Source: Podarcis melisellensis (taxonomy: Eukaryota). Taken from it: a stretch of DNA of 64,000 nucleotides. Positions 1-64,000 of the stretch are shown one piece after another. The notes below the pieces were generated by a model. That model saw nothing but the letters and a program-made list of their open reading frames with translations. It was not told the DNA's origin and did no database searches. A program made the position numbers and the translations under genes. The DNA lies in assembly GCA_964234715.1 (NCBI GenBank), contig OZ174280.1; one strand, 5' to 3'. Numbering within the stretch: position 1 is the stretch's first letter; every line of letters begins with the position of its first letter.

Positions 1-380
1 CCCAAAAGGGTCGGAGGGTCGGAGCGCGTTCCCCCACAGCACACCTTGGGTCAATTCCGCCGCCCCCCAACCTTAGGGGCGCGAGTTTCCCTCCTTCCTA
101 CTAGGGACCATGAAAGCCTTGGGACCTTGAGAATAAAGAGGCAGGCGAAGAGCTTCTCGTCCCTCCTTATCCCTCGCCTTGTTTGTCTGGCTTGTCCTGA
201 TGGAGCGGGTTGGGAGGAAGAGAGCCCTGTTCCCTTCATGGCAACCGGGAAGCCTTCGGCGAGGAGTGCCTGGCTTCCCATTTATAGCGCTTCCCACCCC
301 TCTTAATATCTCAGGGGGCGAGGGAGAAGACGTGGCAGCCCCCCGCGCCGCCGCCCCAAACAAACAAACGAGCGAGCAAG
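1..380. promoter_or_regulatory. 3' edge of a CpG/GC-rich island, probably the ZFYVE9 promoter/exon-1 island (exon 1 likely just upstream of the window)
   Basis: Many CpGs and GC-rich runs (cgcgccgccgcccc) in the first ~380 nt, then a sharp switch to AT-rich, CpG-poor intronic sequence; lies upstream of the ZFYVE9 exons. Confidence 0.6.
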
Positions 381-3300
381 CCTTCTCATACCGCTTCTGT
401 TAATTAGTGGATTCCCCTCCCCCATACATCCAGCCCCCCCCCACCGTAGAGCATATGCATCGCCTTTTCCCAGTCCTTGCTTGTTTTTGCAGTTGTGCAT
501 TCTTGCATCTCCTTTCTTTCCTGTCCTGCTGCTTTACAGGCAGCTCCCATTTGTTCGCAGCCCAAGTTTCTCATACTGGATCTTACGGGAATATTGCTGT
601 CAAGGTGTCCTATTTTGTGCCGAAGTACCTTCCTTTGCTCTGGCGTCGTTTGTTGCAGTCTGCTCACTATTTAAATAATTTGAAACGTGCCATAACTGCC
701 GAACTAGAGCGCTTACCAGGAGGCAAGGTTACTTTTAATTGTGTTTGTTGTTGCACTGACTTAAGTGATACTCACCTTGGTGATAAAATTCAGGTATTTT
801 TTAGTTCTGTGGATGTGGGTAAGTAGGTCCAGATGACTGGTTGCAATGGAGGGAATGCATATCTTGTAACATGAATAACTGGTGGGAATTACCTTGATAA
901 GTTTGAATGTTTAGGTATTTTGCATATATGTAAACAAATAGTATTTTCATGTACTGAAATAGAAGTATATATGACAACAGAATATATTTATTAATATATT
1001 TAAACAAGGTGAAGTTCCACATGTAAAATGTCCACAAAACTTGAATGGTCTTGTGGTGTTAGTGCAGATTTTCATATCTGAACCTGCTGCTATTTATTTG
1101 TGACTTAAGATGGATGCAAAATTTCAAAGAGCCTGGTAGAGTGAGTAAGGGAAACATGGAGGTCACACTAAAGGTTATAAGGACAGCAGGTTGATTATTT
1201 TTAGCACATAGACATCTAGAAGGATAATATATTTATTATGTAAAATATCAAAATCTGAATATAGATGCATGAAAGTGGAGTGCTTATTTGGATTGTACTG
1301 AAAACGTTAGGTTGTCTGAGCTTGGCCCAACATAGATAAAACTGCTTTTATTGATCAGCAACACAAAGATGCACATATGTGGTAGTGAATTAATGTTTTG
1401 TTTCTCTGGTATGGATTTAATATCACATGCCTTATATCAGTATAATTTAATGGCCAGGATTTACTAAACTAAAAATGTATTTACACTTGATTAAATTTAG
1501 TACAGTAGACAAAAAACTTTAGATTTTGATATCTGGTAAATGCTGGCACAATTAAGAGGGTTCTTCAGTGGCCCAGAGGTCCTTTAAATGTTGCTCAGCT
1601 GCACAGAAGCATTTCATTAAAAAAGCAGCCCTCACTTGACCAAAATTTAAAGGGCCCCATAGAGATCTGATTTTTTAAAAGCAACTTTACTTCACTGATA
1701 ATTGCAGCATGTCTCATGGCATCAAATCTAGGCTTTGGTTTAGTCTCATGCTTGAAATCTTACTGAAATTTATTTAAAGATTGTGAATGTCTATGCTGTT
1801 TCTTTTTAAAAATGCAAAATATTTAATCCTTCCATAATCCATGCAGCTCTAAATCTAAGCAAATAAAATTTAACATATAACTTAGACAGGCTTTACATTA
1901 TTTTAATAAATTAATTCTTAGTGCATAAGTAAAGGATGAACTATTCAGAGCAGATGCTTTTCAGCATGTATTCTAGCATTTATGTTCTCATTGTTCTTTT
2001 ACATTTGAAAATGATAGTGTATATCTAGACCACTGGGCTCCTTTGATGAAAAACGTAAATGGATGCAGAAATATATGCTGAAGTCAACAGGCAAATAATA
2101 TGCCTTACTAGAGCAGGATTGCTAACAGCTAAGAATTTTTATGTCAACATCTAACTGTTTGGATAAAGTATAACTAACAATATTTATTTTGGAATAATAT
2201 TTCAAAACAGGCTTGCAGGTAAATATTTAGGATTGGAATAGCAGAAACAGTGATAAAATATGTATGTATCCCTGTAGTTGTGAATGGTCCTGTGCGAAGG
2301 GTTATGGAAGTACTTTAATCTACTTAAGTTGCAGTCTTAACACACACCTACAAGGAAATAAACCTAATTAAACATAGTGGGATTTACTTTTAGGTAAATA
2401 TGCATTGTTAGAGCTAGAAGGCTATAACTTGACTAATCTGCTTCATTTTAATAAGAGCATAAGAGCCTGCTGGATGTAGTCTAGCACCCTGTCTCATAGT
2501 GGTCAACCAGATGCCCTAATGGAAGCCCATAAGCCATGTTAAAATTCTCAGTTTATACCACCTTTGTATAAGCAAAGTTATGGATATTAGGGTGCTATAT
2601 TATACTTTTTTCATGGTGCTGGTATTAAGGCAGTTTTTAAGCCACCAGCCCAAGCATGCTTAAGTTAGTAGTTTAAAGTAAAAATAAACACAGTTTATTT
2701 GTTGTAAATATCCTTATCAAGTGGCTTGAAGGCAATTTTTACTCACACAGGAGACCAAGTGGCTATTTACAAGCCCTATACAAAGGTGTTGAAACAAGTC
2801 TCTAGTAATTTTGACTTCGTTTTGCTAAATGAAACCTGGGAGTTGATGCAAAGGTTTTTGGAGCATGTGGCCAAGAGTGAAATTGTGGAAACTGTTTGAA
2901 ATGCTCAGTGAACAGTAGTTGCCTAAACCTTTTAATTTATGTAAGAAGATGTGAAAGGTGGAAGCAAACAGTGTTTCTCTGCCGATGGAAGGCATTTGTT
3001 ATAGAACTAGAGGGCCGGCAATTCTTCCTCCCTGCCTTCTCCCCAAAATTTGCTGAGGTTTTGGGGAACCCCTTGGAGCAAATTTCTGGGGGTTTGCAGG
3101 AGGGAATTTATTTTCTCCACCAATGAAGCAACACCAACTGAATTCTATTCAGAATAATACAGTATTTAATTTTCTCCATCATTGTGTGTTTAGAAGGACA
3201 ATAGGTAGCTGTCTTATAGAAGTCAGACCATTGGTCCACCAAGCTTAGTATTGCTGCTAATGGTGTCTCCAGGTAGGGTTGGAAAAGACTCCTGACAGAA

Positions 3301-3509
3301 ACACTGGAGAGCAAATTCCCTAGAGCCAAGCTCTAGCAGCTATGTAGCTTAGGATGCAGGTTTAGCTGCTACTGAAGTACTGTAGAGTCATAGGGTGTGA
3401 TTGATTATGATTACATGTATGTTTATTTTAATTCACAGTAAGTCTCTCTTCAAGATGACCAATCACAATAAGCATATGAGGAAAATAGTTGAGTCATAAG
3501 TACTGTGAC

Positions 3510-3965
3510 CTATTTATTTGTTTAAAGTATTTATTTCCTGCCCCTTCATTGTAAAAGCAGTGCTCAGGATATGAAAGAAACAAAACAAAATTGCATATTT
3601 TTATGCAAGCAAGATTGGGGAATATCACAGCAGGGTTGTGGGGTCAGTACAATAAAAGTGTGTGGAGTCAGTACAATAAACACATCCGTCCAACAGGCCA
3701 AACTTGCCCCAGAACACAAGTGTCTTCACTATGTACTAGACAATTATTTGGGTGAAACAAACCTCCTTTGAGAAAGAACTTTCACAGCTTAGATGTGATC
3801 CCAAGAAGGTTGTCTTCCACATCTCAACCAGGAACCTCTCTTCCACTGGTAGAACATAATCTCTCCTGGAGATGTTAATGAGGAGGACTGCTCTGATTGG
3901 AGGAGGGAGTCCTTTAGATTAAATAATAAAACTTTAGATAAAGGTAATTAACAGTAGCTGGAATT
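3510..3965 (-). mobile_element. Degenerate L2-like LINE 3' fragment (approximate boundaries)
   Basis: Begins with a reverse (aaat)n-type tail tatttatttg...cctgcccc, followed by decayed L2-like 3' sequence. Confidence 0.4.
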
Positions 3966-6082
3966 GTAAAGAAGTTTGCGCAATTACGCTTTCCCAACGG
4001 AATATATATTGTATGTTTTTGATTAAACAAAAATAGCTTTTAAGAGCAAGACCCTAATTATATACAGACTTTGCAAGTTCCTGTCAATGGGACTTGCTTA
4101 CCAGTACTGTACTGTACTTCAAAGATTCAGTACTGGTAGGTTAAGCCTATTTTGAATAATGGGAAAATAATGGACTTTTGTAGAAAAAAGAATGCTTTGC
4201 TCTCAAACTCCTTAAAGGCATCTGGCCTCAGAAGGTCCGGCCTTTGTATTCTGTTTGTAGACATCTTTTTAGTAATAGCTGTGGAAATTGAGCTTCATTA
4301 AATGACCCATTTAATTTTTTTTAAACCAAACCTTCACTGCCTCCATCTAATTAACTAAGAAGTTGAGTGGAAGGTTTGTTTTAGTTCAGTCCAGTCTGTC
4401 AGCTCCTACAGTGAGATTGTACTGCTACTTTACAAATATTTTTTTAAAAAAACAGAGATTAGTTTATGTGCTGTGGAAAACAAAGCATGTATCCAGAAAT
4501 GTAATAAAAGGCAGTGTGTGTTTTTGTCTTGGTGCAAATGTTAAGAAAGCTGGTCCATATGTCAGCTTCTTAGTGAGTGTACCTGAGGCAAGTACTCATG
4601 CTGCAAATTTTGCATAGTGTGTATGTGGGGGGAGGATAATTCCTGTCTGGTTCACCTCATACAGTTATCTGTCACATTTGTTTCAGTTGAGAGGAACAGC
4701 TGGCCTAGAGGTGCTGTTTTTACAGCAACTGGTACTTATAAACTAAAATAGGAGGTCCTATATATTTTTTGTGTTTGCATACTGTTGTGACTTCTTGGAT
4801 GAGCATTGTTTACTTTTTGTGGTCCATTACTTTCAATTGCTTTAGTGCAGATCTAGGCCAGTACAAAAGAAGAAGGGTTAAATGCATGTCTCAAGCACAA
4901 TAGCTTTTGTTTTGTCACTGAAGTGGCAGATGGGAAACCAGAATCTCTTACATTCCCGCATACATTGACTATGGGGGAGAGGCATTTACCATCAGCTGAT
5001 GATCTTAAAATTAGACTTCATTTGAGTGTGCTTCTTGAGTGTTCTGTAATAAAAAGCATGTTTATTGTATCAATGCACTCTTAAAATTTTATACAGATGA
5101 TTACATTTTGAGCTAATGTATGCTGTAGAATCATCTTCTAAATTGACTGAAATTCATATAAATATATGAAGTAAACCTATGAATTGGTTGTATTTTGCTT
5201 TATTGCACAGTATTCAAATACATCAATTTTCTAGATATGTTAAATGTCTCTTCTGGTATATAGCCTTTTTTGTTAGAACATCTGTAACTGTCAGAAACCT
5301 CTGTGTTGATCCCCCCCATAATATAGCAAACATAGAAATCCGTAATGTTCCCTGTAAAAGGCAGATCAAAGTACTGTACAAATCTCCTAATAGCTGTGCC
5401 TAGCTATGAATGACACTTCCTCGTTATAAGTACTTTCATATTTTCTGATTTCACTTTGCTGTGTCAAAATTTTGCTTTGAACTCACTCCTAGCTGTGTTC
5501 ACCTAGCTGGCTGTACACTGTTTGGTATACAATTACTATGTAGGATCAGTAGGATGAAAGCTTGTTTAGATGTTTAGTTGTCTTATGTTTGCAGTACTGT
5601 TCGCACCAACATTCAAAAATTCATAAGACTGAAGTTAATTATTCTGCATCTCCCAGTCCTTACATCGCTCCCTGTCCTCCTATTCATTCTGCTATTAAAT
5701 TGAGAGTGAAGATGGCATAATGATTCTTTTGTGTTGTTTATCTCTTCACCTTGTTGTCATGCTGCCATGCCCTTTTGCTGGATATTCTGCATCCTTGGTG
5801 TACATTGGCTCATGGGACTATTGGGTCATGAATAATCTTCATGAGAAGAAATGTTTTATGTATATGCCTGCTGCACATTGAAACACCAAAATAAGCCATT
5901 TCCCAGATAGCCTTTTAGTAAAATGTCTACTCACCACAAAATATGCACACTAATCAACTTATCACCACTTTGGCATAACACCCACCACTCATTTTCACTA
6001 CATAATTGCACTTTGCTCTACTCATGCTTAACTCTGATCTAATTTCTCTCCACCTCTCCACGTTTGGTCTCCGTAATTATTG

Positions 6083-6212
6083 ATCATAGAATTGTAGAGT
6101 TGGAAGGGATGGCAAGGGATCATCTAGTCCAACCCCCTGCAATTCAGGAATCTTTTGCCTAACATGGGGCTCAAACCCATGACCCTGAGAGTTTCATGCT
6201 CTACTTACTGAG
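6083..6212 (-). mobile_element. tRNA-Lys-derived SINE with CR1-like tail
   Basis: Reverse complement matches the + strand copy at 39961-40099. Confidence 0.75.
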
Positions 6213-6279
6213 GAAGGGAGAACAATGTTGAAAGTCTCTATTGATGATGGAACCAGGAATAGGAAAAAGCAACACAAAA

Positions 6280-6530
6280 TACCGTATACACACTGACCCA
6301 TAGGGCGCACCTAGTTTTTTTGGGAGGAAATAAAGAAAAAAAATTATTTCCCCCCACACACTACTCAGTGCGCCCCAGGCTTCGAGGTGCAGGCTGCTAT
6401 CCGCAAGCCTGGAGAGCCCGAACTCTCAAGGCTTCAGCGAAAGCCTGCATTCGCCCCATAGGACGCACACACATTTCCCCTTCATTTTTGGAGGGGAAAA
6501 AGTGTGTCCTATAGGGCGAAAAATACGGTA
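6280..6530. mobile_element. Tc1/mariner-type MITE (CCGTA...TACGG ends, TA TSD)
   Basis: ta-ccgtat... / ...cctatagggcgaaaaatacgg-ta. Confidence 0.7.
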
Positions 6531-6572
6531 TGTTGACCAGGGACTGCATCATAGCATAGGAAAGGTGGAGAG

Positions 6573-7593
6573 TAGGGCTGGGTGATAAATCAGTATATCA
6601 TCCCAAACTGTTTTTGAATCCACATTGTGATAACTGTTTTGACCTGGCAATATATCATGAGAGAAATTTGGACAAAAGGATTGGAAACTGATGACTTCCC
6701 CATGGGGTGGCTCGGCTGAACCAAGACTTTTCTCTGCAGGAAGGGGAGAATCGCTACTGCTGGGATTAAAATATGTAGAGCAGGGGTAGTCAACCTTTTT
6801 ATACCTACTGCCCACTAATGCATCTTTCTTGATGGTAAAATTTCCTTACCACCCACCAGTGCTCGATGGAAGGAGGATTCAGCTTGTGCCGTAGAACCCC
6901 CAACCGCCCACCTAGAATCTTGAAATGGCCACTAGTGGGCGGTAGGGGCCAGATTGACAACCCCTGATGTAGAGGGAAGGGGACTCTCCCAAATCACACA
7001 CACACAAGTTTGGAGAGGGGCAGGCCAAACAGCGCACTGCCATCTCCTTGCTTTGCTCGCCTCCCTCCCCAGCGCCACAGTCCCTTCTCCTTGCACTGAG
7101 GGAGGCGGCAGACGTGCATCTTTGTCTCAGAGCTGCTCCCCCACTACCACCCCTGCCGCTCCCATCCCTGCTACTAGCTCTTCTCCCATGCCCTCAGTTC
7201 TGTGGTCAGCTTTCCCGCAAGGTGGGAAAAACCGTGAAGCTAGTCAATGCTTCTCAATTCCTGTTACTCGTCTTCTGCATGTGCGTGTGTGTGCATGCAT
7301 GCATGTGTTTGTCTGTCTCCCTGTGCTAAGACTCTGAATATAGGGGTGGGGGTTCCCCCTCTAGGGTCTGTCTCTTCTGCTTTCCCTTTCTATTCCACCC
7401 CATCCAGAAACTGACACGAGGTTTGGCTGCTTCTTCCTCCCCACCTCTCTCTGTCTGGGTAGCAGTTGCCAGGACATTACCCCATTTGCTTCTACATGGT
7501 TCCATCCTTATTTCAGGCATCGTTATATATCTGTATATCACAGTATTTAGCTGGTATATCACGATGGTGAAAACCAGATATCATCCAGCCCTA
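6573..7593. mobile_element. Older hAT-like non-autonomous element (TAGGGCTGG...CCAGCCCTA TIRs) hosting a nested MITE
   Basis: Imperfect TIRs tagggctgggtgataaat / agatatcatccagcccta; no clean TSD. Confidence 0.55.
6781..6966 (+). mobile_element. 186-bp hAT (Buster/Charlie-type) MITE
   Basis: TIRs caggggtagtcaa / ttgacaacccctg; perfect 8-bp TSD ATGTAGAG; second copy at 60314-60499. Confidence 0.9.
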
Positions 7594-8248
7594 GGGAAAG
7601 AACAGTGTGTAGGAATGAAGTGATTAGGGCCCATTCCCATTGGCATAATTTCTTGTTTTATTGTAGTCAGTGAATACACACAGTGGTTCTGTGGTGTTGA
7701 AAATGTATTTTTTGTAGTGTGGTGGGCACATACCCACAGCCTCATGGTACATCTTCATGAGAAGAAAAGACTAAGGAGTAAACCCTACACCTATCTGGAA
7801 TGGAGTCTGTAAGATGATTGAATGATGTTTTGTACACCTCCTTCTGGCAACTCCTGCAGCCAAGCTGGTACCAAACATATTGCTCGGCTTTCCTTAGCAA
7901 GACTGAGAGGGGGTCTTGTTGTCTGGGCAGCCTAGGACCTGCCCAGACTTTTGCCCCGGAGAAGTCACTTGGATCTGCCATTTTTAAAATGTCTGCAGGC
8001 ATCGAAGTATGCCAGTCAAATTAATAGTCCTGTTCTGTATTATTATTTTCCATTACACATTACACATTTGTATTTATTTGGTTTTGGTATTTAATTTCTC
8101 ATGTCACTCTATTTATTTGAGTCAGAGAGGAGGGAAGGTACACTAACCAGAGGGACAGTCACTAGGTGGCTTAGTTGAATGCTTCTGTGGAAAGATATAC
8201 ACCAGGGGTGTCCAAGAGACTGCGATCTACTCCCACTATAAATAAACT

Positions 8249-8350
8249 TCTGTTTCAGTGTATCTGAAGAAGTGTGCATGCACATGAAAGCTCATACCAA
8301 GAACTAACTTAGTTGGTCTTTAAGGTGCTACTGGAAGGAATTTTTTTTGT
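8249..8350 (+). mobile_element. Short Penelope-like retroelement terminal-repeat fragment
   Basis: Flanked by a 12-bp TSD TATAAATAAACT (8237-8248 and 8351-8362). The sequence ctgaagaagtgtgcatgcacatgaaagctcatacc...ttagttggtctttaaggtgctactgg resembles reptile Penelope terminal repeats (recognition only). Confidence 0.75.
8260..8297 (+). ncRNA. Minimal type I hammerhead ribozyme motif (Penelope-associated)
   Basis: GUAU-CUGAAGA-A-GUGUG(CAUG)CACAU-GAAA-GC-UC^AUAC: stem I GUAU/AUAC, core CUGANGA and GAAA, palindromic AGCU in place of stem III, UC cleavage site. Confidence 0.7.
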
Positions 8351-9349
8351 TATAAATAAACTGGCAGTGATCTACCCATTGGATTTGAGCTTTTTTGGGG
8401 GGAGAGATCAGAGAAGTTGAGCATTTTTTAGGGAGAGAGGTCAGATCGACCGGTAGATCGTGATCGACCAGTTGGACAGGCCTGATGTACACAATCTAGA
8501 AACAAGGATACATTGAAGAGCTCAAGTTGCAGCCCTCATGTTTTGCCATCTTCTGCGTACTTGTAGCAAAAACGTATTCCTGGTTATTTCCTTAAGACTA
8601 TTTCCTCCATACTTTGGTGTTAGTCTCCAGCTAGTCTGGTAAAAAGTTAATCCTATCACAGAAAACTTGGTTTATTATAATAAGAAAGTAATGTTTCCTA
8701 ATGAAAGTGAGAACCACTATAGATTAGGTGCTATAAGGTGCCCAAATCTTTTATTACCTGAGATGAATAAGTACAAATTTCTATTGTAGGCATAAGCAAG
8801 TGTTACCAGTTAAGCTAGTGAGAAAATGGCAAGTCTTTTCAAGTTTGTATCTAGCAGCTTATTGTGATGCCTTTGTAGTCTTAGGGCTTGGTTACTCTTC
8901 TAAAGTTGCTTTTGACTGTGTTTCGGGAAGCACATTTACATAAGGATGCATGGCCTCATAAAGAAACTAGATGCAGTTCAGGACACTGATAATAAACTAG
9001 TTTAAGCCCATCTTACCTCCTGCCTCTTCATGAGATCAGATGTGTGCTGTCTACACCTTATTTGGGAAAGGATAGTTGATAGTTCATCTGTGTAACTGCT
9101 GTGGAGATTTGGGAGCATGTGTTGGAGACAGGGAATAATTGGTATCTTTTTGGTGGGGGGCTTTCTTTGGTGGCCACTTCAATGTAGTGGAGCGAAGGTT
9201 ATGTTATCAAATTGTTTTTAATAGGTTTCGGGGGGGGGGGAATCTTACCCTAACTTGGATTTCAAGATGAGGCAGGCTGAAAATAGCTAAACTACATACA
9301 ACTAATAGCAGCTTTAGGAATTCTAATGTGGTGTTTGTTTCATTTTTAG

Positions 9350-9454
9350 GATCAAGCAGAATATACAGATTCAATTCAACTAGCTGATTGGGCAGTGTAT
9401 ATCATGGATAGACATTGGTTCATTCGTTTCTTTATGCATGTGTAGGAGAAAAAG
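9350..9454 (+). other. ZFYVE9: Probable 5'-UTR exon of ZFYVE9 (contains uORFs)
   Basis: Acceptor gtttgtttcatttttag|GATC and donor AAAG|gtaaga, 105 nt, upstream of the first coding exon. Confidence 0.65.
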
Positions 9455-11256
9455 GTAAGAGGATGGCAAATGACAGTATACATCTGGAATATTTGAATTA
9501 AGAGAGCGCCTTTAAATTTGCATCCTTGGTATGCTTCTTATATTGCAGTCCTCAACAGATCAGAAATTTATTTATTTATTGAGTTTCTGGCCTGCTGTTC
9601 CTTCTAGGGCAACAAACAACCAAGCAGGAAAACATTTTTTTCATCCCAGAGCCTTCCACAATAAGAGTAATGAATCAGTCTAATTTCTAGTAATGTTTCT
9701 AGGGTGTTTTGTTTAAAGCAAGGACAAGGAAGCTGTGGCCCTCAATATATTGTTACTTTTATCATTGCTGGCCACAATAGTGTTCTGCAATAGAATCATG
9801 CATTTTTAAATTTAAAGTTTAGAGCTTCCTGTTTGTAAGAAAATTATTATGGGCGGCGACCATTTTGGGCGTGATTGCTGACACACTGGTCCTTTTGGAC
9901 CCAGAAGAAGGTGGAGGGGTGGTGCACTTATATGTGCTATGCCAATGTACACAGGTTGGAAGTGGATCGCCCACATGAAATGGTTGCCATTTAACAACTT
10001 TTAGCTGTGCTTTTGCAGTAAATGGGTGCTGTGAATAATACATACTTACTAATGTATTGGATTGTGAACTGAAGTGTATTTAAGGCCAAGTTTGCCTGCC
10101 TTTTCTTTAGACTCTGTTCTGGTTTTTTCCTTGAAACCTAGCTGTGGAATCAGGCACTGTCACTAAGTTCTTGATTTAATGTATTTTGGTTGCTTTCTCC
10201 AGCACAAATGTTTGCAGGATAGATTTGGGAGAAAGTTTTAGAAAGGTGCACATAACAAGCTAGCTTTTTTGTTTCACTTGTGAGGCTACATATATTGAAT
10301 GACTGGGTTGTCTGGTTCATTGTGTGCATGCAAGGCCTACTATTTTGCATACCAGCACAGACTTCTTCAATGTTTATTTGGATGGTGGCATTAAAAATTG
10401 CAGGATTTGCTTCCGGTTAAAGAATTGGTTGATCTCCTGACTGTGTGCAGGAACAGGTCAGTTGTGTGCACTACACTTTATCGTTACAGTGTTAATTTTA
10501 AAATTCTGTGTTCAGATTTCCTTCCCTATATAATAAATACTGTTGTAAGATATTCAAATCTCTCTCTTAATTTCTATGAGGTCCTTGATCTTGAATAAGT
10601 CATATCAGTCACATTGCATTTAAGACTTTAGTGTGAAATAGTATTACTTCCTTGGCTAATATGTTGGCTTGTTTTGAGTTGTTGTTCCAGTCCACCAGGA
10701 ATATGTGATTGGCAAAGCTTAGGCTAAATGCTGCATCCTGTCATGCATTAATCTATGTTAGATACTGTAGATGCTGCAGATTCAAGAATGCAAAGCACAA
10801 TAGATAAAATATTATTGAATTAACAGGAGTCATCTTTTTCAAAGTCCATTATATAATTTATTTGACTGAAATGTTCAAGAGCCCATACTACAGTAAAGCT
10901 CACTAGATAGCTTTGGACAAGTCAGTGATTTTCAGTATAGCTTTGTTTCCTGTGGGGTTGTTTAATGTTCTGTAGAAAAGAAAGGAATATATATTTGTAT
11001 AAAGTGAAGATTTCTGAACTGTCACATCTACTCTTCTTTGCAATTATTGTTTCACCTCATCCATTCAAAACTTTTTTATGTAGAGATGGTTTATAAAGTT
11101 ACTTGCCATTGGGGAGTTACCAAGATGATATATTTATTAGGTAACATATCCCAAAGCGTCCTTGTAGTTCAAATCTGTTATATGGATGAGAAATGACTGG
11201 TAGCATTCTTGGGTCAAGCATAAATATGGAGTTGTGTGTGTGGTCGGAAGACTGAT

Positions 11257-11433
11257 TACCATATTTTTTCGTGCATAAGATGCCCCCATGTATAAGACGC
11301 CCCCTATTTTTGGGGACTCCAAATTAAGAAAACACCCCTCAGCATTACCCATGTATAAGACGAGCCCCAATTTTAAACCTAATTTTTTGGTTAAAAAAAA
11401 CCTCCTAGTCTTATACACGGAAAAAATACGGTA
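11257..11433. mobile_element. Tc1/mariner-type MITE
   Basis: TIRs ta-ccatattttttcgtgcataaga / tcttatacacggaaaaaatacgg-ta. Confidence 0.8.
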
Positions 11434-11654
11434 ATTTTTCCTGATTTGATACTTTAGTCACTACTAATTGAAATCCTGCTGATTTCTGTCTGAGTTAGTA
11501 ACTGGATGCAACCCTGAGCCTTAGTGCCCAGGTTTCTGCAGTGGCCAGGAGTGCATCTGCATAGCTAAAGCCAGTGTGCCAGCTGTGCCCGTTCCTGGAG
11601 ATGTCTGATCTGCCCACAGTGACACACACCTTAGTTACATCCCATTTGAATTCT

Positions 11655-12170
11655 GTAACATGCTTTACATGGGTCTGCCTTTGAAAAACGCTAGAAAACT
11701 TTTAAAGGGCCCAAGGAGCTCCACTGGCTACTGGTCTGTATCCGGTCACAATTCAAAGTGCTGGTTGTGACCTATAAAACCTTATACTGCTTAGGCCTTG
11801 GCTATCGGAAGGCCCAGGGTATTTCCCCATACAAACCTATCTGGGCTCTTGAGAAGTTCGAGGTGGCCCTTCTCTCATTCCTGCCACGCTCACAGGCACC
11901 TTTTGTGGGAACGCGGGAGAGGCTGCTCCCAGGCTTTGGAACTCCCTTCCTGGTGAACCTAGACTGAACTCTGTCCTTGTGGTCCTTCCTCTGGCAGGTG
12001 AAGATTGTTTTATTCCAGCAGGCCTTTGGGAGCTGATTGCTTTTAAGGAAGGGGTTTTTAATAGTGTTGTGCTGTTTTTACTGTCTGTATTTTAATAGAT
12101 TTAGTTTTTACATTGTTTTAATTCCATTGTTGTTTAATTACTTTTCAACTATTATTGATTATAACTTTTT
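11655..12170 (+). mobile_element. L2-like LINE 3' fragment (approximate boundaries)
   Basis: Encodes QFKVLVVTYKTLYCLGLGY, typical of the L2 ORF2 C-terminus, followed by a T-rich 3' UTR. Confidence 0.65.
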
Positions 12171-12419
12171 AGCTTTCTGTGTTTTAGCTGTGTTTGTACA
12201 TTCTGGACAAATCTAGTTTTTATTCTTTTGTTTATTTATTCCCCACATTTTCTCCAGAACCAGGGCTCAAGGCAGCTTACAAAAATTAAAACAACGCTAG
12301 GCGATGCAGAAGGTGGGGTCTAGATTAGGACTGATGCCATCATGTGATGGCACTGGGGCTCACTGAAGATCCAGTAGCTCCTGAGCCAGCTTAGTGCCCT
12401 CCCCCCTCTCCCACTAGAG

Positions 12420-13389
12420 CAGTGTTTCCCAACCGGTGTTCCGCGGCACACTAGTGTGCCGCGAGACGTTGCCTGGTGTGCCGTGGGAGGGAGGCGGGCG
12501 AGTCGGGCGGCGGGAGCGCAAGGCTTGCGGGCGGGAGCACGGGGCGCCCTTCGGAGGCCGCCCCATGCTCCGCGCTGGTGTTGGCCAGCCTTGCGCACCC
12601 GGGGGATCTCCCCCCAGGAGCGCAAGGCTTGCGGGCAGCAGCTGGCAGCGCGGCGCCCTTCGGAGGACGCCCCGTGCTCCGCGCTGGTGTCGGCAAGCCT
12701 TGCGCACCCGGGGGATCTCCCCCCGAGAGCGCAAGGCTTGCGGGCGGCAGCTGGCAGCGCGGAGCACGGGGCGCCCTTCGGAGGACGCCCCGTGCTCCGC
12801 GCTGGTGTCGGCAAGCCTTGCGCACCCGGGGGATCTCCCCCCAGGAGCGCAAGGCTTGCGGGCGGCAGCTGGCAGCGCGGAGCACGGGGCGCCCTTCGGA
12901 GGACGCCCCGTGCTCCGCGCTCGTGTTGGCAAGCCTTGCGCACCCGGGGGCGCGTGGGGCGCCCTGAAACAGAGGGTTCCCCATGCTGCGGACTGTAGCC
13001 TGCCGCCCGACGCGCGGGGCGTCCTGAAGCAGAGCGCCCCTCGCGCCAGGCAGACATGGGCCAGCCCCACAAGCTCGGGGGACAGCGGGGAGGCGCAGCA
13101 CCGCCATCCCACTGTTCCCCGACCTGGTTTTTTTGGGGGGGGGGAAATAAAGGAAAAAAATTTTTCCTTTATTTCCCCCCCCAAAAAAGTAGGTGCGTCC
13201 TATTTCATAATAAAGTAATTATAAAATACTTTCTTTGTGTTTATTTGATGCCTATTAAAGAGAGTTACTTTATATATAGTCAATATAGGCACACAGTTAA
13301 TTTTTTAAACATTTTCTAATGGTGGTGTGCCTCGAGATTATTTTCATGAAACAAGTGTGCCTTTGCCCAAAAAAGGTTGGGAAACACTG
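12420..13389. mobile_element. 970-bp non-autonomous hAT (Buster/Charlie-type) element
   Basis: Perfect 15-bp TIRs CAGTGTTTCCCAACC / GGTTGGGAAACACTG; perfect 8-bp TSD CACTAGAG (12412-12419 and 13390-13397). Confidence 0.92.
12514..12950. repeat. GC-rich minisatellite, ~4 units of 104-118 bp, each internally palindromic
   Basis: gagcgcaaggcttgcgggc starts at 12514, 12618, 12727 and 12845. Confidence 0.9.
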
Positions 13390-13697
13390 CACTAGAGCAC
13401 ACACACCTGGTCTGGTGGGTAGAATGGGGGAGTTCTGCTTTGGTAGAAGGAGTAGATACTAATGGAGGCTGGCAGTGTTAGGCAGTAAATTGGTTTCAGT
13501 AGTTGATACATATTAATTTTGTTTCAAAGTTATTAATAATTGCCATTGTGAAGCTCACTGAATATGTTCATTTAGGAAGTCCTGCAATGTTTCATATTTT
13601 ACATAGGATCTTAGTTTTAGTGGATACATAAAAGAATAGATTGGTACATTTTCTATCATCATGCCAGTCATCCTGCTGTCATTTAACTAAATTTATA

Positions 13698-13937
13698 TAC
13701 AGTGGTACCTCGGTTTACAAACTTAATCCATTCTGGAAGTCCATTCTTAAACTGAAACCGTTCTTAAACCAAGGCACGCTTTCCCTAACGAGGCCTCACA
13801 CTGCCGTTGCCCTTCCACCGTTCGGATTCCATTCTTAGACAGAGGTAAAGTTTGCAAACCGGGACACTATTTCTGGTTTTGCGGAGTTTGTAAACTGAAT
13901 CGTTCTTAAACCGGACTGTTCTTAAGGTACCACTGTA
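13698..13937. mobile_element. Tigger/pogo-like MITE
   Basis: TIRs ta-cagtggtacct / aggtaccactg-ta. Confidence 0.8.
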
Positions 13938-14822
13938 CTACTTAACTCAAACAAGAACTCTCTAAGTTGCTTACAAAAGACTTTTATTTCCAAAAGTTAG
14001 CTAAGAGTGTGATTCCAAGTGAGTTGTAGGTTGGGGTGTGAAGTGACTGTATTCTATTTTTAATCCTATGTTGGCTAGCACTGGCAAGGTTGGAGGTGTA
14101 AGGACAGACTTGTCTTCTTCTTGGCTCCTAGGGAGCCTTTTCTTTTTTAAAAGAATCACCCCATTGGTTCTAATGGAGAGGGAAATTAGATATACCAGTT
14201 CCAGAGTGGCATGGATGCAGACCTGATCGTGTCTCGGCCAGTCATACTCTGCCCTTGGAGTGCCTTGTTTCAGGGCCTAACATTGATTACTGCTAGTGAA
14301 AATAGAACTGTGCCTATGGAGCTTTCCCACATAACGTCCCCCCTCCCCATTGGAGACATCTTCACTGCCATCAGAGGGACTCCTCCATGCAACCCTAACC
14401 CTTTCCATCCATTAGATCTGTGAGTTAGGTTTCCCCTTCCCGTCTTTAGAAAGAAAAGGAACAATATGATTTTATTAGGGTTTTTAAAAATAATAATAAT
14501 AATACTTGCAGCAAATAACTAATAAAACCAAAATAAATCCTTAAGTCCCTTCTTTAGTCTAGAAGGCTTCTAATTTATTTGTATATCTGGCTGATATGGA
14601 TGAGGCATTAGGAATTAGAGGATCAATACAGTTTCATCATCACAGTTTTGTAATACTGGGAAATGCTTTTGATTTTATAGGAAATAGTCAAACTAGCTTA
14701 AATTTTAAGCTTGGTAATAATCTCTAAATCTTATGATGGGACATTGGAATATTGCTAGAAGTTCATAACTGGCTGTCTGCTTGACAGGTTCAGACAAGGA
14801 GCTGGGTGGCATTTCCTGACAA

Positions 14823-14892
14823 ATGGAGAACTATTTCCAGGCAGAGGCTTTTAACCTTGATAAGGTTTTAGATGAATTTGAACAAAATGAAG
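14823..14892 (+). CDS. ZFYVE9: ZFYVE9 first coding exon (exon starts at 14788)
   Basis: [23 protein letters not shown]; acceptor ttgacag|14788, donor G|gtgagt. Confidence 0.95.
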
Positions 14893-17800
14893 GTGAGTAA
14901 CTTTTGTTAGGGCTGGAGATGCAAACTAATATCTGGATCTGTGACTCTGGTTGTATTTCTTTGTATTTCCTGTTCAATTGTAACTAACATCTGTTATGAA
15001 TTTGCTGGGAATAAAAGTCTGAAAAGGATATTGAGAAATCTACAATTTTTTTCTAGGTAGAAACAGTTAAAATAATTGTCTTAAAAATTTCAGTGATTAC
15101 ATGAATGATATCCCTGTATTAATTGGGTGTCAAACATTGGCACAATTGCATAGATAAATAATTCACAGGTGAGAATTGCTTGCAGCTAGAGCTAGTACAG
15201 ATAAGATTAGCTGTCTGTGGATAAGAAGTAATCGGCTTCCATCTGCTCTTTTGCCACCTAGAATGCACATACTCCCAGATCAATCCCCCATTTTACACTA
15301 AGTTCAGTGTTACATTTCATTGTGCTCCTAGTTAGCACAAGTCTTAACTAGCTTTTACAACACTGATTAATTGTTCGTTTTCTATACCTATGACTTTGCT
15401 AACTGATGACTAAAATTTGCACATAATACTAACATAAACTGTGGCTTAGCACAAATGAGCAAATGTGTGGGTCCAGGGGATTGTGACCACTGCCCTTTTC
15501 CCCTGCTCCTGCTGCCACTGCGCTACCCAGGACTAAGCCATAGTTCGGCTTAGCCTTGCATTTGAACCCAGGCTCATGGTCTGTCTCCTCCAGATGACCC
15601 ATGAGTGGTAAACCAAGAACAAATATTGGTTACAGCTTGTCATTTGTGTTAGCATTTAGTTTACATCACAAAATAATAACAGTAAACTCCCTGAGTAATC
15701 ACAAATAACTAGGGGGGAATACTAGTTGCAGGAATGCAAGAGCTTATTAACTTACTAACTACATTACTAAATGTGTACATTGAGGAGAGAGAAGAAAAAA
15801 TGGCATTCACACAATACTGAAACATCAGACATGTTTTGTAAAATTAAATTCCCAAGTGGTCTGTTTGTCTGTGATTGCTGTATTCCCTGTTACGTGATTT
15901 GTATGTAGCTAAGTCACTTTCCTCCCTATACTATGCTACTTCACTGTTCCGCTGTTGTGAATGCGTGCTATAACGATAGGATTTATCATTGTATAATTTG
16001 TACAAGTAGGGCATTCACTGGCAAGAAAAGTGTAACAATGGAAACAGGCAAACCCAAAAAGAGCTTGGCTGGATTAGATGAAAGGTCTGTCAAGTTCAGC
16101 ATCCTGTTTCTCACATAAACTAAAGAGGTGCCTTTGGGGAGATTATAAGTAGGCTATTTCCACTCCCACTTTTTCTCCCCAAGACCTAGTAATGTGGTAT
16201 ACTGCTTCCAGACATGGAGGCTTCATATAGTCATCATAACTAATAAGCATTGTTAGACTAATTGATGGAAGGTCTAATCCCATTTTTAAAGCCATCACAG
16301 CTAATGGTCATCTTGTGGCACCACATGCCATTAATAAATAAATAGCTTTTATAAGGAAAAACACAACCTTTGGTGTTTAATGACTCCAACTACAGAAGCA
16401 ATCAAAGTGCTATTTGAGAGTTAATGTGATTTGGTTACCTTTTTTGGCCAACATTTATTCGCTAGTTGGGCTGATAGAAATGGCTTTCTTAGGACTTATC
16501 CATGCTGTAGTATTCTTCTGAGAAACGAAAATGGTTTTAGTCTGTGGGTATAACTCATAGACTAATTGCTTTCCTGAGTGGTTTCCCTTTTTACGGTGCT
16601 AAATGATGTATTTGCAAAAAGCAGATATGATTCCTGGATTGCTGTTTGAGAAAGCACCACAGCAGCCTGAAGGGCGGATGCTGGAAGAAGGACGGTTGAA
16701 GAGGCAAAAAGCAGCCCCTTTTGGGGAGTGTGAGGACTAAATTTTGAGAGGATTTTTGCTCTTGCTGTTGCTGGCATTGAGCATTGTGTACCAAGACGAT
16801 ACCATCGTCAGCCACATGTGGCTGAATTGGGTGAATCTGTCTCTTTATCCAGCCGTTCTTCAGTGGGCAGAGAAGTTGCAGCTCTTCATTTATCATTTTT
16901 TATTTATATTTACTAAATTTGCATACTGCCCTTCATCCACCGATCTCAGGGCAGTTCATCTGAATGCTGTAGTGACAGATTTTGCTCCCCAGAAAGGGTC
17001 TCTGCTTCCTCCCCAGTCACTACTGCAGCTGAAGAGTTCTTAAAACACTCACCACCTTAAACTGGTATAGCACTGCAAATTTGTTACCATAAGAATGCCA
17101 AAATAGGTTTGATTGGTTTATGTTTGTGTGCGTGTATAAAAGGCAGTAGGTGCACTTTGATGAAGTATTTATATTTTGGCCATGGTTTAGATTGCAAACT
17201 GGCAGCCAAGCCAGATGATATTAGAAATGCATGTTCTCCTTTAATGTGGCCTGCTTTTAAAAAATGAATTGAGGGGGGGAAGGGGTGTGAACCCTCCACT
17301 GCTATTTGCCCTGAGGGAGAAGCTGCCATTGGTGACAGTGGCAACTTTCCTTTCTGGTAAATAGCAGCATCTGTATCATGTGTATAAAAAGAACCATGGT
17401 GTGGGGGAAAGGGACAAACTCCAGTTTTTAAGCATTGCAGCTCCAGTCCTGATGAGCTTCTTAATGTTTGCTATTCCCCCCCTCCCAAAAAAAGACATGT
17501 GAAATGGGACCATGCATTTCTCATTTTGTCTCGTTTTACCCAGAACAGTATATACAGTTGGCAGTAGTATACTAACTAATGGACTTTCTGTGCTTGGGCC
17601 CTATTATCTTTACAGAGATTTTCAATATAGTATATGATTTTTTTTTCATTATATGTGGAACAAACATGCATTTATTTAATTTTACATGATCTCTGTTTTG
17701 ATTTTGGCAACTGGAGAATGTATAAAGCAGTTTATTCGAGTGTTTCTGCAGTGTTCCTAAGCTATATAATTACGTAAAACACTTAAGAATTGGAATACTG

Positions 17801-20800
17801 TTAACAATGCCATCTACAAAGGGAACAGTAACTAGAAATGCTTTTGCTTCCACAATATTTTTCAGTATAAGAAGCTATTTGCAATTATTTTAATCTCATT
17901 TATGCTTACGATAATTCTGTGAAGTTAGCTAAAGCTGCAAGATGATGTCTTGCCCAAGGTCACCCAATTAGCTTTAAGATTAAACAGGAATTTCAATGTG
18001 CTTTTGAGTCTCCAGAATTGACATTCAGTTCAGTTTGCTGTGCTATATTGTCCCCAGCTTCTTTGAACAATTTGTATGATGTCAGTTCTTGTTTGGGTTT
18101 TACATGTTTGTCTTAATTAATGCTGTTGTTTTGTACTTCCTCTGGTTTGCAGCTAAATATATCAATCAAGATGTTAAGATGACGTATTCCCATAAGATGT
18201 GTATTATAAAGAAATATTTCTATTCCAGGCCTTAGAGACTAATCAAAACCAGAAATCTAACTTGGGAGCCAAACTAATAATCTAGAGAAATGTATGACTG
18301 CATTTTCATCTTTTTGAATTTGATTTAAAAAATAGCAGTTGTGGGAGTACCTAATCTGCATTGGGTCTCCAGCACAGGGTAAGGAATATTTTATACTTTG
18401 TCTCTGTGCTTTTTCCCTAACAAAATTTCTCCCTTAAGCTGCTATTCACTCTGGAATGAAAAACATATGACACTCATTTGTGTGTTCTTCTAGGGCAAAT
18501 AGCAACTTATGGGTGGTTTTCATTGGGAAACTTCAAGAGGTAAAGTGTTAAACCAACCTACACTGTGGTTCTGATTTAGACTGAGACCTTTGTGACCGTA
18601 AAACTGCATACATTTCAAAAGATGGAAATACAGTAATTTTCATGCAAACTGGGATCTTGTCTGAACCTGGGTTTAAGCTAGTTTAACTATAATTGCTTCT
18701 TGCAAAATAAGATAATAATTATAATTATTGTTATGCAATACACTTGCAATGCAGTACCCACACAGGGGTGAAGGATTGCTGCATTTCAGGGGGTTGGACT
18801 AGATGGCTCTCGTGGTTCCTTCCAACTCTGTAATTCTGTGGTCTACAGTTCTTGGAATTCTTTGGAACATACCATGATAATGAAATGAGCGAAAGCTTAT
18901 AGTGTAAGACCTAATTAAAACAACCCTTCCAACTGCTGATAAACAAAGCTTAGGTGTGTGTTGCTGCCTCTACTAGTACCGTATTGGCCCGAATGTAAGC
19001 CGCACCCGAATAAAAGCCGCATCTTTAAAATTCGGGGGGGGGGGAGGAAAAAAGAAAATACCTGAATACAAGCTGCTCCCTTAAAATTCTGCAGGCATTC
19101 ACACCTGTTCCGTTTTACCATATATCTGTTTCAGCAGCAATATCATAAAAGCCAATTTTTGTAAGGTCGCAAATTTAAGCCATACTTTAAACTTTCCACG
19201 GCCAGAATTTGGAAAAAAAAGTGAGGCTTATATTCAGGCCAATACAGTATTATGTATTTTTCCTTTGATATACAAACATTTGAACTTCTTGTGCAAAGTA
19301 CAAGTTACATATGCTAAATTTATTGCATATTGATTTAAGTTACTTATCTTTTCAGATGAAGCTGTTTCACCTGCTTTGTTGGATGCAAAGTGGAATAAGA
19401 TCCTAGATCCTCCTTCCCATCGGCTGTCTTTTAACCCAGCTCTGGCCAACGTGAATGAATCCACAATTCCTAATGAGTGTCCGCAAAAGTTGAAGTCATT
19501 CTCCCTGTCTCAGTTAGCCACTGCATCAACAGGAGGAGGAGATTGCTGTTCTAATGGAAAGAATCTTAATATAAGACAAGAAAGCCCAAACATGTGGATT
19601 GATGATCAGGCAGCAACAGATGATCATCAGCTAGTTAAGAGAAATAGCAATCGAAATGCCCTGTACAATTTGATGGATGAAGAAGGAAGGAAAAAGAAAC
19701 CAGAGGAAAAAAACGTTCTTGTAGTAGCAGTCATGCATAACTGTGACAAAAAAGGACTGCAAAGTGATTTGTTAGATTGTAGAAATTACAGCAATTCCCC
19801 CAGAATGGATACGGTTAGCTTTACACTGGATAATGAAACCCAACAAACTGATCACATTGATGTTACTGTAAACGGGTCCCTTGAAAAAGATTCAGATACT
19901 GAAAAAGATGCAGTACAAGCAAACAGGCTACCTGCAGAAGAAGATTTTTTCAACCATTGTAGTGTTGCTGCTTCTGCCTGCTTATCCAGTGGATATTCTT
20001 CTCGGTTAAAGGAGAATGATAATTCAAATAAAGACCTTCATTTCTCAGAAACTGCAGCAGCAGGGATGAATGTAATGACATTGCAGAGGCCACTTGGCCC
20101 TAGTGTTAAAATACAGCAAAGCTGTGCGTCAGGTGAGGGTTTTGATACTGATGCTGTTGCTCAGCTGGAAACTAGAAACTGTTTACCTAGTTCACGTAAT
20201 TGTGGTTTCTCCACAGAGGTTTCTGTTGCAGAACCAGCAGCCCAGCCATTTCAGTCAGGGATATGTGAGGTCTCTGCAACTTGTCAGCCAAATACGCTTG
20301 AAAGTGGTAATCACGGTGAAAGTTCTGACGGACATTTGGCCTCTATGGATGTTGGTGCTGCTGACAACGAAGCTGACAAATATGAAAAAATACTCAGCTC
20401 AACTGAATTGCTCAGCACGACAGTTTGTTTATCAGAATCTCAGGAGATGGCAAATGGGGAACTGACTAAAGAAAATCAGATCAGTAATGAGCAAACACCT
20501 GGGGAGGATGAAACACTGTTGCATACAGCAAAGCGGGAGGAAGCATGTAGTAGTAATGGAGATAGCAGCGATGGCATGACAGTAGCAAGTCAGGACTTAA
20601 AGGGAGCATATATGGATGAGTTTGAAGATTCCCGCCCCACTGATGTCATGAGTACATCGGCATCAAGTGCTCTGCTCAATTGTTGTGATTCCTATGGAAT
20701 ACAGAACCCAATTCTTGCTCATATTCCAAAGACTTTACCCTCCAAGGAAGACTCAGTGACTGAGGAAAAGGAGATAGAGGAGAGCAAATCAGAATGTTAC

Positions 20801-23800
20801 AATAATGTTTATGAACAAAGAGGAAATGAGGCCACAGAGAGAAGTGGGCTCATTTTGAACTGCACTGGTGACCAAATTAAAAAAAAACATTTACATAATC
20901 TCTGCAGTCAGGTACCATCCGAAACAAGTCAAGCATCACCAAAACAAGCAGCTAGTCTGCAACCTCTCAGTGTTCCTTTTGGTGGTGCCCGACCCAAACA
21001 GCCTACAAATCTTAAACTACAAATTCCAAAGCCATTATCGGACCATTTACAAAATGATCTGGTTCCCCCAAACTGTGGAGGAAACAGTAAAAACAAAAAT
21101 GATGTATCTGGAAAAGTAAAAGTAGGTGAAAACATAGCAAATGTATTTTCTGATGAAACATCACTGAGTGCATCAGTCACAGATATTGGCGGGGAGCATT
21201 CTGATGATTATAAGTCTGGGGTTTCTAGTAGTTCGTGCCTTGCAGCAGCTTCAGATAGTCCGGACAACGACCTTGGAGCTGGCCAGTTTGGAGTTCCTAC
21301 AAGAAAGCCATTTACTACTTTGGGTGAAGTGGCTCCGGTCTGGGTTCCAGATTCTCAAGCACCAAACTGCATGAAATGTGAGGCCAGATTTACATTCACT
21401 AAAAGGCGACACCATTGCAGAGCCTGTGGAAAGGTATGTTTATATTTAATGAAATATTTTCGCAAATGATTGAAGCCACAGAATTGGGGGGATATTTTTA
21501 GTAAGCATTTTGTAGTTTTTAGCAAATTAAGGTTAGATATCTATTTATTTTAATGGCTACTGAAAATAACATGAGTGATAAAGGTATTATTAATTGTTAT
21601 TTTTGCATCAAGCTAGAAAACAGTATACACCCCAAATAAATAACTTCTTGAATCTTATGGGGTCCCCCCCAGCACACTTTGTGATTAAGTATAGGCAGAA
21701 GCAGAGCTGCAGCACTAGGTTTATGGCAGAGGTGTTATTGCTGCAGCTTACTGGGAGGTAGTGGAGCAAGGTGACAGAGAGGTCAGTGTGGTGTGGCTCA
21801 ACTGGCAGGAATGCCGGATTAGCTTTGCCAGTGTGGACGTACCACACCAACTTCTGTGATGCCTCATACCTTGGCTTCCTCCTCCTGATAAGTAGCAGCA
21901 GCAGCAGCCCAGCTGATGGGAATCTAGGGTGCTGCTCTGCCCCACTGGACAAACCACTTTTCACTATAGGCTGCTTGCCGTGGTGAGTGTGGCATCACAT
22001 TCTGGCAAGAGTAAGAAACAGCCAACCTTCACCCCAGCTTTCAAGCTGTGGGGTGGTCCATGATGAGAGGTTGGGAGGTGGTTTGGCAGCTGGTGAGCCC
22101 GGCCATGGAGACCAAATTGGCAACCCTTCTGCTGGCCTTTCCTGCTCCAGATCAGAAAGGGTGAAAGCAGAGGGAGGGGGAAAGAGGTGTCTTCAGGCAG
22201 TGGCTGTTTCCTGAGTTGCCTTTGCCTTTTTAAGTAGAGTGTTGTATGTAGTTCTCTAAAGGTGCTTGCCATGCTTTCAAGCCGTTGCTGCAAGCAGTAA
22301 GCAATCTCTGCCCTGAATGTTTGATCAGCCAAAAATTAACTGATTTGCTTGTTATTTCATACATTTGTGGTATCACTATTACAATATAACACCACTCCAA
22401 ATTCTTAGAAGACTCTAGGGTTGAGAGGGAATGTTGTGATAGCTAAAAATACATGATGTTGGTTCTGGGTAAAGCACTTCTCTGTACAAGTGCTTCTTAT
22501 ATAGGTTGGACCATTTTACAAGTGGTTTTAGCACACATAAGTAGAAATAAGTCCACAAACATCATGTTCCCTCAAAATCTTTATACCCCACCTGCCTGCG
22601 TGTAACTAATTCATTAGCAGATTTAGAGACGATGAAAAATATTTTCTGTCTGGTTGCCTGAAAGGAATGCTGACTTAGCATAAGTGACCAAACAAAACGT
22701 CATTTGTAAGTCTGGTTTTGTATCATGTTATCTGGTTTTCAGCTGAAAAAATACAAATATTTTGTTTTTTTAAATATTCCTGAGAAATAGGTAAATGTGT
22801 GGCATTTAGGATTTCTGTGCTTTCATTTTAATTTGGATGTAAAATAAGCCTGATATCTTGGGGCCTTATAAAAATACAGACCCGAATATTGTTCTCAGCT
22901 AAGACAAGGTAAAGTAGAATTAAGAGAATAAAAGATCTGTAATCAGCACAGCTGTGCATGGTGCTGTAGGAATGGAGTGTCACAGTGTTTTATTTAGCAA
23001 TTATCCATTTTATTTATCAAAGAAAGCACAGGGGCTTTTCTTTCAGTGGGATTCCTGCTTGTAGTTAGGGCTTTTTAAACCATTTAACTATAATAGACAC
23101 CTCTTTCTTCCCATTTGAAAATTGTTTTACACTGAGAGCCCCTTCAGGCTGGTGTTTTATCACACGTTTATTCTGCAACGTATCCTTGGCACAATAATAG
23201 TGCAAAAGTGGTGGATTTATTTTGCTTAAATTTGTTCTGTGATGCTGCCCCAGTGCTACCTCATTATTGTTGTACGGAGGGGTATAGTGCAACAAAATCA
23301 GAACATTTGCAGTATAAAAAGTAACAGGGTTTCAACAGACAGTTACAGGATATGCACTGGTTGAAAATGAAGAAATGTGGCTGCCCCAAAATCTTTGCAG
23401 TTACAAACAGTATTGAAAGTGGGATTGCATGTCACTGCCCTGATAGCACCACTGTAGTTTCTTGCTGTCTAAGAACCTCTCTCTCCCTTAATATTTCATG
23501 CTGATGCACAAATTGGTATAGGTAATAATCACTATAACACCCAACACTAAGCTGATGTTTTCCTTTACATGAAGCGTTTTGGCATTGCTTTATTTACAGT
23601 TCATTTCCTCTGGGCAGCAGATTTTTCATTGACCTTGACCTTGTTTGAATAAGCATTACTGTATCCAGTGTGATACTCTTTTTCTCCAGTGAATAAATTA
23701 CATAAGAACTTGCACCTTACTGAATTCAACTTTAGCAAAGATGGTCCTGAACATGGGTTAAAAAAGGTGTAACAATTGATTTGGGGAGATCCTCTGTAGA

Positions 23801-26800
23801 GATTAGGCCAGTTTGTATTTTTCTTTCTCCATGAGATAATGAGGGAAGAGACATCTTCCATACATGTTACAAGAATTTTCAGCAATTAATCTAAAGCTTT
23901 CATTTCTGTAAAAGGATTATTGTTAAATATTTGGTTTGTTTAAAGTAGTAGGGATGTTTGGAATAGTAAATTATGAATGAAAAGTTAATATTTCATTTCC
24001 CAGCTTAGGGCATTGATTTTTTTCATAAATTTAAATTGCCATCCTAGTTTACTGTTGAGCTGAATTTTCCAGCAACAACCCCTCCATGAGTGTAAAAATA
24101 TAAAATATTGTATTTTTTTTAGAGTGTGGAAAATTTCATTCAAAGTTGAGTGGCTGTTTAATTTTTCATTAAATATATATTGTTAGATCACAGGAAGGAA
24201 AGAGTACAAGAACCTCATTAGAAATTGAAATGTTACGGTCTATGCAATATAAGGCAATAACTAATAGAACAAAACCAGCCTTACTTCCTGAATTAAAACC
24301 AGGAGCTATTTTGGGTGCATTTTGACTATGCTTGAGTATATTTGCTGTTTGATAAAGGTGAAGTTATGCTTGGCCGCTATGAAACTGTAAATGTTGACTG
24401 GCTAACTGTTTCAGTGTAGGTGCATTGAGACCTCAACACAGAGTTGAGGACAAATGTGTTCAGACCTCTAATGACTTAATTTTATGAAGTGGGAAAGTGG
24501 CCAAGGTTATAAAGACTGTAAGATTTTGATATTCTGCACAGGATGATACCACAATATTAACTCAGACATTTCCTATTTTCAGCATAATCAAATAATGTGA
24601 ATAATGGGTGCCTCTAGTTTTATTATGTTATATTCTGTCTGATCAATATAAATCCCGTAATTCATTACAAGACAGGAATATTGTACTAAGGTTGTTTTGG
24701 GTTGTTGTTGGGGTTTTTTTTTGGGGGGGTGTCATTCTAGCACTTTTCTTGTAGGATGAGGATATAGCAGCACTGGTGAGTGTTGGCTATATAGGTACAG
24801 AATTCAATCTGAAAACTTGTAGTCATAAAAGAGTGCTAAGTGACTGAATATGTTTTTCCCTATTTTACTTAAGGTCTTCTGTGCAGCCTGCTGCAGTCTA
24901 AAATGCAAACTGCTATATATGGACAGAAAGGAAGCCAGAGTGTGTGTAATTTGCCATTCGGTCCTAATGAATGGTAAGTAACAGGGTAGGAACCAAATGT
25001 AATTTCCACTAACATTGTGCTGTACAGAACCAACCATGTACATGAGTGGGATAAATAATGTGGCCTAGTGCATTTTGTTTCCATACTGGAAATTATTTCA
25101 ATATGGATAATTATTATCTAAAGTGATGTCCCAATCTAAAGCCTATCTGTACTCATGAGCTATTTCAAAACTAACCTATTTCCACAATTCCTGATTTATA
25201 GAAGAAACTAGACAGGCTCAATGTTTGTGCATGGAGTTTGATTGTTCTGGATCCCATCAGAGCTTTAAATAGTGTCAGATGACTTGAACTCACTTTTCCA
25301 GGTAGAAATCCGTGCACCTCCTATACAAGTAGAGATAGAGGTAGGTGTACGATTTGTTGTGATTTAATCTTCTGTCCCAAAACAGTGTTCCTGGTTGTGG
25401 AAACTCCTTTTGAGCACACAAAAACACAGTAAATCTTGCTTTCATGACTTAGAAGATGAGAGAGAATAAACGCTTGCAAGTGATTTATGTAAGGCAGTGA
25501 TCTTGACAGTAGCTCCAGACATTTTGTGCCTCGTACATTACATTTTTGGTGCCTGGTCTAAAAAGCTGAGTATATAAGCTCAGAAATGTCACTTCTTATC
25601 TGTCTCAAAAGGATTCTAAGAATTATGTTGTTAAAATTTGTACTGCGTTTTGACAATGAGCTACCGCAGTTTAAGTGCAGTGCTATTTAAAGCATTAAAT
25701 ATTAACATCTCTCCCTATAGGCTGATAGAAATGTGACAGGAAATGGTGGGTTTATTGCAACTATGAATTAAAAAGTAGTGACTAAAGTGACATTGATTTT
25801 TGAGGACAAGAAATATTATTCTCTGAGAAGAGGGGGGAGTTTCATAAGAAGCTGCATTATTTCAAGTCAGAAAAGCGGTCCATCACGCACAGTGTCATCT
25901 GCATTGAGTAGCAGCAGCTCTGCAGGCCTTCAGGCAGGTGACATTTCCAGTCCTTCTTGGAGATGGCAGTGATTGAACCCGGAACCTTCTGCCTACAGGG
26001 CAGATGCTTTACCACTGAGCTAAGCCCTTCTTAAGGATGCCCTGAGAGTATGTCGTGAAACACCCTTGCTTTTGTAACAAAGGTAGCTGACTCCATTTGG
26101 TTAATGAATAATACTTTTGGATTGTACTTGTGCAAGGTTGGAACCTGATATAGGTTCATTTGTATCTGAACGTTTTTTGTTAACAAGGTCTAATAAAATT
26201 AATTGAGCTGTAATTTCCCTTCAGAAGCCTTTCCTTTCCATTACTCATTAGTGATGGGAAAGAAAAAGTATTTATAAGAGGGTCCACATTGTCTGTAGGT
26301 GCATGTATTTCTGTGCCTGGAACCAAGCTGCTGCTTTCCTGTTGTTTGTAAGTTGGTTACTTTGGTGTATTTGGGTACAGTACAACAAGTACTTCATCGT
26401 TCTTTGCTTCAGGAGGCTGAAGTAGTGATTGTTCAATTGGTGACTGACTTGTGGGAATGTTGAAGTGCATGGGGTGGAATAGAGAAGTGTGGTGTTTGTG
26501 TTTTGGTGCTCATCTACTTACAGTCCCAGACACGTTCCTATTTTTTAAAAAATCATTGCCAGACAATTCATAAAGATTGTAAAGGAAAGTTGGATAGTTG
26601 GATGGATGGGAATCCCTTTTACAGTGGTTATATTTTCTCCAAACCACAGAGGCCCAAGAGGAGATAAGATCAGACTCTTGAACATGCCACCAGCTTTTAG
26701 GTATCCTTTGAAGCTCTAGGCTGAGTCAGTATTTTGTAGTAAAAATATTTTCCCAGTATTAATAATAATCATATTTCTCAGTTACACAACATATGCTAAA

Positions 26801-29800
26801 GGTGCCAACTATTCAGTGGATTTCATCTAATATTTTGAGATTCGTCTTTATTTTTTATTTTTGACTTCGTTAAAGTTATAATCTAGTTCTGTGCTTTCCT
26901 GAGCATGGGGTACTGGGCTATTGGCATAAGTGGACAGCTCCACTATCTCTGCCAATCACCCAGAGGACATCCAAGGAGTAGCTCTGTCCCAGTATTGCTG
27001 ATGAAAAAAACAAGTATGGATGTGAGCATGAAATATTTTAGAAAAGGCAGAGCTGTCTACATTGCCTCCTTCAGATTGCTACTTCATCTTAGGGAGCAGA
27101 GGCAGATGTTTAGACCACACCTGGATAGGTTCAGGACTTATAGTTGCATAAATATATTTTCTGATGAAGGAAAAGAGCCATTAATCTGATATATCGCAAA
27201 ACTTAGAATTACAGTGGTTGCATAATTTTTCTGGTGTACTGATTGCCTTTTTGTGTGTTTTGTGTTTCCTTAGCACAAGCCTGGGAGAACATGATGAGTG
27301 CCTCAAGCCAGAGCCCTAATCCTAACAATCCTGCTGAGTACTGTTCTACCATTCCTCCCTTACAGCAAGCACAGGCTTCTGGAGCTCTGAACTCTCCACC
27401 ACCTACTGTTATGGTACCTGTGGGAGTCCTAAAGCATCCAGGTGCAGAAGGTAGGGATCTTCTTTTCTTCTGCTTAGATTCCATCTCCCTACTACCCCTC
27501 TTTATGAGAGGGGGTGGTCCCTGCCTGTTTGAAGGAGGCAGTGGTGAAACCATTCCTTAAAAAGCCTTTCTTGGATTTGAAAAACCTAGCTAACTACCAG
27601 CCAGTTGCTAAATCTCCCTTTCTTGAGCAAGGTTCTGGAGCAAGTGGTTGCAGACCAGATCCAGGCACTTTTGGAAGAAACTGAGTTTCTGGATCCATTT
27701 CAATCTAGGTTTAAGCCCAGTTTTGGCACAGAAACTGCTTTAGTCACCCTGTATGATGACCTCTGCCATCATACAGAGTATTCTGAATTCTAAGTGTGTT
27801 ATCAAAATGCTGATTAGTGTTAATGCTGATTAGTATTATTTACTTGGGCTGCAATCCAAATAAGTGACATGCACACATAAGGAAAAACTATTTGCGAAGC
27901 CTGAACTTCATTTGTTGTTTCTGCTGTAGCAATTTTTCCTACCCAAGTGACTTGAAAAAAAGACATCTAAGTCAGTAGTTTATGTCAAGTTTCCCTTTGA
28001 TACTTCTTCATATAATTCCTAAACAGTGGTGCAAATCTGACCACTCAACCATCTTTGTTGCACTGTATACATTTTACAACCTTACCTGTTTTTACCTATA
28101 AAGAGATTGTTGGCATATAGGGTCTTTCAGATGACCAGTACCTGTGATAGTTTGTGTAAAAATAACAGTAGAATCCCAATTCAATGGGATTTACTCAAAG
28201 GCAAGTGGGTATATGAAACACCCATGGCTGATGAGAAGTATGGTCTGATAGTTACTCAGCACTCTAAAGCAGTTTATTTTCATCAAGTGAAAATGAAATG
28301 GCTATATCTGCCCGTGTAAATGTCAGTGTTTGAGAACTGCTCAAACTGGTTCTTTATTTGCATAGGAAAGCCTCCTTAACTCAATGTATCTGGTGGAGGT
28401 ATTTATTCAGTTTAGAGATTAACTATAGGATCAAGATGCTTAGATCTAAATGATTGAATATTAATCTGGTTATCACTAAAGATAAACTTACTATTTACAA
28501 TGTTCTTTTTAAAAAATATCTTCAACTGCTGATGAAAAGACAAGCTGCCTTAAAAAACAACCACTATGGGAACTGTTGAACCACAATCAGATTCTTCTTC
28601 ATTTGGTTGTGGCATTGTAAATATTCAAAATCCCTATTGTTGCTGTTTTTTAGTTTGTGTTTCAGTGTATTTCTGTATCTCAATTAAAGCCAGCTAGCTT
28701 CACTTCTCTTTTCATGCATGCATTTCTTTTGATGAGTTGTTCCCATCTCTTCCTTAGTGGCTCAGCCCAGAGAACAAAGACGTGTTTGGTTTGCTGATGG
28801 CATCTTACCCAATGGGGAAGTTGCTGATGCAGCCAAATTGACAGTGGCTGGAACAACCTCCCCTGGAGCGCTAGCAGTGTCACATGATCCAAGCAAACCC
28901 ATGAGCAACACTACTTCACCCGTAGAGGTGAGGAAAAGCTCTGATTTTTGTTGTAATATGTTGGACATGTCTCTTGGTCAGAGGGTACAGGCAGAAGTAG
29001 CTTCCCTAGCAATGTATTTTTACATGAGAGCCTATAGTACAGATTGTTTTTTGTATCTTGTATTTTACAAAATGAAGAGTAAAATATGTCTAGTTATGCA
29101 TTTACATAGTGTTGTTGTTTACTGCTTCTTGTAGACTGAAAACACACTTGCATTTTCAAGAAGCATTACTCAGGTTGGAAGTCCAGTTGGCAGTGCGATG
29201 AATCTTATTCCAGAAGATGGGCTTCCTCCAATTCTTATTTCTACGGGGGTGAAAGGAGGTGAGAATTAAACTGTGGTGTGTCTGTTTTTGGGTTTAATGA
29301 GTAACATTCCATCCTAGAGCAGTCCATATTGAAACCAAAGTCTTCTGGATCAAGGTCAAATAGTCTTGACTGTCAGTGGGCTGAATATTAATAGGCAAGG
29401 TCAGGCTTAATAAAATATCTGTTATCTCTAACACAAATGGGGATTCTGTGTACATATAATCATTCAGGTGTACTGAATAGTGATGGGAGTTCAAAAGGTT
29501 GACTTGGATGCATGTGAAATTGGAAGAAGGGATTGCATTTCTAGGAAAGTACCAATTTCTGGGGTAGTCCTTTTCTGAGCTGGGCTAGACGTTATCAGCA
29601 CTACGGTGTGTGGTCACACATACAGCAAGTACCTAATATCTGTACCTAGTCTGATCTGTTGGCATACTGCCAATTTTTCTTGTTTACATCTTCCATATCA
29701 ATGTCATGAAGTTTCTGCAATTTGAAGCAGTGGAGAATAATATCTATGTGTAGCTACTTGTTTGCAATAGATAAAACTAAATGATTGCCTGTGAAATAAA

Positions 29801-32800
29801 ACTCTTCATAAAATACTACCACGAGTTGCAAGTATTATTTGTTTAGTTATTTAAACAACTAAAACTGACCAGTTGATAAACTCACTAATTAACAACCAAT
29901 GACTATGGATATATTCCAAATTTATGGATAAATTCCAAGTTATTTTTTGCAGTAAATCTTATACCTGACAAACACTTCATTCTGTCAAAAGTCCTGATAG
30001 TCAAATAAAGTTTTTTAAAAAGGAAAACTAGAAGGGCTTCATGAATTTGTGTTTATGGGAATGCTTCAGAATATAGCCTTTAAATATGATTTCATTAATT
30101 GATATTGTTATATATAATGGCACTGTAAACATAAGCAAATAAAAGCCACTTCCCAATATTCCATCATACTCTAGCATGGAACAGAAGAAAGGCCAGGGCT
30201 ATGCAGATAGAAGCAGGCTTGGTGATCGGTGGCTAGGGTCCACAGTTATAGGGAGAAAAATTATATCTTACCCAGTGGTACCCCTGTGTGCATACCTTTA
30301 ATATCTCCCATGGCAGTGAAGGATTCCCATTTGCTCCTCTCAGGAAAAATGAAGGACTTTGATTGAGGAGTGAGAACCTGCATTCTACCCCTTTTATTGA
30401 ACTTTTATTGACAGGATCACACAGGAATGTATATCCACATGCAAAGCACATAGTTATACTGCACTCCTTGGCTTCCTTAGCATATATAAGCTGGTCTTCC
30501 CCATGGAAACCCCACCAATCCTTTTGATCATTTTGAGGGTCGGCCTGCATATATTTGCAATACATGACGGAGATGCCAAAACTGGTTTATAATGGTTATG
30601 TTTAATGCCATATACTGTGCTTGACATAGAGGTATGTTGTGTAGAAGCCCCAGGGTAGAAATCTATTTTTGTTGCACTATCAAATAAAGATTTACAAAGG
30701 TATTTATTATGGGTCTGTTAAACAAATGCTATTTCATTTTTTAAGAACAGGCAATAGTGTTCAGTAATTGATTTCACAGTAATACTTTCACTGTTGTTGT
30801 AGGTATTACTGATAGCATGCATTTTTCAGATGTTACCTAAACCCAATGAAATGTTGGGGGGGGGGGGAATGGGGGAATCTCATTTTTTAAAAATCCTCCA
30901 CCCATCCATTTGAATAAGGTGACAGACCACACAGTACTTAAATATGAGAGGTATACTATTGCCAAATTGCATAAGAAACTTGACAACCATCATTTGACAG
31001 CTACCCTTTTTTGCTTTCAGATTATGCTGTAGAAGAAAAACCATCTCATATATCAGTGATGCAGCAGTTGGAAGATGGTGGCCCTGACCCCCTTGTGTTT
31101 GTTTTAAATGCAAATTTGCTGTCCATGGTTAAAATTGTGAACTGTAAGTCCAGTTTATTTGGATGATGATAAAACGATCTTGCAATGAATCAATTTCCTT
31201 TGCTTTATAAAACATTTCCCTGTGAAAAACTTCTTGCACTGCAGAAAATCACCATCAAGTAACAGTGGTGAATTGTCTTTCTGGTCTGTGTCTTGGAAGT
31301 GATTGTGTGCCAAAATCCAGGATATTATTTTCTGAGGCCCAATATATGAATTCACATATTTAAAAGATGTGCTGGTCTTGCTACTGATGATTTCTTGATT
31401 TAATAGCAGCATGATATTACAGTGGAACTTCAGTACGCTGAATGATGGGGTTTATAAAATCATACTTCCTATGAGCATAACAAGATGCAGTTCAGAATAT
31501 CCAGGATTTAAGATTATCTATGGTGTAATTCGGGGATGCGGGGTGGCGCTGTGGGTAAAACCTCAGCGCCTAGGACTTGCCGATCGCATGGTCGGCGGTT
31601 CGAATCCCCGTGGCGGGGTAAGCTCCCGTCGTTCGGTCCCAGCTCCTGCCCACCTAGCAGTTCGAAAGTGCAAGTAGATAAATAGGTACCGCTTTATAGC
31701 GGGAAGGTAAATGGCGTTTCCGTGTGCTGCTCTGGTGCCGGTTTGCCAGAGCAGCTTCGTCACGCTGGCTACGTGACCTGGAAGTGTCTACGGACAGCGC
31801 TGGCTCCCGGCCTCTAGAGTGAGATGAGCGCACAACCCTAGAGTCTGTCAAGACTGGCCCGTATGGGCAGGGGTACCTTTACCTTTACCTTTATGGTGTA
31901 ATTCAGCATAACTCTAAGAGGGGTACACCTACAGGGAACAAGGTCTACTCATGCAGTGGGACTTCCCCTGCTCTTCTCTCCCCATTTGTCCCCTAAACTT
32001 GTTCTGAGGGTTCCTTGAAACGCTCCATAGTTGATTTTGGAAGTACAGGTGGGAGAGGTGGAGAGTAGTCCTGTTGTGCAAGGTACCTCATTTCACGCAT
32101 GCTAGCAGCTTAGATGAATGCCTAGTTTAACCTATGTGGTTAAACTAGGGGTGACTAACCTTATTTGGTCTAAGGGCTTCATGTCAGTGGAGGATGTTGT
32201 CAAAATGAACTTTGGTGTCCCCTAGCTTTGTGCCTCTCCCCGACCAAGCCTGTGCACACACAGGCAGGCACACAGACGCACAATGGCAGACACAAGCCAT
32301 AATCCTGCCAATTTGAGGGATTCCTCCCCAAGTGCTGTGCTGAGAGGAGAGACTAGCAAATGCAGAGGTTACCATATTGCGTCAGAAACACAACCTTATA
32401 GTAACTTAAGACTTTTAACCTGCAGGGTGAATAACTTGGGCAGGATTTTAATTGAGGAAAGTGATATTGCAAGAAGGGTCAAACCCTGAATCACCCAGTA
32501 CTGTTGCCTAAAATCTACACACAACCCATACACAAAAACCATACATGGTTTTTTTATATATAAATGAGATCCTGAGTCAGAGAGCTCTGTTGTGTTTAGT
32601 TTGGCCTTGGCAAATAAGCAGCCTACAGTAATGTCTTCAGTAATTTTGCATTTATCGTGGTACCTCGTGTTATGGACGGGATCCGTTCCAGAGGCCTCTC
32701 CGTAACGTGAAATGCCCGCAACTTGAAGCTCTGTGTCTGCACAGGCATGTGGCGCAATTTGGCGCTTCTGCACATGTGCAAAACATGATTTAGCACTTTG

Positions 32801-35800
32801 TGCAGGCGCGAGCGGCGAAACCCGGAAGTAACCTGTTCTGGTACTTCCGCGTTGCCACGGGACGTAACGCGAAAAGACACAACATGAAGCGTACGCAATA
32901 CGAGGTATGACTGTACTCCATATGTTTATTTTTACAAACCCTCATTGCGCTTTCCCTTCTACAGATGTGAACAGGAAGTGCTGGTGTTTCACTACAAAAG
33001 GAATGCATGCTGTAGGCCAGTCAGAAATAGTAATTCTTCTCCAGTGCTTACCTGATGAGAAGTGTTTGCCGAAGGATATTTTCAACCACTTTGTGCAGCT
33101 TTATAGAGATGCTTTGGCAGGTGAGAGAACTGCCTATTTGAAAATTGTGATGACTGCTGACAGCTGAATTACTTGAATTATTAAGTCATCACAGTTGTGT
33201 AGCTGTGCCTTCTAGATTCTTTTATAAAATAGTCCATATTTGTACATTATTAAATAATATTTAAGTAACCAAAGGGCTCTCTGCCTTTTCTTCAGATGGT
33301 GATTGAACTTTGATCCAGCATACTACAGTTATTACTATGTGCAATTTCACTACAGTGTTGCATAATTTATGACCTCTACATAATGTGTATTTGAATTCTA
33401 TTTTTGGTATTCTTTGATATACTGTCCTTCAATGCTGTGAGGGAAGCAGGGTTTCGGGGCTTTGTTATTTTTAATCAAAAGCCAAAATTTAATACCAGTA
33501 CTGCTGACTTTTATCATTCTTTTTGGGGAGGGGGCATTTTCTGTTTCTGTGGTTCAGAAATGTAAGGCAATCAAATTAAATCATATAAATCATGAGTTAC
33601 TGTGCTGGATACAAAAAGGATTCTTGTTTGTGAGCGGATGATCTTCATGACTCATAGCACTCTAAATCAATTTCTGCAGTGGTCTATAATACACTCTTAG
33701 TATGTGGCTTGCTTATGTTCTGACATTGTAAGTAGTTGAGAGAGAGTTGTGGAGGGATGCAGTACAGTACACTAAATTAACACTGCTAGGGGGTTATCAG
33801 AAACAGCTTGCTGTAAAGTTATTTACTATAAGTGCAATGAATAAGACAACTGTGTCTTAACCATTCTGCTATATATTTTGGAAAGTTGTTCATTTGTTTG
33901 CTACGCTTTGGAACACCTCTTAACACAGCATTTAAAAAAATTGCTGGTTCCCGAGATCAGGGAGCAGGTTTTTCAAATCAAGATAGCAGACTGAATCTTT
34001 CAAAACGGTGCTCATTTTGAGGTTTCTTAAAATTTCTGAGTAACGCCAGGTAGAAGGCTGCTGGTTTCTTATAAGGCAAAACATGCCTCTAAATAGAGGG
34101 TACATTGTGTGTAATTATTTCTGAAAAGCTGAGGGGAGTGGGAAATTTGTAAAGGATTTCTGCTATAGAACAGTGGATAAATTTTCAGCAGGGCTTAGAG
34201 CTTTAAGAGTTGTATGTGCTTGGGCTCCATATCTAGTACCTGCAGGTCATAGCTTCATGGCTGAGTAGAAATTTGTACCTGAGTGTCCTTAATCTTAGAT
34301 CCAACATTTTCAACATCACATATTAACTTTTAAGCATTATCTTTTTCATTAACATCCTTTGTTGTTAAAATGCAACAGTATAAAGCATGGTATTGGTACT
34401 GGTTTAAAACCTGTGACATATAATTTCACTATTGAAACAAAGGTTTTCTCTGTATATAATAATAGTAATGTATATAATAGTAATAAATAATCTATCAGGT
34501 TAAGCCCAGAGGCAAAGTTTTCTCAGGAAGTTGGGAGTGAATTAAGTGTGCTGCTCATGGTATGTATATACTCATCACACCTTCACATCTAATAAAATTG
34601 CTTGGCAGGATTTGGTGTCATTTCTAAGACCTGCAAATCCTGTTTGACAAGAGGTCAAACTTAAAGTATTTTGTACTAAACATGAGAAGTGCAACATTTA
34701 TTTCAAAGCACTTTCTTAAAATTACCGTATATTCCATCTCTAGCCTAAGACTCAACATATGGCTGCTTTAGAATGCTCCAATGTTAGTGGAGTTGCTTTT
34801 TTCGTATCCCTTTGGGATCAGGGTTGTTGGGTTTTTTTGTGGCAGGGAATCTACACTGTAGAGATTTCAGTTGCAAATACCTAGAAATTAAATAAATAAG
34901 TATGTGCAGAACTTTTCTAATTAAACTGGAAAAATAAAGCATTATATACTATTGAATAAAATTCCTTTTGCTTTTATTTGGTATATCTGCTGCAAATGGG
35001 TAATTTAAGTTAGTATACCTTAACACTTCTTTAAAAAGGTTTTCTTTTGTGTAACAAGTAGTACAAGAGGAAGTAGGATCTCTGTGCAATTTTATCTTGC
35101 CTTTTTGATATATAGCCATTAATAATAACTATTTCTCTTGTTTCCATAGGCAGTGTTGTGGGTAATTTAGGACATTCATTTTTCAGTCAGAGTTTTCTCG
35201 GCAGTAAGGAGCATGGTGGCTTCTTGTATGTTACACCTGTGTATCAGTCGCTGCAGGACTTGGTGCTCCCCACTCCACCATATTTATTTGGAATTCTTAT
35301 CCAGAAATGGGAGACTCCTTGGGCCAAAGTATTTCCCATCCGACTGATGTTGAGACTTGGAGCTGAATACAGGTGTAAGTCCTATTACTCTTCAGTGTCC
35401 CGTTAGATCCCAGCCTTGGTTTCAGAGTGTAATATATACATATTTTACCGTTTTGTTGCTGGTAATCACATTGCCTTGGATTCAAACTTTTTGCTTTGTG
35501 AGCAAAGGGAGTCTTCTGTTCATGGAGCAAAAGGTTAGGGTCCAAGCTACCGTTGTAAGGACATTACTAAATGTGATTCTGTTGGCCAAATTAACCTACA
35601 TTAAAGTAGTTTCTTGTGCACTTAATGCACAGTAGGTTATGTTATATGGGAACAGTGGGAACAGTGTCTGAAGTGGGTTTAAAATGGCTTTCTGTGCGAT
35701 GGAGGGCTCTGTGGCTCCCTACCAGACATGGGAGCTTGGAGTAACTGGCGGAGTCATGGTTTTCAGAGTTGTATTCAGTGGTTCTTTTGTGTGTGCACCA

Positions 35801-38800
35801 CTTTCATAAGTAACTGAAACCTAGGCAAACTTGAAAATTAAAAATGGTTACAAAAACCTAGTACTGAATATAAGCTGTTAAGATCTCCACAACAATCATT
35901 TGTTTAAGTCAGTTGGGGTTAGTGTTAGATCACACACAGTGACTTCTTGTGCTCCCATTTTGGCTCTGTAGTGTACAAATAAAAATATGGAAAGTGTTGC
36001 TAGAAAGGCAGAGCATCTTTCCTTGGCACATGTCTGTGCTCCAAGTAGAAATCTGAAGGCCCATCCTATTATTCTATTCTTACAATTGTCCTTGACCAGA
36101 CAGGCACCAACATAGGTGGAATGATTTCTCCCTTGCATGTGACTATATGTGGACCACTGGCAAAGAACCACAATGAGGGAGAACTCTGGGTTGGATCAAG
36201 ACTTGATGCTTTGCAAAAAAGGGCTCATTCTATTTGCAGAGGGGACCGTGGTTTTTGTTGTGCAAATGGAACTTCTTCCTGTGCAAGTGGAACTTCTCTG
36301 AGCATGTCTGCATACAAGCTATGGTGTTATTTTGATCTTCCTACTGTTGATATTTTTCTAAATTTGATTTTCTAGCAACCAAATGCAAGGTTTTTCGAGT
36401 GAACCTCTCCATAGATATGTTTGAATCTGAGATCTTTTTTCTTACTTTCTTAGTGTACCCGTGCCCACTTTTCAGTGTCAGATTTCGTAAGCCATTGTTT
36501 GGAGAGACTGGACACACAATTATGAATCTTCTTGCAGTAAGTGATGGTTACAAGATTATTTTGTAAATAGAAAAATTTATGTGTTCTGTTCACTCACCTA
36601 ATTTATATGCACTGTTATTCTGAAAATATAATAATGTGTAGATTTCTTAAATCTAGATATGATGGAGTAGAATTTATTTATTTCTTTATTTAGTAAACAA
36701 ATTTATATACAGTTTTCAAGCAAAAAATTATTCTCAAAGTGTTTTACAAACTACATACTAAAACGTAAACAAAAAAATATAATTTAAAACTGGCTAAAAC
36801 ATCCATATGATTTCAAAAGATAATTTAAAAGACATCACAAAAACAAGTATTTCTGAGCATAACAAAAATACCATAGAACACCACAATACCAATTTTACAG
36901 CTCAGATTATAATTAGTCCCTAAAGACTATTAACCCTTATCCCTAAAAGGATAAGTCTTTAAAGGAGGTGGGGATGAGGTTTGCTCTCAATATCATGCAG
37001 AATCTAATACACAGTTTTATGCAACAAATATCTATTTTTAATCAAGAGAACATTAAAGGTCCTTTTTTAAAAACATCTCTGAACTGGACCATCATATAGC
37101 TGTAGGCACACTACTGTTAAAAAAAACCACCTAAGCATTTCATCTGTACATTTACACCAAGGAACCCCAGTTTAGTGTCCTGTAATTTTTTTTGTATGCT
37201 AGAGAAAGAGCACAGCTGCGCTCTAAGACAGAAATAATACCTTGGAGTGGTGCTGATGCCCCATAGCATTTAAGGAGCTTAAACAGGCACCTGTTCTAAA
37301 TGTGAAGTGTGTTATTGGACACCAGGAAGGAATATAGCAGAGGTGGATGAGTGGGTGGGAATGGGAGATTATCAGGTGCTCCTTTCCTCCTCTTGTTCAT
37401 CCAAAGGCAATTTCTATTTTCTCACAGCTAAACGTACCCAGCTTACTCTGATACACATTGCATCTCATGAAACTCATTGGTACAATATCAGTTCTTTCTA
37501 CTTAGTGTTGTTTTCAGAGCCCCTACTGATGGGTTAGGTTGCTCCTGAAACAAAATGTATTTTGCAATATTTTAAACAAAATAATGAGTAAAGAATACTG
37601 CTTATTGCGAATGGATTTAGTATTTTTATTGTAATTTTTCAAAGTTGACCCATAGTTCTTGCGCTGCTGAAACTCAAATGCCAGCAGCAATTGTGATTTT
37701 CATTGTTCTGTGCACTGATAGGACTTCAGAAATTACCAGTATACATTGCCAGTTGTCCAAGGCTTAGTGGTTGATATGGAAGTGAGGAAAACCAGCATCA
37801 AAATTCCCAGCAACAGATACAATGAGGTATGTAGTGTGAATAAATATGTAACACACATGTCCAAGAAGCATCACAGTGATTCTTCTATTGATCAAATATT
37901 GAACGAACTAGGAGTTACTTGAGGGGTGAATACAACTGGATCTGTGAGATCGGGTTTCAAATTCTTGCTCAGCAAGGAACTGAGGGAGCAGCTTTGGTTA
38001 AGCCACGATATCTCTTTACCTTGTCTCCCATCTGAAAAATTATGAATAATGACGTACCTTAATATCTCATGTTGATATGGCAGATCAGGCGTAAACTGTC
38101 TTGCATGTTCTTCTCCTCCAAAATGTTGTATGCCATAAATGATATATTTCTTTTGGAGGACTAAAATTTTAATTCAGTGATTGTTAAATGTTTATTTTTT
38201 CCCCAAAGAGCCAAGAAACAGCATTGCAAATAGTTTAATTTGGCCCTATTCCTGGGATGGGCACTCCACAGCCATTGGCCTGATTTTATGTGATCGTTGG
38301 CAAGCATCACCTCAGACCCTTGGCAAGACTGAAGTGCCCCCCATGGAAAAGAGAGAGAGAGACTACCTTTGGCTCTGGCCTTGGCCACTGCTGAGTTTAG
38401 CCCCGCCCCCCTCCCAGTTATCCCTGAAAGGAGTTCTTTGACAGAAAAAAAAAGTTTGCCTCCATCTGCCCTGTACAGATGTCATTTTTCTTCAGGGTTT
38501 GCACCTGTGGAGACAGTTCTCATATTTCTTGGGTGGTGGTCTCATATTATGTGGTAATGGCAAATGTTTTGGTTGCAGATGATGAAAGCCATGAACAAGT
38601 CCAATGAGCATGTTCTAGCAGGTGGGGCATGCTTCAATGACAGGGCAGACTCTCATCTTGTGTGTGTGCAGAATGATGATGGGAACTATCAGACACAGGC
38701 CATCAGTATTCATAATCAACCGCGGAAAGGTGAGAGTTGCTGACAATGTATTCACACCCCCCCCCATAAACAGTCTGCTGTTTGCATTGTTTTCTGTTCA

Positions 38801-41800
38801 TTGTTTTTTGCTTGTAAGCCCTTTTAATTTTATAAGTGCATGATGAGCAAAGAGCCCTAGTGCCTGAAGGCAGTTATGGCCTGAATGAGAGCCACTAAAC
38901 TGAGACTGAATCTTGATAAGACAAAGGCACTGTTGGTGATGGTTCACAGGTGAGAATTGGGTATATGGCCTATTCTGAACGAAGCTGCCACCCTTCCCGA
39001 AGCAACAGATTCATAAGCTGAGGGTGCTTCTAGAAGCTCACGAGGCTTGAATGGCAAGAGGTGCCTCAGCCCAGCTTCTGCTGGTTCGTCACCAGGGCAG
39101 CCTAGCTGTATGGCCTGGTAACCTCACACTTAGACTACTGCAGTGTGCTCTATATGGGCCTGCCCTTGGAGATGCAGTTGGTGAAGAATGTGGCTGCAAA
39201 AGTCTTGACAGGTTCATATGTAAGTGATCTTTGACACTGGCTGCCTGGGCCCAATTTAAGGTGCTGGATTTGGTGTACAAAGCCATATACAGCTTGGGAC
39301 CTAAGTACTTAAAGGAACAACTATCCCATTATATGCTGACGTTATTCTTTAAGATATGTGAGGGATGTCCTGTTTGCAGTTGCATGAACAACTGCAGTTG
39401 GTTGTATGCTAACAGTGAGCAGGGCCTTAATGGCACACTGGGTGGGGAATTCCTTCCCATAGGAGATACAGTTGTTGCTCTCATAAACAGTTTTTCCTCT
39501 CATTAATAGTTTTATGTTAAGAGATTTTTTTCATTCAGGCCTATGGAGATGTTTGATTTAAAGAAGTTGCTTCTCTGCTGCTGGATTACTATTTTGCAGT
39601 CTCCATGGTTTTAATGTCATAGCTGTAATTTTGAACCTTAATAAAAGGTGTTATACCGCCCTGAGAAATTATGGGTTATAATTAATTTTAATATTAGTAT
39701 TAATATTAATTGGAGCACTTTGTGCAAACACATTGAATACTATGCAGCTTTTCACTGCTTGTTTCCATTTGCCTCTCCATTTTAAAAGTCCATTTTTCAT
39801 CTTTCTTACGCTACACACCATGGTGGGATTCATCAGCTATACTGTGATTTGAGATCCTGGATTCTTTGTACTATCACAGCTTCTGAACTCAGGAGATAAA
39901 GGGAAACGCGAATGCTTTCAGTCTCTTCTCCACGTGTGTGGAGGAGGAATGGTATACATAGCTGGGATAGCTCAGTCAGTAGAGCATGAGACTCTTAATC
40001 TTGGGGTTGTGGGTTCGAGCTGCACTTTGGGCAAAAGATTCCTGCATTTCAGGGGGTTGGACCCTCACGGTCCCTTCCAACTCTACAATTCTGTGATTTA
40101 TTGACAGTGTGAAGCTTTTTTGTGGCTTGATCTTCTCCTGCTAAACAATGCTTTAGTGTTGCATCTGAAACAGGCCAATTAATTTGCTTTCTGAACCTTT
40201 CTCAGCCAGTAATGATTAGCATTTATTCAGCTGAACTTTACATTCTAGGTATATATGAATGCAGCACTCACAAATGAATTGTCTTTTCATCACTATAGGA
40301 GATCCCCTTTGCAGAGATACATACTCCTAGTTCACAATTGTGATGTTTACTTGATCTGGTGCTAAAGTCTAGTAATGATCATCCTGTCACCACTTACGTT
40401 AACAGATGGGTGGTAGATTCTGTACCAGCTTCCAAACAGCCTTTGAAGGCAGCTCCATGTAAACATCCTTGCAATAATCCGATTTATGAAGCTTGAAAGC
40501 TTTTGTTCCAGCTGCTTAAACCAGATGCAGCCGATACTGAGCATGGGGGTCTACTGTCACTTGCTCCTGAAGTCCTAAGAATACCCACAGATCTCCTTTT
40601 TGAAGGAGAGCAAATAACCATTTAAGCTTTTTGACTGGCCAGTTGTATGAAATACGTTTTCTGGAGGGAATTCTATATAAGACTGTGAGTAATCTTGAAC
40701 ACTGCAACCGGCTGAGCTCCCGTTGCTCGGTCCCTGCTCCTGCCAACCTAGCAGTTCGAAAGCCTGTCAAAGTGCAAGTAGATAAATAGGTACCTCTCTG
40801 GTGGGAAGGTACCAGAAGCAGCTTAGTCATGCTGGCCACATGACCCGGAAGCTGTCTTGGCCTATAGAGCGAGATGAGCATGCAAACCCAGATGAGCATG
40901 CAAACCTAACGGTCAGGGGTACCTTTACCTTTAATCTTGAACTGGCTGAAAGATGCTGGAAGTAAAATCGCCTTTCACCCACAGCTAGTTGGATTCTGGG
41001 CATTGCACTGATTCTGCCTCTGGCTGATTTAAAAAAAAAAGTTCTATGAATTGCTCACATTATAAAATATCAGAGTGGTGCACAGAGAACTTGTATTCTA
41101 TTTCCTTGCCATTATCTAATGCTTAAATTTTAGTAAGTAAAGAGGTTTTCATGAAGACAGCACACACCTCTTCATTCTTCAAGGAAAGTCCCCTTGCAGA
41201 ACCTGTTTGGAACTACTCATTACTCAGGGCTGTGCTGAAGTAGTAATTTTCCCAGGACATCAAATTTTAAAGCTGTAGGATTACTTTTAGTGATTAGGTG
41301 GAAAATGTGGGTTTCTTTTTAATACTTGGACTTGCTAAAGTATTTTACTTGGCTTAGAAAACGCTATTGGAAGGAGCTTTCCTCCATCATTGAATATTGG
41401 TAGTTGCATACATTTGTTTTACATGGGCTTTGTTTGGATTATTGGCTGCTTTGTTGCTGATCTAATTCTGAAACCTGGCTCTTATATACAGTGTCTTAAT
41501 TTTAGAATTACTAACACATTACCTTATTTTTTTACATTTTAATATAATTATATTTCTCATGATTTTATCTTACATTGTTTTTAACTCCACATGTAATACT
41601 TAATATATTTTATTGTGTTTTATGTGTTTTCTTTTTATCTTCTCTACTGGTCATTGACTTAAACAAACAAACAAACAATATGAATCTTATTCACGTCTCC
41701 CATTTGTTGCAGTGACTGGAGCTAGCTTCTTTGTGTTCAGTGGAGCTCTAAAGTCTTCTTCAGGCTATCTGGCAAAGTCCAGCATTGTAGAAGGTAAGTT

Positions 41801-44800
41801 TTGAGTCACCTTTCACCATGTACACTAGTTTCTTCTTGGTTAAATGTAACAGTGCTTCGGTGGTAGTTAGCACTTACCCTTGTTTACAAAACGTATTGCT
41901 ATTTTTAAACTAAGTATTGGGTTCTTAGAATCTTAGACCAAGAGACAAGCTTAAATAAACAAGAAAGAGGATGTACTGACGCCTGTGCTTATACTATCAG
42001 ACGGTGGTAGAAAACTGAATGTGGATAATGTGATTTTATTTTTTTTAAGGAGTGAAAATGTCTGTGAGGATTTTAACACTAGAACAGGCATACAGATTAT
42101 AGATAAGTAGTAGTTATGAAAAAGGCTCTTTTAAAGTTAATTTGTACTCCTGCTGTCAATACCAATTATATTGTGTATATATAATTTCTGTAAACTGCTT
42201 TTTTTATGAAATGGCAATATAGAAGTAATTTAAAACAAATAAATAATGAAATAAACACCTGATGTTTCAGTTTAGGCTAATTTTGTATAATGTGCTGCAC
42301 AATGTAGCACACAGAGTACATCCTGGAATGTTTTCTTTTGGAGGGTGTGTGTGTTGGAGATTGCGATTGTGCTGTCCTATCCAGGCTTTGATTCCATTTT
42401 TATACCAAGGCCTAATCCATATAATTTTATGCCTTGATTTTTGTAGTGTATGGATTGTGCGGGCTGCACTGTCTACATATAAACCCCTAGGCAAATCTGA
42501 AATCCAGGGCTCAGTATTCCACCCACCTCCTATTAGCAAGTGTATGTTCAAAAGTTTGGTTTAGGACTTGGATGTTTGCAGCATGAATCCACCGTACATT
42601 TGTTCTCTGGTTAAGAATACAGCTGTGGGCTGTTGTCCTGATTATGTCTTGTCCTACCTAGATGGAGTCATGGTCCAGATAACGGCTGAAAATATGGACT
42701 CCCTAAGGCAGGCTCTGAGGGAGATGAAAGACTTCACTATTGCCTGTGGTAAAGTGGATGCTGAAGAGCCTCAAGAACATGTGCACATTCAGTGGGTGGA
42801 TGATGACAAAAACTTCAACAAGGGGTAAATATAGGAGTCTTTTCTTGATATTAAATAAGCTTGTTTGGTTTTATATGCTTTCTTGGTAAGGAAAAGATGG
42901 CACATTCATCTACCTGTTTGCATGGAGTGCATGTTCATATTCCAGGAGGTGATATTCTTAAGGGGTATGAACTAGCACCTTCAAAATAATTAGCAGAGGG
43001 TATTAGCTGATCTGACTCCCCAGAGGTGTTTTTTATTTTAAAAAAGCCTGCTGCTAAGGCCAATTGTCTCACGAATTAATTTATCATATGTATATCTTGC
43101 TCTACAACATCACCTGAACACTTATTGAAGGTTAATGGTATAGGAACCAAGCTACCCATTACAACCTGCATGAGAGATTAAAGTATGTACTACATGAGTA
43201 TCTTTGGTGTTTGAAATTTGTGTATGCACCATCTTTTGAGATGAATGCACAGGCATTGTGTCGACATACTGAGGGAAATCGCAGCAGCTGGTGCTTTCTG
43301 TCAGCATGTGTGCGAGTGTTCAAGGAGGAGACATATCCTTTGTTGTCTTAAAATAATTGCTGTAAAGAAATAGATAAGGTATGTTGAACCACTGACGTAA
43401 GATATGTGCACGGGATGTTAACAGCTCTAACTGCATTTTATGCTTCCACATGTGGTGGCAATTACTTTTCAGTTGCAGGGGTTAACACACTGTTTGTTGT
43501 GTTAACTGTGTTACAGTTATTATGCTTCCCTAGAATGTCTTCATGCTTTTCTGTGTAATGCAGTAGTAGAATGTGCTACATCCCCCCACTGCAGGGACAT
43601 TACTTCAAAGAGGCATTTATTCAGGATGCTGCCGTTGTAGTAGTATTCCAGATGACTTCCTGGGGTGTTCTGTGGTTTCACACAGACAATTATTTTTGTA
43701 GGTTGATGGGAGCAGCTTCCTGTTTACCTTTACAGTGGCATTAATCTTGCTTCAGTAGCTTGATGATTACCAAAACGAAAAAGGGAAGAGCTTTGCTACC
43801 GTGTGAAAAAGACTTCTGCATTAAAACAAACACTAAATGTTTACACTAAATAGTGGGGAACCTTAGGTCTGGGGGCAGAATATAGCCCTCCAGACCCCTT
43901 GTATCATCCTCCCACCCCATCCTCCCTGCTCCATGTATTCTTTGAGTGTTTTTGTCTGGCTTGAATGTGTCCTTGAATTGTTATCTCTTTCGTTTGCCTG
44001 CATTGAGAGATGTTGAGGGGAAAGGGTGTAGAAACCTTTCACATTTGTGCAGTAAGTTACATTCCAGTTGCTCCTAAAGGTAAGACTCATCTCCTGCCCC
44101 ACCCACCACTGACACGCCTCTCACGAGAAAATGCAGTTGTCTGGTTGGAAAAAGTTCTGTGCCCTCGCAGCCATACATTGTCCAAAGTGTTGAAATGTGG
44201 TATTTGTATGGGGACAAAGACAGCTTTGAACTGTGTTTTTATTTTTAAAAGGTTTCATAAGCATTCAAATGGTTATCTATTTACTGTATAGAGATGGGAC
44301 CTTAGAAGTAATTTAGTCCAACTCCCTGATTAATACAAAAGGGCAATGGCAGCATCCCTGCCAGTACACCATTTAGCTCTGCTTCAGTACCATACACATG
44401 CTTTGCAACTGTACCAATCATATTTCTGGCTTTGGCTTTTCTGTGGTACAACTGGAAACACCGTTAACATGTGCAAAATTGATTTGACCAGTAATGGTGG
44501 TAACAAAAAAGGTGTATACAGAAGGCTCTCTCATACTACTTTGTGTGTCTGCACACAGTCCGTTTAACTGCTTGTGGTGTTATATTGCAATTTCCCCAAT
44601 GTATATGAAATTGTCTTGATTGAAGGGACTTAATTTTTCTGCATAGTCTTCTGATCTGGGTCTGTATTCTTAAATTCTGCTAACAAAAGTTTCTTACTTC
44701 CTCCTTTCTAGTGTTGTAAGTCCCATTGATGGAAAATCAATGGAGTCTATCACAAGCGTGAAAATATTCCATGGCTCAGAGTATAAAGCAAATGGGAAGG

Positions 44801-46301
44801 TCATTAGGTGGACAGAGGTGAGGAAGCAAAATTGTTTTTGTATGTTAATGCAGAAGTATTGCTTGATTTGGGGTGGGGGGGGGTGGGAAGCCATGTTATC
44901 CCTCACCAAATACTCTGGTTGAATGCAAATGTGTTCTTTTAGATAGCCCAGGCTGAGACTCATTGTGTGGGGTCTACTATACAGGTCCTTGAACATAGCC
45001 TTGGGACTTAGCTCTGAAGGATATAGTACACTACTGTATAGAAGGCATCCTAGAAAAGACTCTTGATACATTTATTGGCAGTCCACCTACCCTAATTATT
45101 CTGGCTATTTCTTTCATACTGATGCGATTAGCAGAAACCTGAGGCTGAGTTTTTATTTGTTAAAATGTGACAAACTTCTAGATCTGATTATCAAGGAGAT
45201 CTTAAATACTCCGCAGAGATAAAAATTCCCAATGATATAAGGAAATCTGCCCACCACCATGTCCTACTGGAAAATGCCCAAACGTTTCATCATTGGTTTG
45301 GTGCCCTTCTAGGTTTAACTACTTTCCCTCAATGGCCAAAATCCCTGCCATTAATTAGAGTAGAAAGCTTGCCCTCGTCACAGTGATCATGAGTTACAAG
45401 AATAGTATGTTATGGTACAGAAATTTAGAGACTGGAAAAATTATGTTTTCTTCAGGTTTTCTTTCTGGAAAATGATGACCAACACAATGGCCTAAGTGAC
45501 CCTGCTGACCACAGCAGGCTGACTGAGAATGTGGCCAAGGCTTTCTGCCTGGCCTTGTGCCCTCACCTGAAGCTTTTGAAGGAAGACGGGATGACCAAGC
45601 TGGGTTTACGTGTTACGCTTGATGCTGATCAAGTAAGTGAACACATCTTGTGGGGAAAATTCTCTCCACATCTTTGGCATTGGAAATTAAATAAGCTGGG
45701 ACCTATTTTGGGGGTGGGGGAGATATGCTTTCTAACAGAATTGCTGCGACCCTGATGTGAAAACATGCAGATTGAGGTTACTGTACTATTCATTTCTTGA
45801 AAATGATTCTTCTTCTTCACAAGCTCTTCCTGGACCTCACTTCCCTTTTTTGAACTGGAAAGGACCTCCTTTTGCACTTGTTTTTCTGTCTGTTGTATTT
45901 CAGAAAGCTGAAAAAAGCCTCTTTTAAACTTCTGAGGGTGATTATTTGAAAAGCTCCAAGTTGGAGCCTATTTCATGTAATCTTGAAGGCTTGCTTCAAG
46001 ATCACAGGGTGGGTCTGCTTACCTGCATTCTTCCATGGATAAAATTTTATTAGCCGAGAACCTCTTCCGTCATGCTAAGGGATTGCTTTAGTCTCTAGTT
46101 TCAAAAGAAAATAATATTTTCTCTTTACTTACTTTTTAGGTTGGCTACCAGGCTGGGAGCAATGGGCAGCCACTGCCTGCTCAGTACATGAATGACCTGG
46201 ACAGTGCCTTAGTTCCAGTGATTCATGGAGGGGCATGCCAGCTGAGTGAGGGCCCAGTCATAATGGAGCTTATTTTTTATATTCTGGAAAACATCTCATA
46301 A
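14823..46301 (+). CDS. ZFYVE9: ZFYVE9 / SARA, complete spliced CDS (17 coding exons, 4251 nt, 1416 aa)
   Basis: Join 14823-14892,19356-21433,24874-24973,27274-27450,28758-28927,29135-29258,31021-31143,32965-33120,35150-35374,36454-36536,37722-37826,38579-38729,41713-41793,42662-42824,44712-44817,45456-45632,46140-46301. All junctions are GT-AG and phase-compatible. Starts [24 protein letters not shown], ends [12 protein letters not shown]. Confidence 0.97.
18760..18840 (+). mobile_element. 3' part of the tRNA-Lys/CR1-tail SINE family
   Basis: ctgcatttcagggggttggactagatg...ccttccaactctgtaattctgtg, matches 40040-40099. Confidence 0.65.
18977..19249. mobile_element. Tc1/mariner-type MITE
   Basis: TIRs ta-ccgtattggcccgaatgtaagcc / ggcttatattcaggccaatacag-ta. 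Confidence 0.82.
19356..21433 (+). CDS. ZFYVE9: ZFYVE9 large exon (2078 nt): low-complexity N-terminal region and first half of the FYVE finger
   Basis: ttcag|ATGAAGCT...GGAAAG|gtatgt; contains [13 protein letters not shown]...[10 protein letters not shown] (FYVE WxxD and RRHHCR motifs). Confidence 0.97.
24874..24973 (+). CDS. ZFYVE9: ZFYVE9 exon, second half of FYVE finger
   Basis: [33 protein letters not shown]; aag| and G|gtaagt. Confidence 0.96.
25843..26028 (-). mobile_element. tRNA-derived squamate SINE; related decayed copies at ~3200-3330 (-) and ~54635-54745 (+)
   Basis: Reverse strand reads gggcttagctcagtggtaaagcatctg...ggttccgggttcaatc (Pol III A and B boxes). Confidence 0.65.
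27274..27450 (+). CDS. ZFYVE9: ZFYVE9 exon, Smad-binding domain
   Basis: [58 protein letters not shown]; tag| and G|gtaggg. Confidence 0.96.
27530..27770 (+). mobile_element. L2-like LINE reverse-transcriptase fragment
   Basis: KKPFLD...NYQPV / [43 protein letters not shown], an RT N-terminal motif, frameshifted. Confidence 0.8.
28758..28927 (+). CDS. ZFYVE9: ZFYVE9 exon with PP1c-binding RVWF motif
   Basis: [21 protein letters not shown]...SPVE; tag| and |gtgagg. Confidence 0.95.
29135..29258 (+). CDS. ZFYVE9: ZFYVE9 exon
   Basis: [41 protein letters not shown]; tag| and G|gtgaga. Confidence 0.93.
31021..31143 (+). CDS. ZFYVE9: ZFYVE9 exon
   Basis: [40 protein letters not shown]; cag| and T|gtaagt. 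Confidence 0.95.
31532..31891 (+). mobile_element. Full-length Sauria SINE
   Basis: tRNA-like head (gtggcgctgtgg...ggttcgaatccc), (ACCTTT)n tail, 13-bp TSD TATGGTGTAATTC. Confidence 0.92.
32655..32915. mobile_element. Tigger/pogo-like MITE
   Basis: Ends gtggtacctcg / cgaggtatgactg-ta; CpG-rich internal palindromes. Confidence 0.7.
32965..33120 (+). CDS. ZFYVE9: ZFYVE9 exon
   Basis: [51 protein letters not shown]; cag| and G|gtgaga. Confidence 0.95.
35150..35374 (+). CDS. ZFYVE9: ZFYVE9 exon
   Basis: [27 protein letters not shown]...[18 protein letters not shown]; tag| and T|gtaagt. Confidence 0.95.
36454..36536 (+). CDS. ZFYVE9: ZFYVE9 exon (C-terminal domain)
   Basis: [27 protein letters not shown]; tag| and |gtaagt. 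Confidence 0.95.
37722..37826 (+). CDS. ZFYVE9: ZFYVE9 exon
   Basis: [35 protein letters not shown]; tag| and |gtatgt. Confidence 0.95.
38579..38729 (+). CDS. ZFYVE9: ZFYVE9 exon
   Basis: [50 protein letters not shown]; cag| and G|gtgaga. Confidence 0.95.
38880..39680 (+). mobile_element. Decayed L2-like LINE 3' fragment (approximate boundaries)
   Basis: [23 protein letters not shown] motif; ends ataccgccctgag. Confidence 0.65.
39961..40099 (+). mobile_element. tRNA-Lys(CTT)-derived SINE with CR1-like 3' tail
   Basis: Head tagctcagtcagtagagcatgagactcttaatct...gtgggttcgagc resembles tRNA-Lys-CTT; tail ggtcccttccaactctacaattctgtgatt is CR1-like. Confidence 0.8.
40701..40931 (+). mobile_element. 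5'-truncated Sauria SINE
   Basis: gagctcccgttgctcggtccctgctcctgccaacctagcagttcgaaag...ggggtacctttaccttt; 11-bp TSD TAATCTTGAAC. Confidence 0.88.
41713..41793 (+). CDS. ZFYVE9: ZFYVE9 exon
   Basis: [26 protein letters not shown]; cag| and G|gtaagt. Confidence 0.95.
42662..42824 (+). CDS. ZFYVE9: ZFYVE9 exon
   Basis: [53 protein letters not shown]; tag| and GG|gtaaat. Confidence 0.95.
44712..44817 (+). CDS. ZFYVE9: ZFYVE9 exon
   Basis: [35 protein letters not shown]; tag| and |gtgagg. Confidence 0.95.
45456..45632 (+). CDS. ZFYVE9: ZFYVE9 penultimate coding exon
   Basis: [59 protein letters not shown]; cag| and |gtaagt. Confidence 0.95.
46140..46301 (+). CDS. ZFYVE9: ZFYVE9 last coding exon
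   Basis: [53 protein letters not shown]; tag| acceptor, TAA at 46299-46301. Confidence 0.95.
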   Translation, partial: VGYQAGSNGQPLPAQYMNDLDSALVPVIHGGACQLSEGPVIMELIFYILENIS

Positions 46302-48454
46302 GGATTTCATTTTCTGTTCAGACCTGTTCCAGCAGCAGCTGTATCTGAATCATTTGCACTTTAAAACTGGAAAAATTAAGCTTTTGTTAACACTATTATG
46401 AGGGGGTGGGTGCGTGATTGAGAACAGTTGTTCCATAATTCTGAATCGTCTATGCATTTGTCAACAAACAGGATCAGGGCAGCTTCTATACTACAAAATG
46501 GCTATGCTATCTTTGCAGCTAATACACTTCTGTTACAGATTAGAAAAAAACAATGGTCATGTTTTAAGACAATTGCAGTCATGTATTCAATGCTCAAACG
46601 GGTGCAGAGATCACTGGGGAGTAAATAAAAGGAAAGGAAATGTAAACATTTCTGATGTTTGTAGATGAACTTATTATGAAGACCTCCATTCTGACCTCAC
46701 TATACTGCCGCTTATGGTTAATTTCTCTAGACATTGAAATTATCGTTTACATTATCTTGACCAGATTATTGGTTGAAGTACCTCCAAGACATGTCGGAAT
46801 ATTCTATAGAGATGTACAGAGAAAGAAAGCAGCATGACTGAGGGTACCTTCTACGTCTGTCCCAAGCAAAGCAGAATCTCTCTAGAAGCTGTATGTAAAT
46901 TACGCTTGCAGTTTTGTGTGTATAAATAGGATAGTTTAACTTTATTTTTCTTTATTTGTGATAAAACTGTTCCCTAAGCCTGATGACATAGCAAAAATCT
47001 GCCCTCGTAAGTTTTGAGAGAGCCTGTCACAGGCATGAGAATTGTTAGGCTTAAAAAAAATAAGTTACCATGGAAATTTGTTCTTTTTGTAGTTTGGCCC
47101 TGGGTTTTTTTTTTAGGTAACTTTTTATTTTCCCATTTGGTGTACATTTATCCCCACCATTAAGCCTGCACTTATCTAACACTTTATAGTAGCAGCACTC
47201 TGTAAAGCTAGCCTGTGAAAACTGTAATAGTTTGGCTGCTGTTGCATGTTTTGCTTTCACTTCAGGCTGAGAAGTTTGCACTCTGTCTCACCTAAGACGG
47301 CACTTATGAGAAGAACGGCTTGAGCCCTTTCACTGCAGCGTACAAAGCTGGCAATGAGAGTAAGCAAAAGAACACGAGCACGTTCCTATTAAATCCAATT
47401 TCCATCCCTGAGCAACTGATAGCCCTGTGGAAAGAGCTGTGTCCACATAAGAGAGAAAGCAAACCTAAGCTTTAACAAGACACAGGCTGCTGTTATTCAA
47501 GGCTGACCACCCCCCTCCATGGGTAAGGAGGACAGTCTGGCCTTTTAAAGAGCAATCTAAAATTGGAGCAGCATGGGCAAAATGGTGAGCATTCAAGGGT
47601 AAGGAGGGGACAGCAGTTGCTCCAAGCCTGTCAAGAAATTATTTTTTAAAAGCAAACATATAGCAGTGAGAGCTGTAATAGTTAACTTTCCTCTGTGGGT
47701 AGGAAATCATAGTTGAGCAAGGTGCTACTGCTTGCCTAAGATTAGTAATAACAAAAAAAGCCCTCCTCGTACAACCTATGTAAACTGCAACTAGAACATA
47801 AGGAAGTCAAAGCATTAGAACTAGACCCCAAATTAAATGGCTGGAGAAGTTAACCCCACCTGAATACAAACACTTCTACTGAATTTATTAATGGTGGGCC
47901 ATATGCTATGAAGACAGTTAAATTCTTAGCCCATGCTGAACCTGAAAAGAACTCAGGTGCTCCATATTCTGCCCTGGGAGACAGGGTGGGCATAAAGAGG
48001 CTCCTTTGCAGAAGAAGGGCCTTACATTTCCTGCTCTTTCTTTTCCTTGCATATAAAAAGTTGCTTTTAAATTTTACTTCCTTCTGTGACAACGTTCAAT
48101 TTTACAGATGGAAGCTCAACTCTATTTAGATTTTACATGGCTGCAGTAGATTCCTACTTCAAGAGATGGCATTCCAATTTCACCACAGAAGTAGCTTTTT
48201 CAATGACTTTGTTTTGCTATTAAACTTACTGATAGAGGGAAAATACTGACTTTTCCTTCCTCCTTTCCCCCCTGCAGAAAATCATTTGTTTGGGTTATGT
48301 TTGTGCAAAATGCTATTGACTGACTGGTTTGCTTCAACCATAGCCTTTAAAATGACCTTAAAATTTACCATATTGTTAAGAAATGAGTACTTGTTTAAAG
48401 AGAAAAATGTACTTTTAAAATTCAGTTACACTGCAAAAGACTGCATATTATATT

Positions 48455-48501
48455 TTTATTTTCAACATGTAGTTTTGTATATTAAATTTATTAAAATTAA
48501 A
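48455..48501. terminator. Cluster of candidate polyadenylation hexamers on both strands (ZFYVE9 distal and possibly CC2D1B distal)
   Basis: ATTAAA (+) at 48481, 48490 and 48496; AATAAA (-) at 48455-48460 and 48487-48492; preceded by U-rich/TGTA sequence typical of 3' UTR ends. Confidence 0.5.
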
Positions 48502-48959
48502 AACTGAATATTGTATTGTCTCTATCCACTTAAGATAAACAAACTCTGCCTGATTGGCAGACTTAGTTCTATATTCAGGTACACACCTAGGTTTAACATT
48601 CTAGGAAACAGGCAACTCTTTCTTTTGTCAAATTACTGTTTCAACTTACACCCAAATGCTGTGCTTCTCAAAATCCTTAAGCAGTAAAAAGTTTAATTCT
48701 TCCTCTCCACTGAAAAAGAACACAAGAACATGGGCAGATTGAGGAAAACAGCTTAATAATAAATCAGCTACTAGCCATCTCAATATGGTATGGGCCTTTC
48801 CAAAAGGCTCGTGATAATGTTGCTTTAGAGCAAGGTTATGGGTAAACTTACAGAGAAAGGGGGGGGGGGGAATGCAGTGATGGCTTTAAAAAAAATTCAT
48901 TCCAGGCAATGTCAAATGCATATTCATGCTGCTGTTAACAGTAATATGCTTAACCTAAT

Positions 48960-49367
48960 GCTGTGTGCAAGAATAGAATTTATTCCAGGGCTAGGAAACA
49001 CAATCTTATTTGCAAGTTTACATGATAAACTTCCATTGCTGCAGCCCATCTTAGTATATTGTCAGCCATTAAAACCAAACCTTTTTGCCCTCGCCTGCAA
49101 ACATGCCCTTTGCATAAGACAGCAGCCCAATGGGTAACAGTCATGTAGTACTAACATTGCTACTTTCAGCAAGGTTTAAGGTAGGTCTATCTTTGTGGAT
49201 CAGCACCTTCTTTCCCAGTAGTAGACTTACAAAGCTTACCAACTCATACTATATGATAGTTATGAAAATAAAGATGTTATGTTCAGTAGTGCATTCGTTG
49301 AACATCTTTGGTGCTTGCAGAAGCTCTATGTATAAAGTCCATTCTGCAGCTTTTAGCATTTCTGTAT
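48960..49367 (-). other. CC2D1B: Probable non-coding terminal (3'-UTR) exon of CC2D1B; 3' end uncertain
   Basis: Strong acceptor t11-cttgtcacccacag| at 49367; first AATAAA on the - strand at 48979-48984. Confidence 0.6.
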
Positions 49368-49780
49368 CTGTGGGTGACAAGAAAAAAAAAAAGGAATGTT
49401 GCTTTAGAGGAATAATGGAAGGATTAATGAAAGATGATCAAACATCCATGATAGAAGTACAGAGTCTTCCTAGTGTGCTCTCAAACATTAACTGAAGCCA
49501 AGTCCATTAAAACCACTCAAGTATAAAGTTTTAGAAATTTATAAGGGACCGTAACCCTTCTTTAAGGATTCCTTCTTGTGGCTACATTGTCCTTTTGTTG
49601 GATAGTGACTCATTTTAATTTTAAAGATGAATCGTTTGCTATCTTGCATATTTTTAAAAAGAAAACTGCTTCATGCATGTATCTATAGAATACATTCATT
49701 TGTGGTAATCAAAGCAAAATCTTGAGATTGCTCATGCCAGTTGCCATCCTAAAAGACAGATGTACATACCTTAGGTGGAA

Positions 49781-49900
49781 CTAATGTTCAAGGACTAGCC
49801 AGTTTTCTGTAATTGTTTGAAGATCCTGCCCACTTAGTGGCTCCCTGAGTCTCACTTTTACTTCTAGTTTCCCTCCAGTAGGCTTCCTGCCATCCAAAAC
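49781..49900 (-). CDS. CC2D1B: CC2D1B last coding exon (exon continues to donor at 49770)
   Basis: VLDGRKPTGGKLEVKVRLREPLSGQDLQTITENWLVLEH*; TAG at 49783-49781, then AAG|gtatgt. Confidence 0.93.
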   Translation of the reverse strand, partial: VLDGRKPTGGKLEVKVRLREPLSGQDLQTITENWLVLEH

Positions 49901-52163
49901 CTAGACACAGAAGCAACATGAGAAGTTTAATCACAAGAGACATAACCTGTAATTGGCTTTGAGCATTCAGTAGGGTTTTGGACTTCACTTGTGGCAGCTG
50001 TATGTATGGCAGGTGGGATCCAAAACAAAAAGTTCAGTGTGGATTGCTCAGTCATATTCTCTAGGATATGGAAAAAAAACCCTGTTAGTCAGCGTTTCCT
50101 GGCTGGTGAGCACATTTGGTCCTCATTGGGTTGGTTTTTTTTGCAAAGGGGATTGTCTCGTGCCCGTAGGTTTTTTTCACTACTATATTCCCCCCTACTT
50201 TTGCCAACCTTGGTGTTTCCCTGTAGCTGCTAGTACTTCTTCTTTGGTGGAGGTGGCAGGGGGTGGGGATGGCCTAGACCACCAACAGTGATTATGTTGG
50301 AGCATCAAACAGGGAATGATACTACAAAGTTTACATGGCCAAACATTAGCATCATTAATTCCTTTCAGATCCTGATTTGTCACAGGAAGCCAACAAACTA
50401 CCCTCCCCATTGATAGAAGTGGTTTAAATCCATTGGCATGGCATCCCTTCTGGAGAGGATAAAATTGCCAAATTGTAGGCAAATAGGCAACATTTTAAAA
50501 TGGTTTAAAAAAAATATGAAATGTAACTTTTCAGAATTGGATGAAATTTGCAAGAAGGTTTACCCTTTCTGAGGGCAGCAATCCCACCAAATTTCAGAAG
50601 CTGCAGCTGTTTCCCCACAAGACTAATAGGTAGAGTTTAGAGTGGATTAAAAAATCACTTAATATCCTTGGGGGTTTTTTTGTGGGTAATTGCCATTGTA
50701 GTAGGAAACCTGCCAGATTACTGACAAATAGAGCTAGGTGCTTTTGTGCTAAGCACCTTTTGGGGTGGGAAGAACTAAAAGTAGGGGGACCTTCCAGGTA
50801 AAATATTTCCCTCTGATTCAAAGCTTGACATGTCAGCCACAATATAAGCTCTCCTTTTCCCTGTTGCATAATCAAGTTTAGAGACATGACTTTTGTTTTC
50901 AGCAGCATTTTCTAAAAATAACTGACTGAGGTGTCACAAAGGCCTTTGGGGGTTCCTGCTTTGCCTAAGGAAAAAAAATCTCTCTAAGGCATCCCGTATC
51001 GCATCAGAAATTGGAATTAAGCTGAATATAATGTGTATCTCTAATATCTGAACATAGGTACCACTTTTTTCAAAGTGGCACAGCACCAGTTGCAATGCAT
51101 AAAAGCTAATTCCAGAGGTGTTTACATACACACAAGGGAGAGAGACTGTAACTGGATCTCTCCGCCACAGTCCAGTAGAAGCAAACTTGGCTCTCCAAGC
51201 TTCCCTACTCCTTTGCTGCCAGAATTCCCTGTGGTCATCGCTCTCCTCCCTTCCTTAGGACTTTTGGGGAGCTATGTTGGTCAGCACACTATTTTTGTGC
51301 TACCCCCCAACAACATCCTTGGAAAATTCTAGTTGTGCCTTAAGGAAGACCTGCATCCCCATGGGCAACCCTAGTTTCCAAGCACATTTATATCAGCATA
51401 TGGCAGGTACAGCACCATCTGCATGAGAATGGACGAAAGCTGTGCAAGTAACGAAACCCCTATGAATGAGGAAAGTCAGTGCAGCATATCCTGTTTTACA
51501 AACACACTTTCAGCAGGACTACTGTGCAAAGAAGAAGAAAAAGGTAGTCCTTACCACAGCTTTCTTTGAGAACATGAAAGGTACGGTACCTCAATAATTT
51601 CTCTGATTTCACATTCAAATTCCAGTTTGTCCAGTTTCAAGTGTGCTGTCCCCACTTGCTTGTCACTTCTGAAAAAGGACCTGGGGAAGGGGGAGGCATG
51701 TCAGTGCAAGATTCAGTTTCTTCTCCTATCTTCCATGATGAGAATCAGCAAAAGAACCCCAAAAACTCTCAGGATCTCAAATTGAGACACAGATCCTTCC
51801 CAACTCATACCTCCAAGGTTAAAAGCGGGTTATAATGCCATTGTTCAGTAGTGCTACCAACAAAAGCCGTAGGCAGGGGTAAAAAATATTTTGCACTGTA
51901 TAAACTAGAGAGCAGAATGATGTTAAAATGAACAAAAATCGCTAGTGTTATGTTCAGTGATCAGACGTGTTTTAGGCTAAGGAAGCAACTGAATGGAATG
52001 ACCTATTTATTTCCAAATACGCCTAAAGATCATGGCTTGGTTCACAAAAAAAATAACAGTGCAGAACACTGCAGAAGCGGAGGGGATTCCCAGGTGCACA
52101 GGGAAAAGGCCCAATGCATTTTGATGAAAGTCTTCAGCAGCACCGAGAGGCAAAATTGTAAAC

Positions 52164-52201
<38 letters not shown>

Positions 52202-55200
52202 GTGCTTCCTGCAGGCTCCCTCACTTTCAAGTGAGTACAGATTTGGAGACAGAGCTTGCAGAAAAGCAGAGCAGTACTGCTTCTCAGTGGCTCTGAAGAC
52301 TTTCCTCAAAACATGTCAGGCGTAATAAACTATCTCCCTATGAGCTCTGCCCCCACCCCTTCTCTTAGGAGGAGCCACAGCAAGGCTTGAGCTTATCTAC
52401 TCCTATTTGTTTGAGTGCAAGGAAAGATTAGAGGCTTCTGCTTCTAGTCTGCAGCAAATTGCAAGTGCTCTTCAGCTGTTAGTCACATGAAAGGGCTACT
52501 GTGGTGGAAGGGGCTGTGGCAGGGACACGTTTTTAATACTACCGTCAAAAGCCATATGAGTCTTTCTGTCCCTGAAGTTCATAGCACAACTTCTGAAGTG
52601 GGGGTCCTGTTCCGCGTGTGGAGGCTTCAGACCTCAGAAATTACACCCCAACATGGCAAGGGTGGGAGATTCCATGTGACTTTGGAAGGTGGGGTGAAAT
52701 GTACAGCCCTGCTACACCCTTCATGTGAATGGCTCCTGAAGAGCTCACCCTCAAATCACATTCAAAGGTTCTGGTTGCTGCATTTGGACAAAGGGGCAAA
52801 CTAGAAAGAAAAGCTCTCCCTTGCATGTAAAGGAAGGAGCATGCAATCCTGCTAATGGCCTGTCATTTCATCTGAATCAAACCCACTTGTGGGGCTTGCC
52901 ATAGTGTGAACTTAAGAACAGCAAACTCACCTATGGCCCTCCCTCTTACAGCTTAAAAATAGTACTGCCTTCCACACTTTTTGGCCACTAGAAATTTTGG
53001 ATGCATGCTTACAAGAGACATGAGACCACTCCCGCAAACAGATCCTAATAATATTCTTTCCCACTGTTTTCTTCTAGCCTAAACAATCATGCACCCCGTC
53101 CCAATTAAGACACTTGTACAATCTTAAAACCATACACCCGTGAAACAGGAACTAAGTTGTAGTCAATGCTATATCACAATTATACATTATAGTGCTTATT
53201 ATAAGCAAATTATTTTGGCCACTAAGGAATCCTTTCAAACAGTTTCTTTAACGCCAGACAACTTGACACTAAAGGCCACGCTGCAAATAAGGGCAGCTAT
53301 TCTTACTGTTATATGCCAAATTGACTTAAGATATTCAGTGTGAGATACAGATGTAGCCTTGTAGTACTCAACCAAAAGGAGAAAAGCATCTGAAGTTCAT
53401 CATGGAAGATTTCCCCTCTCCCGCACCACAACAGTCATGTGGGTGCATGTTCTGTTTCAGCTGTGGCTTAGATCCCTTGGGGGCAACAGGCATCAGAAGC
53501 AGTGAACTGGCCTGCTTGGCAAAGGGGATTCTGTGTTTTGATATGGAATCAGCACAAAAATGCATTAAGGTCTACAGGATGAAAAGATTGACAGCCCCTG
53601 ATCCCTGCTGAACTGCCAGCCTTAGTATACAGGTCTAGTAGTATAGAGCCAACATTCTCAGGAATTTTCACAGCTTTTGGCTTTAGTAGAGTATTAACAA
53701 CACCCAAATACAGCGCCTGTCAGTCATCTAAGAAGATCAAGCAGAAGACCAATATTACGCGACTGTAGTCTAAAAGTTCAAGCACTGCAAATGTCTGAAA
53801 GATGTATCTGCTGCATATGAGCAAATCTCTACAAAGACTTCAAAATAGTTCCTTCCCATATTCTCAATTATATCTTCAGCTACCCTGTAGCTAAAAATTT
53901 CAAACACACAATGATGCCTACAGATTGTATGTGACAAAGAGCTACATTTTTTTTAGCTCCAAAAGAAATCTGGGAATTGTTTTAAAGCAGAATTAACAAA
54001 GTCCTTGAGCTCAAGCAATCAAACTGTTTCCCCATTAGGCATGAACCCCTACTCACCCTTTGTGGAAGATTTCAAATTTAATTCCTTTAGCCTGAATCGC
54101 TCTTCGGAAACCTCTGTGATTTCGGTTAATGTTCAGCTTGAACAGCTGATCATATTCTGGAAATGCACAGACAGATAATCAGATACAAACAGCTGATGAG
54201 ACAACTCTGAACCAAATAAAAGATCAAGAAAAGCATGTGGTCAACCCCTCAAAATAAGCAGGTGGGAGATATTTTGCCATGGAAAAACCTTTCAATCAAG
54301 TAGGCCCCACAGGTGCATGTCTGAGAGGTACAGATTGTACTGAATGACACAGTGACTTGGTCCCTACGTTTTCCTTTGCGAGAAGAAGCCAAGACAAAGG
54401 ACTGCAAGTCCTTATGTATATTACCCTATTCAGTAAGTTTTATTTTAAAGAACCTGCAAAAAAAGTGCTACAGGATTCATGCTAAATAGCTGTGAAATAA
54501 TAGATCCCAAACAATTCTATGCAGTTGGGGGTAAGAGGGTGACATCTTTTCTGTGGCAAAATGAACAGCAATGTTGGATTTCTAAGGGACAGAAAGCAGA
54601 GGGATCCAAATATTCCAGGGGCAAGTCGTTCTGGAGTCATATAGCTCAGTAGCAGAGCATGCACAGAGTTCTAGGCCCAGCCTTTGGCCATCTCCAGTTA
54701 GCCTGTTGAGAGCTGCTGCCACTATACAGAGCAGTGTTGCAAGTTAGGTTAACACCGTCACAGATGCGGAAATCGCTTAATTAAGAAACCCACAATACAA
54801 AATTACTACTGCTCTGAAATGAGAGTCTTTGAATTCTGTTCAGGTAGCCGATGCAAACATAAAATGGAACAAACCCTTTTCAGCCTAGCTCTGAAATGAA
54901 AATCCAAGAAAAGACAACGTAACGATGGCAATAATAGTATAAGCATATGCACCCACCTGGGCAGTTGGTATTTTTTATCACTGATGTTTTACTTTTCTGA
55001 GCTTGCTCCTGTTTTAATAAAAGCAAAACATGGGTTAACAAAACCCTAAAACTAAACACCTACAGCCACACACCATTAATATTCAGCAGAAATCACAACA
55101 TCTTTGTTTGCTTTTCATTTGGAAAGAAAGTCCTGCATAAGTCTAGATAAAGTTTTCTTGGGCACAGCCCATTCAATATGGAACAAAATGCAAATACTGA

Positions 55201-58200
55201 GATTCAATACGAAATATACAAGAGATAGAAACAAACGGTGCATGGGGATGTTAAAAAGATAGGTTAGATCCAATGCTAGCATTGCAACCACCATTCAGTC
55301 ATTTTGCTTTGCCGTAGAACAAGAGCCTGGTGCAGGTAGATTTCTCCGGGACCTTTTCATTTGTCTTCCTTGTCCCCAAGAAGGGAATGGGTATGGATCT
55401 TCAGAGGTTACAACAAACGTGCTCCAAAGAGATTGTTTAGCAATTACTATTCTTTTTAACAACCCAATCATACAACAAAACAAATTAACTTCTAGCCCAA
55501 CGCACAGAAGAAGTCTCTAGGGAGTGAACAAGGAGAAGGTGACCCAATTACTGCCAGCACTTCTAGATGATATCCTAGTTATCAAGCAACATAGCCCTTT
55601 CTCTATTTCAGAGGCAGCTCCTTCCCCAGCTGCCTCTCAAGCATCACATACACAACCCTATTAGAAATGCCAGTCTCTTTTCTACTGTGATAAGGCCACC
55701 AGAGATGCCACCAGTGACCCTGCCTTCCTAACTATTCTCAGAAAAGCCAGTGGGGTTCTCTGTCCTTGCCTTTACTTGTGAAGACCAAGCTCCGCCCCCC
55801 CCCCGCACCACCATGGGCTGGTTGCTCTAAAGCAGGGATGTGTAAGTCAAGCCACTCCAGAGTACCACCTTTTCACTTTCGTTAATTCAAGAGAGCTGAA
55901 GGGTGGCATAATGGTTAGAGTGTTGAGCTATGACCTGGGAGACCAGGGTTAGAATTCCCACTCAGCCACGAAGCTCACTGAATGACCTTGGGCCAGTCAC
56001 CATCTCCCAGCCTAACCTACTTCACTGGGTTGTTGTCAAGATAAAACGGGGATGAGAACGATGTGCACCATCTTGAGCTCCTTGGGAGAACAGGTGGTAT
56101 ATAAATGTAATAAGCTCATTTCTGTGTATCTCCCCCCCCCACCTCAGTGATTTCTTTTCAGCCTTGTTAACCCCCTTTAGCACATTCTTTCCCCTCCTGA
56201 TCTGTCTGTATCCTTGTTTTTTCCTCTCTGTTTCTCATTAACACCCATGATCGTCTCTTTGCAGCACCATAGATCTTGCTTTGTCCCAATCTCTTTTGTC
56301 TCAGTTATCCCACTCACTTCAAAAGTTGATAGGGCTTCTCTGCACCTTTATTTTATGCTCTGCTTCTACCCCTGTCCTGATATTTACACGGCTGCTTGCT
56401 TAACACAGAAGCAATGCACAAGTCATCCATTCTCCCAATCTTTGCATATATTACATGGCGGCAAACTGAGGGTTTGCATCTGAATATACTTGATAGGGAA
56501 CTGTCACCCTAGGGCCTAAAAATTAAGGAGGGAGCAAAAGCCTTGATGTGTACTCACTGTATTCGGGTAATGGAATTCAAATTTCACAAATGCGTCCAAA
56601 TCATTGGGTGCCACACCTGTGCAAAGAGAGGAATTTAGCTGAGCAAACAGCCGCAGAAACAATAAGAAAAATGGGCCAAATCTTATGAACACAAGACTGC
56701 TGATTATCTCACAGGAAAGAAGAGGCCTCTACTCAGAGATGTTTGTTCCTGATTGTGACCCAATTTGCTTGATAAAAACAAAATGATCCTAACTACTGAT
56801 TAACAGAGGTCAAGTTCTCAGCTCTATCAGCTGCAGGGAAGATTGCAGAGCAGGAAGGAATCTTAAAAATTCATGTCAATGGTAGACTACCTGGTGGAGC
56901 TGGTAGATTTATTCCTCGGACAATGATAAGATGCATTTCTGTGCTACTGAGTTCAGAAAATATTCTACAAAGCAAACAAAAAGAAAAAGTTTACTCCAGC
57001 AATCCGGAAGTACTTCACATTGCAATACCAAACGTAGTGAACATGTAGAAATAGGAATCATGAAGAAATACACAGCATGCTTGCTTTCTGACAACTAATT
57101 GCAGGGTGAAAACATGGTTTGTTGTTAGTTTATGAACCACAAAGCCTTGCTTAATCATGGTTTGTTTGGTCACTGCAGCCCAGGCACTCTCCAGGCTACA
57201 GAGGCACAAGGCAAGAGTAGCTGGAAAACCAACTAGCCTTGTCTGTTTGCCTACTGAACAAGCTGCAACTTAGTATTACATATGCAAACACAGGCAACAT
57301 CAAGATATGAACAAAGTTAAAGCCCTTTGACTCAAGGGGCTGGGGGAGAATGGTCCCATTTTCGTGGCGGCCCCACATTTACTGAAATGCCTAGTTTCCA
57401 CTATAAAACATTGGTCACTTTTTTGGGAACAGAAATTCACAGTATTCCAGGTTGCTTGTTCTTGTAAGGTTCAGAAAGGTTTTGTAAAGCTCATCTATCT
57501 ACAGAGATAAGACATTTGAAACCTTCCCAACTTTTGGACATCCATACCTTACAATTTTAAAGGTTCTCTCTTCAAAGTGGTGGCTTGGGGGATCCAGCCC
57601 CTGGGCCTCTGCAAGCTGTAAGATGTCCAGATCTTTTTTACAAATCTGAGCCAGCTTCTCAAACCTGAAACGCAACACAGAAATACACAACATATAGTAA
57701 AAGTGAGAAAGATCAGGAAGCACATTGCCAGAGCTGCTCTGGTTTCATTAATGTTATCAGTGGGTGGCTGCTAAACTCATGGAGGCAGCTCCTACTCAAA
57801 TGAGAGAATGGCTGGGCTCCACTTAAAGCAGAAATAGCTCCTTGCCAGAGGTCAATGGGAAAGCTGTCTAGAAACTGATCAAGCCGGTGGAGCACCAGAA
57901 GGACTTAGCTTTCATTACTGATGGGATCTGAGAGCTACCTTCATCAAGCAAGCACAGGGAGCAGAACACTGGTTGCTCACCATGAAATTTCCTTCTTGTT
58001 TGACATATGGAGACACCCACCATGTAGGCTGCAATTCTCCAGCCCACCCAACGTAGGGACATGCCATTGAGCTTCCCCTCAAGTGAAAAAGTCAAGTTAC
58101 ACTTTACATAGTTAAGATGGGAGGAACAACCTTTTCCCCAGCCACAAAATGACTAGACCCAAGGCATAAAAGCAAAATTCATTCTGCCAAGTGGAATTTG

Positions 58201-60880
58201 TATTGCACCCAATTGAGATGTGCCTTCAATGCTAAACTCATAATAAACCTACCGGGAAGTTTCAGATACATTTCCCAGATGTGTGAACTGCTTTGAATAC
58301 TGCAAACATTTCTATTAAGAGAAAAAAGGAGGGGGAAGTCAGACCACAAGCTACCTTCAAAAACTGATCTGAGAGAGAAGCTGGCCATGTTCAGACCATC
58401 AAATCTCTTCAATAAGCTGAAATAAACATATGCAGTCGTTGCCTTCTGGGCAACCCAACCCAGCTCCAATGAAGCATTCCACAAGTGAGTATGCAGTCAT
58501 CTGCATAAAATCTGCTGCTGGGTTATAGTATTAGTACAATAACTCACAGATGTTAACACTGCCACTAGAAGTTCTCTCGTTTCCTCTAAAACACACATAC
58601 AGAGGACATATAAAGAAGGCAGCAACTTTTTCTGAGCACCTTTATTTTCAAATCACTTTTGAAAGGAGAGAGAGGGTCACTGATGCTTGTGCATATATCA
58701 CAAAAGAACAACAGTTTAGAGTTGTATGAAAAATAGGCCAGTTTAAAGTATAGAGAAAGCCACTCCCGACATAAGGAGGGGGGGTTGCGGGCTCACGCCC
58801 ACCTACATCCGCGCGGGGCTGGCTGTGGCCCCGCGCGACTTGGGAATCCTCAGGCCGCGTCATTCCCTGCACCAGCCAATCAGCTGGCGACAGGGGCGGG
58901 GCTAAGCGGGTCATTTAAGGTCGGGGGAGCCCGGGATCGCCCCTTTTCTTTCCCTCAGCCAGCTGCGGTTTCCCTCTCATCCACCCACCCTCTAGGTTTT
59001 CACTCGGACTTTGCTATGGACCTCGGTTGGTCGCCGCAAGGGGCCTGGTAGGAGTTTTTCCACTTGGCTAATTGGCATTATTTTGGAAGCCATTTGGTTT
59101 TTTCGCCTACCTCATAGCAAAACGTCACAACGCCTTTGGTTTTGGCGGTTAGGCATTGGTAGGCGTATTGTTATGCGGATGAGTTGGGGGGGAGGAGCGC
59201 CATCACCTCCCCCAAATGCTATGGGATAGTCTGATAAAGGACTCCAGGGGGCCTTGCCTCAGCCGAAAGTTATGGAGGCTAGGGCCTAAAGCGCACTCCT
59301 CGGGGAGCGCCTAGGGATGTGCATCTCAGGGTCTCCCCCTGTTGGTGTTAACCCTTTCTGGTTCTATGCCAGATAGTCTGATAGGACCAATGCCTAAAGC
59401 CAATACCGCTCTTACCTGTAATCAATAAAGCTGTGGCCATTTTTTGCCCAATTAACCTAAATTCTGGTGTTGAGTGTCTTCATTTATTCCAACGGGGGGG
59501 GGGGGGGATCGCCACACAACATTCTGCTTCCACTACAGGACCCTTAGCTATCAATAATGCTATAGGAGAGGAAGGAGTCACACACCTCATGCTGGTCTCT
59601 CATTAGCTTGATGAGCTGAACGTACACCTCTTCTGCTTTCTGAGAGAGTCTGAGATCTTCATGATGTATGATAATAAAGTCACCTTCATCATCTGTAGGT
59701 GGTGATGGCAGCTACACAGAAACACGCAATACATGTCAGAGCTTATCTGGTAAAATTGTGACAGAGAAAGGTGAGCACAGGGACACTCATTCAGAGCAGA
59801 TAAAAAAAGGGGTGGGGGAAGGATATCAGGAAAGGGTAGCAGGATACTTTCAAGGTTCCTGCCATACTGAGCTAATATGCTGTTAATGCACTCTTCCCCA
59901 CCCAATCTAGTGTCCTCAACATGCTACAGACTACAACTCTCATCACTGCATGGCTGCTGGCTGAGGCTGATGGGAGTTGTAGTCCAAACCACATTGGAAA
60001 GGCTGCGCCAATACATCAGTTTTCTGAGACCTGCAGGAAACGACTAGGAATGATACATCCAACTGTCTTGAATTTCCAACAGCACTGCAAGCATTTATCA
60101 ATATGAGAATGGAGAAAGCCAACTAGTGACTGCAAGTTTACCGCATTCCACAAGTAAGGTGTTAAAAAAATCTTGAAATGCCCTACCCTTCTGATCATTA
60201 CCACAGCAGTGCTTCAAGATACCAAACAAGAAAATAGAAGACCAAAGGATTCCAGGGCAAATATAAATAGTTGACTACAGCTGATGCATATGAAAAAAAT
60301 TGACCCACTAGATCAGGGGTTGTCAACCTGGTCCCTACCGCCCACTAGTGGGCGTTTCAGGATTCTAGGTGGGCAGTAGGGGGTTCTATGGCACATGCTG
60401 AATCCTCCTTCCATCGAGCACTGGTAGGTGGTAAGGAAATTTTACCATCAAGAAAGATGCATTAGTGGGCAGTAGGTATAAAAAGGTTGACTACCCTTGC
60501 ACTACATTCATATATGTTAAGGGACAACCATAAACCCAGTCAGTTCTGTTCATCTTCCAAACTGGAGGCACCCAAAGTAACTTAAGGCAATATGTAAAAA
60601 CAAAGTCTCATTTTTGTAACCTGCACGTATGTATTTTTATATGTATGAAAACTGCATAAATGAAGGCCATCTAGGCAACAGAATTAGGTGCCTCCCTCTC
60701 CTTATTCCCTACTCTGAAGTGGCTAGAAAGTACAAAATAGTAACTCAGAAGAGGCAATTTTGATGGCTGAGAATAAAACATACAAGCAAGCTCCCATTTA
60801 CATGCAGGTTACGTTCCAATGCACCACACGTTTAAGTGAGATTTTATATAATTAATATACATATGTACAAATACATATAC

Positions 60881-60939
<59 letters not shown>

Positions 60940-63900
60940 GGTGCAACTGAACAAATTCAGAATTTCAAAAAATGTAAAAGGCTCCTACAATTCAAGGAGA
61001 GGAGGCAGGGTAACAGCCAGGATAAGAGTGCAGGCCTATGGTCGGGACCAACTGCAGAAAAGCTTGCCTCTCTCTTAAAAGAATTACAAGCTTTTCTGAA
61101 ATTAAATCCACAAGAGCTGTGTTCAAAGGCAACAAAGGACATCAGATGACAGATAGTGGTGTGAACAGTGCTTCCTTCAAAGCAGGCCTGATACACTCTT
61201 AGGAATCTTTCTACTAACCTTGGAAATGTCGACCAGTTTGCCACTTTTTGCCCGCTCGATCTTTGGCTCCAAGCTCTTGGCTGTTCTTAGGAAGGCCTTG
61301 GCTTGCTCCAGATCATTTCTCTTCTTTGCCTGGACTGCAGCCTTTAAGTACTGTTTCCTTCTACTCTCCAGGAATTCAAGGTGCTCTAAAGCTGCAAAGA
61401 AGCAAAACAACAGGGGTGTTGTCATTGTTGTTGGCAGCAGGGCTTCCTTCCCCTGGAAGCAGCCAGGCCGCTTGCAGCGGCACCCGCGTCCTTGCAACAA
61501 GCAATATGTGAGAAGCGCAATAAAACAAAGTGTGCCTGTGCTATGGGAGGAGAGAATTTATTTATTTATAAATTTATAAAATTTATAAACTGCTTGATTG
61601 TTAAAAAACACATACACTCCCTCAAAGCAGTTTACAATGAGGATAAACAATAAAATTACCAGTAAAAACAACTAATTTAAACAATAAAGTAATAAATTCA
61701 GCAGTAAACCCAAAAGATATTAAAACATACACCCACATTCTACACATCTGGGTCAGCTCATCTAAACAAAAATGTTTTTAGCAGGCGTCATAAAAGCTAC
61801 AGCGAAGCTGCCTGCCTGATGTCAACAGACGGGGAGTTCCAATGTGTTGGCGCTAAGACCCTATCAGATTGATTCCTTGTGAAATGGGCAGCAGTTGTTG
61901 CTTGTAACAGTGCCAGTTCTGCAGACTGAAGGTGAGTGGGCAATATAGGGGGGTAAAGCGATCTTGCAGGTAAACTGGTCCCAAGTTATTAAGGGCTTGA
62001 TATACTAATAGTAACACCTATAGAAAGCCATTTCCTGATTAGCTGTATTCCCACTCTGCACACGAGGCTGTATGAGAGAAACAGAAGGTTTTCTCATCCC
62101 AGGGACGCACAGAATAGGCAGTAATGGTGCAGAAAGAAATGTGTGGCAGTGGCTTCTATTTATTTCCGCCCTCACACCGTAGCTTCTCCGGTGCGCAATC
62201 TGCCCAGTCATCCACAGCCACATCCATTAGATAAAGCCTTGCTTGCCAGGCTTTGACTCAGGCGGAATACTTGAACTGTGTGGGGGAGCTCAACATTTGC
62301 AAGCAGTGGGGGAGGACATGAAAAAAGAGGGGCAGAAAGGACACTTCTCAGGGAGGCAAGAACTTTCACTAAGCCTGCCAGGTATCTTTATGATGTCCTT
62401 TCCAGAGAGCACACACTAGCTCTTCCAAGCTCCTTAAAGTAAGAGAAAAAACAGACCTAGCCAAGAGGTAGTCCTGTTTTCTCAAATGCAAGCTTGCCAT
62501 CTGCATCCAAGCTGTGGAAATGTGTGGCATGTCTCCACGGAACACTGTCAAGCATGTGTCATTGAACTGCTTAGGAGGAAGACAAAACACTGACTAGCTT
62601 GAACCAGTGCAAGTAGCAGTGTCCTGGTAGTTATCTTGATTACAGCAGGGGGTCTGTCTGTTATGTGCACATTTAAGGTCAGAATAGGAATCCGTATTAG
62701 TCACTCATTTGCTGTCCAGATTCTACATACCTTTCTATTCTACTGAAAGGGAGGGCTTGTTAACATCTTACGAGCACTCCAAACACAGCATTTCACAGCT
62801 CAGAAAACGAAAAGCCAACAAGGGCTTTGTCCCAATGGCTTCTTCTGTTAAGCCTCACTGAACTTATTTCTTGCGTACCATTTTTGTCTTGTTCTATCCT
62901 CAGCGTGAACAACTGTTTCCCCCTTTTCCTTCCTAACATCCTTTAAGTATCTAAAATACATCACCTCCTAAGTCTTGCTTGATGTAAATGAAATAAATAC
63001 AACTCTCAGCCAGCTTTTTGAGTCCTTACCAACTGGAGAGATGTGCTCAGTGGATGCAGATTTCTCTGGGGCTGCTACTGGGGTGGGTTGAGAAATATCT
63101 TTCTCTGGAGAGGTTTCTTCCGGGATTACAGCAGATGGCACAGTTATCGGCTGAACAACTTGCACTGGCTTCTTAGGCAGCTGAGTGGGCTTCTTGGGAG
63201 CTGGAGCCTGTATGGAAGGCTCACCCTAGTGGGATCAGAAAGGAATTGAATGCAATGAGCAGGAAATTCAGATATAGGCCCAAGATGAGGACGGATACTA
63301 AACAAATGGATCCCATTACAGCAGCCATCTGCTGTGGTGCTACAGAAGAGAGACCTTTTTTTGTGCTAAAGGGATCAGAAAGTCATCTTAAGAGGCTGAA
63401 AAACTTAATAACAGCACTGTAGTCATCATCACTAGGCCGTCTTCAACAAAATGGGTTATAGAGTGATTCATCATCTGAAGTCCTAGTGCAGAGTGTGGCT
63501 TAACAGGAGATGAGCTACTACTAGGTACCCTAACACAAAGTCTGTGAGTTAACCAGTTCAGCAGTTAGCATTAGGAAATTAAAGGGAATAAGCAGTTTTA
63601 ACGACCAGAGCTTCTGAGTTGTGGCCAATGCTAGTCCTACTCAGAGTAGACCCATTAAAAAGCATGAACATGACTAACCTGATGGGTTAAAAGCAATGAA
63701 AATGGTGACTAGAAATGTTTCAGTGTATGTAATACTAGGTTAGTAGGATTTTTTTAAAAAAACAACAGCAGCAGCAATAGCAGCTTTTGAAATAGTTGGC
63801 TGTAACTTGTGTTTTAAAATGGTAAGAATATTCTTCTGCATCTGTAAGCAAACAGATTTTTAAGCAACACACCTCGTCTTCCTCCTCCTCCTCTTCTTTA

Positions 63901-64000
63901 TTCTCTTCCTCCTCCATCTTAACCAGCCTGTTAGCATTTTCAAGGACGGCAGCAACAGTATTGTCATCTGCAGGAGCCAGTCCAGGAATCGGAGGAAAAC
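49781..64000 (-). CDS. CC2D1B: CC2D1B (coiled-coil and C2 domain 1B; Lgd/Freud-2 family), 3' part, 12 coding exons, ~431 C-terminal aa; 5' part lies beyond the window
   Basis: Join(-) 64000-63873,63225-63030,61391-61219,59711-59586,58311-58253,57664-57548,56964-56891,56616-56558,55008-54957,54156-54057,51680-51590,49900-49781. Phases are compatible. Includes a DM14 repeat (LESRRKQYLKAAVQAKKRNDLEQAKAFLRTAK) and the C2 domain. ZFYVE9-CC2D1B tail-to-tail synteny matches mammals. Confidence 0.94.
51590..51680 (-). CDS. CC2D1B: CC2D1B exon, C2 domain
   Basis: SFFRSDKQVGTAHLKLDKLEFECEIREIIE. Confidence 0.93.
52165..52200. repeat. (CAG)12 microsatellite, intronic in CC2D1B
   Basis: Pure 36-nt CAG run. 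Confidence 0.95.
54057..54156 (-). CDS. CC2D1B: CC2D1B exon, C2 domain
   Basis: YDQLFKLNINRNHRGFRRAIQAKGIKFEIFHK; cag| and GG|gtgagt. Confidence 0.94.
54957..55008 (-). CDS. CC2D1B: CC2D1B exon, C2 domain
   Basis: EQAQKSKTSVIKNTNCP; cag| and G|gtgggt. Confidence 0.92.
55900..56113 (+). mobile_element. MIR/CORE-like SINE with L2-type tail
   Basis: tggcataatggttagagtg A-box-like head, tgaccttgggccagtcac core, AT-rich tail. Confidence 0.65.
56558..56616 (-). CDS. CC2D1B: CC2D1B exon, C2 domain
   Basis: VAPNDLDAFVKFEFHYPNT; cag| and |gtgagt. Confidence 0.93.
56891..56964 (-). CDS. CC2D1B: CC2D1B exon, start of C2 domain
   Basis: IFSELSSTEMHLIIVRGINLPAPP. Confidence 0.93.
57548..57664 (-). CDS. 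CC2D1B: CC2D1B exon
   Basis: FEKLAQICKKDLDILQLAEAQGLDPPSHHFEERTFKIV(R). Confidence 0.93.
58253..58311 (-). CDS. CC2D1B: CC2D1B exon
   Basis: KCLQYSKQFTHLGNVSETS(R); tag| and |gtaggt. Confidence 0.92.
58723..59518 (+). mobile_element. LTR-like element (probable solo LTR or DIRS-type terminal repeat)
   Basis: ~800-bp CpG-rich block in AT-rich intron; TG...CA-like ends; CCAAT, GC-box and ATTTAA in order, AATAAA at ~59425; no clean TSD. Confidence 0.5.
59586..59711 (-). CDS. CC2D1B: CC2D1B exon
   Basis: LPSPPTDDEGDFIIIHHEDLRLSQKAEEVYVQLIKLMRDQHE. Confidence 0.93.
60314..60499 (-). mobile_element. 186-bp hAT MITE, inverted copy of 6781-6966
   Basis: Same length and near-identical sequence; TSD CACTAGAT/CACTACAT. 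Confidence 0.9.
60881..60936. repeat. Compound (GT)n(GA)n microsatellite
   Basis: gtgtgt... followed directly by gagaga... Confidence 0.95.
61219..61391 (-). CDS. CC2D1B: CC2D1B exon, last DM14 repeat
   Basis: LEHLEFLESRRKQYLKAAVQAKKRNDLEQAKAFLRTAKSLEPKIERAKSGKLVDISK. Confidence 0.93.
61555..62005 (-). mobile_element. L2-like LINE 3' end (approximate boundaries)
   Basis: Reverse strand has a YQALNNLGPVYLQDRF-type motif and an (aaat)n tail. Confidence 0.65.
63030..63225 (-). CDS. CC2D1B: CC2D1B exon, Pro/Lys-rich linker
   Basis: GEPSIQAPAPKKPTQLPKKPVQ...EHISPV; ctag| and G|gtaagg. Confidence 0.85.
63873..64000 (-). CDS. CC2D1B: CC2D1B exon (may start at the window edge)
   Basis: FPPIPGLAPADDNTVAAVLENANRLVKMEEEENKEEEEEEDE; donor GAG|gtgtgt. 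Confidence 0.88.

Follow-up and report, generated by a model that had tools for sequence, protein, structure and literature searches.

In the reading that we favour, with moderate confidence, positions 9350-9454 of the window (the whole 64,000-nt stretch of Podarcis melisellensis DNA that was analysed) form a genuine leader exon of ZFYVE9 carrying a 13-codon upstream open reading frame (uORF). Conservation concerns where this frame lies, its start context, its length and its stop, but not its amino acids, and the frame would act as a putative damper on SARA, the ZFYVE9 protein. The uORF is probably an ordinary translational brake on SARA, not a conserved micropeptide, because its start, its length and its stop have persisted across lizards, birds, turtles and a mammal. 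As the endosomal anchor through which Smad2/3 is presented to TGF-beta receptors, SARA affects signalling by its dosage. The argument turns on the following features:

9350..9454, + strand: ZFYVE9 5'-UTR exon (second leader exon), 105 nt, from sequence, splice sites, orthologues and transcripts
9350..9403, + strand: 18 stop-free codons upstream of and in frame with ATG 9404, open in 10/10 species
9404..9445, + strand: 13-codon uORF, from ATG 9404-9406 to TAG 9443-9445, from sequence and a ten-species comparison
9438..9454, + strand: third upstream ATG (9438), +1 frame, weak context, read from sequence
14788..14892, + strand: ZFYVE9 ATG exon, with a 35-nt leader part, ATG 14823 and 23 codons, ending in phase 1
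19356..21433, + strand: large ZFYVE9 coding exon, reaching the start of the FYVE finger, the basis for gene identification

Over 691 residues, the translation of the large exon is 99.1% identical to ZFYVE9 of Podarcis muralis, 99.0% to that of P. raffonei, 98.6% to that of P. lilfordi and 96% to those of Lacerta and Zootoca. Between the leader exon and the ATG exon downstream of it lie 5.3 kb. The acceptor of the leader exon consists of a pyrimidine tract followed by AG at 9348-9349, and its donor GT at 9455-9456 stands in the context AAG/GTAAGA, scoring 10.9 bits with a simple PWM. Re-translation of 9350-9445 reproduced exactly the 31 residues and stop that a sequence-only reading had described for this stop-free stretch, and the closing TAG does stand 9 nt before the donor, as that reading had stated. 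In the ATG exon, the 35-nt leader part is nearly identical in eight other sauropsid genomes, and the main AUG has a strong start context.

Searching the 10 kb upstream of the ZFYVE9 ATG in other genomes, we found the orthologous exon, with both splice sites, in Rhineura, Elgaria, Phrynosoma, Anolis sagrei, Python and the hawk Accipiter gentilis. These six exons contain no internal indels, except for 1 nt near the 3' end in Python. Across the genomes compared, exon identity amounts to 71-90%, versus 55-79% for the flanking intron; the corresponding figures are 88% versus 60-64% for Elgaria and 72% versus 56-61% for the hawk. The Rhineura exon is 90% identical to that of Podarcis and, like that of Elgaria, aligns with it without indels. 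In Gekko kuhli, neither BLAST nor an nhmmer profile detected the exon within 10 kb upstream of the ATG exon. Assembled RNA contigs show the exon spliced onto the ATG exon in the turtle Mauremys reevesii (L008) and in the hawk (L010), and the same junction recurs in a second bird, in three independent runs (L013-L015), and in a non-human mammal (L012). On its own genome, the hawk transcript falls into two blocks (L009 3763-3871 and 9964-10073). The earlier assignment of the stretch to the 5'-UTR of ZFYVE9 is thus borne out by orthologous transcripts that splice it straight to the ATG exon, and judged by its splice sites, orthologues and transcripts, 9350-9454 is a genuine internal ZFYVE9 5'-UTR exon, conserved across amniotes.

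For Podarcis itself, we infer the presence of the exon in mRNA from its intact splice sites and from the gene model of a congener. An annotated ZFYVE9 isoform of P. lilfordi (P0234, 1422 aa) starts inside the leader exon and runs on into the ATG exon; its first residues correspond to window 9412-9453 in the +2 frame and then to window 14790-14807, and the congener annotation therefore joins both exons. The protein collection held no lacertid transcripts, the P0117 cluster consisting of genome-derived models only; a short N-terminal query against this collection gave no close match, and a look-up of ZFYVE9 isoforms in Varanus and Hemicordylus returned no entries. In RefSeq, several transcript accessions carry one and the same ZFYVE9 protein in each of P. 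muralis, P. raffonei, Zootoca, Lacerta and Rhineura; this implies annotated variants with differences confined to untranslated exons, so that the leader exon may be alternatively included. Such multiple transcripts in lacertids suggest alternative leaders, some of which possibly skip the exon, and they can be cited for the view that the stretch is decayed or skipped in mature lizard ZFYVE9 mRNA, where the frame would then be irrelevant. We consider this highly improbable in view of splice sites that are both intact and strong, the close and indel-free match to the Rhineura and Elgaria exons, the junction with the ATG exon in P0234 and the presence of the exon in transcripts of turtle, bird and mammal.

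As a protein model, P0234 looks like an annotation artefact. In its start frame (+2), the window carries a TAG at 9409-9411, and the model requires an extra intron within the ATG exon to enter the ZFYVE9 frame. Reasoning from the protein, its N-terminus would require the P. lilfordi assembly to have a 1-nt indel directly behind the conserved upstream ATG; if real, this indel would shift the uORF frame in the congener.

Alignment A3 comprises ten amniotes, nine sauropsids and one non-human mammal. The in-frame ATG at 9404, previously noted as having a strong context and opening a 13-aa frame, is there as described, with A at -3 and G at +4. In the alignment it is invariant in 10/10 species, as is the A at -3, while invariant columns overall make up only 22/93 (24%). 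The frame that follows measures 13 codons in every one of the ten species. In 9/9 sauropsids the stop occupies the same codon, although its third base has changed between G and A (TAG/TAA) three times. The mammalian exon is 15 nt shorter and the old stop is gone; there, the uORF ends, again after 13 codons, at a TAA that forms the second codon of the following exon. The orthologues thus show neither the stops nor the lost ATG that had been named at the outset as grounds for giving up the idea: the ATG is kept in all ten and the frame is open in all ten.

An open stretch of this size in one genome is not beyond chance, since among random 105-nt pieces of the window, 31 codons are free of stops in 20% when the phase is fixed and in 49% when any phase counts; the sequence-only reading had rightly cautioned against this. 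For the comparison between species we used column shuffles, which preserve the pattern of each column across species and are conditional on the frame of the window being open. Under these shuffles, the eight other sauropsids were jointly open with a probability of 0.039, and all nine others including the mammal with a probability of 0.018. Start codon and frame are conserved above background (ATG in 10/10 versus 22/93 columns; P 0.018-0.039), and the statistical support for conservation of the frame, resting on ten species and 93 columns with P of about 0.02-0.04, is modest.

In a rival explanation, which we rate as less likely, the exon may be conserved for reasons unconnected with translation of the uORF, such as sites for RNA-binding proteins, enhancers that help to splice a small internal exon, or an overlapping DNA regulatory element, with the ATG and its frame as mere passengers. 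Conservation at the nucleotide level extends over the entire exon and into the 35-nt leader part of the ATG exon instead of being focused on the uORF, so the ATG may ride on another constraint. Substitutions show no codon periodicity (28/24/31 changes at the three positions), and the open frame of a single sequence is, as shown above, within chance. Against passengers speak an ATG that is invariant where only 24% of the columns are, a stop codon whose position survives three changes between TAG and TAA, and a frame kept open beyond the column shuffles (P 0.018-0.039). The mammal lost 15 nt including the old stop, yet a new stop in the next exon restored the 13-codon frame. In general, moreover, selection acts against upstream AUGs in good context that have no function.

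A conserved RNA fold was considered as the cause of conservation as well. The RNAalifold consensus reached -3.5 kcal/mol, with a covariation term of +0.25 that adds no stability, and folding of the leader exon against shuffles gave a z-score of +0.45, hence no unusual stability. This candidate was ruled out by the weak consensus and the z-score.

The sequence-only reading had also envisaged a conserved, aromatic-rich micropeptide, and on this point our results depart from it. Mapped on the sauropsid tree by parsimony, changes are spread evenly over the three codon positions, with counts of 28/24/31 for the 31 codons and 14/9/13 for the uORF; the amino-acid purifying selection by which a conserved-peptide uORF is recognized does not appear in these counts, and the 13 residues diverge widely. 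The alignment and codon statistics that had been proposed as a check revealed no excess of third-position changes; pairwise NG86 dN/dS values of about 0.24-0.44 are noisy over 13-31 codons, lack a null distribution and are given no weight here. Residues 1-5 are similar among species (Met, small/acidic, Arg/Lys, His, Trp/Arg), and the Arg and His codons have undergone synonymous changes. Over residues 5-13, lizards, birds and the mammal differ freely, and past residue 5 the peptide of the mammal bears no relation to the others.

It had further been predicted that an upstream exon ending in phase 0 with an ATG would extend the frame. This holds in turtle and bird, where an exon-1 ATG (context GCCATG) lies in frame with phase 0 of the leader exon and opens a 42-codon uORF of the same length in both (L008:124-252 in the turtle, L014:113-241 in the bird). 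It does not hold in the mammal, where the exon-1 ATG lies in the +1 frame and opens 22 codons (L012:202-270), the TGA of which overlaps the conserved ATG of the second uORF (L012:267-308). Given this +1 frame, there is no long peptide common to all amniotes, and with exon-1 AUGs lying in different frames in turtle and bird on the one hand and the mammal on the other, the conserved unit is the AUG with its short frame, not the peptide. In the mammalian transcript, the UGA of the 22-codon uORF and the AUG of the 13-codon uORF thus overlap (L012 202-308); stop-start overlaps of this kind are associated with termination-reinitiation.

In the lizard, comparison of turtle, bird and mammal exon 1 with window 1-9349 by short-word BLAST and Smith-Waterman gave matches no better than shuffles. 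A donor scan of the upstream part of the window yielded a sole in-frame candidate, ATG 813 with a donor after 818, which is weak and without other support; the squamate loci compared do not extend far enough upstream to cover exon 1. The 18 codons at 9350-9403 would be translated only if lizard exon 1 gives an in-frame ATG. At the beginning of the window, 500 nt (1-500) are rich in CpG (58% G+C, CpG observed/expected 0.65) and are cut by the window start, which suggests that the ZFYVE9 promoter lies at or before this point; they probably represent the edge of the promoter island of this gene.

With exon 1 taken into account, a functional micropeptide could be either the 13-residue aromatic-rich product or a sauropsid product of about 42 residues that starts in exon 1. 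Several observations agree with this: the 42-codon uORFs of turtle and bird are equal in length and begin with an in-frame exon-1 ATG; all ten species keep the 31-codon frame open; residues 3-4 (Arg/Lys, His) are retained with synonymous changes at both codons; and the NG86 values of about 0.24-0.44 point the same way, but are noisy and without a null distribution. A functional peptide is difficult to reconcile, however, with third-position changes that are not in excess (28/24/31), with residues 5-13 that differ freely between lizards, birds and the mammal, and with a mammalian exon-1 ATG whose +1 frame stops at the conserved ATG, and we regard it as improbable. The same low expectation applies to its most specific form, in which the exon-1 AUG and the leader exon of sauropsids would encode a functional micropeptide of about 42 residues, or a ribosome-stalling nascent peptide gating SARA synthesis, with lizard exon 1 giving the same start.

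If the uORF is instead a translational brake, as we favour, its mode of action can be outlined. Scanning ribosomes would start at the well-placed upstream AUG, read 13 codons and terminate 44 nt before the main AUG of the spliced leader (9 nt in the leader exon plus 35 nt in the ATG exon). SARA would then come only from ribosomes that bypass the upstream AUG while scanning or manage to reinitiate over so short a distance, making the uORF a constitutive damper on SARA synthesis, possibly an eIF2-sensitive one. In turtle and birds, the in-frame exon-1 AUG would extend the uORF to 42 codons, and in the mammal a separate 22-codon uORF would precede it. A third upstream ATG stands at 9438. Read exon by exon across the junction, its frame would run from the leader exon through 14788 to a TAA at 14852-14854 and would cover the main ATG in a different frame. 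The bird and turtle transcripts contain an equivalent of this ATG, which is absent in Rhineura, Python and Accipiter; as it is not found in all species, its frame lies outside the conserved core. A variant in the human ZFYVE9 5'-UTR increased reporter protein while leaving RNA unchanged, by a mechanism that was not stated (PMC12859497), and the human ZFYVE9 leader is in this sense translation-sensitive.

Upstream AUGs with short frames form a known regulatory class, damping translation of the main ORF through leaky scanning and reinitiation. The ZFYVE9 uORF resembles the position-conserved members of this class in vertebrates in that its 13-codon frame lies wholly in the 5' leader, has a good start context and ends a few tens of nucleotides before the main AUG, and in that the AUG and the length are conserved and the peptide is not. 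Unlike typical regulatory uORFs, it is conserved to an unusual depth, from lizard to mammal, within a 105-nt exon that is conserved as a whole, and both its translation and its repressive effect are predictions. Multi-uORF leaders of the ATF4/GCN4 type work by delayed reinitiation under eIF2 phosphorylation. Like these, the ZFYVE9 leader contains two or three serial upstream AUGs, with a last frame that would overlap the main AUG out of frame in several species and, in the mammal, an overlap between the stop of the first uORF and the start of the second; however, the overlapping third frame does not occur in all species, and the spacing of the uORFs differs from the ATF4 layout. The uORFs of AMD1 and DDIT3 are classic conserved-peptide uORFs (CPuORFs). 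Those of animals have been catalogued (PMC7530721). The ZFYVE9 uORF shares with CPuORFs its persistence across distant vertebrates and the retention of a few N-terminal residues, but the amino-acid constraint that defines the class is not seen, and the peptides of sauropsids and the mammal differ.

The retention of an upstream AUG with a 13-codon frame for some 300 million years suggests that SARA is under translational control, an aspect absent from the literature searched. A full-text search for ZFYVE9 together with uORF or micropeptide returned no paper describing a ZFYVE9 uORF, the link between the two consisting in the reporter variant of PMC12859497; ORF catalogues from ribosome profiling may list one. 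As this uORF is one among thousands of conserved uORFs, its value is specific to the gene, not conceptual.

The intron that separates the leader exon from the ATG exon harbours a transposon-like insert (window 12414-13395), which is bounded by 21-nt terminal inverted repeats that are 95% complementary and contains many internal palindromes. Its interior has a G+C content of 75% and comprises about four tandem units at a spacing of 109-118 nt. The equivalent intron of Gekko kuhli (L001 7200-8750) contains a GC-rich satellite with units of about 70 nt, which scores as a CpG island, yet is repetitive; it resembles the interior of the Podarcis insert in being a GC-rich tandem array, but no sequence similarity between the two was found. 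Within the gene, the insert at 12414-13395 is the sole strong CpG-island-like signal and could pass for a promoter.
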